NCBI GenBank assembly: GCA_965206595.1
Contig: OZ242214.1
Coordinates: 832,001-896,000, forward strand
Direction of reading: 5' to 3'
Source: Candidatus Latescibacterota bacterium
Lineage (GTDB): Bacteria > Latescibacterota > UBA2968 > UBA8231
DNA: 64,000 bases
Shown: piece by piece, positions 1 through 64,000 of the stretch
Position numbering within the stretch: position 1 is the first letter of the stretch
How the letters are laid out: each line of letters begins with the position of its first letter
Position numbers and translations under genes: made by a program
Notes under the pieces: model-generated
The model's database searches: none
Seen by the model: only the letters and a program-made list of their open reading frames with translations
What the model was told of the DNA's origin: nothing

Positions 1-316
1 GCAGCGGCTCCACCAGGGAGGTGTGCACCGCGAGGACGGGATCGAACAGGTGGGCGAGGCGAATGCGGCGCGCCTCGGATACGAGACGGTACGCGGAGCC
101 GTCGCCGTCGAAGCTCCAGGGGCGTCCCTGCTCGACGACTTCGAGGCGGGCTTCGTCGTGGCGGTAGAGGATCTCCTCGGCGATCCCGCCCGAGGGCGGG
201 CGGTAGATCAGCGTCAGCGCCTCGGAGCCGTGCCACTGCACGCTTACGACCTCGACCGTGCCGTTCGGGAGAATGCCGCGCACGGCAGCGTTGGGCTGGA
301 GTTCTTCGAGCTTCAA
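1..316 (-). CDS. SNF2-family helicase (DUF3883/NOV_C-associated type), 5' portion; gene runs off the left window edge
   Basis: Not in the ORF track. Manual translation from TTG at 316 with GGAG upstream: MKLEELQPNAAVRGILPNGTVEVVSVQWHGSEALTLIY...VEQGRPWSFDGDG..RLVSEARRIRLAHLFDPVLAVHTSLVEPL. This matches the recalled N-terminus that precedes the LPHQ/LLADDPGAGKT motifs of this helicase family. Confidence 0.8.
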   Translation of the reverse strand, partial: MKLEELQPNAAVRGILPNGTVEVVSVQWHGSEALTLIYRPPSGGIAEEILYRHDEARLEVVEQGRPWSFDGDGSAYRLVSEARRIRLAHLFDPVLAVHTSLVEPL

Positions 317-407
317 GGACCTGCTCTCCGATTGGGAACGGCCTACCCCAAAATGCGAGGCCAACGGTTTTCTTGGCCCTGCGTGATAGTAAATCAAGGA
401 GGCAGAA

Positions 408-560
408 ATGAAAACCACCAAGAAGGTGGGGAAACGGCTCCGCGCCAGGGCGGTTTCAGGAGCTGATCGCCGGCGGGCAGGATGTGAAGAGGGGCTGGTT
501 ACTTCGGGGCTGATCGCGGGTGAAAAGTCGGATCAGCTTGGGGCCGGGCGAGGCGGCTGA
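408..560 (+). CDS. possible small basic ORF (50 aa, MKTTKKVGKRLRARAV...)
   Basis: AAGGAGG Shine-Dalgarno 5 nt before the ATG at 408; no recognisable homology. Confidence 0.2.
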   Translation: MKTTKKVGKRLRARAVSGADRRRAGCEEGLVTSGLIAGEKSDQLGAGRGG

Positions 561-644
561 GAACAAGCTGAACAGCGACAACAGCTTGTAAGGGCAAAGC
601 CCGTATCATAGCCCACCCCATTGTGATAACAGTAGGGATAAAAC

Positions 645-694
645 AATCCCTGCAACCTGTATAATCTCAGTATAATCAACAGGTTGCAGGGATT
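645..694. repeat. perfect 16-bp inverted repeat immediately 3' of tmRNA (terminator and/or island-end palindrome)
   Basis: AATCCCTGCAACCTGT (645-660) and ACAGGTTGCAGGGATT (679-694) with an 18-nt AT-rich spacer, 3 nt from the tmRNA CCA end. Confidence 0.8.
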
Positions 695-697
695 ATT

Positions 698-1051
698 TGG
701 TGGAGGCGGCGGGAATCGAACCCGCGTCCGAAAGCAGTTCCTCCGAGACCACTACGTGCGTAGTCAGCGTTTGATTCTCGCCCCTTGCGGCTCCGGCTGA
801 CAGGATCCGCCGGGGGCCAGTTCACCAGATTTCACGAACGGCCCGTGAACGAAAGCGCGTCCGCTATCCTGCTTTTTTGTCGCAGGGGCCGGCGTCGCAG
901 GCTACACCGGCCCCCACGGGCAGCCTTTTCAGGCAGCCAAAGCGTACGAGTTATCGTCGGCGCTTGAAGTTGTTCCCGGGATTTACGAGGTGTCGGGGAC
1001 CTCGGCACGCTGTCTCGACCTCTCTGCCCCCGTCGAAGCCATGTCGCCCCC
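698..1051 (-). ncRNA. ssrA: tmRNA (transfer-messenger RNA); tag reading frame 961-929 encodes (A)ADDNSYALAA*
   Basis: 5' GGGGGCG pairs with 3' CGCCTCC-ACCA with a G3-U wobble (Ala identity). T-arm GCGGGTTCGATTCCCGC. Tag GCC GAC GAT AAC TCG TAC GCT TTG GCT GCC TGA ends in YALAA. Length 354 nt. Confidence 0.97.
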
Positions 1052-1101
1052 GGGTTTGAGAGACTCGTTGCGCACGCTGAACATCGCAGCGCGGTCTTCC
1101 C

Positions 1102-1129
1102 AATATACCGCTGCCGGCGCACACCGCAA
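1102..1129 (-). promoter_or_regulatory. putative sigma70 promoter of ssrA
   Basis: TTGCGG-16 nt-TATATT on the minus strand, about 50 nt upstream of the mature tmRNA 5' end. Confidence 0.45.
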
Positions 1130-1141
1130 AAAATTCCGCCT

Positions 1142-3304
1142 TCAGAACGCCTGCCCGATGGAGAAGTAGAGGCTGCGGTTGCGGATACGGTTGTCCGGGT
1201 CTCTGCTCCAGCCGACGTCGAAGCGAAAAGGAATGCCGCGCTCGTAGCGGAACCCGAGGCCGTACCCGTCCACCATGCGCGTCCACCGGGCGTCGGGGGC
1301 GTGGCGCCAGACCCCTGCCCGGTCCCAGAAGACGACGAACCCGAACTCGCCGGCGTTGATGCGCAGTTCGCTGCGCACGTTGGCGCCGGCGCGCCCGCCC
1401 CCTGTCGGCTGGATGCGTTCGCGGCCGACCCCGCGGACGCTGCCTTCGCCGCCGAGCTTGATCCAGTAATTTTTCGGGAGGTCGCGGTTCTTTCTGAGAG
1501 AGGCGGTCAGAAGCCCGCGGAATTGCTGCGCCCATACGAAATTGGGGTGGAGACGCAGGTAATAGCGCCACACCACCTCCCCATCGAGGACGCGCGTCGG
1601 CTTCCTGCCCAACTCGACCGCGTACAGGCCCCTGGTGTGGAGCAGCGTCCCGCTCGAGGGGGAGATCGGGTTGTCCCGGGAATCGCGGTTGAAGGTGAAT
1701 TCCAGGTTGAGGGTGTTGGCCTCGTCGGTCAGCAGGCGGTGCCAGGTGCTGTCGATGGGGACTGAGCCGCAGGCGTAGTCGAGGTCACCTAGGGCGCACT
1801 CTCCCCCGGAATCGCCTTCGTCGCCGGAAGCATCTTCGTCCCCGAATGGGTTGTCGTCGCCAAAGAACTCGTCGTCACCAGAAAGATCGTCCTCGCCTGC
1901 ATCGGTTGAGCCAGGTCCGGAAACGCCGGAACCGCTGGGATCGTTGTTTCCGGGTGAGTAGTCGATATTGCCGTCCGGCACGGGCTGATTCCGCGACTGC
2001 GTCCAGTTCAGCTCGGTGCGGGCGAGATATCGCGCCGCATCGGCCGGCTCCCACTGTTTCGCCAGGGTGCTTTTGAACTGCAGGAGCCGCTCGATCGACC
2101 GGTAGTCGTACTCCGAGGCCCCGATGTATTGTGCCACGTCCGTGGGGCCGACCAACAGCAGCAGTCCGTTGAGGATCGAATCGTTGGAGGTCAGCAGCGC
2201 GAACTGCGTCGAGTCATCGGGATCGGCGTACACCTTGGTTCTACCCCACTCGTCGGTGAGACTGGCCGTCACCGTCAGATCGGCTCCAGACTCGAAGACG
2301 TCGCGCTCGGTGATATCGAACTTGGCGCCCTGTTCCGGACGCCCGAGGCTTCCCGCCAGACCTAGGCGGGTCCCCCTCCCGAGCCAGTTGGCGTGCTCGA
2401 GCCGGGTCTCCGCCCCAGGCTCGGTGTTGTTGAAGAATGCGAGGGCCTCGAGGTGGATGAACTTGCGCTCCTGCAGCGAGATCTCGATCGGCTGCAGGCT
2501 GTCGCCGGGAGCGACCGCCGGGGTCGACAGGGTCACCGAGCGGAACAGGTCGGTCCGCGACAGGTTGTTGCGCGAGAGGCGAAGCTGATGGGGATCGAAC
2601 AGCTGGCCCTTGCGGAAGGTCAGCTGGCCGCGCACGAGCCGGGAGCGGGTGTGCAGCGGTTTTCCCCCGGTGCGCTCGCGAATGCTGATTTCGCCGAAGT
2701 ACATGCGCCTGCCCGGGGCCACGTCGTAGGTGACGCGGGCGAGCTTGCCTTGCGCGTCGAGCTCGGTGCGGTTGCGCACCTCGGCATGGGCGTATCCCCT
2801 GTTGTTCAGCAGCGCCAGCAGGGCGCGCTCGTCCTCGATGACGGTTTTGTACTCGAAGAACCCTCCCGCACGCGAGCGCAGCGTGCGGACGAGGTCCTCT
2901 TCCAGCGCCCCGTGCGTCTCCTCCATCGACACCCCCACCTCCTCGAGCTTCCAGCGCCTGCCGCTTTCGATCCACAGCCGGATGTGCAGGCGGTCCTTCT
3001 CGTCGAGGAGGTATTCCTTGCGGGCGATGTCGACATCGAGGTACCCGATCCCGCGGTACAGATTCTCCAGTTCGGCGAGATCGTCGCGGAAATAGCGACG
3101 CCGGAACGGCTCCCCTGCACGCGTCCTCATGGCCGTGCGCAAGTATGGATTGCCGAACGGTTTGCCCTGCGGGTGCACGAAGCGGATCCGCTTCACCTCG
3201 ACATTCTGGCCGTCGAGGTCGCGCAGATCGACCTCCCGCCTGGCGGCGTCGGCCGGAAGAGACCCGATCAGGGCAAGGGCGACAGCGAGGAGGCGGAGCG
3301 GCAT
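1142..3304 (-). CDS. tamA: Omp85 family outer-membrane protein (TamA/BamA-like, POTRA domains plus beta-barrel)
   Basis: Start re-assigned to MPLRLLAVALALIGS (signal peptide), overlapping the tamB stop. POTRA-like repeats (LENLYRGIGYLDV; LLNNRGYAHAEV; LSRTDLFRSV), LGGEGSVRG lid motif, C-terminal YFSIGQAF. Confidence 0.85.
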   Translation of the reverse strand: MPLRLLAVALALIGSLPADAARREVDLRDLDGQNVEVKRIRFVHPQGKPFGNPYLRTAMRTRAGEPFRRRYFRDDLAELENLYRGIGYLDVDIARKEYLLDEKDRLHIRLWIESGRRWKLEEVGVSMEETHGALEEDLVRTLRSRAGGFFEYKTVIEDERALLALLNNRGYAHAEVRNRTELDAQGKLARVTYDVAPGRRMYFGEISIRERTGGKPLHTRSRLVRGQLTFRKGQLFDPHQLRLSRNNLSRTDLFRSVTLSTPAVAPGDSLQPIEISLQERKFIHLEALAFFNNTEPGAETRLEHANWLGRGTRLGLAGSLGRPEQGAKFDITERDVFESGADLTVTASLTDEWGRTKVYADPDDSTQFALLTSNDSILNGLLLLVGPTDVAQYIGASEYDYRSIERLLQFKSTLAKQWEPADAARYLARTELNWTQSRNQPVPDGNIDYSPGNNDPSGSGVSGPGSTDAGEDDLSGDDEFFGDDNPFGDEDASGDEGDSGGECALGDLDYACGSVPIDSTWHRLLTDEANTLNLEFTFNRDSRDNPISPSSGTLLHTRGLYAVELGRKPTRVLDGEVVWRYYLRLHPNFVWAQQFRGLLTASLRKNRDLPKNYWIKLGGEGSVRGVGRERIQPTGGGRAGANVRSELRINAGEFGFVVFWDRAGVWRHAPDARWTRMVDGYGLGFRYERGIPFRFDVGWSRDPDNRIRNRSLYFSIGQAF

Positions 3305-6300
3305 CAGAACTGCTTCTTCAACCCGAGACCGACGCCGTAGAGCTCGTACTCGGAGTGGGCCTTGGCCCGCAGGGTCATGAATCCCGCCAGCTGGTACTCG
3401 AGCTGCGCCTCGCCTATGGAGGGGTCGTGCGTGATCGCCTCGTAGCGCACCCAAAGGGGCAGGGGCCACTTGAAGTGCTTGCCGATGCGCAGGGCCGGCT
3501 CCCCGGAGGTTCCCAGCACCGTTCCGGAAGGCAGCAGCTGGAATTCGTCGAGGCCGATCCGCTGCAGCTGGCCTCCGAGCAGCAGCTGGCCGACCGCGGT
3601 TCCGGCAGCGCGGAAGACGTCGCGTTCGGCGACCCCTTCCGTCTCCGAGGTGCCGAAGGCGAGCAGAAAGATCACCTGGCTGTCTTCGAGGTCGCCTGAG
3701 TTGAAGACGGGGTTGGCGCGCAAGGTCGACCCCTGCAGCGACATGGTCACCGTGCGCTCCTCGTTGTCGGCCATGTCGAGGACCTGGGCTTCCGCCTCGA
3801 GGTCGAGCTCCGGGTCGAGCAGTAGCGGGTCGTAGGCGAGGTCGAGGATGGAGTAGGTCGGCACCAGGCGATCGAGGATGATGCGCCCCCTCTTGAAGAC
3901 GAACTCGTTGTTCAGGGCGATTATCGTTCCCTCTTTTTGCACGAACATCTCACCCTGAATGCGGGGCTTGTAGAAAGTTCCGTACACGCGCCCCGAGCCC
4001 TCGAGAAGGAGATCGGTGAGCTCGTTGCGCACCGCCATTTCCCGCACGTCCACCTGCAGGTCGAGGTGGACGGTTTCGAGGAAGGGGTCCTGCAGGGCGG
4101 ACGGCGGAGGCGGCAGGGGAGGCCCCGTCAGGTCGACGAGGGGTGGCTCGGCGATGCCCTGGTCGAGTCGCAGCTCTCCTTCGAACAACGATCCGTTTTC
4201 CAGGCTGCGGAACCGCAGCCGGCCTTTGGCCGCCGGCACCGAGAAGACATCGTCGTACTCGTACGGCAGGCTGTCGAGCACCAGGACGAGGTCGTAGTCG
4301 AGCCCGGCCGCGGAAATCTCTAGGTGGCCGCTCAGCTTGCCCTCTCCCTCGCCACTGGACGGGTAGCCGGCGAAATCGGTGAGCACGCCGCGCTCGCCGG
4401 TGAACTCGATCCGTCCCCGGGGAAAGACGTAGCCCGGATCGACGTCGATGAACCGGAAGGCGACCTCCTCGACCTCCACTCCCCCGTGCACCTGCGGATC
4501 GGAGCCGAGGCGGGTCGCCTCCAAGTCGAAGCGGACGAGCCCGTCCAGGGACTCGAGGTCCGGCACCTGGTCGACGAAGATGAAAAGGTTGACGCCCTCG
4601 GTCCGCGCCGACAGCTCGGCTCTTTCCCAGGACGCTTCCCAGGTAAGCGGATGCACCGGAACGCTGCCGACTACGGCCACCTCGTCCGCCAGCGGCGTCG
4701 ACCAGAGCGCCTGAACTGTGGCGAGGCCGCCGGCAACCTCGACATCCGCGGTCAGGTCGCCGAACTCCTCGGTCGCGGCCTCGGCGGCGCAGGAGAGTGA
4801 GCGTTCGCCCGCAGAATCAGTCAGCGCCGCGGTGAGATCGACGGTGCCCGCGGGCAGGGCGGACTCCCCGACACCGAAGGCAGTCGCGCTCCTCAGGTCT
4901 ACACCGTCGAGCTCGAGGGTGATCCTGTGCCTTCCGCTGCCCGACTGCAGCCCTGCCGAGACCGCCCCCGCGGGATGGTCGTAGCGGCCGCTCTCCTCGT
5001 CGAGGCGGGCAAGCGCCAGGGTCATGCTCTGAAGCTCCTCGCCGCCGAACCGGAACTCCACTTCTTCGTCTGGTGCCTGCAGGTGCAGCGTACCCCGCCC
5101 GATTTCCAGGTGGCTCAGGCGGGCGCTTCCCGACAGGCTGGTCCATGGGATTCCGGAGGTCAGGCCGTCCGCGGGAAAGGAGAGGGCGCCGCTCAACCCC
5201 AGCGAGCCGCCGACGCTGTCGTCGAGGGCGTAGCTGAGAAATGGTCCCAGGTCGAGACTGCCGGCCCGGACCCCGAGATGAGCGCGCCCGGGGCCTGCGT
5301 CAGCCTCCCCCAACAAGACCGCTGCCGGCATGGCTAGGCGGACTGCGAGGCTGCCGGCCTTCGTTTGGCCGCTGACGGCTGGCTGCGTCAGCTCGACAGT
5401 GGCGACGGTGCTGTCGCGGTGCGATACCACGGCCCGCAGCCTGCCGAGCGGGCGCTGTTGCAAGCGGACATCGGACAGCTCCAGTTCGCCGTCCAATTCG
5501 GGGCTCTCCGCGGTACCCCGCAGCTGCAGCTCCAGAGCGCCGCGGGCGGTAAGGGCGCCGTCGGCAAGGGTCAGGAGGACGGAATCGATCGCCGCCCGGG
5601 CCGACAGCGAGTCGGAGATGCGGGCGGAGCCGGTCAGGGTGCCGGCAGGCGTAGCCAGAGAAACAGGGGCGAGCTCGGTAACTCCGCTGCGGTGGGTGGC
5701 GCGAACCGGCTCCCGGGTCTGAAAAAGCTGGTCGTGGAGCGACAGCTCGACCTGCTCGAGCTGCAGCTCCGCGGAGAGCAGCTCCGGCCGCCCTCTCTCG
5801 CCGCTGGCGGACAGGTCCCCGGAAAGCAGGAGGTAATCCACCCGGTCCGAGGTGAGGTCGCGGCGGCTCGCGGTAGCGCTGTCGAGCCGGGCGGTCGCGG
5901 AAAAACGGCCGGTCCCCTCAAGGCGGGCTTCGGCGTCCAGACCCTGGCCGCGCAACAGCACGCGGGTGGTCCCGTCGTCGAGGGACAGGCTGGCGTCGAT
6001 ATCCCCGGCGCTCCAGCCGCCGTATCCGACGTCCCGCAGGGCGATGGTCGCGGCCAGACGCGCCGCCTCCCAGGCGAACGACCCCGCCTCCAGCTCGGCG
6101 GTGACCGAGCCGGACAGGTCCGGAAGCAGCCGGTTGAGCTGAGTTGGCTGGATGGCCGCGTGCAGGGTGTCGACGGAACCGCTCTGCAGGTCGGTTTCGA
6201 CACCGGCGCGCATGCCGCCTCCGTCGAAAGAGAGGGTCAGCTCAGTATGCCGCCAGTCCGCAATCGAGGCGCTCAGGGACAGCGGGCCGAAGTCCGGGCC

Positions 6301-7689
6301 GAGTCCGGGCAGCTCCTCTACGGTCAGGTCCGCGGCGAGCTTCCCGGGGGAAAGATGCCCGGTGACCGAGGCCGGCATGGAGGCGCCTATCAGGGGGCCG
6401 GGGTCGAGCCTTCCCAGCAGATCGATGTCGTACCGGTCCGCGGCGGCGACCGTTCCTTTCGCAGCGAGGGAGCCGAGCGTCGATTGAAGCGCCGCGGTTA
6501 GTCCGGGGCCGTCGAGGTTCGCCTCGAGGGTGAAATCGAGGTGTGTTGCCGCCAGCGGCAACCCGGAGAGCCGGGCGTCGAGGCGGGCGTCCAGCTCTCC
6601 CCACGCGGGGCGCCCGCCGGCCTCCAGGGTGGCGGAAAGCAGGCCCCCGGCCCCTCCCCCGGTCAGCGGGGCGATGGCGAGATCGGTGATCTCCAGGCTG
6701 GCCTGCAGGCTGTCCCTGGCGCCGTGGGTGTACTCTCCGCCGAGGCGCACCCTGCCCTCGCCCCCCGCTCCCGCGACGAGGAGGGAGTCGAGGAAGAGCC
6801 TTTCTTGGGTCAGGAGTGCCGCGGCTGTCGCCGTATAGCTGCCGAAGACGGAATCACTCAACGCCGCGGCGGCCGCAACCTTGAGGTCGAGCCCCGCCAG
6901 GGATCCGGACAGGATGATCTCTCCCTCACCGCGAAGGTTTGGAGAGTGTGCCTCGAAGCCGGTTTCCAGATGGAAGGGAAGGGATCCGGTCAGTCCGAGA
7001 GTCCCGGTTCCGGCCGCGGTGAGCCCGGCGTTCCCGGCGGTTGCGCGGGCGGACAGGCTGTCCGCTACAAGGCGGTCCGCCTCGACGGTAAGCAGGGCCG
7101 CGAGCGCCCCGGATACGTTTGTTTCCCCTTGGATAAGCTGGATTTCCGGGGCAGTGAGCCGCAGCCGCCTGCCGGAGGCGGGGGACCGCGGGGAGTCGAC
7201 AGTCGTTCCGAAACGGAGATCGATCCCTTTCGCCAGCACCCGCAGACTGTCGTCGCGGAGCACCAGCTCGGCGGCGGAAACCGTTACGGAAGGGATGTCG
7301 TCGAGCGGCAGGGAGTACTGCGGGGGTTTCGCCGCCACGACGGGAGGCGGTGCCGGGTCCGGTTCCGAAGTCGAAACGGAGTCCGGCTGCGACAGGTCGA
7401 TCTCGATTCGCGGCGCATCGACGACGATTTCCCGATCCCAGACCGAGCCGGCCAGCGACCTGGCGGAAATCGCCGGCGACCCCGACCGTTCGGCAGCGTG
7501 AACCTCTTCAAAGCGGGGTTTCCCTAGCAGCGAGCCTCCGGTGGAACCGATCTCCACCTTCCATCCATGCCTTGGGGCCGCCTGCTCGATGACCCGGGCC
7601 AGGAGGTAGACCCCGGCAGGAGTCAGCAGGAAGAGGAGGAGGAGGGCGGCCAGCGCACCCGCCCCGGCGTAGACGACGGTTCGCCGCAT
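3304..7689 (-). CDS. tamB: translocation/assembly module TamB family (AsmA-like) protein
   Basis: 1461 aa, N-terminal membrane anchor, Gly/Leu-rich beta-taco pattern, C-terminal TamB-like domain (DPELDLEA..., LRIGKHF..LWVRYE), adjacent to the Omp85 gene. Confidence 0.85.
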   Translation of the reverse strand: MRRTVVYAGAGALAALLLLFLLTPAGVYLLARVIEQAAPRHGWKVEIGSTGGSLLGKPRFEEVHAAERSGSPAISARSLAGSVWDREIVVDAPRIEIDLSQPDSVSTSEPDPAPPPVVAAKPPQYSLPLDDIPSVTVSAAELVLRDDSLRVLAKGIDLRFGTTVDSPRSPASGRRLRLTAPEIQLIQGETNVSGALAALLTVEADRLVADSLSARATAGNAGLTAAGTGTLGLTGSLPFHLETGFEAHSPNLRGEGEIILSGSLAGLDLKVAAAAALSDSVFGSYTATAAALLTQERLFLDSLLVAGAGGEGRVRLGGEYTHGARDSLQASLEITDLAIAPLTGGGAGGLLSATLEAGGRPAWGELDARLDARLSGLPLAATHLDFTLEANLDGPGLTAALQSTLGSLAAKGTVAAADRYDIDLLGRLDPGPLIGASMPASVTGHLSPGKLAADLTVEELPGLGPDFGPLSLSASIADWRHTELTLSFDGGGMRAGVETDLQSGSVDTLHAAIQPTQLNRLLPDLSGSVTAELEAGSFAWEAARLAATIALRDVGYGGWSAGDIDASLSLDDGTTRVLLRGQGLDAEARLEGTGRFSATARLDSATASRRDLTSDRVDYLLLSGDLSASGERGRPELLSAELQLEQVELSLHDQLFQTREPVRATHRSGVTELAPVSLATPAGTLTGSARISDSLSARAAIDSVLLTLADGALTARGALELQLRGTAESPELDGELELSDVRLQQRPLGRLRAVVSHRDSTVATVELTQPAVSGQTKAGSLAVRLAMPAAVLLGEADAGPGRAHLGVRAGSLDLGPFLSYALDDSVGGSLGLSGALSFPADGLTSGIPWTSLSGSARLSHLEIGRGTLHLQAPDEEVEFRFGGEELQSMTLALARLDEESGRYDHPAGAVSAGLQSGSGRHRITLELDGVDLRSATAFGVGESALPAGTVDLTAALTDSAGERSLSCAAEAATEEFGDLTADVEVAGGLATVQALWSTPLADEVAVVGSVPVHPLTWEASWERAELSARTEGVNLFIFVDQVPDLESLDGLVRFDLEATRLGSDPQVHGGVEVEEVAFRFIDVDPGYVFPRGRIEFTGERGVLTDFAGYPSSGEGEGKLSGHLEISAAGLDYDLVLVLDSLPYEYDDVFSVPAAKGRLRFRSLENGSLFEGELRLDQGIAEPPLVDLTGPPLPPPPSALQDPFLETVHLDLQVDVREMAVRNELTDLLLEGSGRVYGTFYKPRIQGEMFVQKEGTIIALNNEFVFKRGRIILDRLVPTYSILDLAYDPLLLDPELDLEAEAQVLDMADNEERTVTMSLQGSTLRANPVFNSGDLEDSQVIFLLAFGTSETEGVAERDVFRAAGTAVGQLLLGGQLQRIGLDEFQLLPSGTVLGTSGEPALRIGKHFKWPLPLWVRYEAITHDPSIGEAQLEYQLAGFMTLRAKAHSEYELYGVGLGLKKQF

Positions 7690-7754
7690 CGATCAGGCGC
7701 CTGGATGCCCGCGGCCTGGCTGCCGGACTCGGGAAAAGGCTCGCCCGGCGGCCA

Positions 7755-8618
7755 TCACCGGGTCGTGCGGGTCAGTCCACCGGAGACGTCGAACAGCGAA
7801 TCGGGAAGGGCCGAGCTGGAAAGGGACTTCACCGTTCGCAAGAGCTCGAACACCTGGTTCTCCTTCTTGGCACCCTGCCTGGTGAAGACTTTGAGGACGG
7901 ACTGCATGTGGAAGCCCTCGAGGGCGTCGAGCTCCTCCTGCAGGCTTTGGGAGTCGGTGATCGCTTCCGGGGCTCCCCCGATGCCGGAGCGAATCAGCGA
8001 TGGATAGGAGGTCTTGCGAGCCTGCAGTTCCTGAAACCGCTGGAGATCCCGGTATCCGGGGAAGTCGTCGGCCACCCAGGCCTGGTACAGGTAGCGATTC
8101 TGGCGCCGCACTTTCCTGGTTCCCGGATCGAGGTGCTGGACCTTCATCTCCGCGGCGACCCGGCGGCAGAGGATGCCGGCGACGCGTTTGGTTTCGTCGA
8201 GGGTGCGGGTGCGGAATTCCACTTCGCGGTCGGGGTCGCCAGCGGCCGCCTTGGCCGCAGGAGGGGTGCCCGGCCCGGCTTCATCTGAGGTGCCGGCCGG
8301 GGGAAGCGATTCCCGGGAGTAGTTTGCTCGGGTGTGGTCGAGTTGCAACAGGTTTGCCCGGTCGAGCTGAAGGATGGTGCTGCCGTCGGTCGTCACTCCC
8401 TGCCGGCGCAGCGCTTCCGCTCCGCTTTTCGAGGTCTCGATAAGCGAGTGCACCCGCTGCCGCTGTCCCTTGATGTACACGTGGTTGGTGGTCTTGCGGG
8501 CCCCCGTCTTCTTCGGGCCCACCCCCTTGTTGACGATCTCCTCGACGTAGGAGACGTCGGCAGCGGCCGGGGAGACGACCCAGCCGACGGCTGCAACAGC
8601 GATCCACACAAGCTTCAT
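7755..8618 (-). CDS. secreted hypothetical protein (DUF4412-like)
   Basis: Signal peptide MKLVWIAVAAVGW..AAAD. ETKRVAGILCRR and C-terminal LPDSLFDVSGG resemble DUF4412/GLPGLI-like proteins. Confidence 0.55.
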   Translation of the reverse strand: MKLVWIAVAAVGWVVSPAAADVSYVEEIVNKGVGPKKTGARKTTNHVYIKGQRQRVHSLIETSKSGAEALRRQGVTTDGSTILQLDRANLLQLDHTRANYSRESLPPAGTSDEAGPGTPPAAKAAAGDPDREVEFRTRTLDETKRVAGILCRRVAAEMKVQHLDPGTRKVRRQNRYLYQAWVADDFPGYRDLQRFQELQARKTSYPSLIRSGIGGAPEAITDSQSLQEELDALEGFHMQSVLKVFTRQGAKKENQVFELLRTVKSLSSSALPDSLFDVSGGLTRTTR

Positions 8619-8804
8619 ACAGTTTCCTTCTGCGCGAATAGATCCGGTCCCGGCGGAATGCCTGCGGTGTCTTCGGGCCGCGATCCGGGAGAGCCCGTTT
8701 TTTCGCTTGGGAGCGGGAACTCCAGGAGGCTCGCCGGTTGTCTTCCGGGCATTGGGCAGCACCGGTCGTACGTGGGTGTGCGTGTTCAGATCGGTTGCTG
8801 TCGG

Positions 8805-9497
8805 TCAGTCGCGGTCGCCCCGCAGAATCAGCAGCCGCACGAGGTGCATCAGCGAGGTGGCGGCGGCGGCGACGTAGGTCAGGGCCGCGGCGTTGAGGAC
8901 GCGCCTGGCCAGGACCCCTTCCTGGGGGGCCAGGTAGCGTCCGTCCACGAGCTGCGCCATGGCGCGCGAGCTTGCGTTGAATTCGACCGGGAGGGTGATG
9001 ACCTGAAAGGCGAGAACCGCGGCGAACAGGGCGATGCCCACGTCCATCAGGAAGGGGACGCTCTGGTTGAAGAAGAAGCCGATCATGAAGAGGGGGAAGG
9101 CCGCGGTCGATCCGATGTTGGCGATCGGCAGGAACGAGTGCCGGAGATTGAGCGGCAGGTAGCCACCGGCGTGCTGGATGGCGTGCCCCACCTCGTGGGC
9201 GGCAACGGCGAGTCCGGCGAGGTGGTGGCCCCGGAAGATGCCGCGCGACAGCCTGACCACCCTGTCGCGCGGATCGTAGTGGTCGTTCAGCACCCCGTCA
9301 ACCTCCTCGACGGCGACGTCGTAGATACCGTTCTCGCGCAGCAGGCGGCGCGCGGTCTCCGCGCCCGAGATCCCGGAGGCCGAGGCGACCTGGCTGAACT
9401 CGCCGTACGTGCGTCTGACCTTCCACTGCGCGTACAAAGCCAGCAGGATGCAGGGAATGAGCAGCACCATGGTGGAGTCGAAAAAGAAGAATGGCAT
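8805..9497 (-). CDS. membrane zinc metallopeptidase, YugP family (Zn_peptidase_2)
   Basis: LNDHYDP, AVAAHEVGHAIQHA (HExxH), ITLPVEFNASSRA and VLNAAALTYVAAA motifs; GAGGAGGA SD before the ATG at 9497. Confidence 0.92.
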   Translation of the reverse strand: MPFFFFDSTMVLLIPCILLALYAQWKVRRTYGEFSQVASASGISGAETARRLLRENGIYDVAVEEVDGVLNDHYDPRDRVVRLSRGIFRGHHLAGLAVAAHEVGHAIQHAGGYLPLNLRHSFLPIANIGSTAAFPLFMIGFFFNQSVPFLMDVGIALFAAVLAFQVITLPVEFNASSRAMAQLVDGRYLAPQEGVLARRVLNAAALTYVAAAATSLMHLVRLLILRGDRD

Positions 9498-9560
9498 GCC
9501 GACGTCCTCCTCCTCAAAGCGGTTCCAACGTTCAAATGTGAGCCAAAGACAGGACTTCAT

Positions 9561-9600
9561 CAAACAGGAACCGCGGGGAACCTGTTGCGGTTCCCCGCGG
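9561..9600 (-). terminator. hairpin terminator downstream of hsp20
   Basis: Perfect 12-bp stem CCGCGGGGAACC / GGTTCCCCGCGG (9571-9600), followed on the minus strand by TTCCTGTTTG. Confidence 0.6.
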
Positions 9601-9626
9601 CTGAAACGGGCGGTGCGGCGACGCCG

Positions 9627-10079
9627 TCAGGCGGCCTTCACCTCGATCTTCCGGCCCCGCTCTTCGGCGGCGCGCGGCAGATTGACGGTGAGAAGGCCGT
9701 CCCGGTAATTTGCCTCGACCTTGTCCGCCTCGACCCCGAACGGCAGCCTGATGCGGCGGACGAACCTGCCGCTGCGCCGTTCGCGCCGGTACCAGGTTTC
9801 CCCTTCCTTCTCCTCCTTTTCCAGACGCGAGGCGGTCAGAGTCAGAACCCCGTCATCGACAGCGACGTCGATTTCTTCGGGCTTGAAACCCGGAAGCTCC
9901 GCCTTTACGGTGGCGCCTTCTTCGTTCGAGTTGACGTCGACAGCCGGGAGATGGGCGGTGTCCGTCTCGCCCCCATTGAAGAGGCGGTCGAACTCCTCGT
10001 GGAGCGATGCGAGCCCTGTGAACGGGCTCCGCAAGCCGGCAGGGCCGGGGACGGAGTGGCGAAAGATGGTCGGCAACAT
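9627..10079 (-). CDS. Hsp20/alpha-crystallin small heat-shock protein
   Basis: PAVDV..., AELPGFKPEEIDV, ERRSGRFVRRIRLP, VEANYRDGLLTVNLP, terminal KIEV (IxI/V motif); AGGAGG SD before the ATG at 10079. Confidence 0.95.
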   Translation of the reverse strand: MLPTIFRHSVPGPAGLRSPFTGLASLHEEFDRLFNGGETDTAHLPAVDVNSNEEGATVKAELPGFKPEEIDVAVDDGVLTLTASRLEKEEKEGETWYRRERRSGRFVRRIRLPFGVEADKVEANYRDGLLTVNLPRAAEERGRKIEVKAA

Positions 10080-10141
10080 GGTGAACCTCCTTTTGGTTGT
10101 GAGTTCGGCTTCTGCAGCCGATTGTTGCGCGATCAAGGCTG

Positions 10142-10157
10142 AGCAAGTGCCGTGCCA
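10142..10157 (-). promoter_or_regulatory. sigma54 (-24/-12) promoter of hsp20
   Basis: Minus strand TGGCACGGCACTTGCT matches TGGCACG-N4-TTGCW exactly, about 60 nt upstream of the start codon. Confidence 0.75.
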
Positions 10158-10330
10158 GAGGTTGCTGAACTACCGTATCCCCTTGTTTTCATTGCGGTAA
10201 CTGATTGCAAGCAGTGCTTTCCTCCAAGGCAATGAAGCGTGATGCGCCGAAATGACATGGATCCGGATGCTGCATCCGCACGATTCAATGTCATTATGGC
10301 ACCAAGGTGGGATTTTCCTTTATTGAGGTT

Positions 10331-10359
10331 TTGACACAAAGACTGCTTTTGGTTATTCT
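10331..10359 (+). promoter_or_regulatory. sigma70 promoter of pckA
   Basis: TTGACA-17 nt-TATTCT, 50 nt upstream of the ATG at 10410. Confidence 0.7.
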
Positions 10360-10409
10360 CGGCGCGGGCCAACTGCATAAAATACATATGGTTATTACCG
10401 GTCAGTCAG

Positions 10410-11981
10410 ATGGCGGCGCTTGAGAATTCAGGCTTGGGGAATCTGGGTGAGGTTCATCGCAACCTGAGCCCACCGCGCCTGTACCAGGAAATCCTGAAGC
10501 GTGGGGAGGCCGTGGTCTCCCGCGACGGGGCAATCGTCGCCGAGACCGGCGCCTACACGGGGCGCTCCCCCAAGGACAAGTTCATCGTCCGCGACCCCGA
10601 TTCGGAAGGGGACATCTGGTGGGGGGACATCAACCGCGAGTACGCGGGCGATTTCAATTCCCTGCTCGGCCAGGTCGCCGGCCACTTGGAGGGCCGCGAT
10701 GTTTTTGTCCAGGACCTGTACGCAGGCGCGGACCCCGTTTACCGGCTGTCGGTGCGCGTCGTCACCGAGCTGGCGTGGCACAGCCTGTTCGCCCGCAACA
10801 TGTTCATCCGCCCCCCGCGCGAACAGCTCCCGTCCTTTCAACCGGACTGGCACCTGATCTACGCCCCCGGCCTGCGCGCCGAGCCGGAGCGGGACAACAC
10901 GCGATCCGAGGTCTTCATCGTCCTCAACTTCGCCGCCCGCACCATCCTGATCGGCGGCACCCGTTATGCCGGCGAGCTCAAGAAATCGGTGTTTACCCTG
11001 TTGAACTACCTCCTCCCGAAGCGGGGCGTGCTGAGCATGCATTGCTCAGCCAACAAGAACCCGCAGGGAGACTCAACGCTTTTCTTCGGGCTGTCCGGCA
11101 CCGGCAAGACCACCCTGTCGGCCGACTCCCGGTACGAGCTCATCGGGGACGACGAGCACGGTTGGAGCGACCGCGGGGTTTTCAATTTCGAGGGGGGCTG
11201 CTACGCCAAGGCGATCCGCCTGCGACAGAACCAGGAGCCGGAGATCTTCGCGGCGTCGAATCGCTTCGGCGCGGTCCTGGAAAACGTCGTCCTCGACCCG
11301 GAGTCGCACCGGGTCGACCTCGATGACGACTCGAAGACCGAGAACACCCGCTCCTGCTACCCCCTCGATTTCATTCCCAACGCCAGCCTCGACGGACTCG
11401 GGGGTCATCCGAGCAACGTCGTCATGCTCACCTGCGATGCCTTCGGGGTGCTGCCCCCGGTGTCGAAACTGAACGGCGAGCAGGCGATGTATCACTTCCT
11501 CTCGGGGTACACCGCCAAAGTGGCCGGAACCGAGCGCGGCGTCAGCGAGCCGTCGGCGACCTTCTCCCCCTGTTTCGGAGGGCCGTTCCTGGTGCTTCAC
11601 CCGACATGGTACGCGCGCCAGCTCGGCGAGCGCCTCAGCCGGCACGGGTCGAGCTGCTGGCTCGTCAACACTGGTTGGAGCGGGGGAACCTGGGGAGAGG
11701 GAGAGCGCATCAGCATCGCCTATACGCGCGCCATCGTCTCGGCGATTCTCGACGGCCGGCTGGAAGCGGTTCCGCGCCGGGTCGATCCGATCTTCGGGCT
11801 GCAGGTGCCGAAAGAGTGCCCGAACGTTCCGGCCGGGGTGCTCGACCCCAGGTCGACGTGGCGCAACCCCAACGCATACGACGACCGGGCGCGCGAACTC
11901 GCCGGCCGCTTCGGCGAGCACTTCGCCGAATACGGGGCACTGGCTCCAGAGTTGCGCAAGGTCGCTCCCCAGCCAGCGTAG
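10410..11981 (+). CDS. pckA: phosphoenolpyruvate carboxykinase (ATP)
   Basis: TGRSPKDKFIV, YAGELKKSVF, MHCSAN, FFGLSGTGKTTLSAD, LIGDDEHGW, FNFEGGCYAK and HFLSGYTAKVAGTE motifs. Confidence 0.98.
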   Translation: MAALENSGLGNLGEVHRNLSPPRLYQEILKRGEAVVSRDGAIVAETGAYTGRSPKDKFIVRDPDSEGDIWWGDINREYAGDFNSLLGQVAGHLEGRDVFVQDLYAGADPVYRLSVRVVTELAWHSLFARNMFIRPPREQLPSFQPDWHLIYAPGLRAEPERDNTRSEVFIVLNFAARTILIGGTRYAGELKKSVFTLLNYLLPKRGVLSMHCSANKNPQGDSTLFFGLSGTGKTTLSADSRYELIGDDEHGWSDRGVFNFEGGCYAKAIRLRQNQEPEIFAASNRFGAVLENVVLDPESHRVDLDDDSKTENTRSCYPLDFIPNASLDGLGGHPSNVVMLTCDAFGVLPPVSKLNGEQAMYHFLSGYTAKVAGTERGVSEPSATFSPCFGGPFLVLHPTWYARQLGERLSRHGSSCWLVNTGWSGGTWGEGERISIAYTRAIVSAILDGRLEAVPRRVDPIFGLQVPKECPNVPAGVLDPRSTWRNPNAYDDRARELAGRFGEHFAEYGALAPELRKVAPQPA

Positions 11982-12120
11982 CGCCTGCCTAGCACTCCAA
12001 AGGTTCAGATTTCGGTTTTCAGCTGGATAAGCGCCGGCCAAGAAACCGGCTCCGGGCGATTCGCGGCAGGAAAACCTGAGCTGGCGACGGGCTCCGTGAC
12101 GGTTGGCCAAGCGGAGCCTC

Positions 12121-12888
12121 CTACGGAGAGGGATCCGGTTTCAGCTCTGCGGCCGCGGCGTCGCGAACGACGTCCGCCTCCACCGCAGGTGCGCCGGGCG
12201 ACACGATGTCGGCGGGCAGGCTGAGCTTGAGCGGCACCGCGGCACCCGCGGAGACGATCATCTGGAAGGCCTCTTCGATGGTGAGGTTGGTGAGCCGCAG
12301 CTCGCGGAGGGGGATGATAAGCATGAAACCGGTGGTGGGGTTGGGGGCCGTGGGAATGAACACGCTGTGCGCCGCCTGCAGGCCTCCCTCTCCGGGGACA
12401 TCCCCGGCGACGAACCCGAGGGTCCACAACCCCCTGCGGGGATACTCGAACAGGATGACCTGCTTGAAACCGCCCCTGTCGGGAGAGGTCATCGTCTCCA
12501 TCAGCTTCCGCACCGGTGAATAGATGGTGCGCACCACCGGAAGGCGCTCGAGGGCTTCGCGCGCGTCCTGCACCAGCCGGCGTCCCAGCACGTTGCGTGT
12601 TATCAGGCCGACGACCCAGACGATGGCGAAGGTGAGGACGAAGCCGACGCCGCGGTAATACCAGTCGGCGTCTCCGAACATGGCCGCCACAGGCCGGATC
12701 AGCGGCCGCGAAAAGCGATCGGCGGCATTGAACAGCCACAGCAGCACGGCGCCGGTGATCCACAACGGGGCGATCACCGTAACCCCGGCCATCAGCGTGG
12801 TGCGCAGAGCGTGCAGCCTGCCGGAGGAATGGCTCTCCGTTCCGAAAGTGGAATCGATCGGATTGATCTCTTTCTTTTCCCTGTTCAC
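12121..12888 (-). CDS. DUF502 family membrane protein
   Basis: Two N-terminal TM helices, ERLPVVRTIYS, EYPRRGLWTLGFV, SVFIPTAPNPTTGF. Start position uncertain. Confidence 0.88.
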   Translation of the reverse strand: MNREKKEINPIDSTFGTESHSSGRLHALRTTLMAGVTVIAPLWITGAVLLWLFNAADRFSRPLIRPVAAMFGDADWYYRGVGFVLTFAIVWVVGLITRNVLGRRLVQDAREALERLPVVRTIYSPVRKLMETMTSPDRGGFKQVILFEYPRRGLWTLGFVAGDVPGEGGLQAAHSVFIPTAPNPTTGFMLIIPLRELRLTNLTIEEAFQMIVSAGAAVPLKLSLPADIVSPGAPAVEADVVRDAAAAELKPDPSP

Positions 12889-13047
12889 AGTCGCAATCCG
12901 CCAATACGCGATCGATATGCCAACGTATCACCGCCGTACGGCGCCGTCAACGAATGGACAGGTGGCTCATGGCGGCCCGCTTTCGCTTCCCCTGAGAATC
13001 CCGGGCTCGTTTCAGCGCTCCCCGCGGCACCGCTCCCGGCAGGCGCC

Positions 13048-13737
13048 GTGACCGCTCCCTGCGCCGTCCTGCTCAGCGGCGGGATGGATTCGGCGACCTG
13101 TCTCTGGCAGGTGCGCGACAGCTGGCCGGGGCCGGTCCACACGGTCGCCATCGACTACGGCCAGCGCCATCGCGTCGAGCTCGAATACGCCCGCAAGCTC
13201 GCTGCCCGGGCCGGAGTCGAGCGACACGAGGAGCTCGGCCTCGAGCTGCTGTCCGCTCTCGGGGGAAACCCGCTGACCGACGGCGCCCTCGAGGTGCCCG
13301 ACGCCGACGAGCTGCGCCAGCGCGCCACCGTCGTGCCGTTCCGCAACCTGCTGTTTATCGCCGCCTGCGCCGCGTACGCGGGGGGCCGCGGAATTCGCGA
13401 ACTTTTCATCGCCGCGGTGCGCGACGACTACGAGGCCTACCGCGATTGCCGCCGCCAGTTTTACGACAGCGTCGAGGAGACTTTGGGGCTGGGTGCCGCC
13501 GAGGAGGGCAGCTACCGCATCCACACGCCGTTGATCGACAGGTGGAAGGCCGGGGTGGTCGCCGAGGGGCGGCGCCTGCAGGTCCCGTTCGAGCTTACCC
13601 ACACCTGCTACACCGGCCGGCGGCCGGCGTGCGGCCGCTGCGACGCCTGCAGCGAGCGCATAGCGGCGTTCCGCGCCAACGGAGTCCGCGACCCCCTCGC
13701 CTACGAAATCGATGTCGACTGGGCGGCATCGGCCTGA
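13048..13737 (+). CDS. queC: 7-cyano-7-deazaguanine synthase
   Basis: VLLSGGMDS PP-loop, DYGQRH, VPFRN, YRDCR and Zn motif TCY...CGRCDAC..R; GTG start at 13048. Confidence 0.92.
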   Translation: MTAPCAVLLSGGMDSATCLWQVRDSWPGPVHTVAIDYGQRHRVELEYARKLAARAGVERHEELGLELLSALGGNPLTDGALEVPDADELRQRATVVPFRNLLFIAACAAYAGGRGIRELFIAAVRDDYEAYRDCRRQFYDSVEETLGLGAAEEGSYRIHTPLIDRWKAGVVAEGRRLQVPFELTHTCYTGRRPACGRCDACSERIAAFRANGVRDPLAYEIDVDWAASA

Positions 13738-13901
13738 CTGTCCGTTGGTAGAGTTGCTCTGCAAGCCACAGCCCGGATGGGCTTGTTCCACGGGCTGCTG
13801 AACTCGACCGGGGCCGAAGCGCTTCGAGCGTCCCCTTCCAAGGGGACGAAGCGGTCTGCCCGGTACCTCCCCCCCCTCCACCCGAACACAGGAGAACCCG
13901 C

Positions 13902-14765
13902 ATGCCATCGGTGAAGGAGATCTACCAGTTCGACGAGCTGACCTGGCCGGAAGTGAACGAGGCCGTGGCGATGGGCAAGATCCCCATCCTCGCCACCGGA
14001 TCCGTGGAACAGCACGGGCACCACCTGCCGCTGAAGGTCGACCACCTCTGCGCCCACTCCGTCGCCGCGGAAGCGGCGCGACTGAAACCGGAATTGAGCC
14101 TGGTGCTGCCGCCGGTCACCTACGGGTACGTCCACCACGTCATGGATTTTCCCGGCTCCCTCAACATCCACTTCGAGCACTTCATCCAGTACGTCCTCGA
14201 CATCTGCAAGTCGCTCGCCTACCACGGCTTCAAGAAGATGATCCTCGTCAACGGGCACGGCTCGAACCACAACCTCGTCGACATGGTGTCGCGGCGCGTG
14301 CACGTCGAGACCGACGCGAGCTGCGTCTTTTGCAGCTGGTGGCAGCTGTTGCGGGTGAATCCCGATTTCGACAAGGAATGGAGGGAGAGCGTATTCCCCG
14401 GGGGTTGCTCGCACGCCTGCGAGCTCGAGACCTCGATGTTGCTGTACCTGTCGCCGGAGAGCGTTCGCAAGGAGAAAATCAGGAGCGAAATCGCCAGGAC
14501 CAACCAGCTCGGCTCGAAGTTCGTCTGGACCGACCTGTTCAGCGCCGGGCCGATGGGACTGATCCAGTGGACGAGCCAGTACTCGGACAGCGGCGTGATG
14601 GGGGAGGCGGAGAAAGCGACCGCGGAGAAAGGCAGGATCGTGTTCGAGGAGGCGAGCCGGAACCTGGCGGCCTTCATTGAGGAATATCACGCCATGGAGA
14701 TCCGCGGGCGCACCCGCCACCAGGAGCGGGAACCGACGATGCCGCTATCGTACCCGACGGACTGA
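13902..14765 (+). CDS. creatininase family amidohydrolase
   Basis: ELTWPEV, GSVEQHGHHLP..D, VNGHGSN, HACELETS, SGVMG...ATAEKG. Confidence 0.92.
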   Translation: MPSVKEIYQFDELTWPEVNEAVAMGKIPILATGSVEQHGHHLPLKVDHLCAHSVAAEAARLKPELSLVLPPVTYGYVHHVMDFPGSLNIHFEHFIQYVLDICKSLAYHGFKKMILVNGHGSNHNLVDMVSRRVHVETDASCVFCSWWQLLRVNPDFDKEWRESVFPGGCSHACELETSMLLYLSPESVRKEKIRSEIARTNQLGSKFVWTDLFSAGPMGLIQWTSQYSDSGVMGEAEKATAEKGRIVFEEASRNLAAFIEEYHAMEIRGRTRHQEREPTMPLSYPTD

Positions 14766-14904
14766 CGCAGCCGCGGTGAAGTGGGCAGGGCGTTTGGATC
14801 CGCACCAAGGGGCCCTGCCTGCGAGGATCGGGACGGGCTCCCCGGGTGCGGGATTCCGGGTAAGGTTCGGGAAAAGGAGCGCGCGGGATCCGTCATGGCC
14901 CCGC

Positions 14905-15483
14905 CTACTGGACCGGTTCGATCAGGTCCCCGTTCATCCGGTAGCGGTTTCCGCACGCTTGACAGGCAGGTTCCCCACCTTGGGGCAAGGTCACGCCGCA
15001 GCGGCAGACCCAGCCCACCTGGCGCGCCGGTACCCCAACGACCAGGGCATGGGCGGAAACGTCCCGAATGACGACGGACCCGGCCCCTACGAGGGCGTAG
15101 CGGCCGATCGCCAAACCGCACACGATCGTGGCGTTGGCCCCGAGTGTGGCTCCCTCGCCGACGATGGTCGGCCTGAATTCCTCCTTGCGCTCGATGAACG
15201 CGCGCGGATTGATTACATTGGTAAACGTCACGGACGGACCACAGAAAACGCAGTCTTCCAGCAACACCCCTTTGAAGACCGAAACGTTGTTCTGGATCTT
15301 GCAGCTCCTGCCGATTCGCACCTCGCGGTCGACATAGACGTTCTGGCCGAGAATGCAGTTTTCGCCTACGCGCGCGCCGGCCATGACGTGGCTGAAATGC
15401 CAGATCCTGGTTCCGCTTCCGATTTCGCACGGTTGGTCGACCACCGCGGTCGGGTGGGCGTAGAATTCCGCTTCGGTCGTCAT
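14905..15483 (-). CDS. hexapeptide-repeat N-acetyltransferase (WbpD/WlbB-like) with C-terminal Cys cluster
   Basis: HPTAVVD, IWHFSHV, CKIQNNVSV, FCGPSVTFTNVINPR, VVGVPARQVGWVCRCG...CQACG; start at ATG 15483. Confidence 0.88.
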   Translation of the reverse strand: MTTEAEFYAHPTAVVDQPCEIGSGTRIWHFSHVMAGARVGENCILGQNVYVDREVRIGRSCKIQNNVSVFKGVLLEDCVFCGPSVTFTNVINPRAFIERKEEFRPTIVGEGATLGANATIVCGLAIGRYALVGAGSVVIRDVSAHALVVGVPARQVGWVCRCGVTLPQGGEPACQACGNRYRMNGDLIEPVQ

Positions 15484-15576
15484 GGGCGCTCTCGGGAATG
15501 ATTGCCCGCAGGCCGCGGGCATGATGAGAAAAACAACTTTCCGTTCACCATCAATTATAGTAAGGGGAAGGCCCGC

Positions 15577-16551
15577 ATGAAGCTGATCACATACACCTCC
15601 AAGAAGGAAGAGTACGTCGGCGCCGTCATCGCCCAGGACAAGATCGTCGTCCCCCTCGATGCTGCCGACCGCGCCCTGGCGCGGCAGGAGAAGCGCCAGC
15701 CCGTGGGTTGTTTCGACAGCATGCTGTCGCTGCTCGGAGCAGGGGCAAGGGGCCTTGCCGCGGCCCGCAAGGCGGTGAAAGCGGTGGAAGATAACCTCGG
15801 CGATCCGCCGAAAGCGGACGGTGAAACAACCCTGCCTGTGACGCGGGTGCGCCTCAAGGCCCCGGTTCCCAACCCGCGCAAGCTGTTCTGTCTCGCCGGC
15901 AACTACCAGGACCACATCGAAGAGGGGGGCGGCAAGATGGCCCTGCAGGACAAGGAGACCCCCCGCGTATTCATGAAACCGCCCACGACCACCGTCATCG
16001 GTCCGGGCGACACCATCCGCATACCGCCGGTTGCCCAGTCCATCGACTGGGAGGGGGAGCTCGCCGTGGTTATCGGCCGCCGCGCCAAGGGGGTGAAAGC
16101 CGCCGATGCGCTCAAGCACGTCGCCGGCTACACGGTCATGAACGACGTGTCGGAGCGCAGTCTGCTGATCAAGAAGCGCACCAAAAGCCGCCCCAAGGAC
16201 GAGTGGTTCGACTGGCTCAACGGCAAGTGGCTCGACACCTTCGCCCCTCAGGGGCCCTGGATGGTGACCTCCGACGAGATCACAAACCCCCAGGATCTCA
16301 ACATCAGCACCTACGTCAACGGCCTGCGCAAGCAGTTCAACAACACCGGCCAGATGCTGTACCCGGTGGCGAGCATCGTCGAGTACATCTCGGCGATCAT
16401 CACGCTAGAGCCGGGCGACATCATCAGTACGGGCACGATCTCCGGCGTCGGCGCCACCACCGGCTCCTTCCTGAGCGACGGGGACCGGGTCGAGATCGAG
16501 ATCTCGCGTATCGGCGTGCTGCGCAACAACGTCGGCGACAGCAAGAAGTAG
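15577..16551 (+). CDS. fumarylacetoacetate hydrolase family protein
   Basis: KLFCLAGNYQDH, FMKP, DWEGELAVVIG, GYTVMNDVSER, GKWLDTFAPQGP, LEPGDIISTGT. Confidence 0.93.
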   Translation: MKLITYTSKKEEYVGAVIAQDKIVVPLDAADRALARQEKRQPVGCFDSMLSLLGAGARGLAAARKAVKAVEDNLGDPPKADGETTLPVTRVRLKAPVPNPRKLFCLAGNYQDHIEEGGGKMALQDKETPRVFMKPPTTTVIGPGDTIRIPPVAQSIDWEGELAVVIGRRAKGVKAADALKHVAGYTVMNDVSERSLLIKKRTKSRPKDEWFDWLNGKWLDTFAPQGPWMVTSDEITNPQDLNISTYVNGLRKQFNNTGQMLYPVASIVEYISAIITLEPGDIISTGTISGVGATTGSFLSDGDRVEIEISRIGVLRNNVGDSKK

Positions 16552-16600
16552 AGGCTGCGGCGTTCACATCCGCCGCGCCCGAAGACCTGCCGATGAGACA

Positions 16601-17836
16601 GTGACGGATCAGGACGTGCGCGGCTCGGCCCCGCCGACCGCACCCGGACTCGGGAGCCGGGCATTCGCCGTCCTCTGCGCCGTTTCCTTTTTCAGCCACT
16701 TCACCGCCGCTCCCTTCGCCACCCTGCTGCCGGTCTACGTCGATGCCGACGTCGGCGCGAGACCGCTGTTCACCGGATACCTGCGCACCCTGATGTTCGC
16801 GCTGGGCGGCGTCTTCGCCGTGGTCGGAGGCCGTCTGTGCGACCTGTTCGGGCTGAAGCCGATGCTGCTTGTCGGACTGGCCGGATCGATCGCCGCGGGC
16901 CTCGCTTTCCAGAGCACCGACTTCCGCTTCCTGACCTTCTTCGTGATGCTCGCCGGAATCGCCGCCGGACCGATGAGCGCCGCGGGCCAGAGCTACCTCA
17001 TCGCCACCGCCGGACCGCAACGACTCGGTCTCGGAGGGGCCCTGTTCTTCCTCACCTACACCCTCGGCAGCTCCGCGGGAAGCCTCTGCACCGGCCTGCT
17101 GAAACCGCTGTGGAGCTTTCAGCAGATCGGCGCGGCCATGGCGGTCGGAGCGACCGCCGTGGTCCTCGCCGCTGTGCTGCTGCTCCCCGATATCGCCGGA
17201 CGGGCGGCGGCCTCCCGGGGGCCGGAGAAGCTGTCGCTGTGGCGAGCCTACCGCCCGTTGCTGCGGCAGCGCGAGGTCCACCTCCTCGTCGGCATGCGCC
17301 TGGGCATCACCTCGTTCTGGGGCATGGCGATACTGGTGCTGCCGCTGCTGGTGTTTCGCGTCAGTGGCAGCGCTGCGGTTGCGGCCTGGTACGGGGCGGT
17401 CTCACTGGCCGCCGCAGGTGTCTGCCAAGTGGCCGCCGGTTGGGTGCGGGACCGCTATGGACGCACCCGGCCGCTGCTGGTCGCGGCTGCCGGCGTCCCC
17501 GCCTGCGCGCTCTGCCTGGGGTTCCGGGCCGATTCCCTGACCGGGCTGTTCCTGTTCGGCACGGGGTTGGCCGCGACCGCCTGGGCGGTCTCTGTGCTGG
17601 TCCCGGGGTTGATCGACGAAGTGGCCCCGGCCGCGGAAAAGAACCGGCTCGTGGGACTCGGCCACCTCGCCTGGAGCGCGGCGATGGCGCTCGGCGGCCT
17701 GGCGGGCGGCCTGCTGGTGGAGATCGATGCCGGGCTGCCGTTTTTCACCGGGGCGGCGCTCTCCCTGGCCGGGACAGCATGCCTGTACCGGCTCTGCCGG
17801 CAGCTTGACCGGAAGCTGCACCCGGCCGCGGCCTGA
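16601..17836 (+). CDS. MFS transporter
   Basis: About 12 hydrophobic segments; motif A (GRLCDLFGLK; GWVRDRYGRT). Confidence 0.88.
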   Translation: MTDQDVRGSAPPTAPGLGSRAFAVLCAVSFFSHFTAAPFATLLPVYVDADVGARPLFTGYLRTLMFALGGVFAVVGGRLCDLFGLKPMLLVGLAGSIAAGLAFQSTDFRFLTFFVMLAGIAAGPMSAAGQSYLIATAGPQRLGLGGALFFLTYTLGSSAGSLCTGLLKPLWSFQQIGAAMAVGATAVVLAAVLLLPDIAGRAAASRGPEKLSLWRAYRPLLRQREVHLLVGMRLGITSFWGMAILVLPLLVFRVSGSAAVAAWYGAVSLAAAGVCQVAAGWVRDRYGRTRPLLVAAAGVPACALCLGFRADSLTGLFLFGTGLAATAWAVSVLVPGLIDEVAPAAEKNRLVGLGHLAWSAAMALGGLAGGLLVEIDAGLPFFTGAALSLAGTACLYRLCRQLDRKLHPAAA

Positions 17837-17850
17837 CTCGGAGAACGCTC

Positions 17851-19053
17851 GTGCGCAAGGGCATGCTCTTCCTCATCGCTGTCGGGCATTTCTGCGTCGA
17901 CTCGTACGCCCAGATGCTGGCACCGGTGCTGCCGCTCGTAATCGGCCGGCTCGGGATTTCCCTGACCTCGGCAGGCTTTCTCGGAACCATCACCTCGCTG
18001 TGTAGCCTGTCGCAGCCGCTGCTCGGGGTGTGGGCGGACGGCATGCGCCGGCGCTACCTCGTGCTGGCCGGTCTGCTCATGGCCAGCCTGTTCGCCCCGC
18101 TGCTCGGCATCGCCCCCAACTACGCGACGCTGCTGGTCGTGCTCTGCCTCGGCGGCCTCGGAGTGGCCGCTTTCCACCCCCAGGTGTTCTCGCTCGCCGG
18201 TGAGTTGAGCGGCCACAGGCGTTCCTTCGGCATCGCCCTGTTCGTGTTCGGCGGCACCCTCGGCCTCGGCTTCTCGCCGCTCTGGGTCCCCTGGTACGCC
18301 ACCGAGATCGGCCTGGAGTGGCTGCCCGCGGCAGGCCTTCCCGGGCTCCTGCTCGTCCTGCTGATCTGGCGTTTCGTGCCGCTCGACAACCCCCATGTGG
18401 TCCACGGACAGCGGACCTCGCTACGCGCCAGCCTGCAGGGCAGGAAGCGGATCCTGCTGCTGATGACGGTCGTCGTCATCCTGCGCTCGGTCACCGGGCT
18501 GGGCTTCGGGTTCTACCTCCCGGTGCTGTCGGAGGCGCGCGGGCTCGACCTCGTCGCAGGAGGAATACCGCTGTCGCTGTACAACCTCGCAGGGGTCGCC
18601 GGGGCGTTGCTGTTCGGCTATCTCGGGGACCGCCTCGACAGAAAGCCGCTGATCTGGGGATCGATCCTTGCCGCGGCTCCCTCCCTCTACGGCTATCTCC
18701 ACAGCGACGGCCTCGTCGCCTACGGAATGCTGGCGATCGGCGGCGCCATGGTGATGGCCTCCAACTCGCTGCTGGTCGCCATGGCCCAGGAACTGGTGCC
18801 GAAGAGCTCCGGGCTGGCCTCGAGTCTTCCCCTGGGGTTCAGCTGGGGGATCGCGGGACTGACGCTGGCACCGATCGGCTACCTCGCCGAACGGCTCGGG
18901 GTCGAATCGGCCCTGACCCTGCTCGCCGTCCTGCCGGTCGCGACCGCGGTTTTCGCCCTCTTTCTGCCGTCCGACCGCGGCCTTCAGGCCGGGGGCGAGG
19001 AAAGTCCCTCCGGGGAAACGGCGGCGCCTGAGGAGCCGGGCGGAAACTCCTGA
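17851..19053 (+). CDS. MFS transporter (Fsr-like)
   Basis: GHFCVDSY, QPLLGVWAD, GVAAFHP, GYLGDRLDRK, MAQELVP motifs. Confidence 0.9.
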   Translation: MRKGMLFLIAVGHFCVDSYAQMLAPVLPLVIGRLGISLTSAGFLGTITSLCSLSQPLLGVWADGMRRRYLVLAGLLMASLFAPLLGIAPNYATLLVVLCLGGLGVAAFHPQVFSLAGELSGHRRSFGIALFVFGGTLGLGFSPLWVPWYATEIGLEWLPAAGLPGLLLVLLIWRFVPLDNPHVVHGQRTSLRASLQGRKRILLLMTVVVILRSVTGLGFGFYLPVLSEARGLDLVAGGIPLSLYNLAGVAGALLFGYLGDRLDRKPLIWGSILAAAPSLYGYLHSDGLVAYGMLAIGGAMVMASNSLLVAMAQELVPKSSGLASSLPLGFSWGIAGLTLAPIGYLAERLGVESALTLLAVLPVATAVFALFLPSDRGLQAGGEESPSGETAAPEEPGGNS

Positions 19054-20204
19054 AGCCCCGTCAGACCCTGCTCGAAATCGGCGATCAGGTCGGCCGCGGA
19101 CTCAATGCCGACCGCCACCCGGACCAGGCCGCTGCGGATTCCCAGGGTCTGCCGTTCCGCTTCCGACAGGCCTGCGTGCGAAGTCGCTTCCGGCCGCGTG
19201 ATCAGGGTCTCGACACCTCCGAGGCTGGGGGCGAATGCCGGAATCCGCAGCCGCTCCAGCAGTTTCTCCGCTGCGGGCCTTCCCCCCTTAAGCTCGAAGC
19301 TCAGGACCCCGCCGCAGCCGGAGAACAGCCGCGCGGCGCGCTCGTGCTGGGCATGCGACACCAGCCCGGGGTAGTTCACCTGCGTCACCGCCTCGTAGCG
19401 TTCGAGCATCCCGGAAAGGGCCAACGCAGAGGCGTTCTGGTGCCGTACCCGTAGCGCCATCGTCTTCAATCCCCGGTGCAGCAGAAAACAGGCGTGCGGA
19501 TCGAGGGTGGCGCCGAGATGGTTGAGCCGGCGCCCGATCCGGGAGATCAGCTCCCCGCCGGCGACGACGCAGCCGGCGACGATGTCGGAGTGGCCGTTGA
19601 GATACTTGGTGGCGCTGTGAATCTCGACGTCGAACCCCAGTTGCAGCGGCCGGAAGTTGACCGGGGTTCCGAAGGTGTTGTCGATGATGGAGATCAGGCC
19701 GCGCTCGCGTGCGAACGCCACCACCGCTTCGAGATCGGCCACTTCCAGCAGCGGGTTGGTCATGGTCTCGAGGTAGATGGCGCGCGTTCGTCGGGTCGCC
19801 GCCTCATCCCAGGAGTCGGGGCGGTTGCAGTCGATGAAATCCGCCTGCAGCCCGAAGTCGGGGAGGTCGCCGGTGAACAGGCTGTGGGTGCCCCCGTACA
19901 GGCAGCTCTGCGCCAGCAGGCGGTCTCCCGCCTTCAGCAGTCCCATCAAGGTGGCGGCGATCGCCGCCATCCCCGAAGAGGTGACGATTGCGGCCTCGCC
20001 GCTGCAGACCGCGGCGAGCTTGTCGTGAAGGACGCGGTGATTGGGGCTGTTGTTGAGGCGCAGATAACGGATCTCCTCGTACGCCGTTTCCCCGCCCGAC
20101 AGGTAGGTGGCGCTCTGAAACACCGGCAGCACCACCGAGCCTTCGATCTTTTCCCCCTCTCCTGAATGGATGAGGTCGGTCTCGATATCGCGCTTTTTGT
20201 TCAT
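18984..20204 (-). CDS. Cys/Met metabolism PLP-dependent enzyme (cystathionine gamma-synthase/lyase or methionine gamma-lyase family)
   Basis: Start MNKKRDIETDLIH overlaps the upstream stop (ATGA). PVFQSATY, SSGMAAI, LYGGT, ETMTNP, DNTF, HSATKYLNGHSD (PLP lysine), SLGGVETL, VRVAVGIE. Confidence 0.93.
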   Translation of the reverse strand: MNKKRDIETDLIHSGEGEKIEGSVVLPVFQSATYLSGGETAYEEIRYLRLNNSPNHRVLHDKLAAVCSGEAAIVTSSGMAAIAATLMGLLKAGDRLLAQSCLYGGTHSLFTGDLPDFGLQADFIDCNRPDSWDEAATRRTRAIYLETMTNPLLEVADLEAVVAFARERGLISIIDNTFGTPVNFRPLQLGFDVEIHSATKYLNGHSDIVAGCVVAGGELISRIGRRLNHLGATLDPHACFLLHRGLKTMALRVRHQNASALALSGMLERYEAVTQVNYPGLVSHAQHERAARLFSGCGGVLSFELKGGRPAAEKLLERLRIPAFAPSLGGVETLITRPEATSHAGLSEAERQTLGIRSGLVRVAVGIESAADLIADFEQGLTGLQEFPPGSSGAAVSPEGLSSPPA

Positions 20205-22330
20205 GTCCGAAGCAGGTATTTGTCGAGGAGGTGTTGGTAGATGGCGACGAAGTCGCCGCGGCCGTTGCTGCGGTTGTAGAAGAAGCAGAACGGGTTGGGG
20301 TTGAGCTCGAGGATGCGCAGGCCCCCGGGGCCATCGATGACGTCGATGGCGTAGAACCCGAGCCGGATCACCGCGGCGACGCGCCGGGTGAGCTCGGTCA
20401 TCGCTGCAAGCAGCGGCCCGTCCCCGACCCTGACGGCGCGCCCGCTGGCGTGATGCAGGGGGTTGAGACCGCCTCCGACCTCGTCGCTGGTTTTCTCGTA
20501 GGCGAGCAGTAGCTCCGCTTCGCTGGCGACGATGCGGTACTCCACTCCCTCGACGAAAGCCTGGATCAGCAGGCTGTTGTCGAGAAAACCTCCGCCGGTG
20601 AACAGGTTCTCCAGGCGCCTCGCGGCCCCCTCGCGACAGCGCTCGAGGTAGACTCCCTGGGACACGGAGGCCCGCGGCTTCTTGATGAGCAGGGGATACT
20701 GCATGCGCTCTCCGAGGTCGTCGAGCATCTCTTCGACGCTGCCGTGGGTCTTGTAGCGGTGGAAGCGGTCGTCGGCGTACGGGTTGAACACCTGCATCGA
20801 GCAGGGGACCGGCAGGCCGGCGGCGGCGAACAGCTCGTACTGGTAGCCCTTGTCCTCTGCGAGCCTGGCGGCGGCGTAGTCGTTGAACGGGTGGCGGTTG
20901 CGCAGGAAATAGAACGGCCCTCCCGCCCCGTCGACCCGCAGGAGGTTGTCGTTGTCGGAGACTCTCTCGCACCGGAGGCTGCGGGCGCGGCAGGCGATTT
21001 CGACGCACTCGAGGCTTTCCAGGGCGACATCTTCGCTGATTCCCTCGGTTTCGCACGGGAGCCGGAAATGCTCGCGCGCGCGCGCGACCAGGGCCAGCGA
21101 TCCGGTGACGCAGACCGGCAGCTTGCCCGAGGCGGCGACCTCGAGGGCCCTGGCCAAGGGCTCGACGGTTGCGGGGACTTCTGCGGGGAGGTGGTTCAGC
21201 AGATCTTCGGGCGGCAGGGCCTTGGGGTGGCCGGAGGAGGTGGCGATCACCTGCCCGGCCAGCGGTGCCAGGCAGTCGAGGATGGCGCCGGCGTCGTGGC
21301 CGCTCCCGACGCCGACGACGAAGCGCCACTTCGGATGCAGGGCCCGAAGGTCCGCGGAGAGGCCTGCCGCGGCCGCCCGGTTGTGAGCGCCGTCAAGCAG
21401 GACCAGCGGCTTCCCGTCGCGCTCGACCGCCTCGAAGCGGCCCGGCCACTGGTGCCGGGCGATCGTCGCTTCCGCATCCGCGGGGACGAGGCGGTCCCCC
21501 AGCAGGAAGGCGGCCGCGGCCAGTGCCAGACGCGCGTTGGCCGGGTACGTGCCTGGCCTGCTGCCCTCCGACCGGGGGCAGGCCGGGTACGGCCCCCCGG
21601 GGCCGCAGCCCGAGGACTCGGCGCGGGTCACACCACCCGGGACCGCTGTGTAGAGAGGAACACTCGCGGACTGGCAGTGGTTGCGAATCCGCTCGGCGAC
21701 CCCGGCCTCGTGGGCATCGGTGGTGAACAGGGGCCGCCCCGGCCGCGTGATGCAGAGCTTGTCCGCGGTGATCTCCAGGACGTCCTCCCCCAGGACGTCG
21801 GCGTGGTCGACGGCGATGCTGGTCAGCACCGAGAGCTCGTGATCCCAGGCGTTGGTGGCGTCGTAGCGCCCCCCGAGACCGACCTCGAAAAGCGCGTAAT
21901 CGACCCCTGCGGCCGAGAACAGGTGCGCGGCGAGCGCGGTGAGCGCCTCGAATTTCGAGAAGCCGCCGAATCCCTCCTCGTCGAAGCGGCGGGTCGCGTC
22001 GTACAGGAAGGTCACCGCGTCGGCCCAGTCGTCCGGCCCCAGCAGCAGCCCGTCTACCTGGATGCGCTCCCGCTGGCTGTGCAGGTGGGGGGAGGTGTAG
22101 AGCCCGATCCTGCCGTCGCCGCGCAGCAGGGCCTCGAGGAGGCTGGCAACCGTGCCCTTGCCGTTGGTTCCACCGACGATTATCGAACGGAAGCCGTTCT
22201 GCGGATCCCCAAGCCGCCGCAGCAGCGCCCGGGTGCGGGGGAGGTAGTGGTGCAGGGGACCGGCAGGAGGGCGCCCCCGTTCCCAGTCGGGCAGGGTATC
22301 GAGGAATTTCCTGGCTTCTGAGTATTCCAT
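20201..22330 (-). CDS. folC: folylpolyglutamate synthase/dihydrofolate synthase fused to a C-terminal RimK-like ATP-grasp domain
   Basis: FolC part: GTNGKGT, GLYTSPHL, EVGLGGRYDATN, WPGRFE, LLDGAHN, VTGSL. ATP-grasp part: DKGYQYELF..AGLPVP, YPLLIKKP..SVSQGV, IQAFVEGVEYRI, AIDVI, ILELNPNP. One continuous frame. Confidence 0.85.
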   Translation of the reverse strand: MEYSEARKFLDTLPDWERGRPPAGPLHHYLPRTRALLRRLGDPQNGFRSIIVGGTNGKGTVASLLEALLRGDGRIGLYTSPHLHSQRERIQVDGLLLGPDDWADAVTFLYDATRRFDEEGFGGFSKFEALTALAAHLFSAAGVDYALFEVGLGGRYDATNAWDHELSVLTSIAVDHADVLGEDVLEITADKLCITRPGRPLFTTDAHEAGVAERIRNHCQSASVPLYTAVPGGVTRAESSGCGPGGPYPACPRSEGSRPGTYPANARLALAAAAFLLGDRLVPADAEATIARHQWPGRFEAVERDGKPLVLLDGAHNRAAAAGLSADLRALHPKWRFVVGVGSGHDAGAILDCLAPLAGQVIATSSGHPKALPPEDLLNHLPAEVPATVEPLARALEVAASGKLPVCVTGSLALVARAREHFRLPCETEGISEDVALESLECVEIACRARSLRCERVSDNDNLLRVDGAGGPFYFLRNRHPFNDYAAARLAEDKGYQYELFAAAGLPVPCSMQVFNPYADDRFHRYKTHGSVEEMLDDLGERMQYPLLIKKPRASVSQGVYLERCREGAARRLENLFTGGGFLDNSLLIQAFVEGVEYRIVASEAELLLAYEKTSDEVGGGLNPLHHASGRAVRVGDGPLLAAMTELTRRVAAVIRLGFYAIDVIDGPGGLRILELNPNPFCFFYNRSNGRGDFVAIYQHLLDKYLLRT

Positions 22331-22440
22331 CTTCTGACAGATCAGCGGCGGATGGCCGTCGCCCGGGGAGCGGCCTTCATGTCGCCGGGCATTCCCAGGC
22401 CCGGCCTGCACTGGAAATCCCGTCTCCGAGAGGGCTTCGG

Positions 22441-22583
22441 GGCGCGTCGCACACTGGTGTTTCCCACGCCTCAAAGAGCGCCGTCATCGGTCCGAATCCG
22501 TGCCGTTCGCCGTGAGGCGAACGGCCATCCGAGGCGCGTCGCACCCCGACAGTCCCCAACGCCTCAAAGAGCGCCGGCATCAT
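22441..22583. repeat. imperfect direct repeat (period about 92-93 bp) enclosing a GNRA hairpin, between moaA and folC
   Basis: GGCGCGTCGCAC at 22441 and 22533; ACGCCTCAAAGAGCGCCG at 22466 and 22559; GCCGTTCGCC-GTGA-GGCGAACGGC at 22502-22525. Confidence 0.75.
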
Positions 22584-23623
22584 CCACCCCGGGTGTGCAT
22601 CTCGCGATGCGGATCGACCTTCAGCTCTTCGACGTGGTAGAGCGCCCCCCGCGTCGGCTCGTTCAGCCGCTCCTCGGCGCCGCGGTCCCTGCGGCCCTCC
22701 CAGACACGGCGGATCCGCGCGACCAGATCCCGGTGCGTCAGCCCGTCCCGCAGCCACTCGCGCAGGTTGTACCCCTCGTTGGCGTACAGGCAGAGGTACC
22801 ACATGCCGTCCGCGGTAACCCGGCTGCGGTCGCAGGTGGCGCAGAACGGCTCGGTGGTGGAGGCGATGATGCCGAAACATGTGCCGTCGGGCAGGAGGAA
22901 ACGCTCCGCCGGGGCCGCTCCCCGGCCCGGGGCGGCCTCGATGGCGCCGTAGTGCCCCTCCAACCGCGCGAGGATGTCCGCCTTCGAGAAGACCCGCTCC
23001 ATCGACCAGAGGGTCGCCCCGCCGACATCCATATACTCGATGAAGCGGACCTCGGCACCTACCTCCTTGCCGAACTCGATCAGGTCGACGAGCTCGTCGT
23101 CGTTGAACCTCCGCATGATGACGGTGTTGATCTTGATGTCGGAGAAGGCGACGCGGGCGGCCTCGCGGATGCCGGTGAGAACGCGGTCCAGGACCACCCG
23201 CCTGGTCAGGGTTTCGAAGCGGGCGGGATTGAGGGTGTCGAGACTCACCGTTACCCGGCTCAACCCTGCCTCGTGCAGCGGCTCGGCCCATTTGGCCAGC
23301 TGCGTCGCGTTCGTCGTCATTGCCAGGTCCTCGACCGCGGGGCGCCGGGCCAGCCGGGCGACGAGATCGACGAGGCCGCCGCGCAGCAGCGGTTCCCCGC
23401 CGGTGAGGCGAACCTTGTGCACCCCGAGCTCCCCGAAGACGTCGACGGTGCGCTCGATCTCGTCGAAGGAGAGGATGTCCTCTTTCGGCAGCCAGGTGTA
23501 ATCCTCCTCCGGCATGCAGTAGGCGCAGCGCAAGTCGCAGCGGTCGATGACGGAGAGGCGGAGACTTTCGAGGGGGCGGCCGAAGAGATCGTGGGCCGTG
23601 GCGCGGTGGGGGTGCGAGCTCAT
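22580..23623 (-). CDS. moaA: GTP 3',8-cyclase (molybdenum cofactor biosynthesis)
   Basis: LRLSVIDRCDLRCAYCMP (radical SAM CxxxCxxC), RLTGGEPL, RFIEYM, FCATCDRSR...CL and C-terminal RGG. Confidence 0.96.
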   Translation of the reverse strand: MSSHPHRATAHDLFGRPLESLRLSVIDRCDLRCAYCMPEEDYTWLPKEDILSFDEIERTVDVFGELGVHKVRLTGGEPLLRGGLVDLVARLARRPAVEDLAMTTNATQLAKWAEPLHEAGLSRVTVSLDTLNPARFETLTRRVVLDRVLTGIREAARVAFSDIKINTVIMRRFNDDELVDLIEFGKEVGAEVRFIEYMDVGGATLWSMERVFSKADILARLEGHYGAIEAAPGRGAAPAERFLLPDGTCFGIIASTTEPFCATCDRSRVTADGMWYLCLYANEGYNLREWLRDGLTHRDLVARIRRVWEGRRDRGAEERLNEPTRGALYHVEELKVDPHREMHTRGG

Positions 23624-23956
23624 GCAGTAGAAAAGGGATGAACAGCAGGTCGAGAACAGGGCGCCGCGAACCGGCCAGCTGCGCCGTTGAAGCGGTGATT
23701 TTCCCGCGGGTGGCTCATCGTTTTGGTGACCTTCCGGGTACCCGTCGAAAGAACCGTCCGGGCTGCTAAGTTGAGAAAGGACAGGAATATACGGACTGCC
23801 CCCGGGGCGGCAATCCGTTTGCGACCCCACCCGGAGGGGGGCATATTAGGTGCCCGTCAAGGGGGAACCTGGCGCATCCCGTCAAATCGGGCGGCGGCCG
23901 TTCCGCTGCGACGAATCCCCGTCCATCCCGGTTTCCCCACCTGCCGACGAAAGCCG

Positions 23957-24910
23957 ATGGCGAATCCCGAAACCGAGCGCCTCGAGAAGATGCTGCGCGA
24001 GCAGCAGTACGTCGCCGACCCCGCCATCGCCATGTCCCTTCACTTGGCGCGAACCCTGAACAAGCCGCTCCTGGTCGAGGGGCCGGCAGGGGTCGGGAAG
24101 ACCGAGATCGCCAAGGTGATGGCGCGCGCCCTCGACACCGACCTGATCCGTCTGCAGTGCTACGAGGGCCTCGACACCAGCACTGCCCTGTACGAGTGGA
24201 ACTACCAGCGCCAATTGTTGCAGATCCGCCTGGAGGAAGGGGGGGAGCGCAGCCTCGACGAGCGCCAGTCCCACATCTTCGGCGAGGCCTTCCTGCTCAA
24301 GCGGCCCCTGCTCGAGGCGATCACCCACCACCGGCCGCCGGTGCTGCTGATAGACGAGCTCGACCGCGCCGACGAGGAGTTCGAGTCGTTCCTGCTCGAA
24401 GTGCTGTCCGACTGGCAGATCTCGATCCCCGAGGTCGGCACCATCGCCGCGACCCACATCCCGCACGTGGTCATCACCTCCAATCGAACGCGCGAGCTGT
24501 CCGACGCCATCCGCCGGCGCTGCCTCTACCTGTGGATCGACTACCCCGGGTTCGACAAGGAGCTGGCGATCGTGCGCGGCAAGGTCGACGGTCTCGACGC
24601 GCAGCTTGCCGACCAGATCTGCCGCTTCATGGCGCTGGTGCGCCGGCAGAAGCTGGAGAAGGTGCCCGGTGTCGCCGAGACTCTGGACTGGGCCAAGGCC
24701 CTGGTCGCCCTGCACCGCAACCACCTCGACCCCGGGATCGTCGAGGAGACCCTCGGGGTGGTGTTCAAGGACTGGACGGACGTGCGCCAGATGCAGCAGA
24801 CCCTGCCCGAGTTCCTCGAAGAGCTCGGCATCCGCGCCAAGGCCCCTCCCGGAACGGGGCAGGCCCAGGAGGCGGGGCAGCCCGCTGCGGGGACCCCCGG
24901 TGGCGGATAA
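23957..24910 (+). CDS. MoxR-type AAA+ ATPase (CoxD-like)
   Basis: LLVEGPAGVGKTE, RLQCYEGLD..ALYEWNYQRQ, LLIDELDRADEEFE, ELSDAIRRRC, PGVAETLDW. Confidence 0.92.
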   Translation: MANPETERLEKMLREQQYVADPAIAMSLHLARTLNKPLLVEGPAGVGKTEIAKVMARALDTDLIRLQCYEGLDTSTALYEWNYQRQLLQIRLEEGGERSLDERQSHIFGEAFLLKRPLLEAITHHRPPVLLIDELDRADEEFESFLLEVLSDWQISIPEVGTIAATHIPHVVITSNRTRELSDAIRRRCLYLWIDYPGFDKELAIVRGKVDGLDAQLADQICRFMALVRRQKLEKVPGVAETLDWAKALVALHRNHLDPGIVEETLGVVFKDWTDVRQMQQTLPEFLEELGIRAKAPPGTGQAQEAGQPAAGTPGGG

Positions 24911-26282
24911 GCCGTCCAACGGCCGGAGACCGGCCGGACTGGAGGACCTCGCCCTGCGTGGAGAGCTGAGCGCCAACGTCGTCGGCTTCTGCCGGCTGCT
25001 GCGCCGCGAGGGAGCCGGCCCCGGGGCGGCCGAGGCCGCCGACGCCCTGCTCGCCCTGGAGCGGATCGACCTCCGAACCGGGCAGCATTTCTACGAAGCC
25101 CTCAGAACCTGCCTCGCCAAGAGCCGCCCGGAGCAGGATATCTTCGACTCCGTGTTCGACTCCTACTGGAAGGTCTGGGACCGCGCCGGCGAGCTTCTGC
25201 GGGGGCAGGGGGCGCGGGAAGAGGAGGAAAACAGGGAGATCCGCAATCCGTGCGCACCGGAGCAGCAGCCGGCGCTGAGAGCGGTCACCGCCTGGCTCAA
25301 GGGAGAGAAGAAGACCGGCGACGAGGAGCCTGCCCCGGGATACAGCCCGTTCGAGGTGATGGCCCGTCGCGACTTCGCCGGCTTCCGCGCCGACGAGCTC
25401 GACGAGATCGGCCATCTGGTCACCCTCATCGCCCGGATGCTCGCCAGGCGCTTCAACCGCCGCTACCGCGACAGCTCCCGCCGCGGCCGCCTCGACCTGC
25501 GACGCACCCTCAGGCGCAATCTCCGCCGTGGCGGAGAGCTCGTCGATCTCAGCTTCAGGCAGCGCCGCCGCCGGCGCCTGAAGCTGGTCCTGCTGTGCGA
25601 CGTCAGCCGCTCGATGGACCTCTACAGCAGCTTCCTCATCCAGTTCGTCTACGCCTTCCAGCTCGCCTGCCGGCGCGTCGAGACCTTCGTCTTCAGCACC
25701 TCCCTGCGGCGGGTCACCGACACCCTGGCCAACGAGGACCTCGACGAGGTGCTGGCCGCGCTCTCCCGGGAGGTGCCGCAGTGGTCGGGGGGCACGCGCA
25801 TCGGCGCCTCCCTGCAGACGTTTCTCGACGGCTTCGGCGACGCCCTGCTCGACCACCAGACCGCGGTCATCCTGCTGAGCGACGGCTGGGACACCGGCGA
25901 TATCGACCTGTTGCGCGATACCATGCGCGACATCCACCGCCGCTCCCTGGCGGTGATCTGGCTCAACCCGCTGCTCGGCTCCGAGGAGTACCGCCCCGAC
26001 ACCCGCGGCATGCGCGCCGCCCTGCCCCACGTCGATCTGTTCGCCCCGGCCCACAACGCCGCCAGCCTCAAGGAGCTGGCCTCCGTCCTGGGGCGCATCC
26101 AGCGCCGCGACATCCCGGCCCGTTTCGGGTTCCACCAGCGAGAGGAGGTGGAGGTCGAGGAAACCGAGCCGTCGGTGGCGCCGGAAGAGGCCCCGAGGCC
26201 GAGCACGGCCGCCAACCTCGAGCGGCTCGCCCGCGAGATGCAGGAGAAGCGGCAGCGCCGCCAGGATCAGGCGTCGGCCTGA
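24900..26282 (+). CDS. VWA domain protein (CoxE-like)
   Basis: GTG start overlapping the ATPase end; LDLRRTLR, LCDVSRSM (MIDAS), WSGGTRIG, LSDGWDTG, IWLNP, GMRAALPHVD. Confidence 0.9.
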   Translation: MADKPSNGRRPAGLEDLALRGELSANVVGFCRLLRREGAGPGAAEAADALLALERIDLRTGQHFYEALRTCLAKSRPEQDIFDSVFDSYWKVWDRAGELLRGQGAREEEENREIRNPCAPEQQPALRAVTAWLKGEKKTGDEEPAPGYSPFEVMARRDFAGFRADELDEIGHLVTLIARMLARRFNRRYRDSSRRGRLDLRRTLRRNLRRGGELVDLSFRQRRRRRLKLVLLCDVSRSMDLYSSFLIQFVYAFQLACRRVETFVFSTSLRRVTDTLANEDLDEVLAALSREVPQWSGGTRIGASLQTFLDGFGDALLDHQTAVILLSDGWDTGDIDLLRDTMRDIHRRSLAVIWLNPLLGSEEYRPDTRGMRAALPHVDLFAPAHNAASLKELASVLGRIQRRDIPARFGFHQREEVEVEETEPSVAPEEAPRPSTAANLERLAREMQEKRQRRQDQASA

Positions 26283-26391
26283 GCTGCCCGCCGCTGCCGT
26301 CCGTCCTCGTCATCCGCAAGGGCAGGCACAGTCCCCCGAACCAAAGAGTGCGGCCCCTGTTGGCGTCAGTCTTCCGGGCTGACCACCCCGT

Positions 26392-28331
26392 TCACAGACG
26401 CAACCAGTAGTTGACCTTGGCGAGCCAGATGTTGTCCCCGTCGTCGGTGAAACTGGCGGCGAGGTCGCCGGCTCCGAGGCGGAGGTCGTCGTCGAAGGCG
26501 CTGTGCGATTGCGCCCAGACGAGAAACAGCGTGCTCCCGGGCGCGTACTCCCAGCGGAATACGAGGTTGCTGCGCAGCGAGCGCCGCCTGAAGTCGGGGT
26601 TGGACCGGTACTCCTCGTACGGAGTGAAGCGGTAGGATTTCGGGGCGGTCAGCTCCTTGATGGCGCCCTAATCCCCGGTGGCGACGAACGGTTGCATGTA
26701 CAGCTGCAGACTGGCGTCGGGGGAGAACAGCAGGTCGAAGCGGGTGGTCCACTCGAGCACCCGCGGCGGACCCCCGATCCGGCCTGCGGCTCGACCCAGG
26801 GGCCGAGCCGGTGGAAATCCGAGCGGCGTATGAACCCGAGGTCGTTCGCCGAGAAGCGGGGGGAGAAGGTCGCGTAGTTCAAGCCGCCTTCGATTCCGCC
26901 GCCGCGCTTTCCGAAGTCGGTTTCGAAGGCGGCGCCCTGGCCGTCGGCGCGGGTGCGGCTCGAGGCGAGCTGGCCGCGGAACTGCCATTTGTTCCTCTGC
27001 CAGTTGAGGTTCCAGTCCGCCCCGCCGGCGTAGGCGTCGCCGCCGCCGGAGCGGTTGACCGCGGTGAAGATGCCGCCGACGTGGGAGTTTCCGGCGAGAA
27101 GGTCGCGTTTCAGGCGCGCCACCCCGTAGTGGGTTCGCGGCTGGGCGAGGTGGCTGCGGGAGCCGGATTCTCCGGGATCGCGCACGCGGGTATGCTCCTC
27201 CGCGGTCAGGGCCTGCAACAGTCCGAAGGTCGTTCCCCCGGAAGTGCGGCCGGTGACCTTGGACGCCTCGAGGATGGTCGTGAAGTCGGGACGGTCGATC
27301 ACATCGGTGCCGGCCGGGGTCGGGAAGCGGGAAGGGCGGCGGCCTATGCGGCGCGAGTAGAAGAGGTCGAACGGCGTGTCGAATACCTGGGCGTCCTTGC
27401 TGAAGAAGGGCCGGCGCTCCTCGAAGAAGGTCTCGAAGACACCGAGGTTGAGCACCGCGGGATCCGCCTCCACCTGGCCGAAGTCGGGGTTCGCGGTGCC
27501 GTGGAAGACTGATGCTGGAGGTCAGTCCGTAGCGAACGTCGGCGCCGACGTTTCCGAGAAAATCGCTTCCGTCCGGTCGACGGAAGTCTGCGGCGAAAAG
27601 ATCGAGCGCCCGACGAGGTGCGGCCGCACCTCGAGGACGGTTTTCGCGGAGACGTCCCGGATCCCGCGCAGGTCCCCGAAGCGGGATACGAACCCCTCGT
27701 CCTGCACCCCGAGGGGAACCCAGAAGACGTTCTCCTTCAGGCGCGACGTGTAACGGTCGATCTGCAGTCCCCAGGTCGAATCGGCCTGCGTGAAGCGGAA
27801 ATTGTGGAACGGGATGCGCAGCTCCGCCGTCCACCCCTGTTCGTCGATCCGCGTTCGCGATTCGAACACCCCGTCCCAGGTTTGGGTCTGCCGGTCGTCG
27901 TTGTAGTAGACCCCGTCGATCACCGTGCCGCCGGCAGTGATGAAAAAGGAGTAGGCGGTCTGGCGGTCGTGGTTGGAGTCGAGGGTGAGGTGAATCCGGT
28001 CGGTCTCCTTGACGATCCACTGATCGCGCCGGCCGAGGCGGGTGACAGTCTCCTCCGGCTGTGCATCGAAGCAGGTCACTCCCGCGTACAGGGCCTCGTC
28101 GTCGTAGAGGAAGCGGACCTCCGTGCGCTGGGTGGCGGGGAGACCTTCGTCCGGGAAGCGCTGGGTGAAGGAGTCGATGACCGGGGCGTGCTGCCACACG
28201 GTTTCGTCGAGCAAGCCGTCGCAGCGGATGGGGCTGTCGGTCCGCACCGCCTCGGCGGTGGGAACGGAAGCGGGGGCCGCGGCGGGAAGTGCGGCGGTCG
28301 TGGAAAGGGCGATCAGGAGAGCGAAAATCAT
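26392..28331 (-). pseudogene. disrupted CBM9-like/DUF5916 outer-membrane protein gene
   Basis: Conserved segments (DGLLDE..W, WTAELRIPF, NPDFGQVEADPAVLNL, FFEERRPFF, NDLGF, NLVFRWEY.PGSTLFLVW, KVNYW) are spread over three frames. Frameshifts near 27585, 27500 and 26785 (probable deletion) and an in-frame TAG at 26668-26670. Confidence 0.85.
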
Positions 28332-28363
28332 GGCCGGCTCGCAGTTGGAAGGTGAATGAATCC

Positions 28364-28392
28364 AGGCTACGGGCGGTTTTGAACAGTGTCAA
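28364..28392 (-). promoter_or_regulatory. putative sigma70 promoter of the DUF5916 gene
   Basis: TTGACA-17 nt-TAGCCT, about 30 nt upstream of the ATG at 28331. Confidence 0.55.
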
Positions 28393-28690
28393 AAAACGTG
28401 TGCAGAAAATTCGCGAACGCGTGGAATGAGGCCGGAAACCCGGTGGAATCGATCTTGCAGGGGGAAATGGCAAGGGAATTCCCGAGTGAATCTCCCGGAC
28501 GATTCCCTGCTCTCGCTCGACGCAGCGCGCCGCGGGGACTGGCGCTCTCCAGGGAAGCGGAGGTCTTTCGTCCCAAGGCCGGAAAAAACCAGTTCCGAGC
28601 CGGTTCTGTGTTTCCCGGGCCGACGTGTGTCGTTAAGATCAACGCCCGTCGAGACGTTGTTCCCCGGAACCCGAAAATGAAAGAGGACCC

Positions 28691-29440
28691 ATGCCAGCAC
28701 CGATCGCCCTGCAGCTGTACACCCTGCGGGAAGCCGCGGCCCGGGACTTCGAGGGCACGGTTCGCACGGTCGCCGAGATCGGCTACCTCGGCGTCGAGCC
28801 GGCCGGTTTCCCGGGCACCACCCCCGAAGGGGCCAAAAAGCTGTTCGACGACCTCGAACTCGAGGTCTGCAGCGCCCACCTCCCGCTTCCGGCGGGAGAC
28901 ACCCTGTCCGAGTCGCTGGAGACCGCCGAGGCCCTCGGCACGAGGCGCGTGATCTCCGGCCGCGGCAGGGATCAGTTCTCCTCCCTCGACCGCATAGCGG
29001 AGTCGAGCGATCTCTTCAACGAGGCCGCGGCGAACTGCGCCGGGCGCGGATATACCTTCGGCATCCACAATCACTGGTGGGAGTTCCTAGAGGTCGAAGG
29101 AGTGCCGGCGTACAGGCATCTGCTCGGGAAGCTCAGCCCCGAGGTCATCTTCCAGATCGACGCCTACTGGGTGCAGACGGCCGGCGCCGACCCTGCGGAA
29201 GTCATCGCAGGGCTCGGAAGCCGCGCCCCGCTCGTGCACCTGAAGGACGGCCCGTGCACGCGGGAGGACGACATGCTGCCGCTCGGCGAGGGGGTCACCG
29301 ACTTCGACCGCATCGCCGCCGCCGGCGACAGCGTCGAGTGGTGGATCGTCGAGCTCGACCGCTGCGCCACCGACATGACCGAGGCGGTGGCGATGAGCCA
29401 CGCCTTCCTGACCGGCCGGGGCTACGCGCGGGGCAGGTAG
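28691..29440 (+). CDS. sugar phosphate isomerase/epimerase (xylose isomerase-like TIM barrel)
   Basis: ALQLYTLR, GYLGVE, HNHWWEF, QIDAYWV, VHLKDG, LGEG..DF, WIVELD. Confidence 0.9.
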   Translation: MPAPIALQLYTLREAAARDFEGTVRTVAEIGYLGVEPAGFPGTTPEGAKKLFDDLELEVCSAHLPLPAGDTLSESLETAEALGTRRVISGRGRDQFSSLDRIAESSDLFNEAAANCAGRGYTFGIHNHWWEFLEVEGVPAYRHLLGKLSPEVIFQIDAYWVQTAGADPAEVIAGLGSRAPLVHLKDGPCTREDDMLPLGEGVTDFDRIAAAGDSVEWWIVELDRCATDMTEAVAMSHAFLTGRGYARGR

Positions 29441-29621
29441 CGGCCATGCCACTTTTCAGGGTTGCCGCGGCGCAGTTGCAGAAGGGAGGTGTCCCCCACT
29501 TGGAAGGTTTCCCTGCCCGGATGGCAGGGGCGCTTGAACGCCGCAAGCGGCCGGCGGGTGCAACTGCCGGCATCCGGGAACGAACCGGCCCTGCCGATTC
29601 CGACTCACCGGGGGCCGCGGC

Positions 29622-31778
29622 GTGAGCACGGCTCGCGGAAACAGGGCCGGCCGCGGCCTCTCCGCCGAGTACCGGGAGCACCTGGCGCAACGCGACCGCG
29701 CCTCCCTCGGGCTGCGCTCCGGTGATCTGACCTGGCGGGGATTCTGGATCGGCAGTCTGCTCAGCTTCTTCCTCGCCACCAGCGCCCCGTACGCCAACAT
29801 GGTGCTTGCGGACTACGTGGCGGCGGATTTCGACACTCGGGGCGCCATCTTTCTCTTCTTCCTGCTGATCGGGGGGTTGAACCTCCTGTTAAAGCTTGCC
29901 CGCGGGATGGGCCATGCCCTGTCCCTGGCCGCGGTAACCGCGGCGGGCTGGTCGTGGGCGTACCAGCCTTTCGACGCACTCGATCCCTACTCCCCCGGCC
30001 TCCACTTCTCCAGCCTGCTGGTGCTGGCCACGCTGGCCAACGTCGTTGCCGTGGCGCGGGGCCGCAGCCTCGCTCTCAACCGGTCCGAGCTGATCCTCGT
30101 CTACGCGATGATGCTGATCGTCTCCGCCCTCTGCACCATGGGGATGAGCGAGCAGCTGCCGGGGATGATCTGCGCCCTCTTCTACTACGCCTCGCCGGAG
30201 AACCAGTGGGCGGAGCGGCTGTTCCCGCACCTCGACCGGCGCACCCTCGTAGACGACGGGGCCGGCAACGTACTGTTCTACGAGGGGGTGGGGGAAGGGG
30301 AGATCCCGTACGGCGCCTGGGTCGAGCCGCTGCTCTGGTGGGCGGTCTTCCTGCTGGCCCTGTACGTGGCGATGGTGTCGATCGTCGTGATCCTGCGGCG
30401 CCAGTGGATGGAGCGGGAACGGCTCGCCTATCCGGTAGTGCAGGTCGGGTTGGCGATGATCCGGGGCGAGGACCAGGACCGCCTGGTAAACCGCTTCTTC
30501 AAGAACCCTTCCATGTGGATAGGGTGGTCGGTTCCGATGTTCTTCGGCCTTCTGGGGGCCCTGCAGTCGTACGGTATCAACGTTCCCAGGCCTTCCCTTA
30601 CCTGGACCGCCTCCCTGTTCGGCGTGCAGCCCGTTACCATGGCCATCAACTTCGTCGTCCTGGGGTTCTCCTACCTGATCCACACGCACCTGGCTTTGGG
30701 AATCTGCGTCTTCCACCTGCTGGCCAAGTGCGAGAAGGCCTTCTTCCAGATCGCCGGAATCAACTCGTCGCAGACGATCATCTTCGGAGTGGCCGGCTTT
30801 CCCCTGCTGGGGTACCAGGGAACGGGCGCGCTGATCGCCATGGTCCTGGTCGGCCTGTGGCTGGGCCGCGAGCATCTCAAGGCGGTGGTGCTCAAGGCGG
30901 TCGGCCTGGCGCCGCACGTCGACGACAGCGGCGAGATCATGTCCTACCGCGGCGCCGTAGCCGGAGCCGCGGGGGGAGTTCTGGTGATGGTTGTCTGGCT
31001 CTGGATTATGGGCACGCCGGCGTGGATCTCCCTGGTCTTCGTCGTCGCGGCGCTGCTGATCTTCATCGGCATCACCCGCATCGTGGTAGAGGCCGGCCTG
31101 GTCCAGCTGCGCGCGCCGATATGCGCCCCCGACCTTGTGATCCAGGGGATCGGCTCCAGCCTGGTCGGAACCACCGGAGTGATGAACCTGTCCCTCGCCT
31201 ACCTGTGGGCCGCGGACGTCAGGGTGTTCGTGATGGGCACCTGCGCCAACGCCCTCAAGATGATCGAGGAGATGGACCCCCGCAGCCGGCGCCTGGTGTT
31301 CCTGGCGATCGTCCTGGCGCTGCTGATCGGCGCCCTCGGCTCCCTGTGGATGATCTTCCACCTGACTTACAAGTACGGCGGGATAAACATGAACAGCTGG
31401 TTCTTCCACAGGGGGCCGGCCGTCGCTTACGAGAATGCGGTGCGCAACCTCGAGCCCCAGGGGGTGTACTGGCCGGGGGTGGGGTTTTTCGCCGGCGGGG
31501 GGGTGGCGATGGCGCTGATGATGTTCGCCCGCGCCCGCCTATCCTGGTGGCCTCTCCATCCCATCGGTTTTCCCATAGGCGCCAACCACATGACCGACTG
31601 GGCCTGGTTTTCGGTGTTCCTCGCCTGGGCCATCAAGGTATGCGTGCTGCGCCTCGGAGGGGCGTCCGCGTACCACCGCAGCGTGCCGTTCTTCCTCGGG
31701 ATTCTCACCGGGGAGGTCACGAGCATGGGGGTGTGGCTCGTCGTCGGCTACTTCACCGGAACCATCTCGTACGCCTGA
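29622..31778 (+). CDS. polytopic membrane protein (DUF6785/DUF6784-like, putative transporter)
   Basis: Many TM segments; ILRRQWMERERLAYP, TRIVVEAG, YKYGG, WWPLHPIGF, FLAWAIK, PFFLG motifs. Confidence 0.7.
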   Translation: MSTARGNRAGRGLSAEYREHLAQRDRASLGLRSGDLTWRGFWIGSLLSFFLATSAPYANMVLADYVAADFDTRGAIFLFFLLIGGLNLLLKLARGMGHALSLAAVTAAGWSWAYQPFDALDPYSPGLHFSSLLVLATLANVVAVARGRSLALNRSELILVYAMMLIVSALCTMGMSEQLPGMICALFYYASPENQWAERLFPHLDRRTLVDDGAGNVLFYEGVGEGEIPYGAWVEPLLWWAVFLLALYVAMVSIVVILRRQWMERERLAYPVVQVGLAMIRGEDQDRLVNRFFKNPSMWIGWSVPMFFGLLGALQSYGINVPRPSLTWTASLFGVQPVTMAINFVVLGFSYLIHTHLALGICVFHLLAKCEKAFFQIAGINSSQTIIFGVAGFPLLGYQGTGALIAMVLVGLWLGREHLKAVVLKAVGLAPHVDDSGEIMSYRGAVAGAAGGVLVMVVWLWIMGTPAWISLVFVVAALLIFIGITRIVVEAGLVQLRAPICAPDLVIQGIGSSLVGTTGVMNLSLAYLWAADVRVFVMGTCANALKMIEEMDPRSRRLVFLAIVLALLIGALGSLWMIFHLTYKYGGINMNSWFFHRGPAVAYENAVRNLEPQGVYWPGVGFFAGGGVAMALMMFARARLSWWPLHPIGFPIGANHMTDWAWFSVFLAWAIKVCVLRLGGASAYHRSVPFFLGILTGEVTSMGVWLVVGYFTGTISYA

Positions 31779-31814
31779 GCCCGGCGATTCCCCGCGCCGC
31801 GGATCGCCCTGGCA

Positions 31815-33623
31815 CTAACGGAAGGGGATCCCGTCCCGGTGCCAGGGGAAGCGGAAGCTCGGGGTTGCTGCGTAGCGCTGCATGCCGATGCAGAGCCGGA
31901 CCTGGGCGCCGGGACGCAGGTGCACCTTGAAACAGCCGCCGTCGACGGCGATCTCCTCCCCGTCTCCCGAGACCACTTTTCCGAAGCGGTGCTCTCCGAA
32001 GGAGCCGGCGGCCACCAAAACGCCGCGCGCCTCGACCGGGCTGAGGTTGACCAGGGTCAGGGCCATGCCGTCCGCCTCCAGGCGCGTCACCAGGGCGGCC
32101 ACGTCCGGGGGCAGGCCGGGCCGCCGCCGCTCCGGGTCGTAGTAGCGCACCCGCCCCTGGGCGAGTCCACCCCAGTAGATCGGCTGCGGGCCGCCGCTGG
32201 TCAGCTGCACGAGGGCTTCGGTCACCACCGGGTTGACCTGCTGCCACCAGTGCACGTCGAGGGCGGTCAGGTCCTGCTCATCGGCAAGCACCCTGGCGAG
32301 CCGGTCGCAGACCTCGCGGTAGTTCGCCTGCAGGATGCGTTCGGGATAGTCCGGGGCCTCGCCGGCGAGGAAGCGCGTCCAGGCGCGGTCGTCCGCGGCG
32401 CGCACTGACCGCTGGGTTACGCCTGCCCACTCCTCCTCCCCGCCGCGGCGCAGGACCTCGAGGCGCTGCCGGTCCTCTTCGGCCATCGACGCCGCCCACA
32501 GGTGCACGGGCAGGTGGGGGGCGGCCGCACCGAACTCGCACCAGCCCTCGGAGGTGTGCTTGTGCGGCACCAGCAGGCGGCCCTCCTCCTTCCTGGCATG
32601 GGCGATCAGGGTGTCGAGGTGCATGCGCGGCAGCTCGAGATACCCTGCGTCCCCGGTCACCAGGCAGGCCGCTTCCGCGGCGATGGTCACGGCGCAGGAC
32701 ATCATCTGGTGGCCGTAGGTCCCGGTCCATCCGTAGAAGCCCCCCCACCATTCGCCCCCCCGGGTTTCCCCGACGATGCCGCCGTGGCCGACGTTGTCCG
32801 GGACGATCCCTCCGTTGGCCCGGGTGCGCTCGATCCAGGCGCCGGCGTACTCCTCGATCCAGCCGCGGTAGCGCGCCTCCCCGGTGTAGAGGAAGGCGGT
32901 CGCCATCAGGGGAACGATCCCGAGGTTGACGGTGACGTCCCCCTGCATCACCACCTCGTCGAAACGGCGGTGGACCTGCTCCCGCAGGTCCGCGTCCAGC
33001 CACCACTCCGGCGGCGGCGGCTTCCACCCCGGACCGAGGGTGGCGTGCCCGTGCTCGATGTTGTAGCGGACGTCGCTGAAGCGCGCGCTCGCACGCGGCC
33101 CCCTGCTGCCGCTGAACGGCGAGCGCACGATCCGGTGCCGCGGGTCGTAGTTGGGAGCCTCGGGGTCTTCCCCGAGGTAAAAGCCGGCGAAGCGCCGCGC
33201 CCGGCGCATCGTCTCCCGGCTGGTCGGGTCGGCCATGCCGAGGTGGTAGAAATAGATGTAGTTCTCGGCGTTGTGGAACCAGTCGTCGTCGCTGATGAAC
33301 TCCCTGTGGGCGCGGCCGTAGTCGTACTCGATCTGGCGGGTGACGGCGTTCCACTGCTCGAACGACTTGACCCCGGTGTAGTCGCTGCCGCCGAGGGCGT
33401 GGTAGTGGGGCCAGTTGAAGAAGGCCTCGTACAGGTCGTCGGCCCAGACCCCGTCCCCGGGGTAGTCCTCGCGCCAGACGAGGGCGCCCCCCCGGCGGGT
33501 GTACTTCTCGAGAAAGATCCGCGCCGCGGCGTCGATGGCGTCGATCAACTGCCGCTCGAGGACCGCCCATCCTGGCGGGGCGGTGCGTTCGCTGCCCGTA
33601 ATGGTCTTCATCAATGGAGTCAT
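31815..33623 (-). CDS. conserved hypothetical protein (Trp/Gly-rich, possible alpha/alpha-barrel carbohydrate enzyme)
   Basis: About 600 aa with typical coding bias; motifs DDLYEAFFNWP, DWFH, EAPNYDP, PDNVG..G.VGE..GGEWWGGFYGW. Function not recognised. Confidence 0.7.
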   Translation of the reverse strand: MTPLMKTITGSERTAPPGWAVLERQLIDAIDAAARIFLEKYTRRGGALVWREDYPGDGVWADDLYEAFFNWPHYHALGGSDYTGVKSFEQWNAVTRQIEYDYGRAHREFISDDDWFHNAENYIYFYHLGMADPTSRETMRRARRFAGFYLGEDPEAPNYDPRHRIVRSPFSGSRGPRASARFSDVRYNIEHGHATLGPGWKPPPPEWWLDADLREQVHRRFDEVVMQGDVTVNLGIVPLMATAFLYTGEARYRGWIEEYAGAWIERTRANGGIVPDNVGHGGIVGETRGGEWWGGFYGWTGTYGHQMMSCAVTIAAEAACLVTGDAGYLELPRMHLDTLIAHARKEEGRLLVPHKHTSEGWCEFGAAAPHLPVHLWAASMAEEDRQRLEVLRRGGEEEWAGVTQRSVRAADDRAWTRFLAGEAPDYPERILQANYREVCDRLARVLADEQDLTALDVHWWQQVNPVVTEALVQLTSGGPQPIYWGGLAQGRVRYYDPERRRPGLPPDVAALVTRLEADGMALTLVNLSPVEARGVLVAAGSFGEHRFGKVVSGDGEEIAVDGGCFKVHLRPGAQVRLCIGMQRYAATPSFRFPWHRDGIPFR

Positions 33624-33682
33624 CCCTCTGTTTTCTGCCCGTGGCCGGCGGCGGGGAGCGTGCCGGGTGACTGCGGCCGCCC

Positions 33683-34459
33683 TCATTCCTCGCCGGCGAA
33701 AATTCTGCGGAACTCCGCGAACGACACGCGCAGATCGATGTTCTGGCAGTCGATGGCCGTGACCGGCGTGTCCCGGCGCGTGTAGCTCCAGCGCACTGGC
33801 TGCTCGAAGTGCCAGAGCCGGAGGGAGCGGTAGTAGCGGCTCAGCAGCTCGTCGGTGCGCTCGTTGCGCGAGCCGCTCGGGTAGGCGAAGTGGCTGGGGG
33901 CGAACCCGAGGCGCCGCTCGAAGATGCTGTTGGCGAGCTCGGCTTCGCGCAGCACGCCCCCGTCTCCTTCCTCGGCGTGGCGGTCGGCCAGCTTGCAGTG
34001 GGTCGCTGTGTGGGCGCCGATCTCCCAGCCGTCTTCGACGAGCCGCGCCACCTGCTCCCAGGTCATGAACGGCTTCTCGACCACCCCCTCGGTGAGGGTG
34101 CGCACCGCCGCGGAACGCCCACTGCTGGCCGCATCGATGCCGTCGGTGATCGGGAAGCAGGTGGCGGGGTACCCGAAGTCGTCGAGGAGCGGCTTGACCA
34201 CGGTGGCCGTGTCGAGCCAGCCGTTGTCGAAGTGCAGGACCGCGGCCTTTTCGGGCAGCCCGGTTTCGCCGAGGAGCCAGTCGACGACGCGGGAGGTGCC
34301 GGCCACCGTCCAGCCGCCGGCGCGCAGGTATTCGAGGTGCCGGGTGAACTCCGACAGAGCGACGACGCCGGCGGTCCGGGCGGCAACGGCAGCGGCCAGT
34401 TCCGCGGAGTCATCGGGGTACACGTGGTGGTAGACGAGAATCGGTACGCAGCGGTCCAT
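33683..34459 (-). CDS. polysaccharide deacetylase family protein
   Basis: PILVYHHV, LHFDNG (variant of TFDDG), MTWEQV, WEIGAHTATH, FAYPSG. Confidence 0.85.
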   Translation of the reverse strand: MDRCVPILVYHHVYPDDSAELAAAVAARTAGVVALSEFTRHLEYLRAGGWTVAGTSRVVDWLLGETGLPEKAAVLHFDNGWLDTATVVKPLLDDFGYPATCFPITDGIDAASSGRSAAVRTLTEGVVEKPFMTWEQVARLVEDGWEIGAHTATHCKLADRHAEEGDGGVLREAELANSIFERRLGFAPSHFAYPSGSRNERTDELLSRYYRSLRLWHFEQPVRWSYTRRDTPVTAIDCQNIDLRVSFAEFRRIFAGEE

Positions 34460-34519
34460 CTTTGTCCTTCCCGGGTGCTGTCCCTTTCTTTGGAGCCGCT
34501 CAATCTGGAGCAACCAGCC

Positions 34520-34561
34520 GATGCAAACAAACGCCGACTTGATGCAAACAAACGCCGACTT
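34520..34561 (+). repeat. exact 21-bp tandem duplication spanning the start codon
   Basis: GATGCAAACAAACGCCGACTT twice, giving MQTNADL-MQTNADL. Confidence 0.9.
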
Positions 34562-35462
34562 AGTAACGCGGTTCGCCTTCATCACCGATACCCATTACCA
34601 CCCGGACGCCCCCTGGGATTTCGGGGCGCCGAAAATGCTCACCCGCGCCCCGGAGGTCCTGGCGGCCACGGTTCCCGCGGTCAACGCGCTGCAGCCTGAC
34701 TTCATCCTGCACGGGGGGGATCTGGTCTGCGGGGGTACCGCCTTCGAACTGCCGGACGATCTCTACGAGCAGTCCCTGCGCGACGTCGCCGCGGCGTTCG
34801 CCGGGTTCGAGGCCCCGGTCCACTGCGTTCCCGGCAATCACGACTGCCGGGCAAGCGACCTCTCCTTCGATGCCCTCGGCAGCACCTTCCCGGTTCCCGG
34901 CATCCTCGAGATCGCCGAGGTCGCCCCCCGCCTCCGGGTCGCCCTCGCCAACGTCTACCACACCGGCCACGGAGACGGCGGCGGCCTCTGGACCGACGAG
35001 CTCGATGCCGCCCTGCGCGCGGCAAATCGCGACGCCCTGGCCGCCGGTTCGGCGCTCATTCTCGTTCAGCACCCCTGGATCCTCCCCAACTTCGTACCGG
35101 AAGGGGGCGGGGAAGACGCTGGTTGCATAGAGGGCGCCGTGCGGCTGCGCGCCACCCTCCGCGAATGCCCTGCCGTGGTCGCGGCCTTTACCGGCCACCG
35201 CCACATCAACCGCATTCGCATGCTGGGGGACCTCGTCGTCGTCGACACTGCCTGCCTGATCGGCTACCCCTTCGGGTTCCGGGAGGTGGCGCTAGATTCA
35301 CGGGGCTGGATGACCTGCCGCTTCCACCCGCTCGACCTGCCCGAGCTGATCCGGGAATCCTACGGCCGTTCCGACGAGCTCACGAACGACCGCTGGCGGG
35401 GCGAAGAGGGGGACCGGGACACAGTTGTCCTGCTGCCCAGGCTGCGGGAGCTGTGGCGGTAA
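34521..35462 (+). CDS. calcineurin-like metallophosphoesterase
   Basis: ITDTH, HGGDLV, PGNHD, QHP and GHRH motifs. Confidence 0.88.
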   Translation: MQTNADLMQTNADLVTRFAFITDTHYHPDAPWDFGAPKMLTRAPEVLAATVPAVNALQPDFILHGGDLVCGGTAFELPDDLYEQSLRDVAAAFAGFEAPVHCVPGNHDCRASDLSFDALGSTFPVPGILEIAEVAPRLRVALANVYHTGHGDGGGLWTDELDAALRAANRDALAAGSALILVQHPWILPNFVPEGGGEDAGCIEGAVRLRATLRECPAVVAAFTGHRHINRIRMLGDLVVVDTACLIGYPFGFREVALDSRGWMTCRFHPLDLPELIRESYGRSDELTNDRWRGEEGDRDTVVLLPRLRELWR

Positions 35463-35470
35463 CCGGGGCC

Positions 35471-37576
35471 ATGGCGAGTCTCGCGATCGACATCGGCGGC
35501 ACCTTCACCGACGTGGTGGTGGTCCGCTCCGGACCGGAGTCCCTGTCGGCAGCCAAGGTCCTCACTACCTATCCCGACCCCTCCCGGGGGGTGCTGGAAG
35601 GGGCGGCGAAAGCCTTGGAGTCCGCCGCGGTGCCGCCGGCGCAGGTCGAGCGCCTGATCCACGGCACCACCCTGATCACCAACGCCCTGATCGAGCGCAA
35701 GGGCGCGCGCACCGGCCTGCTGACGACGGCCGGCTTCAGGGACGCCCTGGAGATCGGCCGCGAGGGGCGCTACGACATCTACGACCTCTTCCTCGAGCTG
35801 CCCGAGCCCCTGGTCGAGCGGCGGCTGCGGCTCGAGGTGAGCGAGCGCCTGAACGCGCGCGGCGAAGTGCTGGAGGAGCTGGACGAAACCACGGTCCGCC
35901 AGGCCTGCATGCAGCTGGCCGAGGAAGGGGTCGAGGCGGTGGCGGTCTGTTTCCTGCACTCCTATGCCAACTCCGATCACGAGCGCCGCGCCGCGGCGAT
36001 AGCCTCCGAGCTGCTGCCCGAAGCCGCGGTCTCCGCCTCCCATGCAGTCGCTCCGCAGATGCGCGAGTACGAGCGCGCCTCGACGACGGTCGCCAACGCC
36101 TACGTAAAGCAGCTGGCCGGGCGCTACCTGAACAACCTCCAGGACGGCATGCGCCGCCTCGGGGTGCCGGCGCCGCTGCACGTCACGCTCTCCAACGGCG
36201 GCACCGCGACCGCGGCCACCGCGGCCGAGTTCCCGGTGCGGCTGGTCGAGTCCGGCCCGTGCGGCGGCGCCCTGGCGGCCGCGGAGGCGGCGAGGCGCTG
36301 CGGCTTCGAGGACCTGCTCGCCTTCGACATGGGGGGGACCACGGCCAAGGCCTTCCTCAGCACAGGTGGGGAGTTCCCGATCACCACCGAGTCCGAGGTT
36401 GCCCGCGTGTACCGCTTCAAACGCGGCAGCGGACTGCCCCTGCTGGTCCCGGTGCTGGACATGATCGAAATCGGCGCAGGCGGCGGCAGCATCGCCCGCA
36501 TCGACCCGCTCGGCCTGCCCGCGGTCGGCCCGGAGAGCGCCGGCTCTTCCCCGGGGCCGGCCTGTTACGGCCTCGGCGGGGAGCTTCCGACGGTCACCGA
36601 CGCCGACCTTCTGCTCGGTTTTCTGAACCCCGACTTCTTCCTCGGAGGGGAGATGGCCCTCGACCCGGAGGCCGCGGCGCGGGCGGTCTCCCGCATCGCC
36701 CGCGGCCTGAGCGACCCGGACCGGGCCGGGGGCGATGCGGGCAAACCTGATACCGCCGCGGCGGCCTGGGGGATCCACCGGCTGGTCAACGAGAACATGG
36801 CCAACGCCGCGCGCGTCCACGCCGCCGAGCGCGGCCTCGACGTCGCCGCCTGCGTCATGGTCGCCACCGGCGGCGCCGGTCCGGTGCACGCCTGCAAGGT
36901 CGCCGAGCTGCTCGGCATCGAGACGGTGATCGTGCCGGGCGCGGCAGGGGTCTCGTCGGCGATCGGGCTGCTGCTGGCGCCGCTGTCGTTCGACTTCTCG
37001 CAGTCCCTCGTCGCCCGGCTGGAGGAGGTCGACCCCGGCAGGGTCGACGAGCTGCTCGCCGGCCTCGAAATCCGGGGGCGCGGCATCGTCGCCGCCGGAG
37101 GCGTGTCCGGGGAGCAGGTCGAGGTGGTGCGCACCGCGGACATGCGCTACGTCGGCCAGGGGCACGAGATCCGCGTGCAGTTGCCGGACGGCAGCCTTCA
37201 GGAACAGCCAGGAACCGCGCTGCAGGAGGCCTTCGACGCCGAGTACAGCAGGTCGTACGGGCGCATCTGCGAGGGGGTTCCCGTCGAGGCCATCCACTGG
37301 CGCGTCACCGTCTCCGGGCCCAGGCCGCGGCTGCGGCTGCGGACCCCGGGGTCGTGCGGGACGCCGCTGAAGGGGGAACGCGAAGTCTTCTTCGACGGCT
37401 GCCCGCGGCCGGTGCCGGTCTTCGACCGCTACGCCCTGCCGGCCGCTTTCACCGCAACGGGCCCCCTGATCGTCGAAGAGGTGGAATCGACGACGGTGGT
37501 GCCGCCGGGCTGGAGCCTGAGCTCGACGGAGACAGGGGAGCTGCTGGCCCGAAGCAGCCGATCCCGGAGCGCCTGA
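35471..37576 (+). CDS. hydantoinase A/5-oxoprolinase family subunit
   Basis: DIGGTFTD, HGTTLITNALIERKG, REYERASTT..NAYV, ESGP.GG, DMGGTT, IGAGGGS, PTVTDA, MRYVGQGHE. Confidence 0.95.
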   Translation: MASLAIDIGGTFTDVVVVRSGPESLSAAKVLTTYPDPSRGVLEGAAKALESAAVPPAQVERLIHGTTLITNALIERKGARTGLLTTAGFRDALEIGREGRYDIYDLFLELPEPLVERRLRLEVSERLNARGEVLEELDETTVRQACMQLAEEGVEAVAVCFLHSYANSDHERRAAAIASELLPEAAVSASHAVAPQMREYERASTTVANAYVKQLAGRYLNNLQDGMRRLGVPAPLHVTLSNGGTATAATAAEFPVRLVESGPCGGALAAAEAARRCGFEDLLAFDMGGTTAKAFLSTGGEFPITTESEVARVYRFKRGSGLPLLVPVLDMIEIGAGGGSIARIDPLGLPAVGPESAGSSPGPACYGLGGELPTVTDADLLLGFLNPDFFLGGEMALDPEAAARAVSRIARGLSDPDRAGGDAGKPDTAAAAWGIHRLVNENMANAARVHAAERGLDVAACVMVATGGAGPVHACKVAELLGIETVIVPGAAGVSSAIGLLLAPLSFDFSQSLVARLEEVDPGRVDELLAGLEIRGRGIVAAGGVSGEQVEVVRTADMRYVGQGHEIRVQLPDGSLQEQPGTALQEAFDAEYSRSYGRICEGVPVEAIHWRVTVSGPRPRLRLRTPGSCGTPLKGEREVFFDGCPRPVPVFDRYALPAAFTATGPLIVEEVESTTVVPPGWSLSSTETGELLARSSRSRSA

Positions 37577-37580
37577 AACG

Positions 37581-39305
37581 ATGGACGACGTCACCCTCGA
37601 AGTACTCTGGAGCCGCCTGATCTCGATCACCAACGAGCAGGCCGCGGCCCTCATGCACTCCTCGTTCACCACGGTCGTGCGCGAGGCCGGCGATCTCTCG
37701 GCCGGGGTTTTCGACCGCGGCGGCAACATGCTCGCCCAGGCGGTGACAGGAACCCCCGGGCACATCAACACCATGGCGACCGGGGTCCGGCACTTCGCGC
37801 GCAAGCACCCGATCGACAGCCTGAGGCCGGGGGACAGCCTGGTGACCAACGACCCGTGGATCGTCTCCGGACACCTTCACGACATCACCGTCGTTACCCC
37901 GGTGTTCCACCGCGGCAGGGGAGTCGGCTGGTTCGCCAACACCTGTCACGCCATGGACATCGGCGGCCGCACCCTCGGAGCCGACGCCCGCGAGGTGTTC
38001 GAGGAGGGGCTCAACATCCCGATCATGAAGCTGTTCCGCGAGGGGGAGCTCAACCGCGAGCTGATCGACATCGTGCGCGCCAACGTGCGCGTCCCCGACG
38101 AGGTGGAGGGGGATCTCTACGCCCAGCAGGCCGGCAACGACGCCGGCGCCAGCAAGCTGATCCGGATGATGGAAGAGGAGGGCCTGGAGGACATCGAGGA
38201 TCTGTCGGGGGCGATCCTCGGCCGCTCCGAGAAGGCGACGGGGGACGCGATCGCCGCCATCGCCGACGGCACCTATGAGGACGAGGTCGAGATCGACGGT
38301 TTCGACGAGTCCCTGAAGATACGCGCCGCCATTACCGTGGCGGGACGGCGCATCACCGTCGACTACGCCGGCAGCTCCCCCCAGGTCGACCGCGGCATCA
38401 ACGTCGTCTACAACTACACCCACGCCTACACCACCTACCCCATCAAGTGCGCCGTCAGCCCCGAGGTTCCCAACAACGAGGGCAGCTTCCGGCCGGTAAC
38501 GGTGCGCGCTCCCGAAGGCACGATCCTCAACGCGCGCTTTCCGTGCGCGGTCGGGGCGCGCCACCTGATCGGCCACTTCCTGTCGCAGGCGGTGTTCGGG
38601 GCACTGTCGCAGGTGATTCCCGGGCGCGTCCTCGCCGACGGCTCGGCCGGGCTCTGGAACACGCAGCTCGAAGGGCGCGACCGCGACGGCCGGCTGTTCG
38701 CCTACATCTTCTTCTCCGCCGGCGGCATGGGCGCACGCCCGGACAGCGACGGGCTGTCGGCGACCGCCTTTCCCAGCGGCATCCGCGGCGTCCCGGCCGA
38801 GGCGATAGAGTCGGTGTCTCCGGTGCTGATGCTGCGGCGGGCCCTGCGTCCGGACTCGGGCGGGGCGGGGAAGTTCCGGGGCGGCCTCGGCCAGGAGATG
38901 GTGCTCAAGATCGACAGCGAGGAGGAGACCCTGCACTCGCCGATGTACGACCGCACCCGGTCCGCGGCCAGGGGGTTCGACGGCGGCGGGGACGGCGCCC
39001 CGGGGGAGTTCTTTCGCGGGAACGGAACCCCGCTGCACCCGAAGAAAAAGTACCTGCTGCAGCCGGACGAGACGGTGACCCTGCGGCTACCCGGCGGCGG
39101 CGGCTTCGGCTCGCCCCTCGAGCGCGACCCGGGCAAGGTGCTCGAGGACGTACGCCAGGGCCGGGTCACCCCGGAGGCGGCCCTGAGGGAGTACGGCGTG
39201 GTCGTCGACACGGAGCGCTGGGCCGTCAACACCGAGGCGACCGCGGCGGCGCGCCAGGCCCTGCGCAGGCGGGCGGAACCCGAACCGGAAGGAGGAGGTC
39301 AATGA
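37581..39305 (+). CDS. hydantoinase B/oxoprolinase family subunit
   Basis: REAGDLS, NDPW...HLHD, EEGL.IP, DSGGAGKFRGGLG, PGGGGFG.PLERD. Confidence 0.95.
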   Translation: MDDVTLEVLWSRLISITNEQAAALMHSSFTTVVREAGDLSAGVFDRGGNMLAQAVTGTPGHINTMATGVRHFARKHPIDSLRPGDSLVTNDPWIVSGHLHDITVVTPVFHRGRGVGWFANTCHAMDIGGRTLGADAREVFEEGLNIPIMKLFREGELNRELIDIVRANVRVPDEVEGDLYAQQAGNDAGASKLIRMMEEEGLEDIEDLSGAILGRSEKATGDAIAAIADGTYEDEVEIDGFDESLKIRAAITVAGRRITVDYAGSSPQVDRGINVVYNYTHAYTTYPIKCAVSPEVPNNEGSFRPVTVRAPEGTILNARFPCAVGARHLIGHFLSQAVFGALSQVIPGRVLADGSAGLWNTQLEGRDRDGRLFAYIFFSAGGMGARPDSDGLSATAFPSGIRGVPAEAIESVSPVLMLRRALRPDSGGAGKFRGGLGQEMVLKIDSEEETLHSPMYDRTRSAARGFDGGGDGAPGEFFRGNGTPLHPKKKYLLQPDETVTLRLPGGGGFGSPLERDPGKVLEDVRQGRVTPEAALREYGVVVDTERWAVNTEATAAARQALRRRAEPEPEGGGQ

Positions 39306-40501
39306 CCCTGACAGAACAGCTCGTCGACCTCAGGCCGGACCCCGGCGGCGGGGACCGCATCGCTGTCGTGCGGGACGGAGAGGTCTCGTACCTGCCGGCG
39401 CAGCGCGTCGATCTCGGCATCGACCACCAGGGCGCCTCGGGAAGCTGCCGCTACATCCGCCGGGCAGGGGACGGCGACCTGTTCGTCACCGGACCCACCT
39501 TCGAGCGCCGCATGTTCCGTTCCGCGGACGGGGGCCGGTCCTGGTCCGGGCACCAGTACGACCTCGGCATGGAGCGCTTCGACCTCGAGCAGATGCCGAG
39601 GGACAGCGAGGCCGGCTGGGTCGGGGCCTTCGAGATCCTCGAAGACGGCACCTTCCTGCTCAACGTCATGCCCTCGAACCACCGCCGCAACAGCGAGTCG
39701 TACATCGCCCGCTCCGGCGACCGCGGCGCCACCTGGTCGGTCGAGCGCATGGAGCTGCCGCTCGGAAATCACCGCTCCGTGGCCGCGGGCAACTCCGACA
39801 TGATCCAGCTCTCCGACGGCACCCTGCTGCTGACCATGGACCTCTTCTTCTACCTCGAGATGGCGGAGGAGAAGGAGGTGCCGGTCGAGCAGCGGGGGGT
39901 GTTCGCCCATCTCCTGCGCTCCGGCGACGGCGGCGTCACCTGGCCGGAGAAGAGCCCCCTGGTGATGCACGGCGCCGAGGTCCACCTGCTCGAGCTGCCG
40001 TCGGGGAAGCTGCTGTCCGCCATCCGCAAGCAGCGCAACATCCGCCTCCCCGGCGACCCGGAGGATATCGAGGCGGAGATGCGCGCCAACGGCTACGACC
40101 CGGAGTACACCGGGTTCGAGGAGCCGATCGACGACGAGGCCGCCCGCGTCAAGTCGGTGTTCGTGTCGGAGTCGGGGGACGCCGGCCGCACCTGGGTGAA
40201 CGAACGGCGGGTCACCGGGTACGAGCAGTGCTCCGGCGAGCTCACCCTGCTCGCCGACGGCACCACCCTCGTGCTCGCCTACGACAGCCGCTACCACGAC
40301 CGCTTCGCCCGCGCCGGGGTGCGCGCCCGGGTCAGCTACGACGCTGGCGGCACCTGGGAGCCGGAGGAGTACATCCTCGGAGAGGGGGAGAACTACGCCG
40401 GCTGCATCGCCATGCCGGACGGCACCCTGATCACGGCATGCCCCTACCGGCACTGCGGTCCGATCCAGGCCGTGCACTGGAAGCCGCCGCCGAAGGGGTG
40501 A
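39302..40501 (+). CDS. sialidase-like BNR/Asp-box beta-propeller protein
   Basis: Five Asp-boxes: SADGGRSW, SGDRGATW, SGDGGVTW, SGDAGRTW, SYDAGGTW. ATGA overlap with the hydantoinase B gene. Confidence 0.85.
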   Translation: MTLTEQLVDLRPDPGGGDRIAVVRDGEVSYLPAQRVDLGIDHQGASGSCRYIRRAGDGDLFVTGPTFERRMFRSADGGRSWSGHQYDLGMERFDLEQMPRDSEAGWVGAFEILEDGTFLLNVMPSNHRRNSESYIARSGDRGATWSVERMELPLGNHRSVAAGNSDMIQLSDGTLLLTMDLFFYLEMAEEKEVPVEQRGVFAHLLRSGDGGVTWPEKSPLVMHGAEVHLLELPSGKLLSAIRKQRNIRLPGDPEDIEAEMRANGYDPEYTGFEEPIDDEAARVKSVFVSESGDAGRTWVNERRVTGYEQCSGELTLLADGTTLVLAYDSRYHDRFARAGVRARVSYDAGGTWEPEEYILGEGENYAGCIAMPDGTLITACPYRHCGPIQAVHWKPPPKG

Positions 40502-40772
40502 TCCGGCTGCGGAATTCAGCCGGGCGGCGGCAAAGGGAGGTCCCGCTGCGGGGTTCCCGGCCCCGAAGAGGCGAGGGGCTGGCCTGGGGTATCCACCGCG
40601 ACCCCTGGCGCCGGGGTGAACCGGCGAGGGGGCAGTACCTCATCGCCATCCATGCGATGACTGGTGCCTTTGGCGAACAAGCGTATGAACGAGGGCGCCG
40701 CAGCAAGCCGGGATGCCGTGGCCGAATTCACGCGGAACTCGGCGCTCAGGCACCTGACCAAAGAGGGCGGAG

Positions 40773-41500
40773 ATGACCATAGCCAATGATCGGCGGCAAC
40801 AGTTCGAAACGGAGGGATACCTCGTACTCGAGGAGGCGATCGCGGGGAGCGAGCTGACCCGCCTGCAGGAGGCCTTCGACTCGGCCGCCCGGGCCGGCAA
40901 GGCGAACTGGCTCGCCGGAATAGCCGCGGGCAGGACGCCTCCCGGGTTCTACGACCTGCCGGACCCGTTGTCGAGGGACGGCGTCTTCCTCGATCTCGCC
41001 GACCACCCGAGCTACTACGAGACCCTGATGGAGCTCACCGGCGGGGAGCTGATCTTCCTGGGGATCGCCGCCCGGCTCCTGCCGCCGAGCCCGGTCAGCT
41101 ACACCGGGTGGCATCCCGACGACCTGCACAGCGGCCCGCCGATGCTGCTGAAGGTCCAGAGATCTACGTCGACGACGTCGACTCCCGCGAAGGGGCGTTC
41201 GCCTTCGTGCCGGGAAGCCACAGGCCCGGTTCCGGCCCCTATCCGTACGTCGCCCGCCTCGACAGCATGCCCGGGCACAAGGTCATCCTCGGCAAGGCGG
41301 GCACCGCGGTCATCTTCGACGCCTTCGGCTGGCATACCGCCTGGAGCAACCGCGGCACCCGGCCGCGCAAGTCGGTGATCCTCACCTACGAAAAGCCGGA
41401 CGAACCGAAGCAGAGCCCCTTCTCCGGGCTCGCGGACAGGCTCGCTACGCCGGAGCGCCGCCGGTTGTTTCTGTGGGAAACCCGAGCAGGCAAGCCATGA
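40773..41500 (+). pseudogene. phytanoyl-CoA dioxygenase (PhyH) family gene with a frameshift
   Basis: QFETEGYLVL and WHPD in one frame; IYVDDV...GAFAFVPGSH..., AGTAVIFD..GWH..N..R in another. An extra AG at about 41160 (CAG-AG-ATC) breaks KVQ-IY. Confidence 0.8.
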
Positions 41501-42417
41501 TCGTAGACTCGCACGTTCACGTGTTCGCCCGCGCCTCCGCCGAGTTTCCGCGCGAGGTCGGGAAGGGGCGTCCAGCCAAGCGCGAGGAGCCGGCCGAAAA
41601 GCTGCTCGGCCTGATGGATGGGCACGGGGTCGACCGCGCCGTGCTGGTGCAGACCGGGGGCTCCGAGCTCGAGCACCACCGCTACCTGCGGCACTGCCTG
41701 CGCTCCTGGCCCGGCCGCTTTTCCGGGATCGGGCTCATCCCGGAGCGGACCGCCTCCCCGGAAGACCACATGGACCGGCTCGCCGGGGACGGGGGAGTCA
41801 TCGGCTTCCGGATGCGCCACGTCGGCGGCCCGGCCGATCCGTTCGCCCCGGTCGACGTCAGGCAGCTGGAGACCTATCCGATCTGGCGTCGCGCCGCGGA
41901 GAAGAATTTCGTCCTCTGGCTCTACATAAGGGCCGAGGACACCCACCTCGTCCCCTACCTCGTCGAAGCCTTCCCGCAGGTCCGCGTCGTCTTCAACCAC
42001 CTGATGGTCTGCCCCGGCACCGGGACCTTCACCTGGGACGGCGAGGGACGCCCCCGGATCGAAACTTCAACCGGCTTTCCCGCCAGCCACTACTCGCTGC
42101 TCTGCCTGCGCGAGTACGACAACGTCTGCGTCCACCTCTCCGGGCAGTACGCCGTCAGCGGGGAGGAGTGGCCCTACCGCGACCTCACCGGCGTTCACGA
42201 GCGCCTGCTGACCAAGACCTTCGGGGCGGACCGCCTGATGTGGGCTTCCGATTTTCCCTGGATCGCGGAGAACCCGGGCTACGGCAGGATGATGAAGGTG
42301 ATCGACGAGCTGCTGCCCCGGTTGAGCGCCGCAGAGCGCGCCGCCATCATGGGGGGGGACTGCGGAACGCTTCCTGCGGCTTCAGTAGTGTCCCGGGTTC
42401 CACTCAACCTGACTTGA
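41497..42417 (+). CDS. amidohydrolase family protein (Amidohydro_2)
   Basis: IVDSHVHV, GVDRAVLVQ, VVFNHL, FGADRLMWASDFPW. The C-terminus is probably frameshifted in the G8 run at 42351-42358; G7 would give MGGTAERFLRLQ* ending near 42388. Confidence 0.9.
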   Translation: MIVDSHVHVFARASAEFPREVGKGRPAKREEPAEKLLGLMDGHGVDRAVLVQTGGSELEHHRYLRHCLRSWPGRFSGIGLIPERTASPEDHMDRLAGDGGVIGFRMRHVGGPADPFAPVDVRQLETYPIWRRAAEKNFVLWLYIRAEDTHLVPYLVEAFPQVRVVFNHLMVCPGTGTFTWDGEGRPRIETSTGFPASHYSLLCLREYDNVCVHLSGQYAVSGEEWPYRDLTGVHERLLTKTFGADRLMWASDFPWIAENPGYGRMMKVIDELLPRLSAAERAAIMGGDCGTLPAASVVSRVPLNLT

Positions 42418-42760
42418 GCTTTGCCCGGAGGGCCTTGGGAAGCGACTTCCTCAGTGGATCGTCGAGGCGGTAGAATACTTCCTCGTCGGGCCCGGTATAT
42501 CCGGGGAACACGTAGTCCATCCGCAGCTTGGCCAGTTTGTCGATCTTGGGGCCCCACTGCTTCGCCCGGTGGGGATTGAATCCGAAATCCCACTTGTGGT
42601 CCCGCACGAACAGGGCGTGGCTCGTGAACAGGAAGAACCTGCCCCGGTTTCCGGCGATCAACAGTATCCGGGGCAATCCCTGAAGGGGGGCGTATTCCCA
42701 CTCCTCGGCCTTGTACTCATTCGGATCATTTTGAAGTAGCTGTACTGACTTCCAGCGAGG
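42404..42760 (-). pseudogene. 3' remnant of an unidentified gene
   Basis: Protein-like frame (...GRFFLFTSHALF...LAKLRMDYVFPGY...) without a credible start; locally less GC-rich. Confidence 0.35.
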
Positions 42761-42810
42761 TGCCCGAATCCGTGGTCGCAACGCCTTGGCCTTGGCCCAC
42801 CTCGGCCCCC

Positions 42811-43299
42811 TCAATACTGAAGGGAAGCCTTGATCCGAACCCAAGAGACCTCATGCACAGCCGTTCCGTCCACCTCGACCCCATCGGGTCCCAGCAGCAA
42901 TCCGTCAGCAAACAGGTCCGCGTTCCCAAACACAGCGCCCTCATCGCTAAGCGCAATCGGAAAAGCGAAGTATCCGCCCAAGCCAGGATGCCACCCGGTG
43001 TCGCCGACGTAGAGGTTGCCGTCGTTGTTGTCCTTCAAGGAGTTCTCCGGCCCCAGCAGCTCGTCGACCTTGCCGCTGATCCGGGAGTCGGTTTCCAGGT
43101 AAGCGGTTTCCGGGCGGCCCCTGACCCAGTCGTGAATGGTCTGCCGTTCCGCCAGCGCCGGCCCCTGCCGCTCGCGTTCCTCCCGCATCGCCGCGTCGAA
43201 CTCGCGGCTGATAAGGTCGATCTCGGGTGCGGGGAACAGCTGCCGCTTGACGACGAAGCCGAAGGTGTGGAACTGCTGCTGGTCTTCCGTTCTGCTCAC
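42811..43299 (-). pseudogene. chimeric ORF: N-half of a PhyH dioxygenase fused to the C-terminus of a secreted SWxxIK-motif protein
   Basis: GTG start overlapping the sulfatase stop. QQFHTFGFVV...VGDTGWHP switches abruptly at about 42985 to GLGGYFAF...GTAVHEVSWVRIKASLQY*. Confidence 0.7.
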
Positions 43300-44813
43300 G
43301 GGGACTCCCTCCCGAGGTACTGGTCCATCGCTCCCTGGCGGTAGTCGTAGCGGGGGAAGTGCCACCAGGTCTGGCCACGCTCCCGCATGACGTCGCGGAT
43401 CAGGCGGCGGCGGTACAGACTCTCGAGGTTCTCCTGCTCCATCGCCGCCGGATCGAAGCGCCCGAGGATGGCCCCCTCCATGCGCCGGGCGACGCCGGCG
43501 TGCCCCGGGTCCGCGGCGAGGTTGTTCCACTCTCCCGGGTCGGCCTGCAGGTCGAACAGCTGCGGCTCGTACCCGTGGATGTAGTTGTACTTGTAACGCC
43601 CCTCGCGCATCATGATGCAGGGCATGCCGACCGCTTCGTGCGCCTGGGCGAAGACGCAGCGGTCGCCGCCGCCCCCCTCGATGACCGGCAGCAGGCTGCC
43701 GCCGTCGTGGGGCAGCAGGTCCCGGATGCCGGCGATCTCCGCGAACGTCGGCAACAGGTCGAGCAGGGACACGGGGGTCTGCACCGCGCTGCCTGCCCGC
43801 CAGCCATCGGGGAAGCGGACGATCAGCGGCACTCTGCAGGACCACTCGTAGAAGCAGCGCTTCTGCACCATCTCCCGCTCGCACAGCATGTCGCCGTGAT
43901 CGCTGGTGAAGAGGACGACGGTGTCGTCGGCGAGCCCGGTTTCGTCGAGGGTGTCGAGGAGGCCGCCGAGCTTGTCGTCCATGTAGGTGGTGACGCCGTA
44001 GTAGGCGCGCCGCACCCGCTCCATGCTCTCGCGGCGGCGCAGGTCGAAGCGGCCGACGCCGTGGTAGGCGTTGAGGCAGCGGTCCATCTGCGAGCGGCCT
44101 TCCTCGAATCCATCGGGGAATTCGGCGATGTCGATCTCCGCTCCTTCGTAGAGGTCCCAGTAGCGCGGCGGCGGCCAGAACGGCTCGTGCGGGTGGTGGT
44201 AGGAGGCGACCAGCAGGAACGGTTCCTCCCTCCGGCTCTGCCCCCGGGCCCGCAGGTACTCGAGCGCCCGGAAGTGGGTCTCCTCGTCGTAGCTGAGGGC
44301 GTTGTGCCAGCGGCCGACCTCGATGCCCCCGCCGACGTAGTTGCCGGCGTTGTAGGTCTGGCGCTGCGCCATCACCTCCTCCGGGTCGGCGCCGCGGTTC
44401 TCCTTGATGCGGATCCACTCCTCGCGCACCCAGGTGAAGTCGGAGGAGTAGATGTCCGTGGTCAGCCGCCGCCGAAAGCCGTGGCGCTGCTCGGCGCCGA
44501 TGAAGTGCATCTTGCCGGACAGCACCGTGTCGTACCCGGCCGCGGCGCACCAGGTGGCGAAGGTCGGATGGTCGCAGCCGAGCGGGGAGCCGTTGTCCCA
44601 GGCGCCGATCTCCGAGGCGTGGCGCCCGGACATGAAGCAGGCGCGCCCAGGTGCGCAGAGGGGAAAGGGGGTGTAGGCCGAGTCGAAGCGCACCCCCTCT
44701 TCGGCGAGCCGGTTCAGGTGGGGGGTGCGCACGACCGGATGGCCGTACGCCCCGGTGAGGGCGGCGACCATCTGGTCGGAAACCACGAGCAGGATGTTCG
44801 GTCGTTCAGCCAT
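43296..44813 (-). CDS. betC: choline-sulfatase-like sulfatase
   Basis: RPNILLVVSDQ, PLCAPGRA (CxPxR formylglycine motif), IGAWDN, LSGKMHFIGAEQRHGF..RLTTDIY, HPHEP, SDHGDML.ER..QK..FYEWS.RVP. Substrate is inferred from similarity only. Confidence 0.8.
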   Translation of the reverse strand: MAERPNILLVVSDQMVAALTGAYGHPVVRTPHLNRLAEEGVRFDSAYTPFPLCAPGRACFMSGRHASEIGAWDNGSPLGCDHPTFATWCAAAGYDTVLSGKMHFIGAEQRHGFRRRLTTDIYSSDFTWVREEWIRIKENRGADPEEVMAQRQTYNAGNYVGGGIEVGRWHNALSYDEETHFRALEYLRARGQSRREEPFLLVASYHHPHEPFWPPPRYWDLYEGAEIDIAEFPDGFEEGRSQMDRCLNAYHGVGRFDLRRRESMERVRRAYYGVTTYMDDKLGGLLDTLDETGLADDTVVLFTSDHGDMLCEREMVQKRCFYEWSCRVPLIVRFPDGWRAGSAVQTPVSLLDLLPTFAEIAGIRDLLPHDGGSLLPVIEGGGGDRCVFAQAHEAVGMPCIMMREGRYKYNYIHGYEPQLFDLQADPGEWNNLAADPGHAGVARRMEGAILGRFDPAAMEQENLESLYRRRLIRDVMRERGQTWWHFPRYDYRQGAMDQYLGRESP

Positions 44814-44861
44814 GTCGCTCCTGTCGTCCCGGGGCAGCGAGCCGTCCGGCGCCGAACCGCA

Positions 44862-46786
44862 CTAGCCCTCGAACAGATCGCGGGCGACCGCTCCCTGACA
44901 GTGGGCCGGAGGCTCGACCCCGAAGAGGTGGCAGTAGGTCGCCACCACGTCGACGGCGTGGATGTACCCGAGCTCTTCAACGGGGCGTTCGTACCCCTGC
45001 TTCACGCCGGGGCCGGCGATCATCATCGTTCCGAAGCTCGAGGAGAGGTCGTTGCGGGTCGGCAGGAAGCCGCCGTGATGGGCGCCGTACACCTCCGGGG
45101 CGCCGGCGGCGCCCCCTCCGACGATGCCGCGCCACTGGCCGAAATAGCCGCTGACGTATCCGTGGTCCCAGGCGAAGACCACGTCCCCGCACTGCGGTCC
45201 CCACTGTCCGAGCAGGTAGGCGTCCCGCTTCGGCAGGGCGATGGCGACCGGGGTTCCGCCGACCTCCTCGTCGACCCAGGTGCGCAGCGCCAGCAGCAGC
45301 TCCCGCTCGATGCGGTCGAACTTCTCCCCCGGCCCGGCGTTGATGTAGATGTCGAACCCCTTGTCGTCCTTCAGGTAGGCCCGCGTCCTCTCCCAGTCGA
45401 TGTCCTCCTCGAGCACCAGGTCCTCCTCGACGCGGCTGCCCCCTCCCGGCTTCAGCACGGTGAATCCCCGGTCGTGGAGGTACTTGCGGATGTTGGCGAC
45501 GCGGACGTCGGGGTAAGCGCCGTGGTCGGCGAGGACGCTGACGTAGGTGCCGGGGCCGGCCGCCTCGCGGATGCGCCCGAGGACGCGGTCCCCGACCTGG
45601 TAGGCCTTGCGGAACATCTGCATCGCCTCCTCCGCCTTCCCCGGATCGTACCCGGGACAGGCGGGGTCGACGTCGTTCAGGTGGATGTGATTGAGGTAGT
45701 CGAACAGGTGCCAGTGGCAGATGAAGAAGGAGCAGTCCTTCTCCTGCAGCATGTAGTTGGCGACGTCGGCGAACCAGAGCCCCTGGTACTCGCACTCCTC
45801 CATGGCGGTGTCGAAGTCCGCCATGCCGTGGGTGTAGGGCAGGGTCGAGGCGTGCTCCTGGTACGGTCCGAAGCGGTCGACCAGCTCGGCGGCGAGATCG
45901 CCTGGGTAGGTAAGCCGTCGGCGAAGGTCACCTGCGAGCGGTAGAGCTGGAGGTGGGTACCGCCGGCGCTGAGGGCGACCGGCTTGAAGCGCACGGAGGC
46001 CCGCTGCCGGTGCCCGGCAATGGCGAAGTCCCCGATCGCCCACTCGCTCCAGCAGCCTGCCGCGGCGGAGGCGAGAGGGGCGCTGCCGTCGCGGTCCCGG
46101 CAGACGGCGACGCGGTCGTACCCCTTCCCTTCGGAGTCGGTGACCAGCACCTGAAGGAGGGTGACGTCCCCGCCCTGTGCCGCCTCGATTTCTATGGAGG
46201 TCGCCAGCGGCGGCGACTTGCCGGGCGGCAGGTTGGTCCAGCCCTCTGCGGGCCGCAGCGGCGCAACCTGCTGCACGCTCCGCTGCGCGCGCCGCACCGC
46301 GGTGCCGTCGTGGTCCATCTCGATGCCGCTCTCTGCGACAGCGGAGGTGGTGTACGCCTGGGCAGCGGCGATTTCGTAGTCGGTGCTGGCGTGTCCGGGG
46401 TGGCCGTACCCGTCGACGACGTAACCGGTCTTCACGCCGGATGGATCCGCGGCCGGATAGTGCACGGCAACGGATTTGAGGCCGGCCCGTTCCAGGGCGT
46501 TCCAGATGCGCTCGGCGCTCAGGGCGCGGCCGTGGAAGCTGCTGACCCGTTCCCCCGAGGGCAGCTGCACGCGCCAGCGCGTGGCCCCGTGGGTGCCGGT
46601 GTGCGCTCCCGTCGACAGGGTCGCCCAGTTGGTCGGCGTCCAGACCGGGAAGGAGGGGGCGGTCTGGTTTACCGCCCCTTCGGCGAGCATGCGGGAGAAG
46701 TTCGGCAGGATCCCCTCGGCGGCGAACTTCTTCACCATCGGGGTTATGAGGCCGTCCATGCCGTACGCGCAGATCCTGGTGTCCAT
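44862..46786 (-). pseudogene. alkaline phosphatase superfamily (type I phosphodiesterase/nucleotide pyrophosphatase) gene split by a 1-bp frameshift
   Basis: YGMDG and PVWTPTNWATLSTGA in the 5' frame; DYLNH, ADHG and GAHHG in the 3' frame. Junction GGC-TT-ACC-TAC near 45913. Confidence 0.8.
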
Positions 46787-46815
46787 TCCTGTCTCCGGTT
46801 GGGGCAGCCCGGGGG

Positions 46816-48708
46816 CTACTGCGCCAGGTGCCAGTCGGGATCCTCGAGTGCCTCGTAGACGACGCCCCCCTCGACGTCGCGAGGCATCGGCACCCCCATC
46901 AGGTAGCAGATGGTCGGGGCGACGTCGACGGCTCGCACCTGGCGCCTGAGTTCGAGGTCGCGGCGCACCCCGGCGCCGGCCATGATGAAGGTGCAGTGCT
47001 GCCCGCCGATGCCGAGCCGGGCCGACGGCAGCTGCTTGCCGTGGGCGCCGTCGAACTCCGGGCGCAGGGCGTAGACCACGTCGCCGACCAGGTCGCCCCA
47101 GAGGTTGACCATCTCGGCGTCTTCCCGCGTCAGCGCCAGCGCGAACGGGCACAGGCCGGTCTTCTCGTCGACGTACCCGTTCAACGCCGCGATGATGTCG
47201 AGCTGGGTCTGCCGGTACTCCTCCTGGGCGACGATACCGGTCGGCTCCCGCCCCTCGAGGTTGATGAAGACGTGGACGAGCCCGACGTCGGCGGCAATGG
47301 TGCGCTCCCAGTCGATCCCGCCTTCCTCCTTGCTTGTCAGGAATCCGGTCTCTTCCAGCACCTTGGAGACGTCCACCGCCCCGTACTGGGTCGGGGTGCC
47401 GCCGTGATCGGAGACCACCAGACAGACCGTGTCGTCGTCGGCGAGGGCGCCCACGCGGCCGATCATCGCGTCGACCGAGGCGAAGGTGCGCTCGAGCCCC
47501 TCACGGCAGCGCGCCAGGGTGTCCGGGTCGGCGCCGCTGACCTCGTCCGCCTGCGCGAGGAAGAAATGGCTGGCGTAGTCCGGGGCGTGCGACTCGATGA
47601 AGAGGATGTCCCACTCCCGCGACCCGGCCAGGTACCCGGCGACGTCGGCGAGCCTCTGGTGATGGAAGTCGAGAAGCTCGAAATAGGTGTCGTCGTCCAC
47701 GACCCCGAGGGCGTCGCGGGCGGGGTTCTGGAGGAAGTTGCCGACCTCTTCGTCGAGCTCCTGCGACAGCGGCACCGGCGCCGTGTACCCGAGGGCCGGC
47801 CAGATCTGCGGCATGAAGAGCTCGAAGCGCTCGAGGCCGGGAGCCATCGCCACCAGCTTGGCCTGCACGTATCCCTCGACCTCCTCGCCGTCGATGAGGA
47901 AGGTGTCGCGCCACCACTCGCTCCACTGGCCTTCGGACAACTCGGCGACCGCGGTGCCGCAGTCCCTTTCGCGGCAGACTAGAAGGCGGTCGTAGCCGTC
48001 GCCGCCGCTGGCGTAAGCGAGGCCGTAGTAAGACCTCGGTTTGGCGGTGCTTCCCCTCGGCTTGCGGCCGCGGGTGAGGGGCCTGACGGTCAGCTCCACT
48101 GCGCGCGGCGGCATCTGCGACTCGGGCAGATTCTTCCAGTATCTGCCGGCTGACTTTATTCGCACAGGGTCGGCGACCTCGACGGTCTGCAGGGCGCTCG
48201 GGTCGAGGGTCTCCGGGTCGCGCTCGCCGCCGACCGGACGCGGATTCCAGTCCCCGGCGACGAACAGGTGGTAGCCGGCGATCTGGTGCACGTTCGACAC
48301 CCCCGGGCCCGTCCCCTCGACCTGCACGCCGTCGCGGACCGTCGGCGGCCAGGACATCTCCCACTTGACGAGGATCGGCTTGCGGCCGGCGCGCTCCATC
48401 GCGTTCCACAGGTATTCCGATTTCGACAGGCCGGTGTTGATCCCCCAGGCCGTCTCGTCGAGGCGGCCGCCGGGCTTGCGGATGTTGAAGTCCATGACCT
48501 CGTGGTTACCCGGCCAGGAACCGGTCGAGGTGGCCGTCCATCCCGGCGGGGTGAGGGTCGGAAACACGCCGACCATCGGCCGCTGAACCCCCCTGCCGGC
48601 CAGGGCCGCGAGGTTCGGCATGTGACCCCGGTCCATCATCCGCGACACCAGCTCCATGCTGGCGCCGTCCATGCCGATCACGATGGCTCGCTTTGCTGGT
48701 GGGTTCAT
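46816..48708 (-). CDS. alkaline phosphatase superfamily phosphodiesterase/nucleotide pyrophosphatase
   Basis: IGMDGA, PTLTPPGWTATSTG, PDYASH, VSDHG, GAHG, VDVAPTI; paralogue of the downstream gene. Confidence 0.88.
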   Translation of the reverse strand: MNPPAKRAIVIGMDGASMELVSRMMDRGHMPNLAALAGRGVQRPMVGVFPTLTPPGWTATSTGSWPGNHEVMDFNIRKPGGRLDETAWGINTGLSKSEYLWNAMERAGRKPILVKWEMSWPPTVRDGVQVEGTGPGVSNVHQIAGYHLFVAGDWNPRPVGGERDPETLDPSALQTVEVADPVRIKSAGRYWKNLPESQMPPRAVELTVRPLTRGRKPRGSTAKPRSYYGLAYASGGDGYDRLLVCRERDCGTAVAELSEGQWSEWWRDTFLIDGEEVEGYVQAKLVAMAPGLERFELFMPQIWPALGYTAPVPLSQELDEEVGNFLQNPARDALGVVDDDTYFELLDFHHQRLADVAGYLAGSREWDILFIESHAPDYASHFFLAQADEVSGADPDTLARCREGLERTFASVDAMIGRVGALADDDTVCLVVSDHGGTPTQYGAVDVSKVLEETGFLTSKEEGGIDWERTIAADVGLVHVFINLEGREPTGIVAQEEYRQTQLDIIAALNGYVDEKTGLCPFALALTREDAEMVNLWGDLVGDVVYALRPEFDGAHGKQLPSARLGIGGQHCTFIMAGAGVRRDLELRRQVRAVDVAPTICYLMGVPMPRDVEGGVVYEALEDPDWHLAQ

Positions 48709-48963
48709 TTCCTGTGTCCGTCCTCTCCGGGATGGGTGTGAGTGTTTGCGGCGGTGACTGTGGATTTCCAGGCCGGGACAAGGTACGGCTGCCGGCACCT
48801 GGGTTCCACCGCGACGGCCGGGTAAAATCGGCCGGCCGGATGGCCTGACGATTGGAAGCCCGGCGAGCTCTGGCTCGGACAGCAGGGGCACCGAGTTCAG
48901 GCGACTCGTCAACGCCGCCAGGTCCGGGTGAAAGCCTCCGGAGCCGGCAGCCCCCTCCGACTC

Positions 48964-50640
48964 CTATCCCTCCGGCTCCGTCACCGTCAGCACCTGGTTC
49001 ACCTCGATGTCCTCCAGCGTCTGCACTATCCCGCTCGGCCAGCGCAGTGTCACCCTGTCGACGCGCCTGGCCTTGCCGAGGCCGAAGTGGACGCGCATGT
49101 CGTCGTGCCCGAGGTAGCTGCCGCCGCTGCGCACCTCGTTCACCTGGCGGTGCCCGGCGGCCTCCAACTCGATCCGGGTTCCCACTCCGTCGCGGTTGCT
49201 CCTGCTGCCGACCGTCTTGACGAGCAGGTAGTTGTTGGCGTTGCCGCCATCGTTCCGCAACAGGTTGGGTTTGCCGTTCAGGTTGAGGACGAAGATGTCG
49301 ATGTCCCCGTCGGCGTCGTAGTCGGCGAATCCCGCGCCCCTGCTCACCTCGCGGATCGCCAGCCCCGGCCCCGATTCCCGCGAAACGTCGCGGAAGGTCC
49401 CGTCTCCGAGATTCTTGAACAGCAGGTTGAGCTGGGCGTAGCTGGCGTTGGTGTGGGGCAGGTCCGCCTCCGGGTAGGTGTGGCCGTTGGCGACGTAGAT
49501 GTCCTTGTCGCCGTCGTTGTCGTAATCGAACAGGGCCGTTCCCCAGCCGACCTCCGGCTCTCCGACCGCGGCCACCCGGGAGACGAAGGAGACGTCGAGG
49601 AAGAAACCGTTTCCCTCGTTCCGGTAGAGGGTGTTGTGCTCCCCCTCGAAATTGGAGACGAAGATGTCGAGACGGCCGTCGTTGTCGTAGTCGCCGACCC
49701 CGACGCCCATGCATCCCTGCTCGGTGCCCTGGGCGTCGAATCCCACCCCCGAACCGAGCGCCTCGTCCGAGAAGCTGCCGTCTCCCTTGTTGACGAACAT
49801 CATGTTCGGAGTCATGTCGTCGGCGACGAACAGGTCGGGCCAGCCGTCGTCGGTGAAGTCGGCGAACACGGCGCCGTACCCGTAGTGCTTGCGGCCGGCC
49901 ATGCCGACCTCGGCGGTGACATCGGTGAAGCTGCCGTTGCCGTCGTTGCGGTAGAAGACGTCCGCCTGCGGTATCATCCCCCTGGGGCCGCACATGATGT
50001 CGTAAGTCTTCCAGACGCAGGGGACCGTCGACTCGTAGTCGAGGGAGAAGTCGATGTAGTTCGACACGTACAGATCGAGGTCCCCGTCGCGGTCGTAGTC
50101 GCCGAAAGTGCTTGCGGTGCCGTACCCCTCGTCTCCGACCCCGGCCTTCGAGGTGACGTCGGCGAAGCGCCGGTTTCCCAGGTTCCGGTAGAGGGTGTTG
50201 CGGCCGAAGTTGCCGACGTAGAGATCGAGGTGCCCGTCGTTGTCGTAGTCGGCCGCGGCGCAGCCGAGCGACCAACTGGTATCGCCGACGGCCGCGGCCG
50301 CGGTCACCTCGGTGAAGTTACTCCCATCATTCCGGTACAGCCGGTTGCGGGGATGCTCTTCTTCGGGGAACCCGTGGAAGCTCGAGCCGTTGGCGACATA
50401 GAGGTCGACGTCGCCGTCGTTGTCGTAGTCGAAGAAGGCGGTGCCGCCGGTCGAGGTCTCGACGATGTACTTCTGGTCCCTGCCGGAGACGTTCGTCCCC
50501 ACCAGTCCCACCTCGGCGGCGACATCGGTGAATTGCACTGTTGCCGGGGCCTCGGGCGGGGCCGCGGCCCCTGGGCTTCCCCCGAAGAGCGGCGGACAGA
50601 GCCCCCCGAGAACCAGGCCGACGAGCAGAGCCGCTCTCAT
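48964..50640 (-). CDS. CRTAC1-like protein (FG-GAP/VCBS repeats plus ASPIC/UnbV domain), secreted
   Basis: Signal peptide; repeated DYDNDGxxDLYVxN; C-terminal SNRDGVGTRI...GGSYLG..D.RVHFGLG..LRWPSG. Confidence 0.93.
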   Translation of the reverse strand: MRAALLVGLVLGGLCPPLFGGSPGAAAPPEAPATVQFTDVAAEVGLVGTNVSGRDQKYIVETSTGGTAFFDYDNDGDVDLYVANGSSFHGFPEEEHPRNRLYRNDGSNFTEVTAAAAVGDTSWSLGCAAADYDNDGHLDLYVGNFGRNTLYRNLGNRRFADVTSKAGVGDEGYGTASTFGDYDRDGDLDLYVSNYIDFSLDYESTVPCVWKTYDIMCGPRGMIPQADVFYRNDGNGSFTDVTAEVGMAGRKHYGYGAVFADFTDDGWPDLFVADDMTPNMMFVNKGDGSFSDEALGSGVGFDAQGTEQGCMGVGVGDYDNDGRLDIFVSNFEGEHNTLYRNEGNGFFLDVSFVSRVAAVGEPEVGWGTALFDYDNDGDKDIYVANGHTYPEADLPHTNASYAQLNLLFKNLGDGTFRDVSRESGPGLAIREVSRGAGFADYDADGDIDIFVLNLNGKPNLLRNDGGNANNYLLVKTVGSRSNRDGVGTRIELEAAGHRQVNEVRSGGSYLGHDDMRVHFGLGKARRVDRVTLRWPSGIVQTLEDIEVNQVLTVTEPEG

Positions 50641-50809
50641 CGGCTATCGTCCTGTTGAAACTCGCCGAATCGAAGGGCCGGGGAGGGATGGCTCGGGGAA
50701 TGTGATTCCAATCCTGTTTGCGGGTCGGCAATACGGTCGGGGAGCAACGGAGCTGTCCGGCCAGGCCGCCGGTCGGCCTTCGAGGTGGCGGTACGACGCG
50801 GCCGACCAC

Positions 50810-51275
50810 AGGGGGAGACCACGAGCATGTTGACGAAGAAGATCCAGTTGAAGGCGAGATCGAACCTGCCGGTGATCGCCGCTCCTGCCTTCGCCTTGAA
50901 GTCGTAGATGCGGGAGAACCCGTACTGCTGCATGAGGCTGTGCTGGTGATCCCACAGGGTGACGACGAGGATGAGGCTCAGCGGCGCGTAGCGCATGGCG
51001 AGATAGGCCATCAGCACCAGCATCACCGGGCCGACGATGAAGCAGTCGCGCCAGCGGCTGAACTCCGCGGGCGAGCCGTATACGCGCAGCCAGGTTGCGA
51101 AGTGGTGCGGCACCGTCACCCATAGGGCGATCGCCGCGAGCGCCGCCCCGGGCAGGTACCGGTTGGACAGCAGTCCCGCGGCAACGGCCAGGAAGGGGAG
51201 CGTCAGAAACCAGATGAAGTCCGACCTGCGGTCGATTTTGTAGACGTTCCTGAAGGGAACGGCCACGCTGCTCAT
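50810..51275 (-). pseudogene. truncated His-motif integral membrane protein
   Basis: TM segments with PHHFATWLRVY and WDHQHSLMQQYGFSRIYD. Sequence turns to low-quality, non-hydrophobic residues after NMLVVSP (about 50815). Confidence 0.55.
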
Positions 51276-51451
51276 CAGATTCGCCCTTTGTATTTTGTTG
51301 CCTGTGTTGAAATAGCCGATCCTGGCAGCGGTCGGCAACCCCGGACTCCCCTGCTGGATCGGCCTGGCCGGGGGGCTCCGGAACCGGGTGGTTCAGGGTG
51401 CCGCAGGAAAGGGCCGCGATCGCTGTCACAGCTGAAAAGGCATGTCCCTTC

Positions 51452-51885
51452 TCAGGCGGGATACGAAGGAGATGAATTTCTCCTCGTTGACGGAGACGAC
51501 GGACTGGTACCGCCGGCGCAACCCGGCAAGGCAGGTTCTAACCGCGGCGCGGCCAGGGTCCATACCTTCGCGACCTGACCGGGGATCAGGAGGCCGGCCC
51601 CGAAGCGGTCCCGGTGCTCTTCGATGTACCGGCGGACCATTGCATCCGACACCTCGACGAGCTTGGCGGCGCCGGAGCGCACCAGGGAGAGCACGTGCGG
51701 TTCCTGGGCCGTGAGGGGCCTGTGCCAGCGCAGGTGGCAAATCGGCAGGCCCGGGGGGGGGTTATCTGGAAGGTGTCGACGCGGGCGAGACGGGGGAGGG
51801 AGGCCCTAGCGGCGGGGCTGGCATCGTCGCCCGCGGCACAGGCGAGCACGGCGACGGCTTCGGCTGGAAGGAGGCGGCGGTTCAT
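51452..51885 (-). pseudogene. hypothetical protein split at a 9-nt homopolymer
   Basis: MNRRLLPAEAV...FQITPP continues as GLPICHLRWHR... in another frame if the G9 run at 51753-51761 has one more base; GGAGG SD upstream. Confidence 0.4.
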
Positions 51886-51908
51886 GGCGGGCGGGCCCTC
51901 CCTGACCG

Positions 51909-53417
51909 TCAGGGCAGGTCTTCCAGATCCGCGGCGGTGACGCGGGCGAAGGGCGCCACACCATGCTTCCCAGCCCCGGCACCGCGGCCGACCTCCCTGG
52001 TCAGGGAGTACATCTCGAGAACCCCGATCCGCTCCCCGGGTCCGTGCCCCTCGTTCCATCTGCGGAACAGGTGCTCGGCGAGCGGCTGCCGGTAGGGGCC
52101 GCTTTCCGCGTCGACCAGCTTTACGTGCAGCCTGCGCCAGCGGTGGTTGGGAAAGGCGTCTGCACGCCTCGCCGCGGGCTCGAAGGAGGTGAGAACTCCT
52201 TCCTCGAGGATATCGATGGCGCGGCCGTCTCCCAGTATGCCCCGGTAGATGTACCAGTAGTCGCGCGGAATCGCGGTGTGGTACATCCCCCAAGCCTGCG
52301 GCAGCATGGCAGCGTTGCCGATCGCCTTCAGCCACTCCGGCATTTGCCGATAGCGCAGGGTCGAAAAGTCCCAGGACCCCACGACGTACGCCAGGAAGAG
52401 CAGGCAGAGGGTGTTTCCCGCGCGCCTTCTCCAAGGTGCGAGACGCCCTCCTGTCAGGCGCTGCAGCCTCCCTTCGGCCGAGTCGCCGGGAGGCGGCCTT
52501 TCCCAGCGCCTGGCGAGAAGAGTCCGCAGCGGTTCCAACCGTCGGCGGACCCCGGTGCAACATCGGCTGCTCCAGAAGGAAGGCGGCAGGAACAGGGCAA
52601 GGCCGGACAGGGAAACGAAGGCGAACAGCCCGACGTGCAGGGTGAGTTCGATGCCGAGGTGAAAGCCGGCGAACAGGGGGACCGCCGCGGCGCGCACCGC
52701 TTTCCAGGGGGCCAGCAGCGCGAACGGTCCCGCGATCTCCAGCAGGACCGTTCCCCTGGTGAGCCCCTCGAGGAGACTCTGGAAATCCACCAGGTATTCG
52801 CCGGGAGGCTTCACCAGCATGGAATAGCGGAGCAGGTGGTCCATGGCGTCTCCCCCGAGCCAGACCCCGTTGAGCTTGGCCAGCCCGGAGTACCAGTAGA
52901 CGATGCAGACCTGGAAGAGGATGGCGGCGCCGGCCACCGACAGGGCGTGGCCTTCCGCCGCCCGGGCTGGGGACTGCGGCCTCCGCAGGGTGTCGAGGGA
53001 CCACGCCTTGCCGAGCGGCAAGAACATGCTCCAGAACAGCAGCAGCCGCAGGTACGAGTCGCCCGCGTTCAGGACCAGCGGCATGCGCGCGTGGAGGGAG
53101 ACCAGTAGGACCCATGAAAGGATGGTGGCGAGGCGGGCGTGCCAACCGGCCAGCAACGCCAGGGCGCAGAGGCCGGCGAGGGCGAACAGCAGCCCCTGAA
53201 ACCGGCTCGATGCGGAGAGGAAGTGCAGGGACCAGCGCCATCCCTCGTGATACTGCCCCGTCAGCGCCAGCGGCAGGATCCCCTCCTCGGTGTACATGGC
53301 GGAAAAATCCTGCAGGCGGATGACGAGATCGACGAGCAGCAGGGCCGCGGTGCAGACCCGGAACAGGGCCAGGGAACGAGGGTCGAGGCCGAAGACCAGA
53401 TTCAGTTTCGACTTCAC
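51909..53417 (-). CDS. HTTM domain membrane protein (vitamin K-dependent carboxylase-like)
   Basis: LDPRSLALFRV, LHARMPLVLNAGD, FWSMFLPLG..WSLD, QVCIVYWYSGLAKL...WLGG, FHLGI, QAWGMY, PNHRWR. Confidence 0.88.
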   Translation of the reverse strand: MKSKLNLVFGLDPRSLALFRVCTAALLLVDLVIRLQDFSAMYTEEGILPLALTGQYHEGWRWSLHFLSASSRFQGLLFALAGLCALALLAGWHARLATILSWVLLVSLHARMPLVLNAGDSYLRLLLFWSMFLPLGKAWSLDTLRRPQSPARAAEGHALSVAGAAILFQVCIVYWYSGLAKLNGVWLGGDAMDHLLRYSMLVKPPGEYLVDFQSLLEGLTRGTVLLEIAGPFALLAPWKAVRAAAVPLFAGFHLGIELTLHVGLFAFVSLSGLALFLPPSFWSSRCCTGVRRRLEPLRTLLARRWERPPPGDSAEGRLQRLTGGRLAPWRRRAGNTLCLLFLAYVVGSWDFSTLRYRQMPEWLKAIGNAAMLPQAWGMYHTAIPRDYWYIYRGILGDGRAIDILEEGVLTSFEPAARRADAFPNHRWRRLHVKLVDAESGPYRQPLAEHLFRRWNEGHGPGERIGVLEMYSLTREVGRGAGAGKHGVAPFARVTAADLEDLP

Positions 53418-53488
53418 GGGGGGGGGCCGCCTCCATTGCGCCGTTCGTATATTCGGACCTTTGCACTCGAAGTGAATGTAATGAATGC

Positions 53489-56400
53489 ATGGCGGGACCA
53501 ACGTTCAAGACACTCGCCGCTGCAGGTTTCGCACTTGCGGCGGCCGGATGCGAGCCGGGAAAACCCCCACCCGCTGCGGGTCCGGTTGCGGAGATCCGCA
53601 CCGGATCCCCTGCCGCAGGCGTTGGTTTCACCGACGTCGCCGCGGAATCCGGGCTGTCGTTCCGCAACCTGTCAGGCACCGCGGACCAGGAGCTTATCGT
53701 CGAAACCATGTCGGCCGGCGCCGCCTTCCTCGACTTCGACGACGACGGCTGGCTCGACCTGCTCGCCGTCAACGGCACCTCCCCGGGGGCTTCTCCCGGG
53801 GAGGGAAGAAACCGCCTCTTCCGCAACGAACAGGCTGGCCCCGATCGGGCCTTGCGCCGCTTCGGCGAGGTGACCGGCGACACCGGTCTCGGCTCCTCGG
53901 ACTGGGGAATGGGTTGCGCGGTCGGGGATTACGACAACGACGGCGACCCGGATATCTACCTGACCTACTGGGGCCCCGACCAGCTGCTGCGCAACGACGG
54001 TGACGGCGCCTTCGCCGACGTTTCCGCGGCCGCCGGTTTGGGCGACCCGGGCTGGGGTTCCAGCGCCGCCTTCGGCGACCTCGACAACGACGGGCTCCTC
54101 GATCTCTACGTCGTCAATTACCTCGAGTTCGATTTCGAGAACCCTCCTGCGGGCGGCAGGAAACGGCGTTTCAAAGGTATGGAGGTCTTCTACGGGCCGA
54201 GGGGGATTCCCGCGCAGGCCGACCGCCTGTACCGCAACGGCGGGGATGCCTTTGTCGACGTCAGCGCGGAAACCGGTATCGCCGGCCACGCCCTCCCCGG
54301 CCTGGGGGTGACCCTGGGGGATTTCGACGGCGACGGCGATCTCGACATCTACGTCGCCAACGACTCCGAGCCGAACCAGATGTACCGCAATGACGGCGCC
54401 TGGCGCTTCGCCGAAACCGGGACTGCTTCGCGGGTCGCCTTCACCGAGGACGGCAGGCCCCAGGCCGGCATGGGTGTGCACGGCGGCGACTACGACAACG
54501 ACGGCGACCTCGACCTCTTCGTGACCAACTTCTCGGAAGACGTCAACACTCTCTACCGCAACGACGGCGACTGGCTCTTCGCCGACGCCACCTCCCGCGC
54601 CGGGCTCGACGGGGCCGTGCGGCCGTTTCTCGGCTTCGGCACCGCCTTCTTCGACTGCGACAACGACGGCTGGCTCGACATCTTCGTCGCCAATGGCCAT
54701 CTCTACCCCCAGCTCGAACAGCTGTCCTCGGGGTTGCGCTACCGCCAGCGGAACCTGCTTTACCGGAATGCAGGGGGACGCTTCCGCGAGGTCGGCGCAG
54801 CCGCAGGCCCCGGCATGTCTGCTGCTGCGGTCAGCCGCGCCGCGGCCTTCGGCGACTACGACAACGACGGCGACGTCGACGTATTCGTCGCCAACCTCAA
54901 CGAGAAGCCGGCCCTGCTGCGCAACGAGGGAGGAAACCGCAACAACTGGATCGGACTCGAGCTCGAGGGGGGCGAGAGCAACCGCGACGCCATCGGGGCC
55001 TCGGTGCGGGTGTCGGCCGGCTCTCTCGTGCAGATGCGGGAGGTCCACAGGGGATACGGCTTCCAGGCGCAGCACGATCCGCGGCTCCTGTTCGGCCTTG
55101 GGGACTCGCGGGAGCCGCCCAGGGTGGAGATCCGCTGGCCCTCCGGGAAAAGGCAGATCGTCGAAAACCTGCCCTTGCGCCGCTACGTCGCGATCCGCGA
55201 AGGAGTGGATGGATTTCTCGCCGGGCCCGAGAGTGAGCCCATTGCCGCTGCCGCCGGCCCCGGAGCGGCCCCGCCGGAACCCGGAGTTGGGGAAGAAGAA
55301 CCTGTTCTTCCCTTGCCCCCCGTTTCCCCCCCTTCGGCCCCCTCGCGGAAGGCCCCTGCTGCGGAACCGGGACTCGACCCCACGGCACAGCAGTTCTATC
55401 AGGCGGCGCGGACGAGCTACGCCGAGGGCCGCATGGCCGATGCCGCCGGAGCCCTGAAACAGGCGGTGCGCGCCGATCCCTCCGGGGACCGCGCCTTCCT
55501 GCTCTTGGGGAAGACCTACCTGAACCTCAACCGCGACCGGGAGGCGGCAGCCGCCTTCGAGAAGGCGCACGCCCTCGATCCGGGGAACTGGGAGTACTCC
55601 AACCTCCTCGGGGTCGCCTACAAACGGGCGGGCCGCATGGAGGACGCCCTGGCGGCGTACGCAACCGCGACCACCAGCGCTCCCTGGGCGCCTCGGCCGC
55701 ACCTCAACCTCGCCCGCATGTACGATGAGATCGGCCAGCCCGGAAGCGCCGAAGTAGAGCGCCGCCTGTTCGAGAGATGGCGGCCGCTGCAGCGGGAGGC
55801 GGAGGTTGCCGAAGACATGGTGAAGTCGGATCCGGGCGACCCCCGCGGTCGCAGGAATCTCGGCCTCGCCTACGTCCGGCAGGGGCGCCACGCCGAAGCC
55901 CTGGCCGAGTTTCTGCGCGCCTGCGACCTCGATCCGAACGACGGCATGGCCCGCTACGGGCTGGGGGAGGTCCTGCACCGGGAGAAACGGTACGCCGAGG
56001 CAATGGAGAGCTACGAACTGGCACTCGAGCTGGTTCCCGGCGATGCCGCGGTACACACCGGCCTCGGCAAGTCCCTGGCCGCTCTCGGCAGGTTCGAGCA
56101 GGCAGCGGAGCAGTTCCGGACGGCCCTGGCGTCGGATCCGGACCATGCCGCAGCGCATCTGGGACTCGGCGAGCTGTTCCTGAAACAGCGGGACGAAGCC
56201 GCAGCCGTTCGCGCCTGCGGGCGCGCCGTCCAACGCCAACCCGGCCTCGCCCTCGCCCACAGCTGCGTGGGAAGCGCCCACGCCGCGGCCGGGCGTTACG
56301 ATGCCGCGGCCGCGGCCCTGGGGAGAGCGCTGGAGCTCGACGCGCGCCTGGTCCAGACCCGGTACGCACTGGGACTGGTCCACCACCTCCAGGGGCGCTA

Positions 56401-56509
56401 CGCCGAGGCGGCCGGGGAGTGGGAGCGGGTGCTGCTGCTGGCCCCCGACCACGTCAAGGCGCGGCAGGGAATCGCGCGGGCTAAAAGGGAGTCCGAGGGC
56501 CGGAGATGA
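53489..56509 (+). CDS. lipoprotein with a CRTAC1/ASPIC-UnbV propeller, a Pro-rich linker and C-terminal TPR repeats
   Basis: Lipobox LAAAGC; FG-GAP repeats; UnbV domain (SNRDAIGA...LLFGLG..IRWPSG); multiple TPR motifs (A..NLG.AY...GR..EA...F..A..LDP). Confidence 0.92.
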   Translation: MAGPTFKTLAAAGFALAAAGCEPGKPPPAAGPVAEIRTGSPAAGVGFTDVAAESGLSFRNLSGTADQELIVETMSAGAAFLDFDDDGWLDLLAVNGTSPGASPGEGRNRLFRNEQAGPDRALRRFGEVTGDTGLGSSDWGMGCAVGDYDNDGDPDIYLTYWGPDQLLRNDGDGAFADVSAAAGLGDPGWGSSAAFGDLDNDGLLDLYVVNYLEFDFENPPAGGRKRRFKGMEVFYGPRGIPAQADRLYRNGGDAFVDVSAETGIAGHALPGLGVTLGDFDGDGDLDIYVANDSEPNQMYRNDGAWRFAETGTASRVAFTEDGRPQAGMGVHGGDYDNDGDLDLFVTNFSEDVNTLYRNDGDWLFADATSRAGLDGAVRPFLGFGTAFFDCDNDGWLDIFVANGHLYPQLEQLSSGLRYRQRNLLYRNAGGRFREVGAAAGPGMSAAAVSRAAAFGDYDNDGDVDVFVANLNEKPALLRNEGGNRNNWIGLELEGGESNRDAIGASVRVSAGSLVQMREVHRGYGFQAQHDPRLLFGLGDSREPPRVEIRWPSGKRQIVENLPLRRYVAIREGVDGFLAGPESEPIAAAAGPGAAPPEPGVGEEEPVLPLPPVSPPSAPSRKAPAAEPGLDPTAQQFYQAARTSYAEGRMADAAGALKQAVRADPSGDRAFLLLGKTYLNLNRDREAAAAFEKAHALDPGNWEYSNLLGVAYKRAGRMEDALAAYATATTSAPWAPRPHLNLARMYDEIGQPGSAEVERRLFERWRPLQREAEVAEDMVKSDPGDPRGRRNLGLAYVRQGRHAEALAEFLRACDLDPNDGMARYGLGEVLHREKRYAEAMESYELALELVPGDAAVHTGLGKSLAALGRFEQAAEQFRTALASDPDHAAAHLGLGELFLKQRDEAAAVRACGRAVQRQPGLALAHSCVGSAHAAAGRYDAAAAALGRALELDARLVQTRYALGLVHHLQGRYAEAAGEWERVLLLAPDHVKARQGIARAKRESEGRR

Positions 56510-56703
56510 ATCGGTGCACTCTCAAGAGGCCGGGCGGGCGCTCGCCAAGGCCCTGGAGCGAGCTGAGACCCGACTACTCGCTGGCCCACCTGTTTCTCAG
56601 CGACGTCTACTCCAGGATCGACGCGCGGCGAGGAAGCGCGGCACCACAGGGAGCGCGCCCGGACCTTGTCCGCGCAGTCCGGCGGGAAAGGGGCTGCTGC
56701 TGA
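56506..56703 (+). pseudogene. short TPR-like remnant
   Basis: ATGA overlap with the upstream stop; fragment ELRPDYSLAHLFLSDVYSRI resembles one TPR helix pair. Confidence 0.3.
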
Positions 56704-56875
56704 AGAGGACTCACCTTACGGGCAGGGCAAAATCCAGCCTGCGAAAAAGTCATTGATCCTCTCCAAGCCATTTTGTACAATACACAGCTATTACATCACA
56801 GCTACATCACAGCGAAGCCGATTCCAGCCCCCCGGCGGTCCCGCCGGGGGACACCCGATTCTGGAGGATTACCAC

Positions 56876-57799
56876 ATGCGAAAACAATTTGCCGCAGCAG
56901 CAGTGGCTGCAGCCGTGCTCTGCATGAGCACCTTTTCATTCGCCCACGTTCCGGCTGACTTCATCGGCCTGATCTGGCAATGGCCGTCGAATCAGGTGCC
57001 GGTCCTCGATGGCGACCTCAGCGAGTGGTCGGTGATTCCGGACGACTACTCCTTCACGACCGACGAAGCCGTAGCCCAGTTTACGCCGGGAGACGGCATG
57101 TACGTCACGAACGACGTGCCGGACCTCGCTTCCATCGACTTCAAAGTCACCCCTTCCTACGTCAACGGCGAGAGCCGGTTGTATTACGGTTACGAACGCT
57201 TTGACGATGTCTGGACGGGTGACGACGACATCGAGGTGGTCATCGACGGTGATCACACGGCCGGCACTTTCTGGTCCGAGGAAGGGATGTCGGACGAGGA
57301 GGCTGCGCGCGCCAAAGGCCGTCAGGCCCAGATATACCACATCTTCGCCGACGACGGCTTCCGGCTCGGCGGCGATCGCTGGAACTGGTTCTGGATGACC
57401 ACCGGCGACTGGCAGGAGCAGCCCCCGTGGTCGGACATCGGGTTTCAGTACGAGGGGACCCCGGGTTCCTTTCAGGAAGTGACCCTGTCCGTAGAGTTCT
57501 ATGAGACCGTCTGGGATGACTACAACTACCAGGATCCGGATGGCAGCATTCAGCACCTCCTGACGGAAGGGGAGATCATCGGGCACAAGGTCCACGTGTG
57601 GGAGTTCGACGGGACCGAGGAAACCTACCGGACCGACGGCTGCGAATGCGGCGCCAACTGGTCGGAAAACACTGAAGGCGGCTCGTGGGGAAGCGCGGAT
57701 TTCCTGCCAGACTACCTGCTCGACGAAGTGCAGACCGATCTGCTGCCGAGCGCCGTCGAAGAGGATAGCTGGGGCAGCATCAAGGCTTCGATGAGGTAA
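56876..57799 (+). CDS. secreted acidic protein, CBM9/DOMON-like, with C-terminal SAVEEDSWGSIK motif
   Basis: GGAGG SD; signal peptide MRKQFAAAAV...SFA; PVLDGDLSEW, RLYYGYERFDD, DDIEVVIDGDH; Asp/Trp-rich. Confidence 0.75.
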   Translation: MRKQFAAAAVAAAVLCMSTFSFAHVPADFIGLIWQWPSNQVPVLDGDLSEWSVIPDDYSFTTDEAVAQFTPGDGMYVTNDVPDLASIDFKVTPSYVNGESRLYYGYERFDDVWTGDDDIEVVIDGDHTAGTFWSEEGMSDEEAARAKGRQAQIYHIFADDGFRLGGDRWNWFWMTTGDWQEQPPWSDIGFQYEGTPGSFQEVTLSVEFYETVWDDYNYQDPDGSIQHLLTEGEIIGHKVHVWEFDGTEETYRTDGCECGANWSENTEGGSWGSADFLPDYLLDEVQTDLLPSAVEEDSWGSIKASMR

Positions 57800-57841
57800 G
57801 AGCCAAGGCCCTGCAAGGTCAGAAATAGTAGCAGAATAGCG

Positions 57842-57881
57842 AGCGGGGGTGCCGCACGGCCGGCACCCCCGCTTTCTTTTT
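57842..57881 (+). terminator. rho-independent terminator
   Basis: AGCGGGGGTGCCG-CACGGC-CGGCACCCCCGCT followed by TTCTTTTTT. Confidence 0.88.
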
Positions 57882-57903
57882 GCCTCGCCGTCTCCCCCCT
57901 GCT

Positions 57904-59574
57904 TCAACGGAGGTACGTCCTTGTCCCGTATTTCCTCCGCAGCCCGCGTACGTACTCGACGAATCCTCTCCGCAACGCTGCTATATGCAGGTATCCACTC
58001 GCTCGTCTACGGGATTCGTCGTCGAATGGCTTCATCTCCGGGGGACTCTTCTCGACGACCTCGAAGACGGAAAACCCACCCTTCACCCGGATCGGCCCCA
58101 CGACCTGCCCCACGGCAACCACTTTCGCCTCTTTGTATAGATCGGAAAAGCCGCTGTATTTGCTCAGCTCGAGCCGCCCGTCATGGTGCGCTGCTCCTTC
58201 GCGGATAGTGTGCATGCGGGCGAGCTCCGCGGCGTTTTCTCCGGCGTCGAGCTTGTCCCGCAGCTGCCGGGCGAGTTCCCTGAAGGCGACGAGGATCTCG
58301 GTGACGACGATCTCCTCCTCCGTCTGGAACTGCTCGGGATGAGCCTCGTAGTAGGCGAAGGACTCGGCCGTGGAAGGGGGTAGAATCCGGTCGTCGACTT
58401 CCCGCTTGCGGAGGGTGCTGACGAGCAAGTCGTCCCGTTTGTTCGCTATCGCCGCTTCGAGCCGCGGGTTCTTCTCCCCCCGGGTCAGGGGTTTCATCTC
58501 TTCCAGAAACAGCTGCGCAGGGATGGCCCGTTTCTGCAGGAGCGACTCGAGGAGACCAGGCTGGTCCGTCAATTCCGGATTGAGATTGGCTTCGGGAACG
58601 AGGGTGACGAAATCCTCGAATGACAGGCTCCCCCCTTCGTACAGGCACAGGATGCCGTCGGGCAGAGTGGATGATTCGAGCCCTGCGGCGGCAAACTCCC
58701 GGAACAGCTCATGGAGCCGGCCGGTTTCACGGGGGGAGTAGACCTCGTACAGGGAATCGAGCAGGGCCTGGCGCCGGGCCGCTACTTTGATCTCGTACAG
58801 TTCGTTGATCCAGGGATGGCGCTGACGCGCTCGCGCCAGGGAAGGCGAAATCGGCCGGAACCTGACCGGGACCTCGTCCGCCACCTTGATGACGGCGTAG
58901 TTGATGGCGCCCTTGTAGAACACCGGGATCGGCTCGGAGGTTTCCCCGGTTTCGAGCTCGAATATGCCGTGAAGGGCCTTCATGGTGCCGTCCTTCCTCA
59001 GGAACTGCACGCTGTCTCCGCCGATCTCCCGGGCCGGGTCGTTGAGGGAGCGCTCCTTCAACAGCTGGGCGAAATCGGCGCCGGCCTCCAAGGCCTCCAG
59101 CACCTCTTCCGCCTCCTCCCGGGTCGGCAACAGAATCCCGGCGATGCGCACGGCACGGTCCCGGTGCGTCTCCTTGAAATAGGCCCGCATCTCCTCCTCG
59201 GTTATCGAGACCGCCTGCGTCACTGTCCGGTACTCGTACATCTCGACCAGCTGGTTCTTGCGGAAGCGCTCCACCGCTCTCCCGAGCCAGGCCTCCTCGG
59301 CGATTCTCTGCTCATGCGCCTCCAGCAGCAGAGCCTTCTTGTCGACAAGGGCTCTCAGCAGGGCGCTGTCCGACTGCGCGGGGGCCGTCGGCGACAGCGT
59401 CCCTTGAACCGATGACCTGAACCGCTCCAGGTCGGCGCGGGTGATTTTCTCGCCACCGATCTCCGCAACCACTTCATCAGGCTCGGCCCCGACGCGGTTC
59501 CATGGGAACAACAGGGCTACGGCGGACAGGATCCACCACCATCTGCAACGCATTTCCACCATTCCTTCCGTCAT
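57904..59574 (-). CDS. periplasmic parvulin-type peptidyl-prolyl isomerase (SurA/PrsA-like, two PpiC domains)
   Basis: Signal peptide, VVAEIGGEKIT, ILLPTREEAEEVLEALEAGADFAQL.KERS, second domain ILV....A..LRDKLDAGENAAELARMHT, VVGPI...GGFSVF. Confidence 0.85.
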   Translation of the reverse strand: MTEGMVEMRCRWWWILSAVALLFPWNRVGAEPDEVVAEIGGEKITRADLERFRSSVQGTLSPTAPAQSDSALLRALVDKKALLLEAHEQRIAEEAWLGRAVERFRKNQLVEMYEYRTVTQAVSITEEEMRAYFKETHRDRAVRIAGILLPTREEAEEVLEALEAGADFAQLLKERSLNDPAREIGGDSVQFLRKDGTMKALHGIFELETGETSEPIPVFYKGAINYAVIKVADEVPVRFRPISPSLARARQRHPWINELYEIKVAARRQALLDSLYEVYSPRETGRLHELFREFAAAGLESSTLPDGILCLYEGGSLSFEDFVTLVPEANLNPELTDQPGLLESLLQKRAIPAQLFLEEMKPLTRGEKNPRLEAAIANKRDDLLVSTLRKREVDDRILPPSTAESFAYYEAHPEQFQTEEEIVVTEILVAFRELARQLRDKLDAGENAAELARMHTIREGAAHHDGRLELSKYSGFSDLYKEAKVVAVGQVVGPIRVKGGFSVFEVVEKSPPEMKPFDDESRRRASGYLHIAALRRGFVEYVRGLRRKYGTRTYLR

Positions 59575-59625
59575 GGGAAAGCCCCTTCCGGAAGAAGGGG
59601 CCCGAGTGTGAAACAGACTGGTTCT

Positions 59626-62325
59626 TCAGTACGCGACTGCGATCGTCGTCGCCACGTGGGTATCCTTCACGCCCGTCCCCTCGGTGGCGGTGTCCAACCC
59701 CAGCCGCACCGTATACAGCCCCGGAGGGACCCGGTTTCCCGACTCGTCGAGACCGTCCCAGGAGATCGCGTAGCGGCCCGCGCTGACGTCGCGGCGCTCC
59801 TGGATGCGGCGCAGGCGGCGGCCTGCGAGATCGTAGATCTCCACCTCGGCGGCGCTGCCGGCTCCCACCATGACTACCGAAAACTCGAACAGGGCCGCGT
59901 CGTTGATCCCGTCCCCGTTCGGCGTGAAGAGACCGGGGGTCTGCAGTCCCTGAAGCAGGTTGCCGCCGCCGCCGGCGGCCTCGGCCACCACGAGCAGCGA
60001 GTTCTCCCCGGCCAGCCCGGTGGCGTCGCCGACGTCGATCCGCTGCCAGAACTTCCCGGCGGAGTTGCGCAGCCAGGGCTCCAGCTGCCCCCCCGACGAG
60101 TAGAGCGTCGCCGGAAAAACGAGCCGCACCAGGTCCACTCCCGATTCGATCAAGGGAAACCGCACCAGCAGGCTGTCGCCGAAGCTCGCCACGGTCGCCT
60201 CCGCCACCAGGAGATCGCTAGGATCATCCGCCGCGGCCTCGAACTGCGAGGCGCGGCCGGCGTACAGCCGCACCCTGTCGGGCGCCGTCTCCTCTTCTCC
60301 GAGCACCATTCCCGAAGGAGGCCGGATCACGAGCTCGTCGAAACCGGTCTCCAGGGCATCCACGGCGACGTGGAGGGTGAAGCGGCGCTCGACTCCCAGG
60401 GTATCCACCCGCGTCGGGGTCACTTCCCCGAGCAGCCGGCTGGCGACCGGTTCGGCGAAATGCAGGCGGATCGACCGCAAGGTCGCCGCGGTGTCCGGCC
60501 TTTCCGAGAGCAGGGAGGCCCGGATTTTCAGGATTTTTCGCGGTGAGGGGGACTGAATCAGGCTTCCGGTGGGATCTTCGTAGCGAGTGCTCCACGGCGA
60601 CCACTCCGGACCCTCCTCGTAAATCACCCTCTTGTCCTTGTTTTTGGTGAAGCTCTTCTGTCCGCGGCTGTAGAACTTGTCAGCCCCCTCCTGTCCCCTT
60701 CCGTAGAGCAACCCGTCGTCGCGATAGTACAGCGTATCCGGGATCAGCACGTTTCCCGTTTTCGTCTGCAGGACCACCTGGGTCCCCGGCGGGGTATCCG
60801 CCTCCCACTCGATCACGGTCAGGTTGCGGCTCCCCGGCAGCTCGATGGGATTCGACAGCAGCGCCACCTCGGGATGGTACCCCGTCCCGAACAACTGCAT
60901 TTCCGACAGCGGATGAGTGCCGCTGCAGGTGTTGATCTCCCAGGCGAAGCGGAAGAAACGCGCCTTGATGTCGTCGAAATCGTGACGCCTCAGGCGCATG
61001 CCGCTCGCAGGTACTACCGATCCGGAAAGAGTCTCGTCCTCCGCCTTGCTGTAAACGGCCGTCGCCGTCCACTCGAGACTGCCGTCAGCCTGCCTCGCAC
61101 CGTCCGAGAAATCGAGGCGATAGCTGCAATATTCATTTCCACCAAAGCCAAACGCCCTGAAGTTCGCAACCATGCGGTAGGCATTGATCCAGTACCACGA
61201 GGCGAGATCGAAAAACAGCTCATCCTCGTTCCTCTGGTCGTGAGTCCCGAGGGGAAAGGGAAAGCTTGTGAGGACATCACCGTCGAAGAGAATGTCGGCG
61301 CTGAACTCGTGGCGCATGCCGATCTGTCCTCCCCGGTCCGCCACTCCGTGGATGATCTCGTCGCCGGTTCCCCAGACCTCCAGCTCGGCCAGCCTCGGGC
61401 GCTCGCGCCGGAAATAGCGGATCGGGCCCCGGCGAGCCGGCTCGAGCTGCACCCACACCTCCCGGGGCACGGCGACCTCCCTGCCGTCCGGCTGTTTCTT
61501 TGTATGCTCGACGAAACCCCGTTCCGCGGGCGCCAAGTCCTCCCAGGCCGCCATTCCCACTTCCCCTTCTCCGACGATCCTCCCCCGGTCGAGGTCGCTG
61601 TCGCGGACCACGATCTGCAGGAAGCGTCCGAGGGGATCGACCTGCCCGGGGGTGGTCTGGGACAGGTCGAGCTCGAACACCCGCTGGGTCTTGTTGGGCA
61701 CCAGCGTCTGTATCACCGGCACGTAGTTGCGGACATCCGCCTCCTTCGCCGACGGGGGCTTGAGCCCGTTGGAGACCAGCACGTCGAACAGCAGGAAAGG
61801 ATCCCCCTCCGCCTCGGGGACGAAGCGCACGACGATGCGGTCGATGATCACCAGGCGCCCGAGGTCGACGGTGAACCACCATTGAGAAGGGAGGTCGACG
61901 TCTCCGGAGGGCGGGTCCGGCTCCCAGAAGGTCGACATGTCTCCGTCGAGCACGTTGACGACCTCGTCGCGGTTGGTTCCGGCCTCGATCCCGTCGAGCA
62001 GCTCGATCCGGGACCGGTCCTTGTCCTTGGCGGATTCGGGGGGATGGAGGCGGAGGAAGTCGACGATATCGAGGGAGGCGTTGGTGTTTCTCCTCAGCCG
62101 CCCGGGTCGGACCCCGTCGTCTACGACTTCGATGGTGCCGGCAGGGAAGTCCCATTCGCGCCAGTGGTCCGGCCGGTCGACGACGATCTGATCGCCGACC
62201 CTCCTGTATCCCTGCTGGGCTCCGGCATCGGAGAGAGGTTGGAGAAGGAGGACGGCCGCGCTCGCCAGGGAGCCGGCGAGAAGGCCGCTTGCGCTCAGGA
62301 TTCGGGGGCGGTTTCTCATGACCAT
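59626..62325 (-). CDS. large secreted protein with discoidin-like modules and a C-terminal FlgD-Ig/CHU_C-like domain
   Basis: Signal peptide ending DAGAQ; NVLDGDMSTFW..WWFTVDLG; C-terminal FTPNGDGIND...EIYDLAGR..R...WDGLDESGNRVPPGLY. Confidence 0.8.
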   Translation of the reverse strand: MVMRNRPRILSASGLLAGSLASAAVLLLQPLSDAGAQQGYRRVGDQIVVDRPDHWREWDFPAGTIEVVDDGVRPGRLRRNTNASLDIVDFLRLHPPESAKDKDRSRIELLDGIEAGTNRDEVVNVLDGDMSTFWEPDPPSGDVDLPSQWWFTVDLGRLVIIDRIVVRFVPEAEGDPFLLFDVLVSNGLKPPSAKEADVRNYVPVIQTLVPNKTQRVFELDLSQTTPGQVDPLGRFLQIVVRDSDLDRGRIVGEGEVGMAAWEDLAPAERGFVEHTKKQPDGREVAVPREVWVQLEPARRGPIRYFRRERPRLAELEVWGTGDEIIHGVADRGGQIGMRHEFSADILFDGDVLTSFPFPLGTHDQRNEDELFFDLASWYWINAYRMVANFRAFGFGGNEYCSYRLDFSDGARQADGSLEWTATAVYSKAEDETLSGSVVPASGMRLRRHDFDDIKARFFRFAWEINTCSGTHPLSEMQLFGTGYHPEVALLSNPIELPGSRNLTVIEWEADTPPGTQVVLQTKTGNVLIPDTLYYRDDGLLYGRGQEGADKFYSRGQKSFTKNKDKRVIYEEGPEWSPWSTRYEDPTGSLIQSPSPRKILKIRASLLSERPDTAATLRSIRLHFAEPVASRLLGEVTPTRVDTLGVERRFTLHVAVDALETGFDELVIRPPSGMVLGEEETAPDRVRLYAGRASQFEAAADDPSDLLVAEATVASFGDSLLVRFPLIESGVDLVRLVFPATLYSSGGQLEPWLRNSAGKFWQRIDVGDATGLAGENSLLVVAEAAGGGGNLLQGLQTPGLFTPNGDGINDAALFEFSVVMVGAGSAAEVEIYDLAGRRLRRIQERRDVSAGRYAISWDGLDESGNRVPPGLYTVRLGLDTATEGTGVKDTHVATTIAVAY

Positions 62326-62328
62326 CTT

Positions 62329-64000
62329 TCAGTAGACGAGGGCGACGGCCTCGGTGACCCCGCCGGTCGTCGCATCGGTTTCCACATCCATGCGCAGGAG
62401 GTATATCCCCGGAGGCAGCAGATCCTGCCCGTCGGTCCCGTCCCAGGTTTCGCGGAAGCGGCCGCTGGCCCGCTCGCTGAGGATCCCCGCCACCCTTTTG
62501 CCGGAGAGGTCGTAGAAAGAGACTGTTACGGGTACCGAACCGACCATGTTGACGAGCTCGTACTCGATCGTCAGCTCGTCGTTGATGCCGTCGCCGTTCG
62601 GCGTCAGCGCCGGCGACGAGAGCCTCAGTCCCGCCACCGATTCGGCCTCGATCTCGGTCAGGCTCACGCTCAGGCTGTTGCCGTCGACCAGCGGGTCGGC
62701 GTCCCCGGCCGCGACCCGCTGGTGCACTTCCCACTCCCGGGTGCTGTCGAAAACCCGGCCCGAGAACACGGTTCCGTACTGGAAAACCTGGGCGCGGAAG
62801 ATGACCTGGATCGGAATCAGCGAACTCTGGGCATCTCTGCGGTACTCCTCCGGCAGCGGTATGACGAAGCCGTCGGGCCCCACCTGGGCGAGGCCGCTGG
62901 CGTCGAGGGTGTCGATCGCCGAGGCGTCGGTGGGGGAGCTCAGGATGACGGTGTCGACGCTCGCCGCCCGTGCGGGAGTCTCGATCTCGATGCTGTCGAA
63001 ACCGAGGTCGTCTTCCGCGAACTCGGGAAGCAGGGTGTACACGAACCGCACCGTTTCCCTGGACGGCACCTGGGCCGGGGAGATCTCGGCGACCAGCTCG
63101 CTGACGATCGGGGGCTTGCTGACGGTGAACTCGATGTAATCGAGCCGGCTTCCAGCCTGGATCGGCCGTTGCGAGAGGAAGTTGGCGCTGAACTGGATGA
63201 ACCGCCGCGGCAGGTTCCCCAGCAGCCGGTCCTCCCCCTGGTCGAAGTCCAGCGGCGGGGTCCAGAACTCCCAGTTCTGCGTGTCCGGGGCGATACCCGA
63301 CTGCTCACCGGCCTCCAGGTCGAAGTAGGCGTCCCGCGTAAGCGGTTTCCCCGAAGCGTCGAACCGCGACCGCTCCTCGCCCCGGAAGGTATTGCGCCAG
63401 TATACGTTGGGGTCGGTGTCGCTGCCGTTGCGCACGGTGAGCTCCACCGCGGCCCCCTCGTCCCGCGAGCCGGACCAGGTCAGCGTCCCGAGACTGCCGG
63501 GTTCCCCGAGATCGAGGATGTTGGAGGTGTAGGTCGCCTCAGGGGCGAAACCGGAGGCGTAGATCTCGAACTCCGCCACCTCCCACTTGCCGACGATGGT
63601 CTCGAAGAGGATGTGGCGGGCGGGAACGTCCCCCATGTCGAGTTCGAGCAGGGGTACGGTGTTCTCCAGCATGATGTGGCGGAGGTTGAAATTCAACGGG
63701 CCCGAGCGCCAGAAGAAGTTCATGTCCCTGGTGCCCTCCTTCAGCGGATCCCCGTCGCTCGTTCCGATCAGGAAGGACTTCACCGGGCGCTCGTCGAAGT
63801 ACTTGGGGGTCGGGTACATGCGGATCAGGCGGATCGGAAAGGCGCCGCCGAGATCGAACCAGATAGCCTTGGAGTTGCCCCCCGGAAGGTTTCTGTTGGG
63901 GCTGCACTGGTTTCTGGGCAGCCTCGAAGAGCAGCTCGAGCCCCCCTTGAAGTGGCTGCCGCCGCCGTCGTACGCCGTCGTCGGATCTCCGTCGAACAGG
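62329..64000 (-). CDS. paralogous large secreted protein with a FlgD-Ig/CHU_C-like CTD (5' end beyond the window)
   Basis: Frame stays open to the window edge (LFDGDPTTAY...IWFDLGG..IRLIRMYP); C-terminal LTPNGDGIND...FYDLSGKRV...WDGTDG..LPPGIY. Confidence 0.8.
   Translation of the reverse strand, partial: LFDGDPTTAYDGGGSHFKGGSSCSSRLPRNQCSPNRNLPGGNSKAIWFDLGGAFPIRLIRMYPTPKYFDERPVKSFLIGTSDGDPLKEGTRDMNFFWRSGPLNFNLRHIMLENTVPLLELDMGDVPARHILFETIVGKWEVAEFEIYASGFAPEATYTSNILDLGEPGSLGTLTWSGSRDEGAAVELTVRNGSDTDPNVYWRNTFRGEERSRFDASGKPLTRDAYFDLEAGEQSGIAPDTQNWEFWTPPLDFDQGEDRLLGNLPRRFIQFSANFLSQRPIQAGSRLDYIEFTVSKPPIVSELVAEISPAQVPSRETVRFVYTLLPEFAEDDLGFDSIEIETPARAASVDTVILSSPTDASAIDTLDASGLAQVGPDGFVIPLPEEYRRDAQSSLIPIQVIFRAQVFQYGTVFSGRVFDSTREWEVHQRVAAGDADPLVDGNSLSVSLTEIEAESVAGLRLSSPALTPNGDGINDELTIEYELVNMVGSVPVTVSFYDLSGKRVAGILSERASGRFRETWDGTDGQDLLPPGIYLLRMDVETDATTGGVTEAVALVY

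Follow-up and report, generated by a model that had tools for sequence, protein, structure and literature searches.

FolC builds gamma-glutamyl links on pteroate and folate, and to our knowledge the tail of folate is regarded as a gamma-polyglutamate with FolC as its sole maker. In the stretch of Latescibacterota DNA analysed here (64,000 nucleotides, hereafter the window), a folC gene runs in frame into a domain with the fold of an ATP-grasp ligase, which raises the question of what a second ligase would do on the end of a folate enzyme. A sequence-only reading of this DNA had proposed mixed-linkage or capped folates, or a new amino-acid polymer. The features discussed below are collected in Table 1.

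Table 1. Location and basis of the features at the folC fusion locus (positions in the window).
Feature	Position	Strand	Basis
FolC / ATP-grasp fusion gene, 709 aa	20201..22330	(-)	translation, profile matches, relatives' loci, junction-spanning contigs
FolC (DHFS/FPGS) module, residues 1-423	21062..22330	(-)	TIGR01499, fold, homologue alignment
H345 of fused FolC	21296..21298	(-)	His in 119/119 fusions, Lys in 12/12 unfused FolC compared
Link, residues 424-431 (8 residues)	21038..21061	(-)	homologue alignment
ATP-grasp domain, residues 432-709	20204..21037	(-)	fold match, residue alignment
ELNPNP (E675-x-N677) motif, residues 675-680	20291..20308	(-)	translation; aligned to RimK EVN
moaA, upstream neighbour	22580..23620	(-)	TIGR02666 above cut-off
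Cys/Met metabolism PLP enzyme (PF01053), 406 aa	18984..20204	(-)	profile match

The gene translates as a single frame with no internal stop, and the division into a complete FolC of about 425 residues followed by an ATP-grasp domain of about 280, as first described, held. The spacing from R419 to E433 is 15 residues in 119/119 homologues. Near position 21050 the junction is crossed without an indel by a contig of run X1 and by a contig of run X4, two runs that come from different samples and different studies. X4 is near-identical to the window and X1 contains every sampled word of it, so either run may be the origin of the window's DNA, and the independent support for the junction is therefore that of the relatives' loci. 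Out of 81 loci (80 relatives and the window), 80 have the whole fusion as a single frame, while the remaining one begins at a contig edge; none of the 81 showed a split form. Together the spanning contigs, the fused loci and the distribution across genomes rule out an assembly or frameshift artefact. No RNA run was listed among those that contain the window sequence. The predicted full-length model had a pTM of 0.85, which we did not count as a domain interface, and a predicted complex of the two halves (score 0.01, mark 0.32) speaks neither for nor against one.

Of 168 Latescibacterota genomes, 123 contain the ATP-grasp domain, each as a single copy, and all 123 belong to three families within one class: 70/75 in family f1 plus the window's genome, 31/31 in f2 and 21/22 in f4. 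None of the 39 genomes from other Latescibacterota families had the domain, and no stand-alone copy next to folC was seen in these sister families. Among 41 relatives there were five misses and one partial match: G003 (the partial match) and G017 stop at contig edges, G024 and G026 have no folC over the cut-off, and in G028 and G030 FolC is unfused. The fusion is thus real and clade-wide, and it is fixed in the three families. Because the fused sequences form one clade, they point to one evolutionary event, and the 123 genomes do not amount to 123 votes. Plasmids yielded two weak matches and viral contigs yielded none.

The N-terminal module is a FolC by profile and by fold. Residues 30-420 scored 250.2 bits against TIGR01499 (cut-off 162.65, model positions 1-398 of 400), and the two-domain Mur-ligase fold found FolC as its best match in Foldseek, where the top 17 rows were all FolC/FPGS (E 9e-29). 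It has the fold, the P-loop (GTNGKG, residues 54-59) and the core residues in common with the solved enzymes of E. coli (PDB 1w78), M. tuberculosis (2vos), T. maritima (1o5z) and L. casei (FPGS, 1jbw). K58, E149, D157, D175, H176, K191, R298, D313 and H316 are invariant in 119/119 homologues, and across the same set the P-loop Lys, the SPH loop, the EVGxGG Glu, DH, the modified-Lys position, PGR, DGAHN and GS, which we take to be the functional motifs of FolC, are invariant or nearly so. A search for a second folC found none: the fused gene is the only folC match in the window's genome, which is 92.9% complete. There was one folC locus per genome in 39/41 genomes (in one case split over two contigs), and a second FolC, 33% identical, occurred in just one of 70 genomes, G167, which has 8% contamination. 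Since folE, folK, folP and folA are also present, the fused FolC is the housekeeping copy. No motif tells mono- from bifunctional DHFS/FPGS enzymes, according to the available sections of PMC1971073.

Compared with known FolC, the fused protein differs in more than its 278-residue C-terminal addition. Its identity to unfused FolC from the same phylum is 29-37%, and fused modules score 252-297 bits against TIGR01499, where unfused FolC from the same class reaches 361-391. EKAGIIK has become DKLxIxR, and the GxHQxxN motif is gone save its Asn. At position 345, where the four solved enzymes that we aligned have the Lys of the C-domain DK motif, presumably glutamate-binding, the fused clade has His. 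This clade-specific divergence fits co-adaptation with the ATP-grasp domain; it could alternatively stem from a fast-evolving lineage. On the boldest reading, the remodelled FolC (His at 345) would produce dihydrofolate and no more than a short gamma tail, with the ATP-grasp domain building or capping the rest in alpha-linked or non-glutamate form, a division of labour that we consider unlikely.

The C-terminal domain was harder to place. Residues 482-680 scored 31.8 bits against TIGR00768 (rimK_fam, cut-off 143.4), where the best fused relative reached 61.7 and the stand-alone member P0161 75.1, and the domain scored 16.2 bits against PF08443 (cut-off 21). With these scores below both cut-offs, the ATP-grasp assignment rests on the fold: the model (pLDDT 94.3) matched ArgX at Z 21.9 over 245 residues (rmsd 2.9), LysX/ArgX at 21.6 and RimK at 19.7. 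The family of RimK, LysX, ArgX, CofF and MptN provides the closest folds, and its ATP-, metal- and carboxylate-binding residues align with those of the fused domain. The domain nevertheless has only about 20% identity to this family, has an N-terminal part about 30 residues shorter than the RimK N-terminal domain, and carries an insertion of its own, NPxADxRFxRYKTH, and an NPLH motif.

The weak similarity to curated ATP-grasp families would suit a non-catalytic or regulatory appendage, for ATP sensing or oligomerisation, on an ordinary FolC. We regard this as highly improbable. K494, K550, E597, R599, D663, E675 and N677 do not vary among the 119 fusions or the 124 stand-alone relatives; these seven catalytic positions include the carboxylate-binding Arg and both residues of the ExN motif, which we take to be metal-binding and which proved as intact as first claimed. 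Q590, aligned to the Q/E hinge position of RimK, is invariant in 119/119 fusions. The ATP-grasp part is conserved at least as well as FolC, with a mean pairwise identity of 0.60, where the two FolC domains reach 0.58 and 0.55. Further invariant residues of the ATP-grasp domain are R477, R522, R525, H529, K613, H626 and R691.

Whether the domain would use glutamate is a separate matter. In the available text of PMC10375531 and PMC10092738, R189 and N262 of RimK are the carboxylate-binding Arg and Asn, and its glutamate is bound by the arginines R64, R96, R98 and R102. By alignment R189 corresponds to R599 and N262 to N677, both invariant in the fusions. In a sequence alignment with the RimK of G031, R96, R98 and R102 fall on L490, E492 and Y496, and the R64 segment is missing. 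The glutamate-binding arginines are not kept, so that glutamate as the amine donor is not predicted from the sequence. Far under the cut-off and devoid of these arginines, the domain does not belong to RimK. The earlier argument that a RimK-like domain would add alpha-glutamate is thereby weakened.

The domain derives instead from an uncharacterised stand-alone family, of which we collected 1,658 representatives at E<=0.001; the commonest taxa of its Atlas clusters are Cyanobacteriota, Saccharimonadota and Pseudomonadota. Sister to the fused clade is a group of 13 stand-alone proteins (support 0.92), and among 124 stand-alone proteins 8 to 14 carry the fusion-typical R477, N623, N679, C682, N686 and R691, so that these motifs are older than the fusion. 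In 80 stand-alone loci (together 567,748 bases, with many short contigs) there was no folC and no common neighbour, and one locus had folA about 3 kb off. Of 3 clostridial folC loci, a small sample, none had an adjacent ATP-grasp gene. A search for other fusions among longer proteins gave none at E<=1e-10, a weak search that did not recover the FolC fusions themselves.

This origin bears on a rival that we find possible, if the lesser prospect: the ATP-grasp domain may have landed behind folC, where the loss of a stop codon joined the two, and may keep the ancestral job of its stand-alone family, probably the addition of amino acids to a protein C-terminus or the synthesis of a small peptide with no bearing on folate, with separate selection on the two activities. 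Besides the widespread relatives, the missing folC neighbours and the older motifs, it is favoured by the best fold matches, ArgX, LysX and RimK, which all act on protein C-termini, and by the scarcity of canonical RimK, above cut-off in only 3/41 genomes and not found in the window's genome. It sits badly with the fusion itself, which was never split in 81 loci and kept a constant link length despite neighbourhood rearrangements between families. Nor does any partner or substrate gene travel along; LysW was not found in 5 genomes by a search whose control was positive in 4/14, and LysX_arch scored 15.7 bits against a cut-off of 275.6. We note that a plausible S6 was present at 2 of 4 loci where S6 C-termini were inspected, one with an acidic run at its end.

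The neighbouring genes had been read as fitting pterin, C1 or sulfur metabolism. Both are indeed present here: moaA ends 250 nt from the fusion gene, and the TGA stop of the fusion overlaps the ATG of the PLP gene (ATGA, 20201-20204). The arrangement is not universal, however. Among 80 related loci, moaA is present in 58 and missing from 22; the PLP gene lies directly downstream in 38 and is missing from 33. Twelve other loci are found close to folA instead, and other members sit near folA/thyA. We accordingly rejected moaA and the PLP enzyme as general functional partners.

Other substrates were considered through their marker genes. CofF and MptN are listed as the ligases that add alpha-glutamate to F420 and to methanopterin, respectively (PMC3249071, in the part available); the F420 markers CofD and CofE were not found in the 1 and 5 genomes checked, respectively, nor the methanopterin marker Mch in 1. 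GCS2 was found in only 20/41 genomes and the glutamate-cysteine ligase PF04262 in none of 5, and a glutathione synthetase role was set aside on these counts.

ATP-grasp domains joined to a second amide ligase are known from CphA1 (TIGR02068) and GshF, and the fold matches included CphA2 (Z 15.4) and GshF (Z 15.9). In GshF the partner is a glutamate-cysteine ligase rather than FolC, and in CphA the ATP-grasp domain precedes a Mur-type domain other than FolC, the reverse of the order here. Because cyanophycin synthetase combines the same two folds, because RimK gives free poly-alpha-glutamate in vitro (available text of PMC10375531), and because both modules match CphA models weakly (21.1 bits for TIGR02068, and 17.8), the two modules might make a free polymer, mixed alpha/gamma-polyglutamate or cyanophycin-like, besides glutamylating folate. 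We think this quite improbable. The CphA scores lie far under their cut-offs, 850 and 877, and the domain order is the reverse; score and fold alike make the Mur-type module a FolC, and it is the sole folC; and a scan of the neighbours turned up no conserved gene for a hydrolase or exporter. Beyond the common folds, nothing was found in favour of a cyanophycin-like polymer.

With no F420 or methanopterin marker found, the folate tail is the best guess for the substrate, and we put the chance that the ATP-grasp domain extends or caps it at about even. By prediction, pteroate and folate receive their first and gamma-linked glutamates from the FolC module. The ATP-grasp module would then use ATP to activate a carboxylate on the folate glutamate tail, presumably as an acyl-phosphate at R599, the equivalent of RimK R189, and would add one more amino acid, an alpha-linked glutamate or another residue. 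This role is favoured by the fixation of the fusion, the conservation of the ATP-grasp part, the sole folC, the missing markers for other substrates, the precedents and the apparent co-adaptation of FolC. It is weakened by the stand-alone origin away from folC, the single event, the lost arginines and the lack of folC pairing in sister families. Of the mixed-linkage or capped folates first proposed, the folate part thus survives and the alpha-glutamate part is weakened.

The closest functional analogy to a role on the folate tail is MyfA/MyfB (OrfY/Orf5), ATP-grasp enzymes that lengthen the polyglutamate tail of the methylofuran coenzyme (PMC8141765, as far as its available text goes). These are stand-alone proteins in methanopterin-linked C1 clusters, whereas Mch was not found in the window's genome. 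Alpha linkages have been reported in the distal folate tail of E. coli (available sections of PMC1971073); this folylpoly-alpha-glutamate activity would give the product proposed here, and its link to the ATP-grasp family is by analogy only. In the main texts of the open-access literature we found no naming of the gene for it, nor any description of a FolC / ATP-grasp fusion, in line with the sequence-only reading.

As a candidate for a second folate-tail chemistry, the fusion has the merit of lying in one gene and being open to direct test, and it gives a first way into the function of an uncharacterised ATP-grasp family that comprises over a thousand sequence clusters. Should the modules prove independent, it would merely be a clade marker of three Latescibacterota families. 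If the division of labour between a remodelled FolC and the ATP-grasp domain is true, these bacteria would make a folate species so far undescribed, the first gene family would be named for alpha-tailing of folate, and the same job would be suggested for the stand-alone members from cyanobacteria and from bacteria with small genomes.

The open frame encoding FolC followed by an ATP-grasp domain, first proposed from sequence alone, was borne out. Runs X1 and X4, from two samples of two studies and either one possibly the assembly's source, each had contigs crossing the junction without indels, and runs X5 and X10 covered it only piecewise. The C-terminal domain had 252 matches among proteins of 389-1241 aa. 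Out of the 120 matches listed, 119 measured 678-784 aa, all with Mur-ligase Pfam domains, and the organism-named proteins were from Latescibacteria except for one from Gemmatimonadetes. The 28 shorter matches were of varied length and came largely from short contigs, a pattern that fragments would give. Taking the window together with the best 80 of 112 genome loci, 80 of 81 carried the full in-frame fusion; the exception starts at a contig edge.

Features of the fusion locus, with one locus from another genome
Feature	Position	Strand	Remarks
FolC/ATP-grasp fusion gene	20201-22330	minus	one open frame, 709 codons
moaA	250 nt upstream of fusion gene
Cys/Met PLP enzyme gene	downstream of fusion gene		start overlaps fusion's stop as ATGA
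Two copies of ~50-nt unit	22438-22581		92-93 nt apart; occupy moaA-folC gap
AAA ATPase + VWA_CoxE pair (Pfam)	23723-26282		divergent from moaA
Second FolC, locus L208	G167:C5, 962-3172		different type, 33% identical; near contig start

A TIGR-type FolC model matched residues 30-420 of the product (NCBIfam, 250.2 bits against a cut-off of 162.65), while the RimK-family match was weak (residues 482-680, 31.8 bits against 143.4); Pfam agreed, with Mur_ligase_C above its cut-off and RimK below. AlphaFold modelled both the whole protein (pLDDT 91.8) and the C-terminal domain alone (pLDDT 94.3) with confidence. All top 17 Foldseek matches of the former were FolC/FPGS. The ATP-grasp model matched ArgX (Z 21.9, rmsd 2.9, 245 residues), LysX/ArgX (Z 21.6) and RimK (Z 19.7), with D-Ala-D-Ala ligases lower, at 18.2 and below. 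Both folds are already known.

We found the domain in 123 of 168 Latescibacterota genomes, one copy each: 70 of 75 in family f1, plus the window's own genome, 31 of 31 in f2 and 21 of 22 in f4. It was found in 0 of 39 genomes from eleven other families, including f3 of the same class; those of the other families that were checked had an unfused FolC. Three clostridial folC loci that we inspected had no ATP-grasp neighbour. The fused sequences (15 sampled) formed one clade with support of 1.0; by this phylogeny, therefore, the fusion arose once, long ago, and was retained afterwards.

Neither tblastn nor a profile search, the check proposed earlier, found a second FolC in the window's genome, which has folK, folA and folE. 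FolC matched at E<=1e-20 in 39 of 41 relatives, at a single locus each (one split across two contigs), and folP exceeded its cut-off in 36 of 41. Core FolC residues were invariant across 119 homologues, and the fused FolC is the genome's housekeeping folC. Genome G167 carries the fusion as well as the second FolC at L208, and has 8% contamination. A search with PF01227 found no FolE in G035, G090 and G107 (f2 and f4 genomes), which have folA.

Despite this housekeeping status the fused FolC is remodelled. Its scores of 252-297 bits fall short of the 361-391 reached by unfused f3 FolC (full-length matches), and it shared 29-37% identity with unfused FolC of the phylum. Position 345 was His in 119 of 119 fusions and Lys in 12 of 12 unfused FolC compared, as at the equivalent position of the solved T. 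maritima, M. tuberculosis, Y. pestis and L. casei enzymes. The replaced Lys presumably binds the incoming glutamate. Passages in PMC10861534, PMC2877875 and PMC12371491 do not name this residue.

The ATP-grasp domain was at least as well conserved as its partner: mean pairwise identity was 0.60, and the two FolC domains reached 0.58 and 0.55. The spacing from R419 to E433 was 15 residues in 119 of 119 homologues. K494, K550, E597, R599, D663, E675 and N677 were kept without exception in the 119 fusions and in all 124 stand-alone relatives. The domain is thus under strong selection and looks active, and this invariance in the fusions makes a non-catalytic appendage very improbable. In an alignment to a canonical RimK from G031, numbered one lower than E. 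coli's, R599 and N677 corresponded to R189 and N262, which according to PMC10375531 and PMC10092738 lie at the carboxylate of the acceptor. The glutamate-binding R96, R98 and R102 were instead L490, E492 and Y496, and some 30 RimK residues, R64 among them, were missing. The domain likely works as a RimK/LysX-type carboxylate-amine ligase, judging by these residues, yet by its scores it does not belong to the RimK family. The sequence-only reading of a RimK-like alpha-glutamate ligase is therefore supported by the catalytic residues and weakened by the far-sub-threshold RimK match and the lost arginines; glutamate as the amine donor cannot be read from the sequence.

That reading had also argued for pterin/C1/sulfur metabolism from moaA and the PLP gene. 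We found moaA in 58 of 80 fusion loci (<=400 nt away in 57) and the PLP gene in 47, immediately downstream in 38. Twelve loci without moaA carried folA on the opposite strand, 2 to 4 kb upstream, next to thyA and a radical SAM gene of the MiaB/RimO type, and further loci had unrelated neighbours. With neighbours varying in this way, the argument reduces to synteny inside one family. The moaA-fusion gap is <60 nt in most relatives, and no further copies of its ~50-nt unit were found elsewhere in the genome. XdhC and MobA-like genes adjoin the AAA ATPase/VWA_CoxE pair in related loci, an ordinary molybdoenzyme maturation cluster.

A profile search retrieved 1,658 representatives at E<=0.001 and 93 at 1e-30; among 150 listed, 124 were stand-alone proteins of 250-330 aa. 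All 92 scanned matched TIGR00768, the displayed member P0161 below cut-off (75.1 bits). Atlas look-alike clusters came most commonly from Cyanobacteriota, Saccharimonadota, Pseudomonadota and others. In a FastTree phylogeny rooted on RimK, thirteen stand-alone proteins were sister to the fused clade with support of 0.92. P0150-P0293 and loci L101-L180 represent a large uncharacterised stand-alone ATP-grasp family of ~275 aa that has an NLSPLH motif, keeps its catalytic residues invariant and lacks conserved neighbours; P0179, P0203, P0236 and P0278 have 80-100 additional N-terminal residues. The genes occur as tandem pairs in L146, L148 and L179, and in just three related loci, L104, L140 and L142, lie two genes upstream of a pair we take from its sequence to be rpsF-ssb.

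We examined 80 stand-alone loci from a more distant subgroup, retrieved with 29 sequences sharing one motif, many on short contigs. None contained folC, no neighbour was common to all (the largest cluster occurred in 17), and one had folA ~3 kb away. These loci weigh most heavily against a role in folate metabolism, and they favour the domain being a protein or peptide ligase unrelated to folate and fused through adjacency, which we consider possible but somewhat doubtful.

Among markers of other candidate substrates, neither CofD nor Mch was found in the window's own genome (92.9% complete), nor CofE or LysW in five genomes, with controls as expected. No PF04262 match turned up in five genomes, GCS2 was patchy (20 of 41 relatives), and 3 of 41 had a canonical RimK above its cut-off. 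Among polyglutamylated cofactors, we found a pathway for folate alone. That the fusion makes a free polymer is unlikely.

Our search of the open-access literature yielded no description of a FolC-ATP-grasp fusion. The alpha linkages reported for E. coli folate tails (PMC1971073), MyfA/MyfB acting on methylofuran (PMC8141765) and CofF/MptN (PMC3249071) serve as precedents for the mechanism proposed below. The fusion is real and open to testing. In our preferred reading, to which we give even odds, FolC would make dihydrofolate and gamma-glutamyl folates, and the tethered domain would phosphorylate a tail carboxylate at R599/E675/N677 and attach one more amino acid.
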